A DNA stretch of 64,000 nt, taken from contig CM119270.1 in assembly GCA_051294375.1 (NCBI GenBank), positions 19,541,741 through 19,605,740 of the forward strand. The letters are read 5' to 3'. Below are positions 1 to 64,000 of this stretch, in pieces; within the stretch, counting starts at the first letter, position 1, and each line of letters begins with the position of its first letter. Origin of the DNA: Paraspadella gotoi (taxonomy: Eukaryota; Animalia; Chaetognatha). A program made the position numbers and the translations under genes. The notes under the pieces were generated by a model. The model did not search any database, had not been told where the DNA came from, and saw only the letters and a program-made list of their open reading frames with translations.

Positions 1-184
1 GGATGAGGGAGGGGAGGAGGGAGGGAGGAGGAGATGAGGGCGTGGTTTTTGAAAACCCTTGAGAGCGGGGGCGTCCGCTTTTTCGTCGTCGGTTTCGTCG
101 GTCGTTCGGGTCGGTCGTCGTCGTCCCCCGTAGCGGGCGGAAAAAACTCTTTTCTGTTTTTCCCCCCCCCTCCCCGCCCCCCCG

Positions 185-230
<46 letters not shown>

Positions 231-3200
231 TTTCATCCGAGGATCATGAGAAGTGTAGTCTAAAGTTTGGACGAAAGCCTGCCTCGAAGGGCCGTTCGGT
301 TCCGCTGCGGCCTCCCGATGGACCGCCTTCGCCTGCGGGTTACGTCTCGAAGGGCCTTTTTTGTTTCCGTTTTGGGGCGTATTTCGCTTGGGAACCGCCT
401 TCCTCCTCCTCTTGGCGGCCACCCGCATAAAAAAGGTGGGGAAAACATTGTCCTTGAGCACGGCGCCTTAACCTTTTCCGACCTTCCGCCGCCTTCTCGG
501 GACGAGGGCCGGCTTTGACCCGGCCTTCCGAGACGTTTTTCCTCGCCCAGGCGGAGGTAGCCCCGCATCGACCGAGGGGGGCCGTTGTCAAGTGGGGACG
601 GGGGCGGCTCCTTTGGAAGGGGCGGAGGAGGGTTGGTCGGGGTCGGGCGGAGGGCTCCGGTCTCGGTCGCAGAGAAAGGTTCGTTTCGAGGCTCAAAGCC
701 CGTCCGCGCGACCAACGGTTTTCCGGAAAGTGGGGGGCCCTTGGCGAGGGGCTGCCGAGAAGGGCGGCTTGAGGCCCGTTTTTGCCGTCCGGGCTGGCCG
801 ATTCCAGGGGGACTTTTTTGGTTTTTCCGGTTTTTTCGAAGTTCATTTGAATTCGAAGGGATTTGATGTCGTTGAGATTTGTAGTGAAAGATTGTTGAGG
901 TTCCGCGGGCATTTTGGAGGATCATTCCGGATGGGGGATTTCGGTTACCACGGGCATTTTTTTTACGAAAAAACCAGTTTTTTTTACGCTTTTCGGATGG
1001 GGACAGAGGGGCGCTAATTTAAAATTAATTGATTCCTTTTTTCGTTTTATAATCGATTCCTTTTTTTTCTTTTTTTTTTTTTTTTTTTCTTTTGAGGAGT
1101 GGCCGAGTTTCGTGAAAAGGAAGTTTTATTTCGCAAAAAGCGCGATCAAGGTATTGCTCAATGGTATTAATGTTTTTTAAAAATTGATTCTTTCACTGAG
1201 TTGGTTTTACCATTTTGAAAAAAAAAAAACCTTTTGTTTGTATTTTTGTTGAGTTTTTTCCTCCGTGAAAAAAAAAAAACGTGGAGTTTTACGTTTTGAC
1301 ACGAAAAAAAATTTCCACGTGGGGTTGTTGTGATTGGCCGGGTTTGAGGGTCTCTCGACTTTTCTTGTTAAGGAGGGAAAGACGATTGAAGAAAAAGGAG
1401 AGAGAAGGGACGGAGGGAAAAAACCCCCCCGTGGGCCTGCGAGTTGTGGTAATGGAAGAGAGAGGAGAGAGAGAAAGATAGAGAAGGAGGACGAGAAGAG
1501 AGAGAGAGAAGAGAGAGGATGAGAGAGGGAAGAGAGAGAGAGAGAGAGAGGAGAGGGAGTAGCGAAGCAGAGAAAGCAAAAAATCGAGAAGAAGGAAAAT
1601 AAGGAAAAAAAGCAAATAATAGGGAAGGAGGAAGAGGAAAGTGTAGAGGAAAGGAGTCCAGGGAGGAGCGAGGGGAAGAGAGAGGGAAAAATTGCCCACG
1701 AAAAGAGAGAGAGGAGAGAGAGGGAAGGGAGAGGAGGAGAGAGAGAGAGAGAGAGAGAGGAGAGATAGAAAGAAGGAAGAGAGGGAGAGAGGAGAGAGAG
1801 GAACGGGCCCATAATTTTGACTTTTGTCCTACCAGTTTTTTTGGTTCTTACTCAAAAGCTTGCGGCGAAAGAGGAGAGGGGAAAGATGAGTTTGTTTAGG
1901 GGAAAATCCCCGCAGGGTTTTATTTCTGTGCGAGTGCGAAGAGAGGGGGGAGGGAGTCAGGGAGGGAGAGAGGGGACAGAGAGGTTTTTAGGACAACGTA
2001 GGGCCTTTTTGGCGCGAAGGGCGTTTCGGAAAAAAACCGCGAAAGGCTTAAATGTTCCACGATGCCATCGCGTGCTGTTCGGCGTTTTTGGCAAAAGCCG
2101 GTCGGGTCGCCTCAGAAAAGAAAAACGTTGAAATTAACATCGATGAGAGTTTTCCGAAAGGCGGTTTAAGTCGGTATTGTAATTGCCATTGTATTCATAA
2201 AAATTTAAGGGGCCGAATTTTGAAATCTAAAATTTAAAGATTGATGTACTTTAAAAAAGGGAAAAAAAAAATTAAAAATGGGAAATGGCGAATTAGTTCT
2301 AAAATTGTTTTCGTTCATTTTCTTTATTTTTTTGTTATCTTTGCCAAAAAAACTTTGTGGTCTTTTGGTGGAAGAAACCAAAAACGGAATTTGAAAAAGA
2401 AATTTCGAAAAAAATATTACCTTTTATTTTTTTTTTACGTCCTTCAAAATTAGTATTTTTTCAGAGATGAAAGAAAAAGGAAAAGACAAAAAAAAAAAAA
2501 AATAGAAAACCCTTTTTAGTTTCCAAAAAAATTTGAAAAAAGAGTTTTCAGTTTTTAGGATTTCAGATTTTTCAGAATTAAAAAAAAAAAAAAAACAACT
2601 AAAAATTTGTAGATGATTTTTTGTCTATTTTTTAACCGGAAAGAAACTAAAAAAATTTGGATAAAATTTTCCTACTATTTTAAGTTATAAAAAAAATGTT
2701 TAGTCAAGGCAAAAAATCGATAAAAAAACTTACCCTTTTTTTACCAATTTTTTACCAGGAACGCAGAATGATTTTTCCATTTTTCAAGGAGTCCCTGAAA
2801 AGGGAATTGCCGTAACTTTTAAAATTTTAAATTTATTTCGCGTTTAAAAAAAAACTTAAAAAAACTGGTTTTGGGAAGTTTTTACGAAAACCACAAAAAA
2901 AAAAAAAAGTTTTGTTTTTTTTTTTTAAAAATTAGAAATTTTTTCCAGGTTTCAAAAACTAATCAATTTTTGATTCAAAATGTCCATTACCTTTTTGGGT
3001 CATTTTTTAAGATTTATGTTAAAGCGAGCCCTTGAGAAATTTTAATTAAGGTTGTTGAAAGCTTTTTCAATAAATTAGACAAAAAAAGTTAAAGAGTGAA
3101 GCGGCTGGGTATAAAAACCCAGGTTTAAGTTATACGGGTCCTTTATAAAGGCGATTTACACCGGCAGAGATTTTGCTTTTTTTCTTCGTGGTTGGGAAAG

Positions 3201-4179
3201 GAGAAACAGTAATGTTCATTGCAGTTTTCCTATTGATTTTGGATCTGGCTGCCAAGGCCATGGACTACTGGCTGGTTTAACCGGGTCAATCCAGGACTTT
3301 TCTAAAACATATCAACCTTAGGATCGAAAACCCCAAGGGGACGCCACTATGGGAGGTGCATTAGGTTCCACCAAAGAAGGGCACTGCTTTAATCCAAAAT
3401 TTTGTGGTTTTGTATATCCACCCAGAAGACAATTTTAAGTCGAAATTAGAAAAAAGGGAAAAAAAAAAAACAAAAGTTCAAAAACAAGGAACAAGCCAAA
3501 GCAAAAGCAAAAGAGCCGGGAAATTTTACCATAAGTTTATGGTTACATAAATTTTTCAAAACATTCTTAAATTTATTTTGTTGAATTTTTTGGTTTAAAT
3601 TCGGTTTCCTTAATAAAGCCCAAAAAAAAAAAAAAAAAATTATCTTGGCGTTTGTTTCTGTTGTTTTGTTGTTGTTGTCCTTCTGTTTTCCATCCATTTT
3701 CGAAGATTCCATCGACGCAGGACCACGTTCGTCTAGGAACCTCTACTCGCCCAGGCAAAACACCGACTATCCTCCCCTGTTTGACTCCCTTGAGCATACA
3801 TCCCTCTTCCCCGCTGATCTCCTACCCTCACAACAGGGTAGTCCTGCGCATTAACCTTTACCCTCCAAGTCGACAAAAACCTGCACGTTTTTCCGATTTG
3901 TACCTACACACATGCTTACTCTTTCATCTTCTCCTCTCTCCCTCGTGGTAATATCCGTCGTTACAAACTGGAACAAATAGAAAAAAACACGGGGATCGAA
4001 ACAACACACGGTGCGACAGAACAAATGTAAAACTACGAGAAGAAACAAGAACCGTCGGGCACGAAACTACACCTCTGGAGAGAACTCAAAAGATGTAAAA
4101 TCCTCTGACTCAGTCTTCGCGTGTGGATTGCTGAACTCGAAGAAAAGGAAAAATGAGACTGCGTGATCTATTTACACAA

Positions 4180-5250
4180 AACATTGAACGCCTTACCCTC
4201 GAAAAAAAGCGAGACCCTCTCCTTGACCTTACGTCGAAAAAGCGAACCTTCCCTCGACCTACCTTTGAGGAAACGTGTCCAAGAATCCGTTCATCACGAA
4301 ATTCTGGGTGACGATCATAATCGGGGAAGGGAACGGAATCACGATATCCTGAGACGATTAAATCGCTGTATGCGAGGTCAAAACTGACCCGCCTGATTAT
4401 AGCTGAGATAGTTGGAGAATATTAATGGTGAGAAGTGTAATGAGAATGAGATGTTGTGGATTATCATAAAATGAACTTATACCTTGAATTTAAGAAATTT
4501 AAAAATTATAGTATTAGGAGTAATTAAAAATGGGGCTAAGAGAATAGATAATAGACAGAATTTCAACCACGAAGATTAAAAGAAATATAATATATTCACC
4601 GGTAAACCCCACACAAAAAGACGGGCAACTAATAATAAGTAATAGAACGGAGATACAGTGTTTTAAAAATAATCCTTCTACATTTCCTCTATAGTGTTAC
4701 TTGTTTATAAAACAGAAAGAAATAGAAAAAATGTAAATTGATTATGATGATTATTATAAACAACTTAAAAAGGCCAAATCAGACTACGAAATCTGTTCTA
4801 CGCCCTATAAACGGCCACGTAATGAGACAAACAGATAATCTCCTCTCTCTGTCATTGTACATTGGACGTTCCAGTGTAAATAAAACAGACCGTTTAAATA
4901 CATTTCGACAAATCGCAGTCTTATTTTCCTGTTTGACTTTTGGCCGCGAGAGAGAAATAACCGTGCTCTGTTACTTCTATACGAAGACAGAGAATGATCT
5001 TTTTGCTCCCGCCTTTACCCCAAAGCGTTCCAGTCTTCGTATGAGTAATGTAAAAGCCGCAACTGCCAGCCGGACTTACGGAGATTGACGACCGAGATTT
5101 GAGGAAGCGGAAACGACGTTCAGAAAGGAGAAAAGCCGAACGAAAAACGAAGACGAGATAGAGGAAAGCCGAAGAGAAGAGAGAGGAACGAGAGAGAAGA
5201 GAGTGAGGCAGAGGAGAAGAGAAGAAGCGGAGACGCTCAAGAAAGAGACA
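4180..5250 (-). other. Degraded inverted copy of Eph exon/intron sequence at ~8500-9260 (probable fold-back read artefact)
   Basis: 4262-4405 is a noisy reverse complement of the exon at 9051-9176 (e.g. ccgttcatcacgaaattctgggtgacgatcataatcgg vs ccgttcatcatgaattcggtgacgatcataatcgg). 4180-4262 mirrors the 33-bp donor repeats and 4460-4720 mirrors the intron 8702-9050. Confidence 0.75.
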
Positions 5251-8013
5251 TCCAGAAGACTGCCCGAATCATACTGCTGATCGCCTATAGGTCTATACGC
5301 AATATTTTATCCTAAGAACCAACTCTCAATCGACTTGTCCGACAAATTCATTCATAAAACATTCTTAAAGCGTAATAACCAGATTTTCGACAGGTTCCAC
5401 GAGAGTCACTACAGAGCTGCATGCCGGGCACGAGGGAACTCACGTCGCTGAAAAAAAGAAAACGTATGTCTCTACGCTTATTGATACCGGATCACCCTTC
5501 AATCCTCGTGCGCGTTATGAACTCACACGTCCACTATTTATACATCGCGTCTCCTCCATCCTACTACCTTCTGTCTGTTTTTCATAATTTCCGTCACATC
5601 TTTACTCTCACTCTCGCCTCACATCACCTCTCGCCCTACATTACTACTACTCCTTCCTCTCACTCTGCCTACTCATGTCTCCGCCTCACAATCCTCACCG
5701 AGGCTCGAGTCGGTCGCTCACCTCTTGACTGCTTGAGAGAGCCATTAGCTCCAGTGCCATAACACGCGCCTTGGAGATAGACCTTCTGTGAATCCGCACA
5801 GACGCTCATATACTCCGGCACAAATCGTCTATCTGTAGCGTCGGTCGTCGTTCGTGTCGTATCGTTTGTCTGTCAGATTCAGTCGTACGGTCCGTCTGTT
5901 TGTCGTTGGATGAGTGGATTTGATGTTTGTGAATGAGATTTTCAGCTTGCGTGATGGCGATTGTTTGGGTGGGAGAGTTTTGTTATGTGATGTGTTTCGA
6001 AGTAGTATATTATCGTTAATATTTACGTAATTTTCACTCTCGTAATTTGCGCGGTGGTTTTTTGTGGCGTTAGTTTGGCGTGCAAACACGGAAAAACGAC
6101 AAAACAACGGGAAATTTCTTTTAAAAAAAAAAGGGGGGGGACTGGCCATCCGCCGATGTTAATTGCGACTTTGACGCGAAGATGTATGTCCGAGACCCCG
6201 AATGTGTGCGTTTTGCTCTAACGCCGACCGTACGTTCGTCGGTCGGTCGGTTCGATCGTACGGTCGTCTCCAGTTAGTTTTAATAGAGATTTTAGCTCAA
6301 ACCAATCAGAGACTATTGGGGATAGTTGAAAGATTAAGGGTTCGGAAAAGCGAGTGATATTCTGTAGACGTACTGGTAGGATGATGATGACGGAGATAGG
6401 AGAGAGGAGAAAAGGAGAAGGAGAAAAAAAAAAAATAATGAATAGAAAATAGAGAATTAAAAGAAAATGAATAAAAAGAAAAGAAAGAAAGAAAAGAAAA
6501 AGGAAGAAAAGAAAGGAAAGAAAGGAAGAGGAAAAGGAGAGGAGAAGAGAAGAAGGAGAGGAGAGAGAAGGAGAAAGGAAAGAAAGAAGAAAGGAAAGAG
6601 AAAAGAAAGAAGAAGAAAGGAAAGAGAAAAACGAACGAAGACAGGAACAAAGAAAAAACAAAAGAAAGAACGAAAAGGAAACCAGGAACGAACGAACGAA
6701 CAGAAGAGAGAAAGGAGAGAAGCGAGAAACAGAATAGCAAGATTTAATAGTAAGAAAAAACTAGGACGATCCTGTAATGTAAACACACTGTATTGTCATG
6801 TCATATTTCACGTCAACGAACGAAGCGAGCGTAACAGGAAGTCCAGGTGGAAGTTCCACGACGCATTCTTTATTGGTGTCGTATAGACCGTTACCTCGTT
6901 ACATCTGCCGCGGCCAAGAGCAGGCCCGGCTAATCGTAAAGCTAATGTACTTTCGATTTTCTTTCCAATTCTTGTGAGCTCTGCCGAATTTTGGTGTTCC
7001 TCCGAAATTTATTTGCCAATAGAAAGATTCAATAATGGAAAGATCTGTGGAAAGAAATTTTAAGAAGTGGATTAATATGAGGCGTTTTAAGAAAGAATTT
7101 ATGCAAACCTGATTGAAATTGAATAAAAGGGGTCGAAAAGATTTGAAGAAATACTGCACAAAAGAATCGTGTGACGACTCTTCAGCGCACGTTACTCTAA
7201 ATAGCTTAGGGTTCCCCCGGGTTTTTTAAGATTTATCTCCTGGTGAGATTTATTGATTATATTTATCGGTTGTTTAATAATAAATAAGATCAGATCTCAC
7301 AAAATACTCTACCACATAAAAATGCATCACCCGGCCCAAAAAACCAGGAAATCTCCACGGGCCGGACTTTTCCCATTTCTCCCTCTTATTGCTTCCCCAA
7401 ACGCCCAAAGGACGGGCGGGAAAAGTTTCACTACCGCGGGCCTTTTCTTTGGCGGCCGGACAGGAAACGGCAACGGCCAATGGCTTGCCTTTCCCACCTT
7501 TTACCCCGTCGGCGCGGTGAGGGGAAAATTGGACCATGACAATTGGGGACATGGTACATTAACCAGGATTTCGGTTCAGGTTTTTTCTACTAATTTAAAT
7601 TTTCTTAATCTATTTCTTTCTCTCTCTCTCCTCTGTTCATCTGGCTACTTCTCTTTCTTCTTCTTCTTTTCTCTCTTCTTCTTCTACTCTCTCTCTCTTC
7701 TCCTCCTCTCTTCTCTCTCTTCCTTCTTCCTTTTTTTCTTCTCTCTTCTCTCTTCTTCATCTCCCTCCTCCCTATCTTCTCTCTCCCAACCCCCCTCTCT
7801 CTCTCCCTTCCCCCAAAAATTCCATCAACCTCTGATACTTTTGACCTCGTTTCCAAACCCACCTCGGGGAAACTTCTCTTTTCTCTCATTTAACTTCTTC
7901 TTCCTGGGCACCCCACTCGCGACTTTATCCTCCCCCATACAAAAACCACCATCGCCTCCCCCCACTTTAAAAAAAAACACCTCTTTAACCCCCTTTCAAT
8001 TCAACCCCCTCAG

Positions 8014-8157
8014 GCTCCGATTGCGGGAAACCTAACGGTGAAACCCCCCACGTTTAAACGAAAGATCCCGAGTCTGGCCGATGAGAACCCAAATTCACCG
8101 GGCGGCAAGATCGATCCCCTCGGGACCATTTCACCGATTTCCGACTCGATCCTCCCG
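8014..8157 (+). CDS. Eph: Eph receptor juxtamembrane exon (indel-corrupted)
   Basis: After a cag acceptor, the noisy sequence resembles TYVDP.TYEDPSLA..QF..EIDP..I.IDSIL, the Eph juxtamembrane/kinase start. The frame is broken by many indels. Confidence 0.55.
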
Positions 8158-8515
8158 GTGGGTGTGGGCGGGAGCTTGGTGGGCGGACTTTTTGGGCAAG
8201 AATAATGTTGGCGGAGGTGTTGGGGAGTTTGCGGAAAGGGAAAATTTGAACACAGTTGTGGGCGGAGTTGGTGGGCTGAAGTTTTGGTTGTTTGTAACGG
8301 AAGTTGTGGGTTCTGGTTTTATAAGCGGAAATTGTTAGTGCCGAGTTGACCGCATTGCCAGTTGTGGACGGGATTTGTAAACTGAATTGTGGATTTATTT
8401 GTTGTGGGACGGGATTGAAAGTTAGTTTGTATGTTAAAATAGCATAAATAAGATGTTATGATTCACATTCTTGCCCTTCGCCTCTTTCCTCCCCTCTTTT
8501 CTCATCTCTTCTCTC

Positions 8516-13542
<5,027 letters not shown>

Positions 13543-14338
13543 CAACCAAGCCGAAACATGTACGTTTTCTCTATGTGAACAAAATTTTTGTTGTATGTAA
13601 TCAAAACTAAACAAAATCTTTCTCTCTTGTAGCTAAAAATTTCTTAGAAAAAGCTAAAATCTATAATAGAAAATGTAACTGGTTGAAAAGTTTCTCGATT
13701 TTTAGGTTCAAACAAATTAAAAAATCTTAAAAACATAAACATTATTTTCCTACGTGATATTTAAATTGATATGTTATATTTTATAGCTCGGTACATATTA
13801 TTTTTTTTATCCAAACCAAAATATGTCTTATTTATTTTTTTTTAAATCAACTCCTCTATTACGAAAGAAAAAACAGAAAAAAAAAAGAGATTTCAACGAA
13901 ATATACAAGAGAGAGAAAGAGAGAGAGATGGAGTGGGGAGAGGAGAGAAAAGAGAAAGAGAATTACGACTAACATTGAAAGCCTTTGATTTTGGTATAAT
14001 AATCGTAATAATTAATTGTAATAATATTAATAATAATGAACTAAGATTCGGAAGATTTAAAATATCGGAAGTCCTCCTCCGATTTTAGTGGGGGGTGGGG
14101 GTGAGGGTTAAAAATAGAATTCGGGAGAGGGGAAGGTAATCAAGGGGGGTCAGGTCGTGGGGGGTGGGGTGTGAGAGACCCGTTCCGAGGGTCAGAGAAG
14201 CCGACGAAGATGGACTAGTTGAGGCGAGAGAGAGAGCAGGTTAGGAAGAGAGAAGAGAGATGAAGTGAGGAAGGGAAGAGAGAGGGAGAGAGAGAAGAAG
14301 AGATGATGAGGACTGAACGAGGAGAGAGAGATGAGAGA

Positions 14339-14370
<32 letters not shown>

Positions 14371-14390
14371 TGAAGAGAGACTGGATGAGT

Positions 14391-14434
<44 letters not shown>

Positions 14435-15412
14435 AAGTCAGACCGCCATCACGACAAAACCTCGGTCTCTTGCGGCGACGGCGGCTGATGACGACTGCGA
14501 CGGACGACGACGCCATCGACCGCCGCGGCGACCCGCCCAGCCNNNNNNNNNNNNNNNNNNNNNNNNNCCGTAATAAAAATGTCTACGAAATCTTTATATA
14601 TTTGGATCAGAATCGTCATTTCAACGGAAACTTTCTTTTCCTTCTCACACGAAAAGAAAATAACAGAAAAGAAAAAAAAGATAAATCAATTAGAAAAAGT
14701 TAAAATAAAATAATCGCGCGGCTCCCTCGTAGTTTATTTGTTATTTCTTTCTACATTCAACTCGTTACTTCAATGATTCGTTTAAAAAACACAAAAAATG
14801 TCGTAATGAACAAACTTTTTTTTAAAACGAAACCCAAAAAAGGCAGACAAAACCAAAAGAATCTCTCTCTCTCTCTCTCTCTCNNNNNNNNNNNNNNNNN
14901 NNNNNNNNNNNNNNNNNNNNNNNNNNNNNNNNNNNNNNNNNNNNNNNNNNNNNNNNNNNNNNNNNNNNNNNNNNNNNNNNNNNNNNNNNNNNNNNNNNNN
15001 NNNNNNNNNNNNNNNNNNNNNNNNNNNNNNNNNNNNNNNNNNNNNNNNNNNNNNNNNNNNNNNNNNNNNNNNNNNNNNNNNNNCCCCCCCCTTCTTTGGC
15101 TTCAATGTCGTGTCCGTAGCAGTTTTACCATTTGCGTCGATAGAGAAATCAATGTTTTCTTTCTTCTNNNNNNNNNNNNNNNNNNNNNNNNNNNNNNNNN
15201 NNNNNNNNNNNNNNNNNNNNNNNNNNNNNNNNNNNNNNNNNNNNNNNNNNNNNNNNNNNNNNNNNNNNNNNNNNNNNNNNNNNNNNNNNNNNNNNNNNNN
15301 NNNNNNNNNNNNNNNNNNNNNNNNNNNNNNNNNNNNNNNNNNNNNNNNNNNNNNNNNNNNNNNNNNNNNNNNNNNNNNNNNNNNNNNNNNNNNNNNNNNN
15401 NNNNNNNNNNNN

Positions 15413-15443
<31 letters not shown>

Positions 15444-18435
15444 TAGTTTTTGAAAACTAGTTTTTAATCAACAATGTTTTTCTTTAAATAATTCCAACAC
15501 ATAACTGATTAAAAACGGAAGGAGAAAATTTTCGAACTTATTGAATGATTTGCTACAATTTCATCAAAATGCTGCTTCTAAAACCTAATGGGAAATACCA
15601 ATTTTTCAGTTTTGTTATACGCATGATGTACATTGTAAATTGAAGAGCTTTTTAAATATAATCATTATTATTCTTTATTTTTACCTGTACTCATTAAACG
15701 TTAACATGTTGTTGCCAGTGACGTGGCCACTTGTGCGAATACCAAAAACAAAACTCGGTTTAATTTCATGAAATCAGTTTTAAAACTTAGCTTATTTGTA
15801 AATAATCCAATTTCAAAAAACAAAAAAAAAATTTACGGAAAATGTAATTTGAACAAATTAAACTAAATCTGTTCATTTTTAGTACATGTGCATTTATTGA
15901 TTCCGAATTTAAATAATCATGTTATAAAGGCCGTAATGAATGTACTGTAATCTATGTCGAAGATTTCCGATTGGCTAACTGTTGTGCTTTCTTTTTTTTT
16001 CGTTTTGGTAAATTTCTAAAAAAAACTAGTCTTATGTTTATCAGGATAAACTTTCAGATATTTATAAAAATTATTAATTGTAAAGTATTGAGAATTGATT
16101 TTTGGGAAGGAGCTCTCTGAATGGTGTTCTGTGACTCGCATAACAGGATTTGCCAATAAATATCTCTCAGAGCCTTAAATTCCTTTTTCGTTTTTTATTC
16201 AAAGAAATCCACATGCTAGGAGATGAATACAGGCCGACGCTTCAGGTCTGCGATTTTTGTTGAGTTACAGTCAGATCTTTATAAGGTTGTCTAACAATGA
16301 TGACAAAAAATTAGTGAAAAAATATAAATTTTACAACCAAATTTTGTGTTTATGAAATTTTGTTTAGTTTTTTTTTTTAAATTAAGGGAAAAAAATAGAA
16401 ACGAGTGAGGATTTTCGATTAAAAATCAAAACATTCAAACGGCAAATGCTTAATTTAGATACAAATTTAGATACAACTGAAAGTTAATTTTTAATGCTTA
16501 TCTAACCTCCAATTTAAAATTAATTGGATATAGAAAAAAAATGTTTAAAAAAAAAGTAAAAGCAACTACACAACGAGGGAAGAAATACTTTAACAATTAA
16601 AAAAAACTAACATACAACCAACCTAAAAACAAACATACACCCAGCATTGAAAAATGACGGTGAAAACTCGATAAAGGGTGTTGGATATTAATGGTATGAA
16701 ATGTGACAGAGCGAGTAGAACTAGAAGTACAAATTAAAAAAGAAAAATTGTATAAAGATAAAAGAAGAATTGTTTCAACGAGCGATAAGAGTTTTGACTC
16801 TTGTAAAGGAAAAATTTCTAATTAATCACCTGAATATCAGTTGAAGGTTTCTGGTTAATTCGAAAATAAAAAATAAAAATTTAGGAAATTTTTCCTCGTC
16901 AGACAATGAAAATCATAGTAGAGTTTCGGAGATAATGCCATTTATGAAAGACAAGGGGTAATTTGGATGATTGGACNNNNNNNNNNNNNNNNNNNNNNNN
17001 NNNNNNNNNNNNNNNNNNNNNNNNNNNNNNNNNNNNNNNNNNNNNNNNNNNNNNNNNNNNNNNNNNNNNNNNNNNNNNNNNNNNNNNNNNNNNNNNNNNN
17101 NNNNNNNNNNNNNNNNNNNNNNNNNNNNNNNNNNNNNNNNNNNNNNNNNNNNNNNNNNNNNNNNNNNNNNNNNNNNNNNNNNNNNNNNNNNNNNNNNNNN
17201 NNNNNNNNTTCAAAAAAAAAATAGACCAATAAAACGGATAAACAAATTGTCAACATTAAATAAAAGTATGTATATAAACCAATTGTTTTGAAAGACGCCG
17301 GTGTTTTGTTCGGACACAAAAACAATTTTGGGTTCCGATTTGTGTGGGTCATAAAAAAATGAGAGCCGACATCAAAGCCGACAAGTTCAACCAAAGACAT
17401 TTTGGGCCATTTTTGACGGACTTCATTAGCCATTTAAACGTTTTGAGCCATGGCTGAATAAATTGGGTCACGGATTTTCGGAAACAAGCCAACGAAAAAT
17501 CACAAAACCATCACAGCATAACCCTTGTGTGTATTGTGTTCTTAGTTAAAAGTTTTCTTTGTTATAGAATCGGACGCCGTGAGAAAAGATGAGAAAGTTT
17601 TTTTTGTTGTTTGTTTTACTTGTGAAAGTCTTTGCTCGACGCTAACAAAGAGATTTGAACATTTTTAGTTCAGTTTCGTCTCTTGACGGAGATTCTCGAA
17701 TCGCTACTACAACTTTTTTTTATGTCCTCATGTTAATTTTAGACCGATTGGATACTCTCGTTGTCTGCCCTTAAACTGTTGGTTTTCCAAAGGAAGGTAC
17801 TGTTGTCGTCCTCGGCTGCTACTGTTGTTTTCCAGANNNNNNNNNNNNNNNNNNNNNNNNNNNNNNNNNNNNNNNNNNNNNNNNNNNNNNNNNNNNNNNN
17901 NNNNNNNNNNNNNNNNNNNNNNNNNNNNNNNNNNNNNNNNNNNNNNNNNNNNNNNNNNNNNNNNNNNNNNNNNNNNNNNNNNNNNNNNNNNNNNNNNNNN
18001 NNNNNNNNNNNNNNNNNNNNNNNNNNNNNNNNNNNNNNNNNNNNNNNNNNNNNNNNNNNNNNNNNNNNNNNNNNNNNNNNNNNNNNNNNNNNNNNNNNNN
18101 NNNNNNNNNNNNNNNNNNNNNNNNNNNNNNNNNNNNNNNNNNNNNNNNNNNNNNNNNNNNNNNNNNNNNNNNNNNNNNNNNNNNNNNNNNNNNNNNNNNN
18201 NNNNNNNNNNNNNNNNNNNNNNNNNNNNNNNNNNNNNNNNNNNNNNNNNNNNNNNNNNNNNNNNNNNNNNNNNNNNNNNNNNNNNNNNNNNNNNNNNNNN
18301 NNNNNNNNNNNNNNNNNNNNNNNNNNNNNNNNNNNNNNNNNNNNNNNNNNNNNNNNNNNNNNNNNNNNNNNNNNNNNNNNNNNNNNNNNNNNNNNNNNNN
18401 NNNNNNNNNNNNNNTACTGTTGTCGTCCTCGGCTG

Positions 18436-18569
18436 CTACTGTTGTTTTCCAGAACCTCGACGGAGGAAAAACTTTTGCGGTGGACTGAGCTCACCATCGC
18501 CTCCTCTGCTGATTCCCATCACTTGTAAATTGTAAATCGTGTCGTAACGCAAATTGTTTATCTCGCATT
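18436..18569 (-). CDS. Cont: Contactin last FN3 exon (in-frame stop at 18436-18438)
   Basis: ECEINNLRYDTIYNLQVMGISRGGDGELSPPQKFFLRRGSGKQQ*. Confidence 0.8.
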
Positions 18570-20703
18570 CTGAAATATAAACAATGAAGAAAAGTCAGTT
18601 ATAATAATAATGTTGTTGTTTTTTAAAATCTAACTGATATCAAATTATATCCTGAAATTCTATTTTTGAAAAACGATCAATTGTCTTTTTTTTCATTTTT
18701 AGGATTATAGGTTTTCGAAATTATCCGCTTTGTGGTTGTGGCGCTGTAAGGTAAACACGACTCTTTATTAAAACAAAATAGCACGGATAATGCTTAACCT
18801 GTGAGATGAGGACCAAGAATCGTGAAATCTTGCGCCGTGTGATCCGGAATGGCCGTGTCACCCGACCATAAACGAACCTTAATTAATTTACTAATGTTAA
18901 TTTATTGTTCTGAATTTATAGAAGAATTTATTAAGTCCATTGGACTTTTTTTTTATTTATTGGTCCTATCGATGGATGAATTGATTGATAGATAGATTGT
19001 TAATTTGCTGATTGCATTATAATAATTGATTGATAATTGAGTTATTGTTTGATTGATTAATTGCTCAATTCCTTATTACCTTAATCGACTAATTGATTGA
19101 TATATTAATTGATTTATTGATTAATATTTGGCTACCGCCTGCCTAACCTTGTATCCCGTCAGCCTCTCCTCGTATTTTGCGTCGGTGACGACCGGAGACC
19201 ACGTGACTTTAATGCTGTCCTCTCTGATGGAGTAGATCTGCACCGTGGCGGGCGGCAGCTGCGGCGCCGATTTGAGGGTGCGGACCCGGATAAAGTCGGA
19301 ACGCGGTCNNNNNNNNNNNNNNNNNNNNNNNNNNNNNNNNNNNNNNNNNNNNNNNNNNNNNNNNNNNNNNNNNNNNNNNNNNNNNNNNNNNNNNNNNNNN
19401 NNNNNNNNNNNNNNNNNNNNNNNNNNNNNNNNNNNNNNNNNNNNNNNNNNNNNNNNNNNNNNNNNNNNNNNNNNNNNNNNNNNNNNNNNNNNNNNNNNNN
19501 NNNNNNNNNNNNNNNNNNNNNNNNNNNNNNNNNNNNNNNNNNNNNNNNNNNNNNNNNNNNNNNNNNNNNNNNNNNNNNNNNNNNNNNNNNNNNNNNNNNN
19601 NNNNNNNNNNNNNNNNNNNNNNNNNNNNNNNNNNNNNNNNNNNNNNNNNNNNNNNNNNNNNNNNNNNNNNNNNNNNNNNNNNNNNNNNNNNNNNNNNNNN
19701 NNNNNNNNNNNNNNNNNNNNNNNNNNNNNNNNNNNNNNNNNNNNNNNNNNNNNNNNNNNNNNNNNNNNNNNNNNNNNNNNNNNNNNNNNNNNNNNNNNNN
19801 NNNNNNNNNNNNNNNNNNNNNNNNNNNNNNNNNNNNNNNNNNNNNNNNNNNNNNNNNNNNNNNNNNNNNNNNNNNNNNNNNNNNNNNNNNNNNNNNNNNN
19901 NNNNNNNNNNNNNNNNNNNNATATTCCCACCACACCATCCCCCTTTTTCTCACCTCAACCGGACGCCACGTGACAAGATGGCAGGTTGGCGTTGCTTCCA
20001 GCGCCTCTCACGCTCCGCGGCGCCACCTGCGGCCGTGTTCTCTTGCGGAGCGGATGACGACGACGGAAGAGTTGGGTCGAAGCCGAGATGATTGAAGGCT
20101 TGGGATCTGTGGGTGGAGCGGGGGAGGTGGAAGGGGGTGGGGGGAAGGTGGATGGGGGAAGTGGAAGGTGGTAGGGAGGGGGGGATAACGGCGTCGGGGT
20201 TGAGTCGTTGAGGTTTGTGATTCCTTTCAATTTGCTTTTGATAAAAAAATGTTTTTCCTCTATTATCCTAATAATGTGATTGACATATTGTACAATTGTA
20301 CGTTTGAAAAAATTAGATTCCATTCGATTTTTAGATTTAAATAAATCTATTTATGATATATTTTCCCATTTTTTTATTCCAAACGCCAAGAGTGTAAAGA
20401 TGATAGGAGGAACGAGTTATATAGTATTACAAGTTAAAACCTTTAATAATGATTTATCTCTCATAACTTTGACGAATTTTTAGGTTCACGATTATTCACC
20501 TGAACTTCGTATTCCTTGTAATAATCCTCGGGGTTGACTTTTGCCACGTACTGTTTTAACGCTCCCTATAGGAGAAGAATTTATTGTTATTTAATCCATA
20601 CCATATTATAATTAGATTAGTCATCCAAATGACATGTTAATCTAAAGAGCAATACAAAGAGCAATGCCAACTGACTCGCTTTCTTTTCTTCTCTCTGTTC
20701 TCT

Positions 20704-20799
<96 letters not shown>

Positions 20800-22772
20800 C
20801 CAACCCTCACCGTACTTTGACCTCGTCCAACCACCTCGGACTCCCCACCGACGCCGGACGAACTTGTTCCACTCCAACGGTCTTCCACCTTCACCGACGT
20901 TATCCGATCCCTGGTCCAGTCCATTCTCTTCTCTCCTCGACAACGGCGTCCAGCGGATCTGCAGATCGCCGACGCGTCCACCGCCGCCGCCGACGCCGCC
21001 GGGGGCGCGGGCGGGCGGCGCCGGACGGGTCCGGATCCGGTCCGTCGGGAGAGACGGCGCCCCTTTGCCCATCATGTTGACGGCGGTCAAGCGGAAGGAA
21101 TGTTCCGTCCCTGGCGAAAGGCCGAAGACTGTGGTCGATTCGCGGCTCTTGTCGAGGCCGTCCACGCGGTCTTTGACCACGCGCCATCTGTGGTTTTTTT
21201 TGTTGGGGGATCGGATAGTGATTGAGTCAAATAAAGAATAATTAATCCATTGATTGATTGATCGATTCTTTCTTCGATTTAAAAACGAATAATGATGAGA
21301 TTAAAGATAGATTCTGTCATTTATAATTTTTTGATTTGTTAATTGATTTATTGATTAATTAATTCATTAACAACCTTGGATGCCACTGGCTTTTAGCTTC
21401 GACGACGTAATACTGAATCGGTCGCCCGTGTGAATTTCCCGACGACCAACGAAGCCTCACGGAATCCTGAGACGAAAAAAAAAAGGAAAGAATAAAAATC
21501 AATAATTAAAATTGTTGATTTTGACTTATTCTGTAAATTTAGGAAGACCAGATATAAGTATAAATATTTTATATATTTTATGCATTAGTCGTATCGAAGA
21601 ATAGAGTTATGCTTTTACAACGCCTAGAATGACGATACAATTAAAAGTTTCCACCATAATGAGTTCATTTGTCGGATTCATCTCGTTTTAATTAAACGTC
21701 GGCGCTTCAAACTCCGTTCATCTCATCTTAAGGCGATGAGTGACACGTCAGTAACATAAGGGACTAAAAGACCCGGATGTAACAACAACGCTCATTCTTT
21801 CCAATTCAATAGAAGTCAACAAAGAGACCAACGGCCTCTTCCCCCCCCCCTATTGGACCTGCGTGGCGTCCGACGCCTGCACGCCCCCCGGCGACCCCGG
21901 CGGCCCGATGACGCGGACGGTGACGTTGAGCGTCGCTTCGTCGACGGTTGTCTTGGCAACGCAAGTGTATTTACCGGCCTGAGAAAATCCGGCGTCGCTG
22001 ATCTTGAGATCGCCCTTGGAGGCGCCTGCGAGGATTGGATCGGGTTGGGAAGGTAAGTTAAGAAGACAGAGATTTCCTCGGCGAGTTCTATCCGAGTCGC
22101 GGATCCGATTCGATCTTTGGTTCCGATTCCACCTTCGATGAAGGTTTACTTACCCTAAATTATAATGTTAATATTCGTTTCTTGACAAATCTAATTTTTA
22201 AGTCTCGATTTAAAATCTCTATTTTATTTTTCTGTTTTTTGTTTCTTACTTTCACCAATCCCTCGCACATTGTTTTACTATGACCTTCGATGTGTCCTCT
22301 AATCCATCACTATGTTTATATACCACAACTACTCCTTTCATTAATCCTAAACTTATGCTTAACTGTTTTTTTAATCATTTAACGCTCACTTATCTTCCCC
22401 ATCACTTCTCACTTTTAACTCTTCACTCCTTTGTTTTAACTTCTTACTTTCCACTTTTAAGTCCTCACTCCTTCATTACTCAATTTTCACTGATCACTCC
22501 TCAATCCTCACTCTTCATTTCCCACTCCTTACTTTTAACTCCTGACTCTTTAATTCTCACTCTTCTCACCTCACTTCCCAGACCTCACTTCTCACTCTCC
22601 ACTACCTCACCTTTCCCTCCCATTTCCTCACCCGATCCGACTTTGTAGTGATCATCGTTTTCAATGTCGATCATGACGTCGTTTTTCTTCCACACGTAAG
22701 TCAGATCGAGCATGTGGTGAGCGGCGGCTTTGCAGTGGACCGTTCTGGAGGATGGAAAGATAGAAAGATGCA

Positions 22773-22864
<92 letters not shown>

Positions 22865-25800
22865 ACAAACAAACCTTTAAAGAAAAAGCCAACCTGGAAG
22901 ATCCAAAGAGGATGTCGACTCCCATCGTCGAGTCGCCCTCATTGATGACGGTCTTGGGAACAACGTAGAGATGACCGCTGCTGGAAGCGCGACCCTGACA
23001 TTGTAATTTATATTGTAAGTTGTAACGTTTAGCAATTCACTTCACTTCATTTAATATATTATTTATATAATTTACAGTTTATTTATTTTAAATCCAAACT
23101 TGTCTCCCCCCCACTCCCAATATATTGACATCAACATTCTACATACAAAATGTTTTCTTGTAGAACTCTGAATTTTAACTTTATGCTTTCTTCTTCTAAA
23201 AACAATATTCTTAAAATAATTTAACCTTTATTCTAATAATTTACTATTTATATATCGTTTTGAATTAAAAAGTAATCCATCTATGCATAAATGTTTCAAT
23301 AATTTGTTGTCAACGAATCAAACGCATGAATATAAATCCCAACCAGCCCGGGGCACCCACCCCCCCTCCCCCTCACCTTGGAATTGCTCGCCTCGCACAT
23401 GTATTCCCCAGCATCCTCCATGGAGACTTTCTGGATGAGCAGATTCCCGTTGGATAGGACGTTGGCGACCGGGACAGGGATCCCATCTTTGGTCCAGCGG
23501 AACTCGGGGAAGGGCGCCGCCTCGGGGGAACAGGCGATGATGGTCTGACTGCCCAGAGCCGCCATCTCGTGGAGAGAAATGAACGGTGGCGAGGTGAGAC
23601 AGGGATGATGTAGAGTGAAATGTCAAATTAAAATTAACTCCTTCGTCAGTGATTACTTTAGATTTTTATTCGGAATTCTTATACATATTTGTACATATTT
23701 CTTGTACATATTTTAATAATTTCAAATTTTTGTTTTAAAAATTTTAATTATTTTTCATAATTTGAATTTTAGAAATTTAATTCTTTTTTCCTTGACCTTT
23801 TCCCTTCAATCCTGTCAACAAGTCCCTCACATTCTTTCAATATTTTTCTTACATTCACCATATACACTATCATACAGTACCACTTTGATTTCCACACTCT
23901 TCCCGCATCTCAGTTCCACCCTTCCCTTCCATCAATCTACAGTTCTTCCCTTCCAAAGCCACAGTACCAACCACAGCCCCAACCACGGCCACTGTCCCAA
24001 CCTCAGTCACTGACCCAAACACAGCCCAAACCACAGCCACACTCCCAACCTTAGCCCCAAACAAGCCCCAACCACAGCCACAGTCCCAACCACAGCTCCA
24101 ACCACAGCCCCAACAACAGCCACAGTCCCAACCACAGCTCCAACAACAGCCCCAACCACAGTCACAGTCCCAACCACAGCCCGACCCACCTTTCGCCTAT
24201 CGATGGGATTCTTGGAGAATGAAGGAGCAAAGGCCAAAACTCGAAGTTGAGCTGAGGTCGCGACGACGCCGTATTTGTTGCTCGCGATGCATTGGTACAT
24301 TCCTGGCAGAATAAGGTCATCTGTTATATAAACTTTGTATAAAAATTTGCATGATTGTATATCTAAAACTCGCTATTTATCTTACTTTAAAATTTGCTTC
24401 TTTTATACATTTTTCTTATCTATTTTTTTTTAAATGTCATCACATAAATCGTTTTTGAATTTAGCACAGTAATTCCTAAATGTATTACTTTTTATCAAGC
24501 NNNNNNNNNNTAAGATTTTTATTATCTATTTGTATCATAATTTTTTTCTCTGAAGTCAAAGAATTGAAATCTGAAGTTTTTTTAATCTACAGTGCATAAG
24601 CTTAATCTGTAATTTCCATTGTAACTATCTTTTTGGGGTGTTTGGTGCATTAGTCATCGTGTTGAATAAATATAAGTATAATTTTTTTTTGTTGTGAAAT
24701 TGCTCCTTGATCTGTTCTGGAGAATTGTGACATGACCTTTAGCAGAATGAAGATAAGCCACAAGAAGATTGCCTAAATAATCATTCTGACTTTATCTCGT
24801 TTTGTCCAGTCTTTTCTTTCGTATTTGTTCTATTTCTGATAAATGTCGAAAATTAGAATTTTAAAAGCCCGGCAACCAACTTCAGCGTCAAACTTTTATT
24901 GATTCTCCTTTTAAAATAGAAATCTTCAATACAGAGACAATTCTCGATTTAGATAAAAACTCTGAATATATATTACGTTTCAACTTTTAATTCCGCCCCG
25001 AATACATTTTAGATTGTGGACGCGTACACCATAAGGAGGGACGCCTTCACGAAAAACCACCCATTAACGTCATGGCCGCCGCCAAGAGCAAAAGCGTCAT
25101 CGATCCGCATCAGGAGACGCAAGCGCGTAAACTCCTGATGTCTGGTGAAAAGAGTCTGCAGAAGCTGGCGTCCAGCCGCGGCCTCGGAGGCGCAGCTTCG
25201 CAAGGAGACATTAACCCTTTGGCCAAAAGATTGGTTCAGTCCGGCAAGCTCTCGACGAAGGATCAGCAAAAGGTAGAGGATCTGGTCACGGCGCGTAACA
25301 AGCACGCTCACCAATGGAATCAAAAGGACGTCCGAGGGCGAGAGGCCATCGTGGGTGAATTGGTGAAGGGAGTCACGGCGTTGGGATTTTATAATTCACA
25401 GGGAAAAGAGTATGCGACGAAGGGGAGTGGCATGTTCGTTAAAAAAACACCTCATCCCTCCCAACAATTTCACGGCAAGCCAACACAGTCACATCCACAG
25501 AAAAAACATACCAGTCCCGGTCATACTAAACCAGTTCATGCACATCATCCCACTCAAGCAAAAACAACTCATTACAAAGAAAGCACCGGACAAGCTAAAC
25601 CAACTAAGCAGACTCCTGCAACGCACGGTCCTTCAAAAGTAAGTCAGGCGCCATCAGCAAGAAAAAAGACGGTTCAAACCACAACCAAGGCGAAAGGCGG
25701 GCCTTCCTCTACTAAGAAAACGTTTCATGACAAGCCAGGTCGTAAATAATTTTGATTTACAAATTAAGATGCAGTTGATCAAACTTTTGAAATGATTTTT

Positions 25801-28800
25801 CAATGAAATGAAAAACACATGGTAAATGTTCGTAAATTTCATATTTATGGAATAAATATAACACCATTGATTCTCCAATGTAGTTGCAATAAATTATCAA
25901 AAGATCTGAATCAGTCAAAGAATCATCGAATTTAAAATTAACACTATAGCTACGTATAATGTTGTATAATCTTTTTTTTTGGGACTCTACGCAGAGATGG
26001 AATCGCCGAATCCTAATTTGTCGCCGATAAAACCGCCACTGACTCATATGCGTCAAATTTTACCTCGGAATATAACTTAAAAATCAATGATTTCATCCCC
26101 GTCATAGAAATAGCCATAGCCGATGAAATTTAAATGCTAATGAATACAACGTTAAAATAATATATCATAAGCATAGATTAAAATACTTTTTGTCAAAAAT
26201 TATTTTTTCGGAGGGTACTAGCCTAATTAAAATTATTATATTACTATATAAAGCAAAAATTTTTTTTTTGAAATCTTAAAATTTTTTAATGGATTCTGAT
26301 AGAGCATAAAAAGTTAAACAAGAAATATAATCACTGCTTTTAAAAATTCTTACGTTTTCTTAATAAAAATTTTAAAAAACTGATAAAATCAACAAAAGAT
26401 GATGATGATAACGATTTTTTATGGTTTTCTTATTTTTGACCAACTTATCATAAAAATATTATTGAAGTAATCCTTTCTTTTTCGTTGTTACTATTAATTA
26501 GAGAATTGACAAAGTTTTTGTTTGCAACGAATTTTATTTATAGTTGAACAGACATGTTTCGACTTGTTTTACAAGTCTTCATTTGATCAACTATCAACTA
26601 TCAATGTCTGTTCATTGTTCAACTATAAATAAAATTCGTTGCAAACAAAAACTTAGTCAATTCTCTAACATAAAAATATTTAAAAAAGAATTATGCTTTG
26701 TGTAGACAACTTTTTATGAGCTATTTGAATCTGGTCTTAAAAGTTAAAAATTCTAAAAAAATTTTTGACCTTTCCTATCTATAAATAAATATTAAAAAAA
26801 TAATTACTAGGGTATAGAGCCATATAAGAAATTTTTTGTCCATTGAAAGTATACTTAAAAATGTATAAATTTTCGTTTGAGCTTGTACTCACTCTAAATT
26901 TTTGACTCACCCCATTGAGTGCGGCTCCCCCTAATAGAAAGAATTAGTTCGAACTCAAAACGGCTTAATGAAATGATCTCGCCATAACTCGGGACCGATG
27001 CATCGGGGATGGCACTCTAGCTGACTCAAACAATATGGAATAGTGAGTTCCAATGGATGAATGTAATTTTAACGATTTTTTTTTTATCTAAAATTTCTTT
27101 CATGTTATCTCCTTCGTTTTTCTTCTTATTTCAAACTCGTTCTTATGTTATACTCTGCCATAACGACTTCCCGGGGCCGACTCTCTCCCGTGCCAGAGAC
27201 AATTTCGATTCGAGACAGGTTTTATAATCGAACGCAAATCTTGAAGAACAAAAAAAAAACAAAAAAAAACAGACACGACATAACTGAAAATAACGAAAGG
27301 GAAAATAAGAAGCATCAAGAAACTGAAAATCGCTAGATTTTATATTTCTCAATTTTCATTCAGTCTGACGTCAAAAGTAAGTTGCAATTCAAAGATTCAA
27401 ATTATACAGATTTTTTTTAATTATTAAATCTCTGTTTAGATTAAACAATATTTGTTTTCAAAGTTTGCATATGCACTGCATTTTATGCAGTTTTAAGCAC
27501 GAAACGATAATCCAGCTTAAATTGTATTTTGATTTAGCCATTCATTGGTAGCCAAACATAATATCTGAAAGTTAAACTGCAACTTTAAGTAGAACAGCAA
27601 GTACAGCTGCAATAGCAACTGCAAGTGCCATGGGTCGCAAGAAGAAGCAGAAGGTCGAGTTCGATCCGCAGCAGGAATCGCGCGTCCGTCAAAGGCTCAT
27701 TCTCGCGGAGAAGAGTCTCCAACGCCTCGTGGAACGACACGGGCTGCAGATTGATCCGGTCAATAAGGTAGGGGGGCGGGAGAGAAGTTTGCTTGCAAAT
27801 CTTAGACAATCTCTCGAGAGAAAATGTATAAAGTTTTAAGAGTTAGAAGTTGAGTTATAAATTAAAAATAACTTATTGTTGATGTTAAAACAACAATTTT
27901 AATTAATTCTTTATCAATCTCAGTGGGTCTTCTTCGACTAATTATGTATGGTTTTTAATTTATTTACTTACATGTATGTAAATCTCCTTTGAATTAACAT
28001 TACATAGGCACTACTCAAAATAATATGAAAATCATCAACAGAGACGATATAGTTAAAATATTTATAAAATTTACTCGCCCGCTTTTTCGCTGCTTTCCCC
28101 AATTCGCCACAACCAATCACCCGCCAATAACCCCACCTATCCTCAACCAATCACCCGCCTATCCCTCCACCTATCCTCAACCAATCACCCGCCTATCACC
28201 CCACCTATTCTCTCCCATTCCCTAGCCAATCACCTAAACAATCTCCTACTAATCCCCTACCAATCTCCAACCAATCCCCACCTCACACCCCCCCACACTC
28301 CAATCAGGACATCACCGCTCTGGTCGGTCAACTCCTCGAGTCAGGCCAACTCTCTCGCAACGAGCGGCGCCTGGTGGAATCGCTGCGCCTGGCGCGGAAT
28401 CGCCACGCCCACAAGTGGAACGAACTCGACGTTCGGGGTCGCGAGGTCATCGTGGGTCAGTTGGAAAGAGGCGTGACGGGTCTGGGCTTTTTCAATCGTT
28501 GGGAGTGGGACGTCGTGGTGGTGGCCGTGGGTGCTAGAGGCAGTGAGAGAGGGGCGGTGTCTGGGGGCAGGGACACGCCCACATCCGGGGGAGACGCTTC
28601 CGTTTCTGACGACATTTCGTCTTCGGCGGAGGATGAATATTCGCCGGAGGACGATTCGCTGCTGGACGGTGGAGACGTCGAGCAGCAAGAATGCTGCGTT
28701 ATTCTTTAGAGGATGTTGTCTCATTCTTGCTGAAGTAAAACGGATTTACAATCGGCTAATTCGCGTGAAACTAAAATCGACTATTGTCACACTACAGGAA

Positions 28801-29305
28801 ATGGTCTTAGCTTCGCATTCAATTTGACTGTAAAAAGCCCATTTGTCTATTACTTTCATGATCTTATATCGTAAGACAAAAAGTCATTATTTTCGTTTTT
28901 CTATTCGTATTTTTGTTTTTTTATGTTTATGTTTTGTTTCGTTTTGATATGATTTTTTTTATTTGAACTGCTGTCAACACATTATTTAAAAATTGAGAAA
29001 TTTTGTGTTTATAAACAGTTTTTATATTTATTGCTTTTAGGTAAATAACTAACTTAGATAATCTCTATATAAGAGAGAGAGGGAAAGAGAAAGAAAAAGA
29101 AACAGAAATAGAGAGAGAGAGAGATATAGAGATATAGAGAGAGAGATAGAAAGAGAGATTGAGAGATGTATAATGCGACGATCATAAATGGTCTTCAGTT
29201 AGAAGTTTGGTTTAACCAAAGTTCCCTTCTCTCTTTCGGTCATACATCGATATTCAAAGAAAGAGAGAGAGAGAGATTAGGAAAAAAAACTGGTTTTAGC
29301 CTTCT

Positions 29306-29381
<76 letters not shown>

Positions 29382-31196
29382 CAGTTTCAAAGTTATTTTT
29401 GAGAAAAAGCGAATAATTTATTCCAAATGATTAATATTCAACTGTTTATACTATTCTTACGAGTTCAAAAACCTTTTTCCCAGAAATGTTGAAAATGAAA
29501 GTTCTGGGAAATGTAAAGCTTACTTCGATTGCGTCGGAAAAGTTAAGTTTACGAAAAGTCACAAATGTTACAAGTTTTACAACATAAAATCAAACTTTGA
29601 CTGGTAAGTAAAAGACTGATTATTGAATTTAAAAGTACTCATGAAAGTTTCAAAATTACTTGTTTCACCATCTTTATTTTTGATTTTTTAGGTTTAAAAT
29701 AACTATTATTTATGATTTTATTTATTTGTTAAAATATTTTTGTGTTAAATATTTAAATATGAAATTGGTACAAGCAATGTAAAAATTATCCATTCATTTA
29801 ATAAACAAGCTATCTTTGGACAGGCTTTGGTGGTTTGATATTACTGATATTTATATTATATTATAATATTATTAATCTGTTTGGGATGGGAAAGTGAGTG
29901 TTGTCTTATGGAAATAGAGGGTGCAGCTACACAACACAAGGTTAGATTACTTTCTGTTCCAGTTTTCTAATATATATCGTACATCCTTCCTGTTGGAAAA
30001 TCATTAATGAGAAACTCATAATATCCACAAGGCCGAACAAAAAGGGGGGAATATATAATTTTTTGGGGGGATTAAGGTTATATTGTATGATTATTTTCAT
30101 CATAAGGATAACACTACTTAGTAGAATTGTAGGTTCTGATAGGGATACATACTGGGAAAAGTTTCATAGGGGCACCTTTATATTTCGAATGTAATTTTAA
30201 AGTATTTGTTAAAATATCTTTTATTAATTTTTTAAAAAGCTCACTCTCGGCTTCGGGAACCGTATATATTTCTATATCAAAGTATAAATTCAAATAGGTC
30301 ATCAGTCATGGATTTCGGCTCTATTTCACAAAAAAAAATTTTAAACGTTAACAAATCAAAAAGTGTCCTTTGTTTCTCAGACTCCAACTTGTGATACTTT
30401 TGTAAAATTATGTTTGTACGTCCCTCAAATTCAAAAAGTAGTTTTTAAGTTTCGCATTATGTTTAAATAATTTATTTATTCCTTATCCAAAATTACTTTC
30501 CGCCAGAACGTTTATAAATCTTTTACTCTTCCGTCTCCTTCCAACTTCCAATGTCCTTCGTCGACGCCGACCAAGAGGCTCGCGCCAGGCAGCTCGTCAT
30601 TCTGGGAGAGAAAAGCCTGGAACGCCTGATGACCCGTCACCGAATGACCCGCGATCCGGGAGTCAAAGACCCATCTGGTGGAACAGCTCGTGAATTCGAG
30701 AAAACTGTCGTCAAGGGAAAGACGACAGGTGGATGCGTTGCGGATGGCGAGAAACAGACACGCCCACGATTGGGACGGACTCGACGTCAGAGGGCGCGAT
30801 GCAATTGTGAGAGCTGGAGAGGGTCGTATCTGAATTGGGATTCTACGATCCGCGGAATGCTGATTCCGTTGTACGAATAGTGGAACCGAAGCGAGCGAAA
30901 CCAGTGGTCATCCCTATACCGGAACAACATATTCGGCAAAAAGATTCGTGTTGCGTCGTATTGTGACTCGAAATTCCTTGAGAGCAGATTGCGTCTGTAA
31001 ATGCAATGACTGTGAGACTAGGAAATCTCACGATATTTATTAGGTTAATCTTCATAGTTCGACTTATGTTGATTTGTCAATAACTAGAAAAATAAAATTC
31101 TCATATAATTTTTAATTTGTTTAAGAGAGCAGAGTTTATTTATTCTTTAATCGCATAAAAGGACTTAATTTAGGAACAAACGATTTTTTTGTGTGT

Positions 31197-31244
<48 letters not shown>

Positions 31245-34200
31245 AAATCTTCACTCCGAAATCAATGTCTGTAAGAGTGAGTTGTGATAATAGGAGATAA
31301 AATGAAAATACAAATATTTTCTGAAATGCTCAGTTTTTAAAAATAATCAGAAATCATTTCAAACAGATAACAGCCCTTAGATAACTCCCACTAAGTGATA
31401 AGTATTTTAAAAAGTTCTTATCTTTTTTTAAGGAAGCAAATTCCTGATTTAAAAAAAAATCAATATTATTTTTTAACAAAGTCGATGGAAACTACAATTC
31501 TTTCCCGAAGCTTTCCCTTAAGTAGCGTTCGCTCGAATGGACGTCGGGATTTTAAATATTCTCCAAACAATTCTCCCAACATCTCAAAATTTTCTTTCGA
31601 TCAGCCGGAAGAAAAAAAAAAAGAATTCGAAGTGTTCCGTGTCAACTCCGTACGTATGTTGGTGTCTTTATATTTTTTACTTATGATGTACATAAAACGA
31701 ATAAGATCTTAGTTTAAATTTTCTCGCAGAAGCCACTGGAAAACACTCTGACATTCTTCTTCTCAGTTCCACCTTCTTTGCGCGTCAGAGGAGAAATTTA
31801 TAGCATCAGCTATAGAGCCCGACGGTACTGGGTTTTTGACCTTGACGATTTTTTGAAAACACCTGGACTGATATTGAATCCGTTTGAGTTTACGATAGAA
31901 AAAACTCACTCGGACCTCATTCAAGAATTTCAAATTTCATACCCGATGAAAGACTCACTATTTCCCGACGTTTATGTGAGACTGACTTGTACGCGTCCGC
32001 GAATACCTGCAATTAGANNNNNNNNNNTGACTTGTACGCGTCCACGAATACCTGCAATTAGAAGCGATACAAAAATATACCGCCTCGATGAAAAAACCCG
32101 CGAAAAAATACAAAAGTGTCTATCGGAAGATTTTTCGTTTCTCTTAAATTCTGGGGACGGCGCCGACGTCACTATTGAAGTCGATGGCCAAGAATTGAAG
32201 GTTCATCGATTCGTTCTCAAAGCCAGATCAACTTATTTCGCCCAAATGTTCTCAAGCCGAATGATCGAGAACAAAACCGGACGAGTTAAGATCGTCGGCA
32301 TCGGATCCGAGGCATTTGGGGTCATCTTGAAATATCTCTACGCTGGAACCGTGGCCGAAGGCTTCGACGACTACGCTTTGGAGATCTTGCCCAAGGTTGA
32401 AGAAATGATGATGATGGAATTGAAGAATATTTGTGTGGATGCGATGAGAAAAACGATCTCGTTGGAAAGAGTTTGTGATTTTCTTTGCGCTGCTCATATT
32501 TTTAAAATAGAGGATCTCAAGAGGTTGTGTTTGAACTTTGTCAAGAAAAATGCCAAGAGTGTGACAAATACTGAAGGATGGAAAAGATTAATTAAAATTC
32601 CGGATTTGATATCTGAAGTTTTCATTTTTGTGATAATTTCTTAATTTCTCGCTCATCATTTCTATTTCTTTTTCCTCAAAAAAATTATCACTTGGCTCAT
32701 ATATATATAGATGTTATTTGTCTGACTTCGTCACATTCAGCTTTAAAAGAGTTATTATTATTACTTATTGATTTACTTTTGAATATTCTATATTCTTTCC
32801 CTAATGATTAGGCTAATCAATGTAGACGAAAATTTTTTTGGTACATACCTATAATTTTATTTTTATTTCTTTTCCTTAATTAACAAAACACCATCCTTTT
32901 ATCGTGTAACAAAAATTATCAATATTTTTTTTTAATAGTTAAGTAAAATAAATATTTTTATACTTAATGGTTTTAAGAATCATGCGTTTAAATTAGCTAG
33001 GCGAGTTTCGTTACAACATAATTCGAGTTTTGATGTTATTAAGTAACTAGATCAATATTATTTCGCAACATTCAAAACGTAAAACCGAGGGAGAAGCTTT
33101 CATCTCAAACTGTCTCTCTGTTTTAAGTTTTTAACGATTGAGAACAGCAAAGCAGTTTTTTTTATAATTCGGTGCATAATTTAAGCGGGTCATTTATTTT
33201 TTTCCCCTCGATTTTACGATCAAATAAAAAAAATATCACTATCGAGTTTTAAAAAGAAAAAAAGAAACGAAACTGACTTCAGATTGGCTTCTTTAATCGA
33301 CAGACGAAAAAGAAAATTATTCTGTAAGTACATTTGTAAACAGTTATTTTTCTTTCAAATTGTTTTCTTAAATAAATGTTCATAACCCTATTGAATGTTA
33401 AAATGTTTACTAGGTAGTTTTTGTTGGCTTTTGCGGATGCGGTAAAAATGACCTATTATGGTGGAATAAAATTTACCAACCGGTTACTGCAGTCTTTCCA
33501 CTTCCAACCCAAAGGTCGGGGGTTCTAGCCCGGTATCCGCTTTCCCGATTATTAATCGATTTCTAACGATAATCACAGTCCCTTCAGCACTTCGATGCCC
33601 TGAAAATCAAGTCCTTTCTAATCCACCCTTTCCCTCCCTTTTTTTTTTTAGCGAAATGTCTAGTTTCAATCCGCCACCACATCATTTTAACTCAACAAAG
33701 TTCCAAATCGACCCCGACCAAGAAGTTCGCGTCCGTCAACTCCTCATTCTGGGGAAAATGAGCTTGAAACGACTGATAAATCGCTACGGCCTGAATCCTC
33801 TTCAATTTGATAAGGACATCACCCTTTTGGTCAGGGAGCTTGAATGTTCTGGAAAAATGTCACCGGAGGAGCATCGGTGGGTGAATATGCTTCGGTCGGC
33901 GCGAAACAGTCACGCCCACGATTGGGATAACGTCGGAAGGCGCAACACAATCATGACGGATTTGGAAACTGCCATTTCTGAAATGGGATTTTACGATCCG
34001 CGGAATGGAGATTACTTCGAGAATGTAGTGGAACCGGTTTTCCAACCGCCAACACGGTCACCAATGGAAGGTTCTGTCTCAACTCTGGTAGAGCCACATA
34101 CTGTACTGACAAAACAAGTGGAGCCCAAAAGATTCTATGAATTGCGGAACAGAAATTACTTTGTGAATACAGTGGAACCGGTTTCTCAGTTACCGGAGTG

Positions 34201-35995
34201 CCGATTACCGGAGTACAGATTGCCGGAGCACCAATTTACACAGTACCAATCGCCAGAGCAATCAAAGCCCGTATTTATTCCGACAACCAAGAACACAACG
34301 CCCATCAGCAATATGATGGCAACCAACCAATGTTGCACTGTGTCTCCAGTTTTGTCGGATTGGAAGGCTCATTCTGTCAAAAGCATTGTGGAAAAGAAGA
34401 GAGCAGATTCTGTCAAGTCACCAATATGGTCACCAATGGAAGGTTCTGTCTCAATTCTGGTAGAGCCAGATCCTGTACCGACAAAACAGGTGGAGCCCAA
34501 AAGATTATATGAATCGCAGAAAGGAGATTACTGCCGGAATATAGAGGGCTTTGGGCCAAAGCGCTCAAAGCTGAAAGGTCTGTCGACAGTGTGCGATGAG
34601 CCCAAGCATGTTGAGCCCCAGCGGGCTGACCTCAAGGGCGTTGAGCCCAAAAGCTTAGTGGCCAAGTGTGCAAAGCCAGAACGTTTGTCGACAGTGTGCG
34701 ATGAGCCCAAGCATGTCGAGCCCCGGCAGGCTGACCTCAAGGGCGTTGAGCCCAAAAGCTTAGTGCCCAATGGTGCAAAGCCAAAATGTCTGTCGACAGT
34801 TTGCAATGATCCTAAGCGTGTTGAGCCACAGCAGGCTGACCACAAGGGCGTTCAGCCCAAAAGCTTTGTGCCCAAGTGCGCAAAGCAAAAACGTCTGTCG
34901 ACAGTGGGCGATGACGCAAAGCCCAAGCGCGATCAGCCTAAACAAATAAAGCCGACAGTCACAAACGATGAGCCCATTGGAAACTTGGCGCCAAGAGAAC
35001 AATGTTGCGTTATAATGTGACTCATTGACTTACCAATCGATGAGTCGAATCGAACAGTCAAAAAGCAATGACTCAAAATTTAACTCACCGTCGTTTTTTT
35101 CCCACGTTGAGATTTTTCTTCTAATTTTTCCTTAGTTATTTCAATGTAATAAGATGCGACTGACTATCAAATGTTTAATTTGGACATGATTTTTATTTTA
35201 AATTATTATTACAATGATATTAGATGGTAAGCATAATATTTTTCACGTCCAAAACAAATACGTACGTAATATTACGTACGTTATTATTATTATTTGTTTT
35301 GGACGTTAAAAATATTATGCTTACCATCTAATATCATTGTAATAAGTTGGTAATATCATTGAAGTTGTAATATCATTGTAGCAGGATTACGCTGATTAAA
35401 ACGAGTAATTAAACTTTAACTTAAAGGTACAAAGGAAGGCCCTCTTTTCCGAAAGTCCCCCGTTTCAACTTGAATTCAGAATTAAGTTAGTGGTTTGGGA
35501 TAGTGAGTGGATTTCGAATGAGGTTAGCGATTAGGTTAGGGATTTGATTAAAGTTTTGGTTAGGGTCTCTCACCCGAATCGCTTTCCACGACTCCGTTGA
35601 TCCTTATTGTGTTTCTTTTCATTGTGATCCTCTTAAGCAAGCCGTGCCGTCGGCGCACGTGGGGCAGCGATAGATCTTCGGTGTTTTTGAGCCAAACGTA
35701 GACCGGCTCGGGGTGCGCGCGAGCTGTGCACGTCCAGGTGAGATCGCGCCCGGAGTCGACGTGTTTGTCTTGCAGCGGAATGTCGAAGGTGGGTTTCACT
35801 GCGTGAAGTAGAGAGGAATTCTTATAAGTTTTATTGTACATTTTTTTAATAAATAACTTTTGTTTTTTTTATTTTTTGTTTATTTTGATTCTTTTTTTAA
35901 TGATTCAATTATCAAATTTCGTCGTTCTAACATTTATATTTTTTTAAATTTATTTTATTTCTTTATTTTATTTCTTTATTTATTTATTTATTTCT

Positions 35996-36094
<99 letters not shown>

Positions 36095-36099
36095 TTGTG

Positions 36100-36194
<95 letters not shown>

Positions 36195-36848
36195 TTTTTT
36201 TATTTATTTATTTATTTATCTATTTTTTTATTTTTTATTTTTTTAATTATTTATTTATTTATTTATTTATATTTTTTTATATTTTTTTTTAAATTTTTTT
36301 ATTTATCTATTTATTATTAATTCATTCATTCAGTTATTCATTCATTTATTCTCTCGAGAATGTATTCAAGAATTCATTCATTCATTTATTCCGTAAATAA
36401 TTTATTGATTCAGTAAATAACTTAAAATGATTTTTTTTTCTTCCCTCTTTCCTTCATTCTTTCACTCTGTCCCCTCACCCGCGATGTGCAGCTGCACTCT
36501 CGCCTCTGTGCTGCCGCGGTTGTTGTGGCTGCTGCATTGATAGACGCCCGCATCTTCGAGCTTCGCGTCCGGCAGCAGCAGCACTCTGCTGTCGGAGAGG
36601 AGAAGATGAGATTCGGGAAGGCGGAACCCAGCGTCGAGGCGGTGCCATTGGTAGGTGGGGGTGGGGAAGCCCTGGAGGGGGTGAGGGATTGGGAGGGTGA
36701 GTTGAAGGAGTAAAGGAGAGGGGAAAATTAACAATTTTAGTTAAAACATGAAAAGATTAGATTGAACTATGAATTGTAGTAAAAGTTAGTGAAAAACGTG
36801 ATTTGATGCTTTAGTAAGTCCCTCTGTCGTTTTTCTTTCTCTGCTCTC

Positions 36849-36931
<83 letters not shown>

Positions 36932-39900
36932 CCCACAAACACAACATTTTCTGTCGTATTACATTCGTCGTTCTAGCAATCTGGGCCCGCTCCACGGTGC
37001 CTCAGACCTCCAGGAAAAAAAAAATTTCAAAATCGAGTGAAAAAAGTCATGTCATCGATTTCGATTTTGATAGGTTAACTTTTAAGTAGATGGTCTTGCG
37101 GGCTTTTGACCAGAAAAGATCGCTAAAACTCGTAACCTTTCTTTCTTTTCTTTTACTTTTTCTTTTACTCCTCTAAAATAAATAATTTTTTTATTTGACC
37201 AATGCCATTTTCTTATACTATGGTTAATTGCATAAAATGATACGGCGTTTGAAAGCTGATTGTCTCCCCTTTGGATATGTGCATAAGGACAAATGTTATT
37301 TTTTCATACGTATAAAGTAATATAATTTTTTTCTTAAACATACTCAATGTATTTTTACATGGAAAAATTTTACAAAAACATTTTTTTTACTTTATGTCAC
37401 TCGTTTAACCAGGTTTATCACTGCTGGTAATATCTATAGGTTTTATTAGTTAAAGGAAGGTTTACTTAGTCTGTGTTTTGATGCGATTTATTGCGATTTT
37501 AAAATTAAGAGAGAATTTGATTTTTCAATAAGGTATTCAACCACGACATTCGCGCAATATATAGATTCTCTTTCAGGTTTACATTTTCTTGTAGTTACCC
37601 GTTTTTAAACAGGTTTATTATATTTAAAAATTGAATATAGTTTTATTAGTTAGTAATCGGTTTTGGCTATTATGGTCTGTTGCGGTTTTTTGCGGTTTTG
37701 AGTTTTTAGGAAAGAAATATACCTTACCAGTTGATATGTCAATCATCAAAAAATAACAAAGAAAGAACTAGGTTTTCAAATTTTATTTCCTTTCTGACTT
37801 TCCTTATATTCGTTTAACCAGGTTTATCTGAACCAGAGATGTGGAAGCGATCGATTTTTCCGCCGCTGCCAATCCGGCGCTTCCAAGACCCTCCCCGCTT
37901 CCCCGATTTCGGGTGCAATCTTACTTTTTTAGCCGGATCAGCTTTCGGTTTCGAGTGCACATCGCTTCCTGATCTTTTAAAATTTCAATATTTGTTACTT
38001 ATTTTTATAATAACTTATCTCTTATGACGTATTCATTGGGTAGAATCATTTTGAAACAATCTTTTTGTTAAAAATAACAAGTGATTTTACTATGTTGGAT
38101 TGTTTGTCGATGGAAATGAGTTTAAATGAAAAAAACAAACCTTTTTCCTATTTGCGCTTTTCTTTTTTTTTTTCAGCTGCATTATTATTCAATTGACAAT
38201 TAATTAATCAATCAATCTCACTAAACATAATTCAAGATCAAATCATTAAAAATTAATGAATCAATTTTATCAATCTTTACAATTTTTTTCTCCTAATTAT
38301 TTTTTTTCATATTATTACAGACTATTTTATTATTATCAATCATTAATCAATCATTAAGAATGTCAGTGTTATCATTGGTCATCTCCAACGTCGTTGTTGG
38401 CTTTTGTCACTGCAGTCAGTGACCTGACAAAAATACCTAAAAATTAACGGCTGATTGAATTTTATTTTATTTGATCAATCAATCTTCAACTTAATCCATG
38501 ATGGTGCTATCTCTCGTTGTCCATCTATCCATCAGGGTCGTCATTTCCTTTTTTCATATGAGCAGAAACAAACAGTTTGAGCTAACAATGCCAGAACTGA
38601 TCAATTAATTAATTAATTCAAATCAATTAATCAAATATCAAATTCAATCAAATCAAAAAATTAAGCAATTCCAAATCATTTGTCATCGTCGGTATTATCA
38701 TTGTCGTGGTTGCCATCACTAATTATTTATTAATTAAACTCCTTATATCTTTGGTTGTCATTGCAAACTGTATCTTTATCATTTATTTTTATCCTTTGTT
38801 TGTTTTGTTTCTCTCTCACTCTGATCCTCTCTCTTTTAATCAAGTTTCACTTCTTTTCAACAACTCACTCAATCTGGCCTTACCATTGCACCTTCGCTCA
38901 ATGCTGACCATTCTAATGTCTGTCTCTACCACTTTGTTGGGAAAACTTTTACCCTTTTCTCTTTCCTTTCTGCTCTCTCTTCTCTTTCTCTCACACTCTT
39001 CTTTTACACAATTTAATTATTCGAATGTCATATTGCTGATGAAGGCTTGAAGTAAACAAGCCGAAACATGTCCAACTATTATTAAAAAATCGTTGTATAC
39101 AAATTCAAAATTCTTTGCTTTCTTAAATTAATTAATTGAACATAATTTTAATAATGTTTGCGGTGGACTCACAACAAAAATTTATAGAAAAATTTGAAGG
39201 CGTGTTTTTTTGTGATAAAGAAAACCTGGTATTAATCAAAAAACAGTAAAAAAAGTAAAAAATGATAAAAAGATTAATAACAACAACAACTAGTTATTTA
39301 CATTGGCCTGAGGAAAAAGGTCCAGCCATAACAAGATTGGGTAAAAAACAGGCTCAATTCTTATTGACCGCACTACTGTACTAACCGGCTTCACAAAGGT
39401 ACAAAGACTTCATCGTCGTTTTTGTCATTGTATTCATCGTCGTTGTCGTTCTTTCGTTTCAAATCATTTTGAGCTCCGCCAATAGTTCGACTGTTATTCA
39501 TTTAATTAATTAATTATGTTAATTAATTAAATAATTTATTTTTTTTTTCAATTAATTAATCAATTAATTACTTAGCTAATGATCGGGGCAAGATCCGGCA
39601 ATTGTTTGCCTCAAACTTTTTTATTAATATTTTGATTTATTTATTTTATATATTTTTTTATTTGCTTTTTTGTTCAGTGCAAGAAGGGGGAAAAAAAAGA
39701 AGAATAGAAAGAGAGTGTGTGTTAAGAGATTTAAGTTATGTATAGCATAATAGTTATGCAGTATTGCCAATAAAACAGATCAATCCTTTTGGTTTAAACT
39801 TGTTTTGTAACATGAAAAATGTTATGATTTCAAAAAAACAGAACTTAAATTTAAAAGAAAAAAATAATAAAAATATATAAGAAATAAAATTTTAGTTTTA

Positions 39901-42193
39901 ATAGAATTAAAAAGTTTTATTTAAATTTAATTTAAGTTGAATGTAAGAGTTTTTTTCAGATAGAAAAAAATCTTTTTCTTAGCTGAGTGTTTATTCTGAA
40001 GTATATTAAAAAGAAATAGATTAAAATAAATATTGTAATTTTTTTCATAGATTCTCGACCTAAGAGGATAGAGAATAAAAAGGAGAAGCATAAAAAATAA
40101 AAAGAGAAGAAAGGTAAATAGACCCAAAATATACGGTGAGCAAACATTTTAAATGTTCGAAATAAAATATTGAAAACAAAATTTTTAAGAGTAAAAATTC
40201 AAAGAAATAGACAGGGGTTGCAAAATTTTAATAACATTAAATAGCCTTCATTTCTAACCAATAAAAACAAATGAACCACAGGAGCGCAACACGCAGCGTT
40301 ATTATAGGCTCCGGGTTCAATGCTTTATTCTCAAAATTTTCTATACGCTCCCCGGTTTCCGAGGTTCTTGTCAAAAATTCGGGCCGCTTCCACAGTGTTG
40401 CGGTTTTCGCGGGTTCCGGATCGCAGTTCATCATCGTCTGAATCTGAACCTAATATCAGTTGTCAGGTTTGAACAGGTAGCATAACGGTTTCTAGTAAAT
40501 ACTGGTTAATGCGGAATTTTAGCGATTTTGTATTTTAAGAGCAGAAACAAGCTGTACCAATGAAGCTTCTCTAATTCAGAAATACAAAGAATAAAGAACT
40601 AGGATTTAAAATTTCTTTCATATTTTATTTTGAGCAAGTTCGTTTTATGCAAAGGTTTACTGTTAAAAAAGAAAGATATATTTATGTTAAAAACGCTGGC
40701 CTGGGATTACTAGTATATTATAGGGTTAAATACCGGATTTTTTCAGTTATATTCAGTATTTAATGGAGAAAAGAATCTCATCCAGTAACCCAACAGACAC
40801 CTACGAGATTATCAAAGTTTGGCTCAATACTTGATTTTAATTTTCACTGTTTGGGGATAGTTTGTCTCTGTCTCTGTTATCTTGTCGTTGTCTAATATTA
40901 ATGAATCCTCTTTGTCGGTCATTTTTAATCAATAAATTAATCAAATCAATGAATGCAACATTTATATGAATAAAAAAACTTATATTCATTTAGAGGAGAG
41001 AGAGTAGAGAGAGAGCAGAGAGAAAGAACGAGAGAGTGAAGAGACAAGGCACGAGATACGCGACGGAGACGACGACAAAACGAACGACACAAGACGAACG
41101 AACAACCGAGGTTTCGATGGACTGACGCGAGTTTGACCGGACCGAAGGTTTGACCGTACGACTCGTTCGCCCACTCTTCTTCATCTTTAACCATTTCTCC
41201 CGCCTTCTCTCTCACTTATAATAACCGCAAAGTAAGTTTAAATAAAAGACACCGCGCTCTTTTCACCTTTCTTTTTTCTACTCTTCATGTAGGCCAATGA
41301 GAGAAAGAGGAACCAACCACCTGACGCAAGCGCAAATATGACAAAATTGTTGTGTGGCATGTTGTAGTTTTAGAACATATTCCTTTAAATTATTGTATTA
41401 TATTTAAAAGCAAAACAAGAAAAATTTCTTCAAAATATGTATGTTTTCAATTATAAAAATTTGACAATTTTAATAATAGTATAATAGAACATGTGATGTC
41501 GAATTATTATTAAAAGCAAAAATATCAAAACAATTTCGAATATTTTTTTGAGTTTTAGACTTAATTTTTAAATGGTGCACTAATTGTCGGAGGTGGTGTG
41601 GTGTTGGCGGCGATTTTATCGGCGTGTGTAGGAGATAGGCGGCGGGGAGGAGCAGGCTGTTAACCTGGAGGTCTACTTTTGAATCGGCAGTGTGCGCCTC
41701 TCTCCCGTTCTCTGCGATCTCTCTCTCTCTCTCTCTCTCGTCTCTCATCTCTCTCTCTCTCTCTCACTATTCTCTCTCTCAATCTCTCTCCACATCCCAT
41801 ACCCCCCCTTCCATCTCGCCACCTTCCACATCCCTCCGTTCCACATTCCACTCCCTTCCACATTCCACTCCGCTCCACAATCGACCCCTTCCACATTCCA
41901 CTCCCGCTCCACATCGCCCCTTCCACATCCCACCGAAACTCTCACCGAAGCGACGCATTCGATGGTGACGTTTTGGCCGGAAATGGGGTCACGAGGGAAG
42001 ACGGCCGGAAATCCATCGGCGATCACCGGCGCCGAGACGGATTGCGCTTCTGATGGAGGAAAACAAATCATTGTATTCATTGTATCATAATTGTTACAAT
42101 AGTTACTTATAGATTTTTAGACAATAAAGATTTGTCGTTTTTATCTCACTGTCTTTCTGTCAATCTCTATGTTTGTCTGTCTATTTGTCATTG

Positions 42194-42224
<31 letters not shown>

Positions 42225-42831
42225 TTCTCTCTATCTCTCTCTCTCTCTCCCTCTCTCTCCCCCTCTCTCTCTCTCTCTCCCTCTCACCTTCCCCTCTAAC
42301 TTTGTCCACGATCTGAACGGCGATGATCGGCGATTTTCTCTTCAAAGTTTCGTTGCTTCTTTCTTCCGCAATCACATTTTCCACCTAAAAAAAATCATTT
42401 ATAAAATTCTTTTAATTAAATTAATTAGCGAAATAATTTAAATTTATTCTATACTCAAAGCGTCTGCTATTGAGCGTCAAGACTTTAAGTTCGTTTCCAC
42501 ACAAAAGGATTCAGTGTGACAAGAGCCAAAGTGTGGGGGACCGGGTGTGGAAAAAGTGTGGGGAAAGGCAGAGAAAAGGTGGGATAGTAGGGATCAGTAA
42601 TGGCATAGGGGTCTGGAGAGTAAGGGGGTTTAAGTATGAGAAGGGTGTGGAAGGATGTGGAAAGGCTGGCCTCTGAAGTGGGAGGAGGTAGCTTAAGTGT
42701 GCAGGATTGTGTGGCGTCGGCGTCAGAGAGTGGGAAAATGTGTGATAAGGATGGGAGAGCAGGAAGGGTCAGTCTGAGTGAGATAGTGATGAAGCTTGTG
42801 TGAAAAAAAATGGGGAATGAGAAGAAGACAA

Positions 42832-42926
<95 letters not shown>

Positions 42927-43346
42927 GTCTGTGAGGAGGCGCCAAAGTGAAACACGTGAGGGCGTTTAAGGTGAAACGGAAAGGCGTCGGTGATCGAAAG
43001 AAAGTGAGGCGCTAAAAAGAAATTGAACCGGAGACAAGAAAGCGAGAAATTAAAAGCGAAGAAAGGAGAGAGAAAAATTAACAACTGAATGAAAAATCCT
43101 GACGATTTCGTATCAATAACGAATAGTTTTAAAAGAATTATTTAACTATGAGCTTTCAAATATTACCATGATATTGACAATTGGACATAGAACTAACAGG
43201 AAGCTCACATATTTAACCACTGGTTTGTGTTAATGTGTTGAGACTGCATCAACAAAATTGAATGATCGTTTTTGCTGAAGTTTAGTTGGCGAGAATCACT
43301 ATTATCGCCGTGAAAACTTCATCCTTCCGTGAAAATAGGGAGAGGG

Positions 43347-43391
<45 letters not shown>

Positions 43392-46300
43392 CAGAGAGAG
43401 AGAGAGAGAAACGAGACGTTGGACGTGGATTAGAAACGTCGTCGTCGTCGTCGGTCGTCGCGTCGTGTCGTTGGCAACTTTTGTCTTTACTCAGTCAGTG
43501 AAAGAGACATTTTAACTAACGCAATTTTCAATGAATGTTCCTTTGCGATAAAAAAAAGAATCTACATACAAGTACGCATTCCGTCTAGGAATTTCTGAGA
43601 CGCAAGCCTCTGTACTTGAGTACAAATGAGAATTTTAAAGAAAGTTTTGTCTTGATATTCAGAGTACACATTATGGCTACTTCCCCTTCGGTAAAGCCAT
43701 CTGCTCTACCGACCATATTTTGGGACATCAAAGAACTTATTGTAAATAGATTCCTTTCCAGCCAGATTGAACCTGAAACCTTTTCGTTAACATTGAAATC
43801 AGGGCGCGCTAATGTAATGCGGCCAAACTGATTTTTCAAAAAAATTTTGCTACAAATTAATTATATAAAGCCTGTAGGCTTCACTTTTAATTTTTTGGGG
43901 AAACCAAAAATTTCAACGTTCCAGTGGCAGATCCTGATTTTATTATTATTAGTAAGAAAGTAAATAAAAATCGCCGGCCGAATTCTTTAAAAATTCCAAT
44001 GCCCGCTAAGAAATATTTTGCTCCCTCTGTTCAAACGCCGGTCGCAAAACGTTACCTTATTTGGAAGTATTTTTAGAATTGTTTACTTTACAAATGTAAA
44101 CCAAATTTTCTCTTCTCTCGCCGTATAAAAAATGAATGCCACTTTGTACAATTAGCCAATCGATTCCATTCGCTTTTCTGATTTCAATAAATCGATTCAT
44201 CTCATTTGTTCGCTATTTTAATCTCGACCACCTCCACTGTTCGAAGGCCAGAGGATTTTCGACATACCGAGTCCCAAGTTTCCCGATTCGGACAGAACAG
44301 TCGCATACGACGACGTTAATACAATATCTGGCTTTATTTGTAATTCGTTGAAATTGGAAGGAAAAGTCAGTTGCCTCGACGCGACGTTGAAACATTTTTT
44401 CACCCTTGCTTTTAAGGTGTTTTAGTAAGTGTTTTTAACTAAGTTGCTTATTGTATCAATATTAATAAATAGGCCTAATGGAATTAGTAAATGATTGAGT
44501 AGAATGAAAGAATGAAATCTTCGTTTTCGAAAAAAAGATAATCTAAGTTTTTCGATTTGCATAAAAACAATCGTTTTGAGCAAACATGTCGGATTCTTCC
44601 TACAGTATTAGCAGTTAAATAACTAAATAACGAATGATAATTCCTTTGGTAAATGTTTTCTGAACCTTTAAAATTTATGATCTTAACAGATCATAACAAC
44701 GTTTGTAAACAATAAAAGAAAGTTTGAGCAAACAATGTCGGATCCTGCCACAACGATCAATTATCAGTAATTAATTAATAATTAATTTCAAGTTAATTAC
44801 ATTAATTATTTTGATCCCAATAGATGTTTGTTTTGAATTGATTGATTAATTAATTGGACTTATTAATTTAACTGATTTAATTAGTTTGATTAATTAATAC
44901 ATCTTGCATTTATATTTAATATAAAAAAGCATAAATCAATTAGTGAAACACGTTTTGTTTTTTTCCATTTTAACATCAATTTCCTCAAACGATTCCATCG
45001 AAACTTGATTTCCCAGTTTTTAATTACAACAGGTCGATATATATGATCTGTGAATATGATTGTCTGCACCAAAACCTTTTTCTACCCACATACAAAATTT
45101 CAAGGTCAATCTCCCATCCGTAATTTGGTGTCAATAGTGAAATATATTTTTTCCAGAATCTGACCTAAAAAAGAAAAGAAAACCAAAATTCTATATTGAG
45201 GTTTTTTGATTCTTTTTTTAATACGAGATGGCCGAGTGGTTAACAACTAAGACTTCGACGCAGAATGGAATGGGAAGGATCGAATCCCACTCAAAGTAAA
45301 CTTTACAATAAACTGCTATGTCCCAAAAAGTGGTCGTAGAGCAATGCTTACCGAAGGGGGAGTAGCCATATGAGTACTCAATATACAAGACAAAAACCTC
45401 TCTTTTCAAAATTATCATTTGTACTCGAGTTACAAGAGCTTGCCGTCTCAGAAATTCTAGACGGATGCTAACTGTACCATTATATACTTAAAATTGAATA
45501 TAGATAAAAGTTCCCGGGATTGGTCAAATTACAAATTTTAGGTTTTAGGTTAACCCTACGCATTTGCTTGAAAATTTTAGAAAAAAAAAATTACTCAAAA
45601 GAGAAAACGAAAGTAATGAAATAAATAAAATTTATTTTAAGACAAAATACAGCGTCAATCTTCGGCCGATGCATTATCGGCGTTTTAAAACCACTAAGCA
45701 AATGGAAAACGCCGACACGCAAGTTCAATTTGTTAGTATTCGGAAATTGATGGCTTTCAGCAAATTTAAAGTGTCCCTTGTCATTATTGAATCTTGTGTT
45801 TATTGTTTTTGTACATTGTTTTTCTTGTCATTATTTCTTTAATTGCTTGCGAACTTGTGAAAGACAGCGCGAGTAACAACGCGCAACCTTGATTTCTGCC
45901 CCTCTTCTTTTCCTCACTCACTCAATATCGACTTAACATCATAACTTAGTCACTTACTCTCTCACTTCACTCTATAATTATTTCTTTACTGAATATGCTT
46001 TGTCCTGTTTACACGCCACTGTCCAAGTAAATATTGACACATCACGCAATTATTTTCACCGAGTTCCACAAAATTAATTTTCTCACCATCTGAAATTATT
46101 GCGTTAAGCACGACCTGCACATTTTGGTTAATAACTTTTGAAACTAACTTGAAAATTTTTTAAAAATATTTTTTTTTTAGGTAAATGTTTTAGATGTTGT
46201 TAAAATTAACGATTAAAAGTTCAACTTGATGAGTTTTACGGTGGCTAAGTGTTTGATAGTGATTGAAATGATGTTATTCTAGGTATTTTTGCCAGTTATT

Positions 46301-47577
46301 GGGTCATATTAACTCAAGTAATTTTTTAAAAGTTCTATATATATACGATAATTTGGAATCAGCTTTGGAACCCCTCGTTTGCCTTGGGACAGAGAAATTT
46401 AATATAAACTGCATATCTCAAAAAAAAGACAAAATGTTTAATCTGTAATCCAAGTTTTCTATGGGTAATATTTTTTTATTATTTGGGGTTGTCCTTAGGT
46501 TAAAGCTCTTACCTGATTTAAAATCATCAAGTAATTTGATTAATTATTTTTGATTATTTAGTTGTTGAAAAAGTTTTTTAAAACTCATTTATGTTGATAA
46601 CTCCTAAATGTTTTTTTTAATACCTCTCTGAAATTAATGGTAATTTTATATTGGTTGTACCAATTTTCATAACATGTGCGGGTTTATGATTAGTCGATTT
46701 TTATGCGACCAAAAATAAAACAAAATTAAAAAGAAATAGCTGTTTTACAAGCAACAAAAAACAAAAATAATCAAGCCTTTCAAGCGCAAAATTTTTGAAT
46801 TTGATTATTTTCCAGTCCAGAGGTGGGCAATAGAGCAAATTTTCCTTCATCTTTTTACGAATCTTAGCTCAATTATAACGATAAGTTTATGGAGTATTTC
46901 ATGATCCCTGAATACTTCTAGGAGTCTAGAAAAATGGTTACTGTACTAAAGAGAAATTTTTCCAGCTTAATAAAATAATTTTTTATTAAAAACGCTAAAA
47001 CCAACAAAAATATTCGAAGACAAAAAGAAAAAGAAAATATAAAAAAAATAAACCACAAACAACAACAAACAACAACAACAATAGACGACGAACCTAAAAC
47101 TAAATAACTAGGGAAGAACTTTCGGCGGAATTGGAAAAAAAAGAAAAAAAAAAAAGCGACTGCTCTTTTATTTTTATTTTTTTTGGCCCAAATTACTTGT
47201 CTTTTGTTTTAACTTCGGATTCGAGTGAAACCCGCGAAAAAGAGTGACATCTAGTTACTCAGTTGACAAACGAAAAAAAAGAGAGAATTAAAAACAAAAA
47301 GAGAAAAGGAAAATAAAAGAAAGCTGTCGATGGGCGGAGGCTTGTAAAATAAAAGGGGTCGAGTAGATGAGAGAGAGAGAGAGAGAGAAGAGAGAGAGAG
47401 GAGAAGAGGAGAGAGAGAGAGAGAAGAGAGAGGAGAGAGAGAGAGAGAGAGCCCACAGAACAAATAAAAGAAAGAAGTGAAGAGAGTGAAAACGAACTTC
47501 TCTTCCTTCTCCTCCCATCATTTACTTGAACAGATGTAGATCTACCCGAGTCTTCTCTCTCCTTCTTCTCTCTCTCA

Positions 47578-47609
<32 letters not shown>

Positions 47610-49077
47610 CTCCATCTCCTCCCCTTCTGCGCATATAATTTTTCAATTTTTTTCTCACTTTCACTGCAGATTGAAAACAATACTACGACGTTTCTAAACT
47701 TTTTTCTCCTGCCATAATGTTTTCATATAGCTTATTCTTTAATGTTTTTATCAACCTGCTTATTCTTTAATGTTTATCATAGCTTACTATTTATGTAATT
47801 CAATGTATCTCACCCATTGCTACTCCCCCAACACCCCCCCTTCTTTCAACTCAATTGGACAGGTGTAGCTCCAGGCATCTCCATTTTTTCTATCGCGTGA
47901 CAGAAGTTACTCCCACCGCTTCGACAAACTTCACGTCGTTTTTGTCAATGCAGCTCCCCGCTCTGCACTCCTCTACTACTCGACAGATGCAAAACCGACA
48001 CCTGCCAACCTCTATCCCACTTCGCTCGACAGATGCAGCACCTACGCACCCACCCAAACCCCTCTCCCCACTACTTGACAGACGCAGCTCCCAGCACCTC
48101 TCCTCACTACTCGACAGATGCAAACACCGGCACTGCAACCTCTATCCCACCACTCGCTCTGACAGATGCAGCACCTAGCACGTCCGCCCAACCTCTCCGC
48201 CACTAACTTGACAGATCGCAGCTCCACACGCGCTCTCCTCACTCACCGGACGGATGCAAAACCCGGACACACCCCACCCCTCTCGCCCACTCACTTGACA
48301 GGTGTAGCTCCCGGCGTTCTCTCCGCTCGGCGGCGCTGACGTACAAGTTTCCATCGCGAGAGACAAGAAAATGCGGGAATCGTCTTCGACGTCCGTCGCG
48401 TCCCGAGAGGCGTTGTCCGTTGCCAGGAGAAGCGAAGGGCTGTGGAAGGGGTTGGTGTTTGGATGTGGGGAGTGGGATTGTGGGGTTGGGGTGTAAGGGT
48501 TGGGAAGGGGGTTTGGGAAAAGGTGGGGTAAGGGCGGTTGGATTGGTGAAAAAGGTCAGTGATGGAAGAATTTAGGGGTAAGTAAAAAACACGGACTTAA
48601 AAGTGGATGTTTTTTTCTAAAATAATGATTTAAATGTCTGACATAACATAGTTTTTGTTTTTAATCATAAAAAAATTGATTTGTGATAAGACTTTTTGTT
48701 TAAAAAAGAAATTATTTAAAAAAAATTGCCAATTTTTAAAAAAAGGGGAAAAACTGTTTATTATCAATTGAATTTAAAATTTTTGTAAAATTTAACCAGA
48801 AAGTAGTAGAATAAAACAAATTGGAATTACCTTATATTTAACTATTACTATTACTGTTCCGAAAATACTAACGTTCTAACTTTCATAAAACTTTCATATA
48901 TAAACTAGCGATGATATTACAAATATAATATTGATATTTTTGGTTAAACAATCGCGTTGTGCAGTCAAGTGACGAAAGAATAAAAAATGAAAATAAAAAG
49001 GAAAAAAAATTCGCTTCATCCCCCAAGAAAAAAAAGCTAAAACGACATCGATTCGCCAAATTTGTCCACCGGGAGTA

Positions 49078-49109
<32 letters not shown>

Positions 49110-52100
49110 ATTCCTTTTTCCAATTTAAAAGAGGAAACTCGATTCTAATCGGAGAAAAATCAGAAAAGAAAAATCCTCGACTTTTGTTTTCAACAAAAAA
49201 AATTTAGAGAAGAGATGATCTACGCGCAGATGGTGACAGATGTTTGAAATCACAGATGGTGAAAGATGTTGAAGTTGTCGACGATGACTTCGATATTTTA
49301 AAAGTGTCTAACTTTACCCACTTCTCCATCGAGAACACTTCCCTCCGACCACTTCAATCTCATTTGCATTTAGTCGTTTTGGAATTGAGTCAAAATAAAT
49401 TTATCACCTCTGTCGTTTAATGGTCTAAAGTCCTTCCATTAATTACTGCAATTGATGATAATAATTGATAAGACGCTAACTTACCCTAACTTCCCCTTAC
49501 CCGGGAAATGCGGCGGGGGTCGGCAAGGGACCCGGATCATCGCGAATTCGTCTGCTGTGATCGGACGTCGAAGTGAAACGAAATCTTTGAGAAAACCGAA
49601 TCCGATTTCCGCCGGTGAAGATTTGATGGAACCGAAGTCGTTGCGGGCGACGCAGTGATATCTAATGGGAGGCGGAATAGGAAGAGGATTGTGAACGATG
49701 ATGAAAAGAAAAGGACAAAGTCGAGAATGACAACGAGGACAATGAAAATTTAAACTAATGACAATTTAAACTAAAGTTAAACAATTTGAATTTTAAACTT
49801 AATTCGAGCTGAAGAAGGTTAACGCATAACGGCAACGGTTCCGTTTTTCATGTAGTAAACAAAAATTTTTCTCTCGTTGTATTTACTTAATTAAAAAAAA
49901 ATATTTATAACAATTTAAATTCAAAATTTTAAAAATGAGTCAGAAAATAATCGATCAACCCGAAATTAAATATATTTTAAAGCTAATTACGGCGAATATA
50001 ACGACGACTACAACATAAACAACAAGATTCGATCATCGATGAAAATTAAATAACCACAAAATCAACAACAACGACGACGACAACAACAACGATCCTTACT
50101 TTCCCGCGTCCTCAGTCCGCGAGGGTGAGTGAATGGTAAGTCTCCCGTTGCTCAAAGTGTATCTCATGTCGGAGAAAAGATCGAGACGTCGTCGATCCTT
50201 CCACCATTCGTAACTGCAGGTGGGGAAGGGGAAGGGGAAGGAATCTCCTGCTCTGTGAAAAAAAAATGTCATTTTCCTTTATCTTTTAATGCAAACTAAA
50301 AAGCTTGTTCACACTGCTTGTTATTCATTAATAAAGTTGTAAAAAAATTATATTAAGCTGTAACATATTTGACAAGCAAAACATCATTTGTATTAATTTG
50401 TATTGATAATTTTTTTTAAATAGCAAGGAATTTAATTTTATTATTTATCACCATTTTAATAAGAAAAAATATTTCTCGTAATAGCCATTGGGAAAATGGT
50501 TCATTGACTGACTTAATGATTAAAATTTTTTAGATTTCTTTACTGCTCCATTTCACAAGATTATTAAAAGTCATGGTTATCATGTCAATACAGTCCAGAT
50601 TATCTGTACCCTTTCTGAACCTGCATTCCAAATTTTCTTTTTTTTCCCTTTCAAATGTATTAAACAAAAACAATTTATTTGAGATTAACAATCGGCATGG
50701 AGGATGCCATGGTAAGCCTTAGTCCCCACTTCCCGATTGATTTTTAAATGAGGTTTTTTTTCCATTCCTATTTGAGACATAAGGACTACTATTAGTTACT
50801 ATTATTTTTATTTTTTATTACATTCTATGAAATAAATATGAATAAGTAACTTTTTTAACAAACTTTACATCTTTCACCCTATATTCAGTCAATCAAAAAA
50901 ACAAAAAAAAGATATTTGCAAATTGATATTTTGGAATCAGCATATTGAAACCTATAACGTTTCAAAAAATAAAAAGAAAATTATAATATATTTGAACAGT
51001 GAATTTTTATGCACGGAACAGGTAGACAGGCCACGCAGAGTTTTCCATTGTGTCTTAGGGGACCAGTTGCTGTTAGGAGTGTGAGAATTAGGGTTGGGGA
51101 TTAGAATATTAAGGAACAGAAGTTTTGGCGCTTTTAGGAAAATAGTGCAAAAAAAAAACTTTATTGCTAAAGAACCGATTGAGGCCGGTGAAACTCGAAG
51201 TGAGAGAATTAGGTAGGTTACCTCACGGCAGAATTGGGTAGGTTTACCCCACGGCATGAGCTTGTGAGTAAATGCTTCACAAGGAAAGCTGCATATTAAA
51301 ACTAAAAGAACTTGATGTTGGTAATGTTCAATTAGGACAAACCATTCTTGCGCATTAATGTTGCGGGCTGTAAAGGTGAAGATAAAAACTAACTCACCTT
51401 CGGCGTCNNNNNNNNNNNNNNNNNNNNNNNNNCTAACCCTAATTTATAATCCTTAATTCTAATCCCTAACCAGAAACCCTAATCTCTGAGCTTAATCCTT
51501 AAAGAAATCTCTAACCAAATCCTCAACCTAACCTATAACCTTTATTCCTAAACTAACCCCAACCTTGAACCCCTAACCAATTCATTACATTTCAAAAACT
51601 AACCTAATTTCAACTGAAATTAAGAACTTTTGGAAAATACGGCTTTATTTATTANNNNNNNNNNNNNNNNNNNNNNNNNNNNNNNNNNNNNNNNNNNNNN
51701 NNNNNNNNNNNNNNNNNNNNNNNNNNNNNNNNNNNNNNNNNNNNNNNNNNNNNNNNNNNNNNNNNNNNNNNNNNNNNNNNNNNNNNNNNNNNNNNNNNNN
51801 NNNNNNNNNNNNNNNNNNNNNNNNNNNNNNNNNNNNNNNNNNNNNNNNTGGGTTCGAGACTGAATCGAGGTCCGCGAGGGACGAACTCTGCGTCGCGAAT
51901 TTGTTCGCTCAAACCTGATTCGATGAGGTTTCGAGTATTGTTAAATAATTGATAATGATTAATAAGGCTGGCGGGGGTCTTGTTTCGTCGTTATCTCGTG
52001 AGAGGCCTTCACTTGAGAATAGATCGCTTAATGTAAGAAGCCAAGATCTTGTTTACTAAATGAATGAATGATTTTCTTTTTTTTCAATTTGATTATTAAT

Positions 52101-52696
52101 TTACTAATTTACTGTTCTCAGATAAACACTTTTAAACAGTCCTTTTTTAATTCATTTTTTAAAAAATATGTTCAATTGGGCGCTTATTGGTTATCCTATT
52201 CTAAATAGGTTAACCTTATAAGTAAAACATATTATTTTTTTGTACAATGACTCACCGTATCTGTGATCCCGGTTTTCGTCGACAATGTTGTGAACGTCCG
52301 CGCGGGGAATTTCGCAGACAAAAGGCAAAGTGGCGCTGCGGTCGACTCGATCCCACCCCCACGTTTGGCCTGACAAAAGACAAACGCCGAAAGTCGAAAA
52401 ATGAAAATGCTTTGAATCATATCAATCAATCTTTAAAATTATAATCAAATCACAATAAAATATTTAAAAAAATTTAGTTAAAAACAAATCCCCCCCCCCA
52501 CAAAAAAAATAATCACAACGTAAGATGAAAAAAATAATTGATTAAAGCGCTCCCGTCACGAAAACTTCTACTCAAAACAAAACGGAAACAAATCGAGGGA
52601 TCTCAGGAAAAAGAAAACAAAAGGCCTCACCGATTCTTCGGTAAATGATGATCTCTCCCTCCGCTAGGGCGACGCGACCTCCGTACTTTTGTCGTC
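18436..52696 (-). CDS. Cont: Contactin (C-type lectin, multiple Ig and FN3 domains), multi-exon, minus strand
   Basis: Chain of mostly phase-compatible GT-AG exons: CTL end (WGWDRVDRSATLPFVCEI), RGPRF linker, Ig motifs (DAGKYHC, NAGSYTC, DAGVYQC, DSGMYQC, DAGEYMC, QAGKYTC), FN3 motifs including contactin-typical GGGGGRVGDLQIRWTPL. The order matches invertebrate contactin. Confidence 0.92.
18799..18877 (-). CDS. Cont: Contactin FN3 exon
   Basis: VRLWSGDTAIPDHTAQDFTILGPHLT; phases match neighbouring exons. Confidence 0.8.
19148..19308 (-). CDS. Cont: Contactin FN3 exon (5' part lies in a gap)
   Basis: PRSDFIRVRTLKSAPQLPPATVQIYSIREDSIKVTWSPV...LTGYK. Confidence 0.88.
19954..20106 (-). CDS. Cont: Contactin FN3 exon (indels)
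   Basis: QAFNHLGF.PNSSVVVIRSA...PQVAPRSV...ILVTWRPVE after indel correction. Confidence 0.75.
20500..20565 (-). CDS. Cont: Contactin FN3 exon
   Basis: GALKQYVAKVNPEDYYKEYEVQ. Confidence 0.8.
20811..21187 (-). CDS. Cont: Contactin FN3 exon
   Basis: GLSPGTEHSFRLTAVNMMGKGAPSLP...GGGGGRVGDLQIRWTPL; 3' part is noisy. Confidence 0.88.
21375..21466 (-). CDS. Cont: Contactin FN3 exon
   Basis: DSVRLRWSSGNSHGRPIQYYVVEAKSQWHP. Confidence 0.9.
21859..22025 (-). CDS. Cont: Contactin Ig/FN3 junction exon
   Basis: GDLKISDAGFSQAGKYTCVAKTTVD...GPPGSPGGV. Confidence 0.92.
22632..22744 (-). CDS. Cont: Contactin Ig exon
   Basis: TVHCKAAAHHMLDLTYVWKKNDVMID. Confidence 0.9.
22770..22864 (+). repeat. (GAAA)n microsatellite
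   Basis: Perfect tetranucleotide array. Confidence 0.95.
22894..22994 (-). CDS. Cont: Contactin Ig exon
   Basis: GRASSSGHLYVVPKTVINEGDSTMGVDILFGSS. Confidence 0.85.
23377..23565 (-). CDS. Cont: Contactin Ig exon
   Basis: TIIACSPEAAPFPEFRWTKDG...NGNLLIQKVSMEDAGEYMCEASNSK. Confidence 0.92.
23955..24188 (+). repeat. Minisatellite of CCCAACCACAGC-type units adjoining a contactin donor
   Basis: Tandem 12/18-bp units. Confidence 0.85.
24190..24302 (-). CDS. Cont: Contactin Ig exon
   Basis: [33 protein letters not shown]. Confidence 0.92.
25072..25749 (+). CDS. Nested putative HEPN-domain protein, copy 1 (225 aa; basic K/H/P/T-rich tail, no CaaX)
   Basis: Intact ORF; DPHQETQARKLLMSGEKSLQKL...ARNKHAHQW...LGFY is shared with three nearby paralogs. 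Confidence 0.85.
   Translation: MAAAKSKSVIDPHQETQARKLLMSGEKSLQKLASSRGLGGAASQGDINPLAKRLVQSGKLSTKDQQKVEDLVTARNKHAHQWNQKDVRGREAIVGELVKGVTALGFYNSQGKEYATKGSGMFVKKTPHPSQQFHGKPTQSHPQKKHTSPGHTKPVHAHHPTQAKTTHYKESTGQAKPTKQTPATHGPSKVSQAPSARKKTVQTTTKAKGGPSSTKKTFHDKPGRK
26498..26668. repeat. Fold-back element (~50-bp inverted arms) containing a degenerate hammerhead-like motif on the minus strand
   Basis: ttagagaattgac...tagttgaaca pairs with tgttcaacta...gtcaattctctaa; the minus strand reads ATGAAGACTTG-taaaa-CAAGTCGAAACATGTC. Confidence 0.8.
27630..28709 (+). CDS. Nested putative HEPN-domain protein, copy 2 (exons 27630-27767, 28308-28709; 179 aa; ends CCVIL)
   Basis: MGRKKKQKVEFDPQQESRVRQRLILAEKSLQRL...NK|DITALV...ARNRHAHKW...LGFF...QQECCVIL*; removing a phase-0 GT-AG intron restores alignment to the paralogs. 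Confidence 0.88.
28110..28300 (+). repeat. CCAATCACCC-type minisatellite in the intron of HEPN copy 2
   Basis: Repeated ccaatcacccgcc/ccacctatcctc units. Confidence 0.7.
30551..30966 (+). pseudogene. Nested putative HEPN-domain protein, copy 3 (two frameshifts; ends CCVVL)
   Basis: DADQEARARQLVILGEKSLERL; shift ~30670; MARNRHAHDW; shift ~30812; LGFYDPRN...DSCCVVL*. Either a pseudogene or sequencing errors. Confidence 0.8.
31485..32644 (+). CDS. Nested SPOP/TDPOZ-like BTB/POZ(-BACK) protein (exons 31485-31649, 31730-32644)
   Basis: DVTIEVDGQELKVHRFVLKARSTYFAQMFSSRMIENKTGRVKI...ILKYLYAG...LKRLCLNFV...TEGWKRL; phase-0 GT-AG intron; the divergent N-terminus may be a MATH-like domain. Confidence 0.9.
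33480..33540 (+). mobile_element. tRNA-like SINE fragment
   Basis: ccaacccaaaggtcgggggttctagcccgg (B-box-like), nearly identical to the minus-strand sequence at ~63165-63200. Confidence 0.45.
33656..35020 (+). CDS. Nested putative HEPN-domain protein, copy 4 (454 aa; repeat-expanded linker; ends CCVIM)
   Basis: Intact ORF; DPDQEVRVRQLLILGKMSLKRL...ARNSHAHDW...MGFYDPRN; 35-aa tandem repeats; EQCCVIM*. Confidence 0.9.
   Translation: MSSFNPPPHHFNSTKFQIDPDQEVRVRQLLILGKMSLKRLINRYGLNPLQFDKDITLLVRELECSGKMSPEEHRWVNMLRSARNSHAHDWDNVGRRNTIMTDLETAISEMGFYDPRNGDYFENVVEPVFQPPTRSPMEGSVSTLVEPHTVLTKQVEPKRFYELRNRNYFVNTVEPVSQLPECRLPEYRLPEHQFTQYQSPEQSKPVFIPTTKNTTPISNMMATNQCCTVSPVLSDWKAHSVKSIVEKKRADSVKSPIWSPMEGSVSILVEPDPVPTKQVEPKRLYESQKGDYCRNIEGFGPKRSKLKGLSTVCDEPKHVEPQRADLKGVEPKSLVAKCAKPERLSTVCDEPKHVEPRQADLKGVEPKSLVPNGAKPKCLSTVCNDPKRVEPQQADHKGVQPKSFVPKCAKQKRLSTVGDDAKPKRDQPKQIKPTVTNDEPIGNLAPREQCCVIM
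34580..34940 (+). repeat. Coding 105-bp (35-aa) tandem repeat, ~3.5 copies
   Basis: tgtcgacagt recurs at 34581, 34686, 34791, 34896 (LSTVCDEPKHVEP.. units). Confidence 0.92.
35206..35345. repeat. Near-perfect palindrome / MITE-like hairpin
   Basis: ttattacaatgatattagatggtaagcataatattttt...aaaaatattatgcttaccatctaatatcattgtaataa with an inner acgtacgtaatattacgtacgt palindrome. Confidence 0.85.
35574..35798 (-). CDS. Cont: Contactin Ig exon
   Basis: KPTFDIPLQDKHVDSGRDLTWTCTARAHPEPVYVWLKN...VESDSG; splices in phase to GMYQC at 24302. Confidence 0.92.
35945..36310 (+). repeat. (TTTA)n microsatellite
   Basis: Long tetranucleotide array. Confidence 0.95.
36479..36671 (-). CDS. Cont: Contactin Ig exon
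   Basis: GFPTPTYQWHRLD...LLPDAKLEDAGVYQCSSHNNRG. Confidence 0.92.
39031..39076 (+). ncRNA. Minimal type-I hammerhead ribozyme motif (Penelope/retrozyme-like)
   Basis: ttg-CTGATGA-a-GGCTTG aagtaaa CAAGCC-GAAA-c at GTC^caa: both core boxes, 6-bp stem II, palindromic minimal stem III, GUC cleavage triplet. Confidence 0.7.
41946..42049 (-). CDS. Cont: Contactin Ig exon
   Basis: APVIADGFPAVFPRDPISGQNVTIECVAS. Confidence 0.9.
42288..42384 (-). CDS. Cont: Contactin Ig exon
   Basis: VENVIAEERSNETLKRKSPIIAVQIVDKV; follows YTCQ in phase. Confidence 0.8.
43575..43750 (-). mobile_element. Truncated second copy of the SINE-like repeat, inverted relative to 45222-45470
   Basis: ccgtctaggaatttctgagacg...gagtacaaatga...ggctacttccccttcggtaa...tttgggacat is the reverse complement of ~45300-45468. 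Confidence 0.7.
45222..45470 (+). mobile_element. tRNA-derived SINE-like element
   Basis: A-box TGGCCGAGTGG, B-box-like GGATCGAATCCC, 3' hairpin CCGTCT...AGACGG; second copy nearby. Confidence 0.65.
47856..48312 (-). repeat. Minisatellite made of decayed copies of a contactin exon end plus donor
   Basis: Repeated minus-strand units resembling GGAGCTACACCTGTCAA-GTGAGTGG, ~36-48 bp each. Confidence 0.8.
48295..48439 (-). CDS. Cont: Contactin Ig exon (indels)
   Basis: LRFSWQR...DSRIFLS.DGNLYVSAA...NAGSYTCQ. Confidence 0.8.
49501..49661 (-). CDS. Cont: Contactin Ig exon
   Basis: YHCVARNDFGSIKSSPAEIGFGFLKDF...VPCRPPPHFP. Confidence 0.9.
50100..50247 (-). CDS. Cont: Contactin Ig exon (5' boundary uncertain)
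   Basis: YEWWKDRRRLDLFSDMRYTLSNGRLTIHSPSRTEDAGK. Confidence 0.85.
51849..51914 (-). CDS. Cont: Contactin exon (runs into a gap)
   Basis: GLSEQIRDAEFVPRGPRFSLEP. Confidence 0.8.
52256..52369 (-). CDS. Cont: Contactin C-type lectin C-terminal exon
   Basis: QTWGWDRVDRSATLPFVCEIPRADVHNIVDENRDHRYG. Confidence 0.85.
52631..52696 (-). CDS. Cont: Contactin lectin-region exon
   Basis: RQKYGGRVALAEGEIIIYRRI; phase 1 at both ends, matches the next exon. Confidence 0.65.
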
Positions 52697-54658
52697 CTGA
52701 AATTAAAAAAAAAAGGACATCAACTGATAAAATCTAAATAAAAGCCGATGAAAAAAAAAATCGAGACGGGAGATTTACTCGAGAAAAGATTAACGCAAAA
52801 CAAAACAAAAAAAATCCGGTTTGTTTTCGTTTGGTTTTTTTTGTTTTCAATTTATAACTGTACAACTAAGCGAAATCTCACAACTCTTTACAACATTTTC
52901 TCTCAAAGAACCTTCCCCACCCCACAAACGCAGTCCACACCCCAACATCGCCGAGATCAGGTGTTGCTTCGACTAGATTCTGTGTATTCCAATAAAAGGA
53001 AGAAAAAAATAGGTTTAACCCGAAAGATGGAGCCATTCGGATATATTTGATTCTCCCCCNNNNNNNNNNNNNNNNNNNNNNNNNNNNNNNNNNNNNNNNN
53101 NNNNNNNNNNNNNNNNNNNNNNNNNNNNNNNNNNNNNNNNNNNNNNNNNNNNNNNNNNNNNNNNNNNNNNNNNNNNNNNNNNNNNNNNNNNNNNNNNNNN
53201 NNNNNNNNNNNNNNNNNNNNNNNNNNNNNNNNNNNNNNNNNNNNNNNNNNNNNNNNNNNNNNNNNNNNNNNNNGCGCCACATTGCGCCATCCACATTAGG
53301 CAATGCTGCGCCAAATACGCCTCGCTGGTCTTCTAACAAAGCTTCCTGATTTGCTACATTACGCAACGCTGGGCTATTTTCTTCCAGAGTCAAGCCATGC
53401 CACGAGTCCTGACGCAACCAGTTCTCCACACCGCCACGTTTTTGTCTAAAGACTCCGTCACTCTAATCACCACCCCTGGTCCGCCCCTGCTGTGTCCCTA
53501 TTCTTTCACAACATAGACACACGGACCAAAAAAAAAGATCGTGAATATTTCTTCTTCCAAATCGAAATCTTTCACGGAGAACAAAACTTATTTCTTTTTT
53601 TTCCGTTACGCTTCTGATTGAAGCAATTTCCTTCTGCGCGTGAGGATTTCAAGTTGTACGGGTTCCGTACGGACAATTGAATCTGTACGTGATCGTGCAA
53701 CTGCGTGTCGATGCGTTTTTGAATATTAGGAGTACAATGTAGACGTGTGCACGTGTGCATGTGACTTTGAGACGACAATAATGTACGTCAGAGTCAAATT
53801 ACCTACATGTCTATGTTTTTGTTTAAGTGTTTGTATGTATTATTTAGTTTATTTAGTTTATTTGCGAGCGCGTTTGGTTAGACTCTTCACNNNNNNNNNN
53901 NNNNNNNNNNNNNNNNNNNNNNNNNNNNNNNNNNNNNNNNNNNNNNNNNNNNNNNNNNNNNNNNNNNNNNNNNNNNNNNNNNNNNNNNNNNNNNNNNNNN
54001 NNNNNNNNNNNNNNNNNNNNNNNNNNNNNNNNNNNNNNNNNNNNNNNNNNNNNNNNNNNNNNNNNNNNNNNNNNNNNNNNNNNNNNNNNNNNNNNNNNNN
54101 NNNNNNNNNNNNNNNNNNNNNNNNNNNNNNNNNNNNNNNNNNNNNNNNNNNNNNNNNNNNNNNNNNNNNNNNNNNNNNNNNNNNNNNNNNNNNNNNNNNN
54201 NNNNNNNNNNNNNNNNNNNNNNNCGATATAAATCTTTCTGCAACTATAGAGGGCATTTTGAATCGGACCTCAATAACAAAACCGTCAAAAGAAAAAAAGA
54301 AAAAAAAAAGAAAATAATTTCAAATCCTTATTTTTTGTTTTCATTTTATATTTCAAGTTCATTTCACTTTCCCTTTTTTTTTCTTTTCCTTTTTTTCCTC
54401 CTTTTCTTTTCCTTTTATCTTTTCTCATTTTTTATGTTCCCCTTTCTTTTCTCAAGTGCCTCCTTTTTTCTACCTCCTTTCTTTTCTCTCCTTTCCTTCT
54501 GTTCATAAATTATTCACAATCACACCCAACCAACCAACCACCATCCACAAACTACCATCCAAAACAACCATCCACAAAGCACCAGTCACCCTTCACCAAC
54601 CGCCAACCACCATATACCAACCACCATCGACCNNNNNNNNNNNNNNNNNNNNNNNNNA

Positions 54659-54936
54659 GGACAGATTCCTCTGCCACCCAGGACGACACCGACGACGCGT
54701 CACTGGATGCAAGATTTCTGCCTCCATCATTCGAATCCCCGGAAATCGAAACACACGACATCAACAATTGGGGCCGTCGGTGAGGCTGCCCGACGCCGAA
54801 CGGGAAATCTTTTCCGAAGGAATTTCAACGTCTTGGGGATTATCGAAAGCTTCTGCGCTTGGCAGGCAGCAGCCGCCGCGCCGCCAGGATTTCTTCTCCC
54901 TGTCGTAGACTCTGGCCCGCATCGAGAGCTCCGCGC
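54659..54936 (-). CDS. Probable noisy N-terminal C-type-lectin exon of contactin
   Basis: GC-rich block after a T-rich acceptor-like tract; EKKSW...AAAACQA resembles the CTL W..A...C motif; frame broken. Confidence 0.4.
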
Positions 54937-55659
54937 CCGGGTTTTTTTTTTTCCCCGATAAAAGCACCACTTTCTTTTTAAATTTTATTTATTTATTATT
55001 AGAGCGAATGGTGATGCTGTGATTGAATGGATGTCATTTGTGAGGATTTAATATCGATTTTTTCTGTGATGGTAAATGAATGTCCGAATTATTAGGTGGT
55101 GATGTGAAGGCATTCAATGAATAGAAAATAAAAGGTGAAAGTGTTTACCGATATTCCGTTTCTCCAAGAGAAGCTAAATATAGTACTGGACAGACCGACT
55201 GAAATCGAAATCGAAATTTTTGTAAAACTTATGTTGTTCGACTCTAGAGTAGTTTTCATACTGGCTTTAAGTAATAGATATAACATTATTGTTTCGTTTT
55301 CATACCATCGATTTAATGCCGCTAATCAATTATCGCGAAGTTTGAACGCAGCGACGAAAATTCAAAAATGTCAGAGGCTAAAAATATTTTTCGGCAATAT
55401 TGTTTTATTAGAAATTCACAGGGTGAGGTTTATCCCCAAAAAACCTTTCTCTGAGGGAGAAACGAAATGAATGAATTTATTTTTGAAAAGGGGGAAAGAG
55501 GGCCTTGGTAAAAATACTAAAATATCTAAAATAAATTCAGATGAGTCAGAAATCTTCCCTTAGAATCTTTTTTGGCCCTGGATCTGAAGGTGGAATCCGC
55601 TGCACTCAGGGGTTGAAAACTCAAGAAGCAAAACGAATCCGCCTGCAGGAATGGCAGTG

Positions 55660-55865
55660 TACAAAGGTAAAGGTTTGTGAGAGGTTTCCAAAGGAAAGGT
55701 TTTGGCGAGAGGTTTCCAAAGGTAAAGGTTTGCGAGAGGTTTTCCAAAGTAAAGGTTGCGAGAGTTTTCCAAAGTAAAAGGTTTGCGAGAGGTTTCGCAA
55801 AGGTTAAAGGTGTTGCGAAGAGTTTTCAAAGGTAAAAAGGTCTGCGAGAGTGTAAATGTAAAGGA
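55660..55865 (+). repeat. ~21-bp minisatellite (AAAGGTTTGCGAGAGGTTTCC)
   Basis: About 9 tandem units. Confidence 0.85.
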
Positions 55866-58096
55866 CAAATGGTGAAGCATCGAGCATTACTCCTGCTCTG
55901 TAAATATATATATCAATTAACGAATAACAAAAGAAAAGTGTAACGAATAAACGTCCACTGTTCGACCGATGATTTTATTGACAGAAGAAAAAGTGTACGA
56001 TAAACGTCAACTGTGTCGAACTGATGATTTATTAAGCAAGCAACGAAACCGAAACGTCGAGATTGAAGAAGTCGATTCAAGAATGTAGAATTCCAACCGC
56101 TTTCACAATTAGGAAGCGAAAGAATTCTAAATTACAAAACGACTCGACCGCAATAGCAAAGGTGGAAATCTTGGATCAATAAATAACGATACTCGCCAAG
56201 CGAAAAGCCGACGCTTTAACAATTAAGTCACATGACTTAACGATATTACGACACATCTCGCTTTTCACAACATAAATAATCAGCAAATATTTTTAGGTTA
56301 TTTGTAAAGGAAAATGGAAAGGTCGATAAATTAATATTAGTCGATACAAGCAGCTGTCAATGGCCGAGAAAGTACAACCAACGATTAATGGACATTGTAA
56401 CTACAATACCGTTTTTAAATTAATATCGACAATGTACTTTACGCCTGAAATGCGACGACGAATTACGGACTGAAATCAGAAACTGTCATATTTGTGTGGA
56501 GTACAACATACACACGACGGTGAAGGAGAACCAATCGACTAAAATGCCGTTTGGCACGAGACAAATACTTTCTTGCGAATTTGCTGGGTCCGATAGCAAA
56601 CTCGAAAGGGTAAAATATATATTCTTACAGTAAGAGAATCTTCTTACTACCGGATAAAATCTATTCTTCGGCTGAAGATGTCGCTCATGCCTTTTTTAAA
56701 GATATTTGAAGTCTCATCGGAAATTTGGGATTGCGTTTTCGATCGATGGTAAATGAGTGACTTAACGAAAGATCGATCGAAACTATTTAAAGAAAACTGG
56801 GAGTACAAGTACAAACAAAGTACGTACGTCAGTAGACATCAAACTGTACTCGGAACGATTAAATTAAATCTGTCTGATTCAAATTTTTGAAATGGTAGAT
56901 AAAGAACCCGACTTACGAAAGTGGTCCGACATTTTGAAGAAAAGTCGAACTCTCCAATAAACATGAGTCCTTGCGTCTCGTACGCGGAAACATTCCAGGT
57001 AAGCCCCGGAAACACGCGATGAAGTTTTGGAGAGAGTGGGAACCGAGATGTAATAAAGTACAAAAATATTACTGATAATTACTAAAATATTCTGCCTATT
57101 TGTCAATTTATTTCGTGTCTCACCATTATCAAGGGAACGGGCTAGGGCAAGTCATTATTAAAATTAAATGGGGATTAATATGCTAAATCGAATCAGTGAA
57201 AACATATTTAACTAAATGCTTCGCGTATGACCTGATATTAGTAATCATTTTTAATTACAGCTCTACGGCGACGTTTGAAAGTAAACAACAGACTCGTGAG
57301 GCGAGAAGGAGAGAGAGATAAGAGAGAGAAGAGAGAGACGAGAGAAAAGAGAGAGAGGCGATCGATCGTAGTCGCCTCACTCGTTTTATTTCGATTTCTG
57401 GAAGATCCATGCTAATTTTAACTGAATTAATAACAGATCTCTTATTGAAAATGTATGTCGATCGAAGCCACCTTCAAAAAAGGTTGGACAAATTGGACAA
57501 ATACACTGAATACTAAGGAACGCAAGTTTTAGCGGAACTCGTCGACGCGACTGCTGTTCTGCGATACTGATCAGGCAATTCCAAGAACGACCGATTTGTA
57601 AGGAAATGTGGGAGTAGCTAAAGTCCGTAGGGAAAAAAAAAAAACTAATTGACTTTAATTGATCGATCGAAAGGCGAAAATTTAAATTAATATATTCAAA
57701 GTTAATTCAAATCGTTAATAACGATAATATTTGATATGATGAACACGAATTGAGGAATGACAACATAGCATGTTGTCATGTTGCCGATCGAAGTCAACCG
57801 ACGCATATGGTTTGACAATTTAGAAATATGAATATTATTATTTGGATCAATTAATATTAATAGAACCTAAATAAGACGGTGTTTACCATGAAATAAACAT
57901 TACGAATGGGTTTACCTAACTTTGGAGTGATCTTCAGAAGGTCCCGCGATTTGGTTTTTCGATTGCGCTGAGGCGGCGGACCGGACGCTTAATTATTCTT
58001 GTTGCAATGATTGAGCCAGAGTACAGGGAAACGAACAAACGATACTTGGAACTTTGAACGACCCTAAAATCATAATTTGTTTGCACCCTTTTAGCT

Positions 58097-58618
58097 TCAA
58101 AATAACCTGTTTGCACGAATCTGTTCGCACTCTTTCATTTTCGACTTAAATTGATTTTTGCAAGGGGGGGGGGAGGGGGGGGGTGTTTCGGCACTGAATT
58201 TTAATTTGGCACCTTTTTCTCTTACCCACACAAATGACGACATTGTAGGGCGACGAATGCAATGAGCAATGCCAGACAGACAATTGACAATACAAAGAAC
58301 GACCAAAGTAAAGAGCCAGAATGGTCAGGGGCTGACAATGCGAAAATGCCTGATTGGTGACGAGAATGGAACATGATTTCCCATATTTCCAGCCGATTTG
58401 GCGAGCAGAGTTTAATATGGCGGCCGCACAAACTGAAAGCGAAAACAATTTTCTGCATTTGTTATTAAAATTTTCCTTACCAAAATAACGCCATGTTTTG
58501 AAATTTAAATTAAAATTATGAAACGATTTATTCTTATTGGAAAATTGATGACTTAATTAAATTTGCCGCCATCGACTCCTTAAAGAGGAAGATAGACTGA
58601 TTCCGTTACACTTACCAT
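58097..58618 (-). CDS. Candidate 3-exon, 79-aa single-pass membrane microprotein (58616-58618, 58226-58452, 58097-58106)
   Basis: ATG|gtaagt, cag|...GSLLWSFFVLSIVCLALLIAFVALQC...|gtaaga, cag|G L F stop; canonical sites in phase; no recognised homology. Confidence 0.3.
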
Positions 58619-59557
58619 TTTTAAGGGTTGGGAGCAGTGAAGAGCAGGCATGAATTCTTTTCATAATTCATACATGCCATAATTCCTTCATATCGATAAA
58701 AATTGTTTTGAATGTTTTCAGAAAAGATATGAAAAATAGATCAAGTGAGAAGTGATTTTGGGGCGCGTGAATGACTGCCATATTGGGTGGAAATGTTTTG
58801 TTTGATGTTTGTTTACATATTGGTTCTCAATATATATATATATATAATTAATTTTACATTTTAGTTCGAACTGGTTTGGCCGGCAGTTTTTCGAGCTTAT
58901 TTTCAAAACATTTTATTTTTGTTACGTTTTTTCATATTCAAGATGCAGCGCCAGATTTATTTTTGTCGCTTAATTTACTTTTCCCCAATTTAGCTATATG
59001 TGATCAATTGTAATAACTGTTATAACAAATTAAGATTATTGTACTACTGCCTTAACAATGTGATCTATTGTACCACTTTTAGCTACTCATTTATTGCCAT
59101 TTAACAAAATTTGTTTTGGGGGGGAGATGTTTAGTAATATTTTAATTAGACTCGCAATTTAGTAATTAACCTTTCGTTCAATTTTGTCTCTCTAAATTTT
59201 CCTCAGTTCCAAGTTTAATATTTCATAGATTCCCAGGAATCAGCGCCTATTTGTAAACATTTTGTCTAGTAGAATAAACAAAGGAAGAGAAGACGAGAGG
59301 GAGGCCGAGATTTAGTACATTCCATTTTTTAGATCTCAAGGGATTAAGGACGCAATATTTTATCACTGTTTAAATTTTCTAATACCTTTGGCAATCTACA
59401 ATTATTTCAGGTAACTTCAAAAACTAATTAGACAGACTATGATAGTTCAGCTCTCCTATCCGTCATTTTTGAGGGCACACGGACCACGTTACCAACAAAA
59501 GAAAGAAAGACAGAAAGAAAAGAGAAAGAAAAAAAGAAAGAAAGAAAGAAAGAACGA

Positions 59558-59589
<32 letters not shown>

Positions 59590-60916
59590 AAAGAAAGAAG
59601 AAGAAGAAAGAAAAGAAATAAAAAGAAAGAAAATTCTTGCGCAGAAAGAAAAACCCAATCCCATTCGACTCTTTTGCAGACGAACTTTTGGCCCCATAGA
59701 TTTTTCCCTTTCCGGCGCGCGGGCCGGCAGAAACGCGGCGTCGGAAAGAACCGCCCAACTGAAGAGCACGACTGTCTTAGACGAGCGTGCAGTCTCGCGT
59801 CGCGCAGACGTCGGCCCGCCGAAATCAGCAAGGAGACGTCTCGCCTTTGCTGGGATTCTATTAGTCTGCTCGAGCAATAATCAAAAGAGAAGCAACGTTG
59901 AAATTACATTCTGCAACGGTACATTTAAAAAAAACATTTTTGCTACCAAATGGAAAGTAAAAAGTACGGCGTAGTTAAAAATTTCTAAATTTAACTTTAA
60001 TTAAAACTTCTAAAAGTGAGGGAACGACAACAATTATACTAATGCAACTTTTGGTAATAAAAAAAATTTATAAATAAATTTTTACAATTTACGCAGTAGG
60101 CCATATTTATACTAGTACTAATAATATAAATGTTAAAATTTCAAAACAGTTTTTTCTAAAATTTTTTTTTTCAGATTTTGGATTCGTCATAAAAGTTTGG
60201 ATAAAAAGAAATATACTCTTTTTTAAAAAATTCCTTCATTACAGTGGGTCAAAAATTAGAAAAAACTATATTTTTAAGCTGAAAATTAACTTTTTTATAT
60301 ATTAAATATAGTTTTTTTGGTAATTTTTAATCCACTTAATGAAAGAATTTTTAAAAATAATTTAATATTTTCTTTATCTAACTTTTGACGAGGAATTCAA
60401 ATCTGCAATCAAAATTAAGAAAAGAGCCTATTTTGAAATTTTTCAATTTTATAAGGATAGTAGTATATATAAATATGCTCTGCGAAAAATTAAAAAACAT
60501 AAAATTAATTTTTTTTTACAAATTAATGTTCACTGATGGTATGTTTGTTCATCTTGACTTTAGAAATTTTTGTACATAACTTTCACTACGCCTTAGTAAA
60601 GAGTAGCACAGTAAACAGAGTAAATCAGTGAAACGTAACTTACCCCACAATGTATTCTACTGTCTTCGTTCAAACGCAAAGCCGCCCCGCTCACCGTCCG
60701 CCACGCTTCACTTTTTCTCTTTTCCTCTTCCCCTCTTCACCACGCCTCAGGCCTCCGCCCGAGACGTTTTTTTATGGTTTCCTTATCGTAGTTTCGGTTT
60801 TGGGTGGGAATTCGAAAAAACCCGCGGCGAATTTCCCGTTCCGCGCGCGTTTATGGTTCTTTTTACGAGTCCGCTCGTCGGGTCTAAATATTTGTTTCGC
60901 GTCCGTAAAAACTGAC

Positions 60917-60999
60917 CCGAGAATATGGAAAAAACGTCGTTTCCGCGGCCGCCGCCGCCGCAGCGCCGCCGGCCCGCCGCCGCCGCCGCCGCCGCGCAT
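60917..60999 (-). CDS. Candidate first coding exon of contactin (signal-peptide start)
   Basis: MRGGGGGGPAALRRRRPRKRRFFHILG then a gtcagt donor, inside a GC-rich island; could join GFVLLL at ~55642 but the phase is off by one. Confidence 0.25.
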
Positions 61000-63117
61000 A
61001 TCACGCCTTCCAATTTTCCGTGACATTGGACGTCGAACAACGGCCAGCCCAAAAACTGTCACCTAAGGTGTGGCCAAAAATTTCAAAATCCATAGTAGCT
61101 CAATTTACATCCGGCACAATATGTGGGGGGTATAAAAGTATGTTTGCCCAAATCTCATCGACTTGCTTCAACACCCTTAGCACTACCCTCGCTTAAAGGA
61201 TTTTTGGCACACCTTTGACTAAAAAATTAATTGTTAAATATGCCTTGTTTTATCGTACCACTCAACTTTATTCGCTGAGAACTCATCAAAGATTATTTCA
61301 ACAATCAATTTGAAAGTGCTCATTTCATCACAGCCTTCACAACTGGCTCCACAGCACGCTGGAGGATGTAGAGTTGATAACATCATTTGCCTTATAAATT
61401 CTAACATTCAGGGTAGAATCTCTTACTTTGACATAGTTTACAACTAATATGTTCCTTCTAATATAAATCAACAACATTTGATTTTATTAGAGGTGTGGTT
61501 CATCCCTGGAGGATTTAATTTCTGTTCCTTTTTTTATTTTTAATAAAATTACTAATTTTAAATTACATTTTCGGATAATTTAACATTACAGGCTGTGATG
61601 TAAGATGATACAAAAATTGGTCAGATCCAAAAAAATTGCATGAATTAAGCGTAGGTTTCAAAGAGAGCCCTCTCTTGAAGGATCTGGGAGCACACTCAAC
61701 ACCCCCTTTAAAAATGAGTAAAGATAACTTATTTTTTAAATCTAAAATGCTCTTTGGTTAAAATTTTATGACCAAAATTTTATGCTTCAGTTTGTACACA
61801 TATACATTAAACTAGAGAATATTTTTAATACTGGCATTATTGAAATGGATTTTGGTAATCATATTTGCTTCACTAGAGAATCGTTGAAAGAACAATCACA
61901 AAAGGGGGACAACTGTACGAATGTATTTGAAGAAATTTTATTTAATTAACCAGTGCTAAATTAACAGTGCCTTAAGTAAATGTAAAAGAAAGAATGATAT
62001 AAAGCTTTATAAGGGAGAAGACTGACAGAAAGAACGAAATAAAGGAAAGAAAGAAAGAAACGAAGAAAAAAGAGAGAAAAGAAAACGAGAAAAAGAGAGA
62101 AAAGAAAACGAGAAAAAAGAGAGAAAAAGAAAATTAGTACAAATAAAAAAGAAAACGAGAAAGAAAGAGAGAAAAAGAAAAAACGAGAAAGAAGAAAGAA
62201 AAAGAAAATGAGAAAGAAAGAGAAAAAGAGAACGAGAGAAAATTAATATTATTTTTTATTTCGTGTCGAAAATCGTTTTCCAAAATCAAACAAACAAAAT
62301 CCTCGATCACAAAGTTAATTAATTAAATTACTTAATTACAAATAATTAATAATTAATTAATTACTATTTAATTTAATTACCTACTATTAAATGTTAGTTA
62401 ATTTAAATTTTAAGGCAACTTTTTTTCAAAGAAGCACGCCTTTGCTGCGGCTCCTGAAAGCAGCGGAACCCCAGACACACGGCACAGCAAATCATATCTT
62501 TTTGCTACTTCCATCATCGTTTTATGCCGTCACTCCTTCAGTCGTTACTCCTCACCGTCGCAATAAGTTTCCTCCATCGTTCAAAATTAATCTTCGTCCT
62601 TTCTTCGATCCGATCCCTGAAGAAGGCTTAATTCTTTCTGCTCTTTCTTTCCAACCCAAGCAAAGTCAGAATTTTATTGTTGCAAAAGTTGCGTTAGGGA
62701 AAAACTACCGCTATCCTAACCCTAATCCTACCCTAATCCTAATATCTATCCCTAACTAACCTTATCCCTAACCGAAACCCTAAACAATTAATCCATCGTT
62801 CAAATTATCGTCGTTGTATTGAACTAAGGTTCGGAGAATGTGGCTGTCCTTGAACTTCTAACTGACTAGGCTAATCTGCGCATTTGAAGACCAGATGAAC
62901 TCGGTTAGAATGGCGCAAAGAGACGATGACGCCGGTCACTTGAATGCCTGGAGATGATGACGACAAAAGTCTCGGTAGGATGACGAACTACGAAGTCCGC
63001 GGACTTGACAAAGTGTCAATTGAAGAGACAGAAATTATTATTAATGTGTTGTGACAGAACCGGTTTCAATATAAGCAGTCCGCTGAAGCTTCGGAATCAG
63101 GCTGTAACACCAATGTT

Positions 63118-63234
63118 ACAGCGGGTTTAAGCGCCCCGTCCCCTCTTTAAACTGCCAGACGACCACCGGGCTAAGAACCCCGGACCTTTGGGTTGGGAGG
63201 CGAATGACTTGCTTCCGGCACCAATGGCCGCTGA
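63118..63234 (-). mobile_element. tRNA-like SINE candidate
   Basis: Minus strand tggtgccggaagc...ctcccaacccaaaggtccggggttcttagcccgg; shares its core with 33500-33533. Confidence 0.45.
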
Positions 63235-64000
63235 TGAACGGTTGGTGGATTTTAGTCACCATACAATGATGTCTGATGCTGTGAAGCTTGTAGAGTCTGT
63301 CACAGCTTGTGAGTGTGTAGTCTGTAGTTAGCAAGAAATAAACAAGGGACTAACAAAAACATTTAGTAACAACTCAGCAAATATATATAAGTTTTAAAGT
63401 GTTTTCTTACTTGTTTCTGAAGGCCATAATAAACAAAAGAGATGCTTCTTTTCATAGAAAGTCCACCAAACAAGCGATCACACAAAACATAAGATTCCGA
63501 GATTCTGGATAAAAGAGTTTCTATGCTCTGAACGAACTAAAAACCCAGTGACAACTTTGAGATCTGAAGATACCACGTGGTCAAGAATTGATCAAGAATC
63601 AAATAGAAATTTATCGAAATCACGGGCACCCAATCAGAAATCAGCTGTACATGCCTTTCGGAAATCTGTACTAAGTATAAACAAAGAGGAGAGCCTAAGA
63701 TGTTCCGCTGCAATCGCTAGAAACGGAGGCCGCATTTTCGATGTCAGTAATAAAGAAAAAAGATCAACGGCGCGAGCAAAGGGCAGAATCACGCATTTAA
63801 TACCCTCGACCAATAGGAAAGATAGTTACCTTATGCGTAAAGGTTTTGTTTTTTGATTGATGCAGATCTGACTGAGTCATCCACAAAGAAGAGACAGCAT
63901 GTGGATGACGCGCTAAGAAATCATTTGGCCGTGGAGGGTCATCCAATGTCAGAGAGAGTTGACGAACGTCTTGAGGATGTTTCAGAGTCGGAAGTGGCGT

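Follow-up and report, generated by a model that had tools for sequence, protein, structure and literature searches.

The four related + strand genes that lie together inside one intron of a contactin gene raise the question of what kind of protein they encode, and what such a protein may do. A sequence-only reading of this DNA had described them as an intron-nested cluster of four standalone HEPN-like RNase genes. The nesting itself was confirmed. The host gene is on the minus strand, and its exons translate to an N-terminal C-type lectin, Ig and FN3 domains. Its intron (24303..35573, minus strand; 11,271 nt) has a GT donor after 35574 and a CAG acceptor before 24302 and splits one Ig domain, and joining G to GA across the junction restores DS-G-MYQC, an Ig motif. 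An Ig-type exon was looked for inside 24303-35573 and none was found, which rules out an interruption of the cluster by a host exon, and the two N gaps of the intron (24501 and 32018) are spanned by contigs of sequencing runs. This single 11.3-kb intron thus holds whole genes on the strand opposite to their host: all four paralogs and, between copies 3 and 4, a SPOP-like BTB/BACK gene (31718..32644, + strand; Pfam BTB E 1e-21, BACK_BPM_SPOP E 4e-4). A search for a fifth paralog in the window (the whole 64-kb stretch of DNA that was analyzed) found none; the count of four applies to the window alone.

Do all four copies encode a protein? The stretch is contained in nine sequencing runs from three studies, none of them registered as RNA, of which we compared four (X1, X5, X7 and X9, the last guessed to be RNA). 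Copy 1 (25072..25749, + strand) encodes 225 aa, with a HEPN-like core at about residues 8-109, the motif RNKHAH at 25294..25311 (+ strand) and a basic tail of 116 aa (23 K+R, 3 D+E) that ends in PGRK, without a CaaX box. Run X9 carries an allele in which Trp82 is replaced by a stop codon at 25317; this allele is absent in X1, X5 and X7. Reading copy 2 as a whole protein of 179 aa requires a GT-AG intron of 540 nt (27768..28307, + strand; GT..CAG, phase 0), which separates exon 1 (27630..27767, + strand; 46 codons, starting with MGRKKKQK and carrying the QExxxR helix) from exon 2 (28308..28709, + strand), which contains the motif RNRHAH (28395-28412), an acidic tail and the CaaX end CCVIL. N-myristoylation of the MGRKKKQK start was considered and is not claimed, as it fits the consensus poorly. 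Copy 3 (30551..30966, + strand) is broken by frameshifts at about 30668 and about 30810, such that its ATG (30551), its motif (RNRHAH, 30750-30767) and its GFY..CCVVL end are in three different frames. The break at about 30810 is present in all four runs compared, and the one at about 30668 in X5 and X7, not in X1, while X9 has both forms; we therefore rejected assembly errors as their cause. Copy 4 (33656..35020, + strand) encodes 454 aa, with a HEPN-like core at about residues 17-114, the motif RNSHAH (33902-33919) and a tail of 340 aa that was enlarged by internal duplication (a 105-nt unit repeated 3.3 times at 34566-34914) and ends in CCVIM. The tails of the copies are unrelated to one another. 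To speak of four RNase genes was therefore an overstatement: copy 3 is a pseudogene and copy 1 carries a stop allele in one of the runs, giving null alleles at two of the four loci, and an intact core plus a CaaX end is encoded by copies 2 and 4 only.

The claim that most copies carry lipidation signals is likewise overstated: it holds, as a prediction, for copies 2 and 4, in which C-a-a-X forms the last four residues before the stop (CVIL and CVIM, respectively), and fails for copy 1, which has none, and for copy 3. CaaX codons are retained at three of the four loci and are translatable at two, because the frameshifts of copy 3 leave its CCVVL end out of frame. CaaX-like ends are found on 7 of the 1105 stop-to-stop segments of the window, and three of these seven are the loci studied here. 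A methionine at position X favours farnesylation. A leucine at this position favours geranylgeranylation, according to a passage of PMC8357416.

The cores are clearly homologous. Their pairwise identity is 39-59%, with 26 of the 86 shared columns invariant, far above chance, and a blastp comparison of copies 1 and 4 gives 38% over 99 aa (E 1.9e-23). In all six pairs pN/pS is 0.33-0.57, with pS of 0.51-0.79, and by this sequence measure the core is under purifying selection rather than showing excess amino-acid change. The R-N-x-H-A-H motif is present, exactly where the sequence-only reading had placed it, at all four loci, in the same frame as the ATG at three of them. In each case it conforms to the HEPN motif as defined in section 6 of PMC3710099, Rx4-6H with a polar residue after the R (N, D or H). 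Furthermore, Q-E-x3-R is invariant in all four copies and located in the long first helix, in agreement with the second conserved acidic residue of HEPN, typically Ex3[KR] in helix 2. The longer pattern originally proposed, QExxxRxxL, is shared up to its final L, which is V in copy 3; likewise, copy 4 has K in place of the E of the proposed N-terminal E..L helix (GEKSL), and the acidic element shared by all four copies is Q-E-x3-R instead. The R-N-x-H-A-H motif is the best-conserved block of the core (6 of 7 columns), a level equalled in 12% of 20000 column shuffles (p 0.12) because 30% of the columns are already invariant among only four paralogs; hence, we rejected the idea that the motif is significantly better conserved than the remaining core.

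Is the core a HEPN domain? For the copy 1 core, AlphaFold predicted a helical bundle (pLDDT 84, pTM 0.75) with helices at residues 5-28, 40-49, 55-77 and 80-101, in which the motif (68-73) belongs to the third of these, in its C-terminal half, and one last helix follows. The copy 4 model (pLDDT 75.9) has the same layout, with the motif (83-88) ending helix 70-89 and the last helix following. According to section 7 of PMC3710099, the HEPN Rx4-6H motif occupies the last part of helix 3, ahead of the loop that leads to helix 4; the position of the motif in both models agrees with this placement. A structure search covered 48,161 chains, and the top 20 matches of copy 1 and the top 10 of copy 4 were examined. 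Among the top 20 of copy 1, all five that align at least 90 of the 102 residues are HEPN chains, the other 15 aligning 60-86 residues: Csm6 4rgp (Z 7.7, rmsd 3.5, 96 aligned), Csm6 6tug (Z 7.5, rmsd 3.7, 98 aligned), 2hsb (Z 7.2, rmsd 3.5, 93 aligned), 5yep, which we take to be a HEPN toxin (Z 6.9, rmsd 3.5, 96 aligned), and the sacsin HEPN 3o10 (Z 6.9, rmsd 3.3, 93 aligned); these HEPN Z scores of 6.9-7.7 are in a range common for helical bundles (Z <8) and not above background. Among the top 10 of copy 4, the four that align at least 90 residues are the HEPN chains 1wwp (Z 7.6, rmsd 4.7, 99 aligned), 4rgp, 6tug and 2hsb. The first-ranking match was a non-HEPN chain in both cases: ISG75 for copy 1 (Z 8.2, 85 aligned) and TatBC for copy 4 (Z 7.6, 76 aligned).

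Sequence and profile comparisons point in the same direction and likewise remain below significance. At E up to 10, seven core pieces matched four Pfam families, all HEPN-type (best E: HEPN_Swt1 0.012, DUF4145 0.042, HEPN_Apea 0.13, HepT-like 0.17), with 12.2-15.2 bits versus gathering cut-offs of 23.1-27.5; these scores are not independent of the motif, because the matches span mostly the motif helix. No Pfam match of the cores to the DZIP3-like or KEN models was obtained at E up to 10. A profile search of PDB sequences paired ARNRHAH with LRNKVAH of Csm6 (E 1). Among the named clusters of the ESM Atlas, Csm6_HEPN ranked first at 0.89, which, being <0.9, is a lead only; without the name filter, unnamed clusters ranked first for copy 1. 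Foldseek gave no match at E 0.001 in the PDB (two models) or among viral structures, PADLOC gave no family, and NCBIfam one unrelated family at E 0.13.

It could be argued that the cores are an orphan helical bundle with a prenyl tail, unrelated to HEPN, in which RNxHAH resembles the HEPN motif by chance or is a His motif that binds metal. The fact that every similarity score stays under significance, that R-x4-H is short and that H-A-H-x-W could bind metal would fit this idea. However, the structure ranking is blind to the motif, and with two models the only near-full-length matches in its top rows are HEPN chains; moreover, the motif is located where HEPN has it. We consider a non-HEPN bundle unlikely. 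The proposal of a HEPN-like fold and motif is supported by the predicted bundle, the place of the motif and the near-full-length matches, though each test stays below its threshold, and we regard the assignment of the modelled cores to HEPN as probable.

The models also suggest a departure from the canonical fold, an up-down bundle of four helices and 100-120 aa in which an insert separates helices 2 and 3. The structural alignments to 1wwp, 2hsb and 5yep begin at residue 17 of 119, 23 of 126 and 33 of 133, respectively, skipping the first 16-32 residues, and therefore one canonical helix, HEPN helix 1, seems to be missing. Such a loss could abolish activity. It has been described that HEPN proteins need to dimerize, two juxtaposed motifs making one active site (part of bioRxiv 10.1101/760058). 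A homodimer prediction for the copy 1 core scored 0.01 against a mark of 0.32 with the alignment unused, and speaks neither for nor against binding. The apparent absence of helix 1 would be in line with a HEPN fold that is catalytically dead or decaying, a scaffold or decoy in a cluster that is becoming pseudogenes. The breaks of copy 3 in all four runs, the copy 1 stop allele in one of the four, and the at least three differences that change an amino acid within codons 1-108 of copy 4, found among 40 of 180 differences listed, could be explained in the same way. On the other hand, R, N and both H are retained in all four copies despite synonymous sites near saturation, and the frames of copies 2 and 4 are open up to the CaaX end; it is improbable, in our opinion, that the fold is dead or decaying. 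As a separate observation, the state of copies 1 and 3 also fits decay.

Are the genes transcribed? In run X9, contigs diverge from the genomic sequence at AG acceptors. They do so for copy 1, with a joint from 24930 to 25011, for the BTB gene, at 31730, and for copy 2, at 28306, where the contig continues with 145 additional letters. In bin 28010-28400 the X9 depth is 3.58, versus 3.57 from the single contig starting at 28306 alone, and the copy 2 intron has no X9 cover in this bin, absent cover being no proof. These data hint that copies 1 and 2 are spliced in one RNA-like run of one study. X9 contigs are also present in plain intron and cross a contactin exon edge, and therefore the X9 cover of copies 3 and 4 cannot be taken as a sign of transcription.

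The cluster had been proposed to be a lineage-expanded family, and none of the collections searched yielded a homolog, which supports this proposal to that extent, these protein and contig collections containing few animal genomes. Word searches of 5.8 billion proteins gave 176 candidates for copy 1 with none at E 0.01, and with the core alignment 409 candidates of near length with none at E 1, and 7992 scored of longer length with none at E 1, the latter being weak evidence. The only HMMER match among 1.84 billion representatives, a tandem-repeat protein of 721 aa, was rejected as spurious, its 12 matched stretches all lying outside the motif. Single copies queried against viral, metagenome and prokaryote contigs gave no homolog, and neither did tblastn against plasmids and phages. 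As all these searches were empty, no horizontal-transfer donor can be named.

Solo HEPN expansions are already known in animals. Section 9 of PMC3710099 describes those of KEN in Oikopleura and 46 copies of the Swt1 family in Daphnia, which the statement that animal HEPN domains usually sit in multidomain proteins left out, and PMC9646362 describes a solo expansion of DZIP3-like HEPN in the pearl oyster; all of these are read as defence RNases. The present genes resemble these expansions in being lineage-specific, motif-intact duplicates with copy-number turnover, but no sequence link connects them (the best HEPN_Swt1 match, E 0.012, is under cut-off), and the cited portions of PMC3710099 and PMC9646362 make no mention of a lipid anchor. 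A prenylated, truncated HEPN was not found in print: none is described among the matches listed, in a search that covered literature outside the subscription journals. Like the HEPN superfamily in general (Csm6 HEPN, HepT/HEPN-T 1wwp and 2hsb, Swt1-like, ApeA-like and DUF4145; PMC3710099), the modelled cores are all-helical and about 100 aa long, with R-N-x3-H ending the penultimate helix, an invariant E-x3-R in the preceding long helix and a short insert helix. They differ in reaching no family cut-off, in apparently missing the first helix, in having no sensor, antitoxin or second domain, and in their C-terminal CaaX.

The membrane link has parallels as well. The HEPN domains of Ire1 (KEN) and C6orf70 lie on the cytosolic membrane face (PMC3710099, in part), as is predicted here; unlike these ancient and conserved proteins, which are held by a transmembrane helix and combined with large partner domains, ours would be lineage-restricted mini-proteins with a prenyl anchor. 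ZAP-L, a prenylated antiviral RNA protein, is of the same kind as OAS1 p46. In OAS1 p46, CaaX targeting raises antiviral activity and brings an RNA-directed defence protein to the endomembranes used by replicating positive-strand RNA viruses (part of PMC8357416). The likeness is an analogy only, since OAS1 p46 and ZAP-L are sensors or adaptors of unrelated fold, whereas here the predicted nuclease itself bears the CaaX end.

The cores could also belong to RNases or RNA-binding proteins that derive from HEPN and work outside immunity, for instance in mRNA turnover at membranes or in the germline or sperm, and whose lineage-specific duplicates landed in the intron as the BTB gene did. The sharing of the intron with that SPOP-like gene, the lack of a fused or nearby sensor or immune domain, and the purifying selection on the core would suit such a job, as would the ER-membrane RNA degradation proposed for the KEN and C6orf70 HEPNs (a passage of PMC3710099). 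Yet none of the searches returned a conserved ortholog, the tails are unrelated and two of the four loci have null alleles, which is unusual for housekeeping genes, and we view a non-immune job as possible but doubtful.

The explanation that we tentatively favour is that the cluster consists of locally duplicated, fast-turnover, predicted membrane-anchored defence RNases with a likely truncated HEPN fold. The RNase activity of the family and its antiviral or cell-death role are what we infer. The predicted fold would comprise a long helix, a short insert helix, the motif helix and a final helix, apparently without canonical helix 1, and, by analogy with the HEPN family, the R-N-x3-H motifs of two subunits would together form a single active site that needs no metal. 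By the CaaX rules, copy 2 would be geranylgeranylated and copy 4 farnesylated, the adjacent Cys being a possible second lipid site; the two intact copies would then be tethered to the cytosolic membrane face, where they would probably act as fast-evolving defence RNases. With no sensor domain, dimer formation might be governed by membrane crowding, or by a partner contributing or withdrawing a helix, and the target may be RNA near membranes, either mRNA on the ER or RNA in viral replication compartments. The ancestral gene probably had the CaaX end already, and copy 1 would have lost it later, the birth and loss of copies being quick.

A bolder version, which we consider unlikely, is that these are sensor-less three-helix animal mini-RNases, with lipid anchor and crowding as the switch, and the first class of prenylated HEPN nucleases. 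They would cut RNA at viral replication membranes or kill infected cells, and anchored, unanchored and truncated paralogs would pair to tune or damp the response.

If the proteins are inactive or have a housekeeping role, this is another orphan gene cluster. The core is a self-contained candidate of about 100 residues that is easily expressed and assayed, and copies with and without CaaX provide a natural anchor switch. To our knowledge, many invertebrate lineages have no OAS-RNase L arm, and in the papers cited here the defence HEPNs of animals are predicted ones. If the favoured explanation is true, the cluster would reveal the minimum size of a HEPN nuclease and whether membrane tethering alone activates it, and the cell-autonomous immunity of animals would gain a class of lipid-anchored effectors.

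The cluster of four plus-strand HEPN-like paralogs (copies 1 to 4) lies within a contactin gene on the minus strand, whose exon translation gives an N-terminal C-type lectin exon together with Ig and FN3 exons, an architecture that is an invertebrate trait. The contactin exons ending at 35574 (..WLKN..RINGVVESDS) and starting at 24302 (GMYQCIASN..) are spliced by a GT donor and a CAG acceptor, and because the junction restores the Ig motif D-x-G-x-Y-x-C, 24303-35573 is a single contactin intron. Together with a minus-strand scan of this intron, in which no Ig-type exon was found, the rebuilt motif bears out the claim that the cluster is intron-nested. Between copies 3 and 4, the same intron contains a plus-strand BTB/BACK (SPOP-like) gene (31718-32644; Pfam BTB E 1e-21), a type of gene that is often lineage-expanded; it might be linked to the HEPN-like genes, for example through degradation of their products. 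Two 10-N gaps in the intron, 24501-24510 and 32018-32027, are artefacts of overlap, each with its flanks duplicated: the first is closed by a contig of one run, and the second, which falsely breaks the frame of the BTB gene, is bridged in all four runs compared, with 31982 joined to 32028. An Eph receptor tyrosine kinase gene is represented by its 3' exons (with kinase and SAM stretches, ~8500-13600, plus strand), which converge on the contactin gene. The window, with a G+C content of ~35%, contains long AG microsatellites.

The sequence-only reading had located the motif R-N-x-H-A-H exactly at all four loci. Copy 1 (25072-25749) encodes 225 aa, has a basic tail and lacks a C-terminal prenylation signal (CaaX); copy 2 (from 27630) consists of two exons flanking a 540-nt GT-AG intron and encodes 179 aa ending in CCVIL; copy 3 (30551-30966) is divided among three frames by breaks near 30668 and 30810; and copy 4 (33656-35020) encodes 454 aa ending in CCVIM, its tail having been extended by internal duplications. 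Within this tail (34310-34400, plus strand), NQCCTV looks like a former CaaX end overrun during tail duplication. A profile built from pieces of the shared ~100-aa core detected no fifth copy in the window. The four cores are 39-59% identical, share 26 of 86 columns invariantly, and have pN/pS values of 0.33-0.57 in all six pairs; since these values hold despite a pS of 0.51-0.79, the sequences indicate that the cores have long been under purifying selection. The motif is the best-conserved block of the core (six of seven columns), which was equalled in 12% of column shuffles and is thus suggestive, not significant.

CaaX-like ends occur in 7 of the 1105 stop-to-stop segments of the window, and three of the seven are at the HEPN-like loci, which count as one origin because the loci are related by descent. 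The claim that most copies are lipidated stands only in part: CaaX signals end copies 2 and 4, while copy 1 lacks one and the frame of copy 3 is broken before it. Copies 1 and 2 have one set of last-helix residues in common, and copies 3 and 4 another; because CaaX is present on both branches, it was likely ancestral to the four loci and lost from copy 1.

The stretch is covered by nine sequencing runs from three studies, four of which (X1, X5, X7 and X9) were compared, with 40 of 180 single-letter differences listed. In copy 3, all four carry the second break, which puts the last helix and the CaaX beyond the reach of translation in these runs; the first break is found in X5 and X7 but not in X1, with both forms occurring in X9. 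In the X9 contig of copy 1, Trp82, two codons past the motif histidine, is replaced by a stop, and it is retained in the other three. Thus, among the differences listed in these runs, copies 1 and 3 have null forms and only copies 2 and 4 are intact throughout; half of the cluster is broken or unanchored. That the family consists of inactive or decaying HEPNs, a reading that these null forms favour and the selection on the cores opposes, appears improbable.

Three X9 contigs depart from the genome exactly at AG acceptors. The copy 2 contig departs at 28306 and carries 145 more letters, a few bases in excess of exon 1, and contigs of DNA runs read straight through this acceptor; the BTB contig begins at 31730 with 182 further letters, with a candidate donor at 31650. 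The copy 1 contig joins acceptor 25011 to a piece ending at 24930, and 21 letters within the joint (region 24845-25013) place an in-frame stop upstream of the ATG at 25072. These letters resemble the end of a high-copy repeat at 26933, after which the genome continues with GTGAGT, which suggests that a polymorphic repeat insertion lends a splice donor to the copy 1 5' untranslated region in the X9 individual. These contigs, from one run of one study whose identity as RNA is a guess only, hint at transcription of copies 1 and 2, with copies 3 and 4 outside their scope, and further coding exons may lie upstream of copies 2 and 4. High-copy non-coding repeats lie at ~26100-26935, 29700-30140 and 33500-33540, with summed contig depths of thousands to hundreds of thousands; the first contains a 53-nt, 98% inverted repeat (26498-26550/26616-26668), like a nested MITE.

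Several lines of evidence bear on the HEPN assignment. Firstly, the AlphaFold model of the copy 1 core (pLDDT 84) has helices at residues 5-28, 40-49, 55-77 and 80-101, and that of copy 4 (pLDDT 75.9) has the same layout; in both, the motif stands at the end of the third helix, where PMC3710099 places Rx4-6H in HEPN. Secondly, in a structure search against 48,161 chains, all five of the top 20 matches to copy 1 with at least 90 aligned residues are HEPN (two Csm6, 2hsb, 5yep and sacsin; Z 6.9-7.7, rmsd 3.3-3.7), and the four such matches in the top 10 for copy 4 are 1wwp, two Csm6 and 2hsb. Rank 1 is a non-HEPN chain for both copies, a Z below 8 is ordinary among helical bundles, and Foldseek with the two models gave no match at E 0.001 in the PDB, nor in viral structures. 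Thirdly, the core pieces matched four Pfam families, each HEPN-type and each below its cut-off, a PDB sequence profile search aligned the motif with that of Csm6 at E 1, and Csm6_HEPN came first (0.89) among the named ESM Atlas clusters, the unfiltered search returning unnamed ones; these sequence matches draw on the motif and so are no evidence separate from it. None of the statistics is decisive by itself; taken together, the fold and sequence evidence make a HEPN origin very probable, and a non-HEPN look-alike quite unlikely. By the cut-offs, the family is outside every named HEPN family. The structural alignments start at residue 17 of 119 in 1wwp, 23 of 126 in 2hsb and 33 of 133 in 5yep; judged from these ranges, the long first helix, which carries the invariant E-x3-R, probably corresponds to HEPN helix 2 and the short helix to the HEPN insert, and HEPN helix 1 is probably absent.

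No homologs, and hence no candidate donor for a horizontal transfer, were found among 5.8 billion proteins or 1.84 billion representatives, or in collections of viral, metagenome, prokaryote, plasmid and phage sequences, which leaves the family unplaced. Animals are already known to have expansions of solo HEPNs, namely KEN in Oikopleura and 46 Swt1-family copies in Daphnia (PMC3710099), and DZIP3-like HEPNs in the pearl oyster (PMC9646362), all read as defence RNases. Membrane-tied HEPNs are also known, but Ire1 and C6orf70 are anchored through transmembrane helices (PMC3710099), whereas copies 2 and 4 have a predicted CaaX anchor. Among the openly accessible papers listed in literature searches, neither a HEPN with CaaX nor a minimal HEPN without helix 1 was found.

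By prediction, the family works as a HEPN RNase. Characterised HEPN nucleases require two juxtaposed motifs (bioRxiv 10.1101/760058), and CaaX directs proteins to the cytosolic face of endomembranes, giving OAS1 p46 access to viral RNA (PMC8357416). The most likely explanation is a prenyl-anchored RNase in cell-autonomous defence: two subunits would dimerise to juxtapose their motifs, the prenyl anchor would tether the dimer to the cytosolic side of endomembranes, and the genes would undergo rapid birth and death. Because the proteins have no sensor domain, control would have to lie in expression, location or a partner. A non-immune RNA role seems rather unlikely. For the defence reading, every functional step is inferred; the HEPN-like cluster itself is real and cheap to test.

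Follow-up and report, generated by a model that had tools for sequence, protein, structure and literature searches.

A tandem array of predicted minimal HEPN ribonucleases, some with candidate lipid anchors, antisense in a contactin intron of Paraspadella gotoi

HEPN domains that are active as RNases carry an Rx4-6H motif in which the Arg is followed by Asn, Asp or His, together with an upstream acidic residue on helix-2, typically within Ex3[KR] (PMC3710099). Expanded HEPN families have been described in several animals, namely Swt1-like proteins in Daphnia (46 copies), KEN in Oikopleura and paREP in Caenorhabditis, for which an antiviral or anti-transposon role was proposed with no experimental function (PMC3710099), and DZIP3/hRUL138-like proteins in the pearl oyster (PMC9646362). 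A location on the cytosolic side of membranes is described for the HEPN domains of Ire1 (KEN) and C6orf70/DUF4209 (PMC3710099). These proteins, which are conserved across eukaryotes, use transmembrane helices, as known membrane-bound HEPN nucleases do, and Ire1 has a kinase switch. In prokaryotes, CARF domains control Csm6-type HEPN RNases. RnlA-type activity requires a canonical dimer, with a composite site joining the two motifs (PMC8266594). A prenylated antiviral example is the p46 isoform of OAS1, whose CaaX tail differs from that of other isoforms and governs access to endomembranes, including the viral replication membranes where many RNA viruses replicate (PMC8357416).

The locus described here resembles the animal HEPN expansions in being multi-copy and diverging and in carrying R-N-x3-H. 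However, its copies are devoid of NACHT, death or repeat domains, have an approximately 100-residue domain without helix-1, and include C-terminal CCaaX sequences, which go unmentioned for those families in the available text of PMC3710099 and PMC9646362. In contrast to Ire1 and C6orf70/DUF4209, the predicted anchor is a lipid, there is no sensor, and the family is lineage-restricted. As between OAS1 isoforms, CaaX tails differ between the paralogues; OAS1, however, is a sensor that activates the soluble RNase L and shows no homology to the copies, whereas here the predicted anchor would sit on the nuclease. A search of the literature, with most subscription papers outside its scope, returned no report of a prenylated stand-alone HEPN protein. 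We read the locus as a tandem family of four paralogues, antisense in a contactin intron, which likely encode stand-alone minimal HEPN RNases, copies 2 and 4 being predicted to be lipid-anchored at the cytosolic face of membranes, copy 1 having no anchor and copy 3 being frameshifted as assembled. We put the chances of this combined reading at about even.

Four paralogues antisense to a contactin gene

The window, the 64,000-nt stretch of contig CM119270.1 that was analysed, is animal DNA, with a contactin gene on the minus strand and a receptor kinase, which we take to be of Eph type, on the plus strand (Table 1). The contactin exons match Ig and fn3 domains in Pfam, and their best PDB sequence matches are contactin-2/-1 (E 1.6e-26). 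A tblastn search of the window found exactly four copies of the small gene, with 39-59% pairwise identity and the tree topology (copy 1, copy 2, (copy 3, copy 4)), support 85. All four lie on the strand opposite to their contactin host, as does one BTB gene whose interval contains an assembly gap (32018-32027).

Table 1. Positions of the array, its parts and neighbouring genes in the window
Feature	Position	Strand	Details
Receptor kinase	~8.5-13.5 kb	+	Pfam gave kinase only
Contactin intron	24303..35573	-	11,271 nt, GT-AG; splits an Ig domain; in-frame exon junction; contains the whole array antisense
Copy 1	25072..25749	+	intact 225-aa ORF, HEPN-like domain and tail; E15-x3-R; RNKHAH at 25294-25311
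Copy 2, exon 1	27630..27767	+	starts MGRKKKQK; E16-x3-R
Copy 2, intron	27768..28307	+	540 nt, GT-AG, phase 0, with 34-bp minisatellite; inferred from homology
Copy 2, exon 2	28308..28709	+	RNRHAH at 28395-28412; acidic tail; CCVIL-stop at 28692-28709
Copy 3	30551..30966	+	broken as assembled; remnants with E-x3-R, RNRHAH (30750-30767) and CCVVL-stop (30949-30966)
BTB-BACK (SPOP-like) gene	31485..32644	+	unrelated, between copies 3 and 4; Pfam BTB E 4e-21; first exon tentative
Copy 4	33656..35020	+	intact 454-aa ORF, HEPN-like domain; E23-x3-R; RNSHAH at 33902-33919; CCVIM-stop at 35003-35020
Decayed internal duplicate of copy 4 C-terminus	34280..34345	+	aa 209-230; QCC then TVS, no stop
Tandem repeat in copy 4 tail	34566..34914	+	105-bp (35-aa) unit, in-frame, 3.3 copies

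Copy 2 is the only copy with an intron, which we infer because its removal gives exact in-frame colinearity with the intronless copies 1, 3 and 4; given this intron, the spliced product is 179 aa long. The last 30 residues of copy 2 contain 10 D+E and no K/R. The low-complexity tail of copy 1, in contrast, is basic (22 K+R versus 2 D+E in 110 aa). Copy 1 contains a strong donor-like site at 25639, and we considered whether a hidden CaaX exon lies beyond it; among three candidate acceptors there was no in-frame C-x3-stop exon.

Copy 3 carries frameshifts in the assembly. Compared with its paralogues, it has a net deletion of 5 nt near 30671 and a deletion of 2 nt near 30813, so that its ATG, its RNRHAH motif and its CCVVL end lie in three different frames. 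Translation from the ATG would give 109 residues that include neither motif. Rescue by introns was rejected, the donor scores beside the breaks being no higher than 0.8 and the in-frame candidates, by inspection, being no longer than 13 and 25 nt. None of the three segments contains a premature stop. In neutral simulations (2,000 runs each), the probability of remaining stop-free with both motifs was 0.05 at 0.1 substitutions per site and 0.002 at 0.2. Since the absence of stops and the retention of both motifs are improbable under neutrality, the breaks are either recent or assembly errors.

The 339-aa tail of copy 4 was built by internal duplications. One of these copied the C-terminus itself: the internal duplicate aligns to the last 22 residues with a local score of 56, which was reached by 0/2,000 shuffles, and 39 of its 66 bases are identical without gaps. 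A poly-T/AG splice-acceptor-like site is found 4 nt upstream of the copy 4 ATG.

Searches for relatives came back empty. Nothing was found in a 5.8-billion set with copy 1 or the family alignment as query (near lengths only, longer or fused forms lying outside), nor at E 0.001 with the family profile among 1.84 billion representatives of all lengths. Metagenome, viral and prokaryotic genome contigs, which were searched with single queries and hence for close relatives only, gave no relative, nor did plasmids, and exact searches of the protein collection found 0 of 3 sequences, copies 1 and 4 being among those absent. The BTB neighbour likewise had no match at E 1e-10 in the same collections. 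Consequently, these collections probably do not contain this animal's kin, and the blank searches say little about novelty.

The predicted HEPN domain

The domain had been read as HEPN in the first-pass annotation, and sequence, structure and language-model matches, with the motif in register, indicate that the copies are probably minimal HEPN domains. All four copies carry R-N-x-H-A-H, which fits the HEPN Rx4-6H motif with a polar residue after the Arg, and an equally invariant E-x3-R, which lies 59-60 residues ahead of the motif Arg, where the first long helix begins. The structure models of copies 1 and 4 contain four helices and are missing helix-1. The motif falls at residues 71-76 within helix 58-80 in the copy 1 model and at residues 70-75 within helix 57-76 in that of copy 4, which has an insert helix at 42-52.

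Although no single score is significant, the recurring full-length matches of these models are HEPN domains (Csm6, sacsin and AF0298). The best full-length structural and in-register sequence matches are Csm6, HepT (SO_3166) and RnlA (PDB 6tug, 4rgp and 5yep), which have the E and R-x4-H in common with the copies at approximately 10% structural identity. These proteins are prokaryotic and regulated by CARF domains or antitoxins, whereas no such regulator is present here. The best Pfam-type signal is HEPN_Swt1 (PF18731), whose 15.2 bits lie below the gathering cut-off of 27.5 (best E 0.0072); PF18738 was not returned in the Pfam searches. Foldseek found no match at E 0.001 in the PDB or among viral models, and PADLOC found no defence system. 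Sequence-profile, structure and language-model searches nevertheless all return HEPN families near the top, the motif lying at the helix end where it is expected; these lines are partly dependent because the motif drives the sequence matches.

The domain is under purifying selection. Over approximately 95 domain codons, rough dN/dS values are 0.21-0.41 in four of the six pairs, the remaining two being saturated, and silent sites are near saturation (pS 0.58-0.79). It follows from this near-saturation that the copies are old and that the terminus was held while the tails were rebuilt.

CCaaX termini and predicted lipid anchors

The first-pass annotation had noted CC-aaX ends on copies 2, 3 and 4. 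The letters are present in all three, and those of copy 4 and, provided that its proposed intron is removed, of copy 2 close an open frame, but the CCVVL of copy 3 is out of frame as assembled. A CaaX sequence thus stands at the translated C-terminus of copy 2 (CVIL) and copy 4 (CVIM) and not at that of copy 1 or copy 3. The termini are real, not chance. Over its six frames, the window has 4,473 stop codons that follow five clean codons; CaaX precedes eight of them and CCaaX three, the latter being exactly those of copies 2, 3 and 4. As for transcripts that might splice past these stops, no strong donor was found in copies 2-4. On a generic matrix, the best scores there were 0.7, 2.3 and 1.6, as opposed to 4.2 and 4.9 for two donors presumed to be genuine. 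Homology of 3' UTRs among the copies was rejected, as the scores were no better than for pairs with copy 1.

That selection retains these ends, as had been suggested, is borne out by two comparisons. The three pairs differ at 5, 4 and 3 of the last six codons, stop codon counted; eight of these 12 differences are silent, while the other four are I/V or L/M exchanges, and no Cys is lost. Within copy 4, the internal duplicate has decayed to CC-TVS without a stop, whereas the terminal version still reads CC-VIM-stop. This shows that the terminus, like the domain, is under purifying selection. The linkers of copies 2, 3 and 4 do differ in length, the tails after position 115 being 24, 64 and 339 residues long. 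By inspection, a flexible hydrophilic linker precedes the CaaX Cys, a feature of CaaX substrates, in which it spans approximately 11 residues (PMC1175975). Yeast Ras2 (CCIIS) and Ykt6 (CCAIM), proteins unrelated to the copies, also end in this pattern, likewise after a hydrophilic linker.

The notion of diversified prenyl specificity found no support. In tests with a humanised yeast system, modification by human GGTase-I was complete for CVIL and almost so for CVIM, and FTase modified CVIM fully, CVVL being absent from that source (PMC11152559); FTase also accepts CVIL in vitro (PMC1175975). CVIL and CVIM are therefore both dual substrates of human and yeast enzymes, which may not match those of the host. 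Copies 3 and 4 differ by one base in the codon for the last residue, and one of the two copies ending in Leu is broken. Since the tree groups copies 3 and 4, the ancestral residue is likely Leu, which that one base turned into Met in copy 4. A geranylgeranyl tendency on copy 2 and a farnesyl tendency on copy 4 are possible, but selected diversification is unsupported because a single substitution separates dual substrates. The copies have diversified in their tails and in whether they bear the predicted anchor: the tail is basic and without an anchor in copy 1, acidic in copy 2, short in copy 3, and long and repetitive in copy 4.

The upstream Cys probably serves as the site of a second lipid. 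In CCaaX proteins this residue is usually palmitoylated, Ras2 being an example, and palmitoylation is plausible here, though not automatic. While the Cys of yeast Ras2 is typically palmitoylated (PMC11152559), Ykt6 is doubly prenylated at its CCAIM, the second prenylation requiring recognition of Ykt6 by PTAR1 (PMC12001115). At the other end, copy 2 does start with MGRKKKQK, which had been proposed as a possible N-terminal Gly/polybasic anchor or NLS. However, its K5, K6 and Q7 depart from the NMT pattern [^DEKR][ACGST][KR], with a small residue at position 6, for which some exceptions at positions 6 and 7 are described (PMC9018777), which argues against N-myristoylation. This N-terminus is possibly a basic patch or a nuclear signal.

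A possible role in RNA defence and its alternatives

We read the copies as a lineage-specific family of sensor-less predicted HEPN RNases, some of them putatively membrane-anchored, that probably serve defence, by analogy with the other lineage-specific HEPN expansions in animals. The Cys four residues from the end would be prenylated, by GGTase-I or FTase and by either on both CVIL and CVIM, after which the protein would be trimmed and methylated. The adjacent Cys would take a second lipid, most likely palmitate, on which copy 2 would depend because its tail is acidic. From the R-N-x3-H motifs of two protomers, a single metal-independent RNase site would form. As the proteins have no sensor domain, being confined to the membrane would raise the local concentration and set both the site of dimerisation and the RNA that is cut, whether membrane-bound mRNA or viral RNA. 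Copy 1 would act in the cytosol or nucleus, or be recruited as a heterodimer. The likely role would be innate defence or stress-triggered RNA decay, defence being the likeliest purpose because multi-copy animal HEPN families are read in this way and because the CaaX isoform of OAS1 reaches viral membranes. Tentatively, and with more doubt than belief, we can extend this to a sensor-less mode of RNA defence in animals in which copies 2 and 4 dimerise, with one another or with the soluble copy 1, only on membranes, location replacing the sensor as the switch, and in which paralogues diversify by rebuilding their tails and by gaining or losing the anchor. If true, a HEPN domain of approximately 100 residues that carries a lipid tail and nothing more would come close to the simplest membrane-targeted RNase that can be imagined, and would join the few antiviral effectors of invertebrates. 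CaaX ends, which surveys centred on domains overlook, would then be worth looking for in other HEPN expansions of animals.

The same fold and lipid anchors could instead serve a housekeeping, germline or developmental role, such as degrading membrane-bound mRNA locally. Eukaryotes have known or proposed HEPN RNases at the ER membrane, in the form of KEN/Ire1 and the proposed role of C6orf70 (PMC3710099), and this would be in keeping with the lack of a fused sensor or immune domain and with dN/dS values well below 1. We consider it rather unlikely, since the lack of relatives among the 1.84 billion representatives, the tandem birth and death of copies, and the rapidly rebuilt tails fit the turnover of defence genes better. 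It is also conceivable, albeit decidedly unlikely, that the anchored copies are non-catalytic and, as decoys, RNA binders or membrane tethers, either recruit the soluble copy 1 or hold it back. Inactive HEPN expansions have been described in nematodes (PMC3710099), helix-1 is missing from the models, and copy 4, the longest branch among the anchored copies, shows a deletion of two residues after the motif and a Lys at the site of a second Glu that the other three share. Yet all four copies retain R, N, H and the upstream E-x3-R without change, although their silent sites are nearly saturated.

The domain might instead be a generic helical bundle in which R-N-x3-H arose by chance, and the copies small lipidated scaffolds of unrelated function. 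In favour of this are the want of a significant profile or structure score and the 12 occurrences of RNxxxH over the window's six frames; that three types of search, partly dependent as they are, lead with HEPN families and place the motif in register makes this improbable in our view. Finally, the frameshifts of copy 3 might be the first sign that the whole array is made up of relics, dying or unexpressed. To this one could add the absence of copies 1 and 4 from the protein collection and of any AATAAA or ATTAAA within 600 nt of the copy 2 stop, but we give the idea hardly any credence, since copies 1, 2 and 4 have open frames of 225, 179 and 454 codons, respectively, and the repeats of copy 4 are all in frame.

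A predicted intron in copy 2

Among the four HEPN-like copies, homology places a domain-interrupting intron in copy 2 only, at an AG|G site that recurs at both intron ends. On the copy tree, in which copies 3 and 4 pair, this pattern is most simply explained if copy 2 acquired the intron in one event. Were this intron kept, the frame would run to a CIKF-stop after 69 residues, probably a chance, poor look-alike of CaaX.

A candidate donor in copy 1

Copy 1 carries a donor-like GTAAGT in phase 0, after residue 189, whose score of 5.8 with a generic matrix exceeds that of either inferred real donor used for comparison. Between it and copy 2, no exon ending in a CaaX was found. Exon 2 of copy 2 is also in phase 0, and splicing of the candidate donor into that exon would give copy 1 the predicted C-terminal lipid anchor.

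Copy 4 and neighboring genes

The poly-T tract followed by AG lies four bases upstream of the copy 4 ATG, so copy 4 likely has a further exon upstream or receives a leader by trans-splicing; the real N-terminus may therefore differ from the predicted one. The BTB-BACK gene has an unclassified N-terminal half, and a search of sequence collections returned no homologue at E 1e-10. A 23-nt stretch repeated on both sides of its N gap looks like an assembly overlap. The receptor kinase and contactin genes lie tail to tail, and the contactin intron bearing the array is 11.3 kb long.

Positions in the window of the features discussed
Feature	Position	Strand	Remark
Receptor kinase exons	~8.5-13.5 kb	+	presumably Eph-type
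Contactin gene	~19-50 kb	-	multi-exon
Copy 1 donor-like site	25639		
Copy 2, intron-retained frame	27630-27839		
Copy 2 intron	27768-28307		
BTB-BACK (SPOP-like) gene	31485-32644	+	inside HEPN array, same strand as copies
N gap	32018-32027		
Poly-T tract and AG	33630-33655
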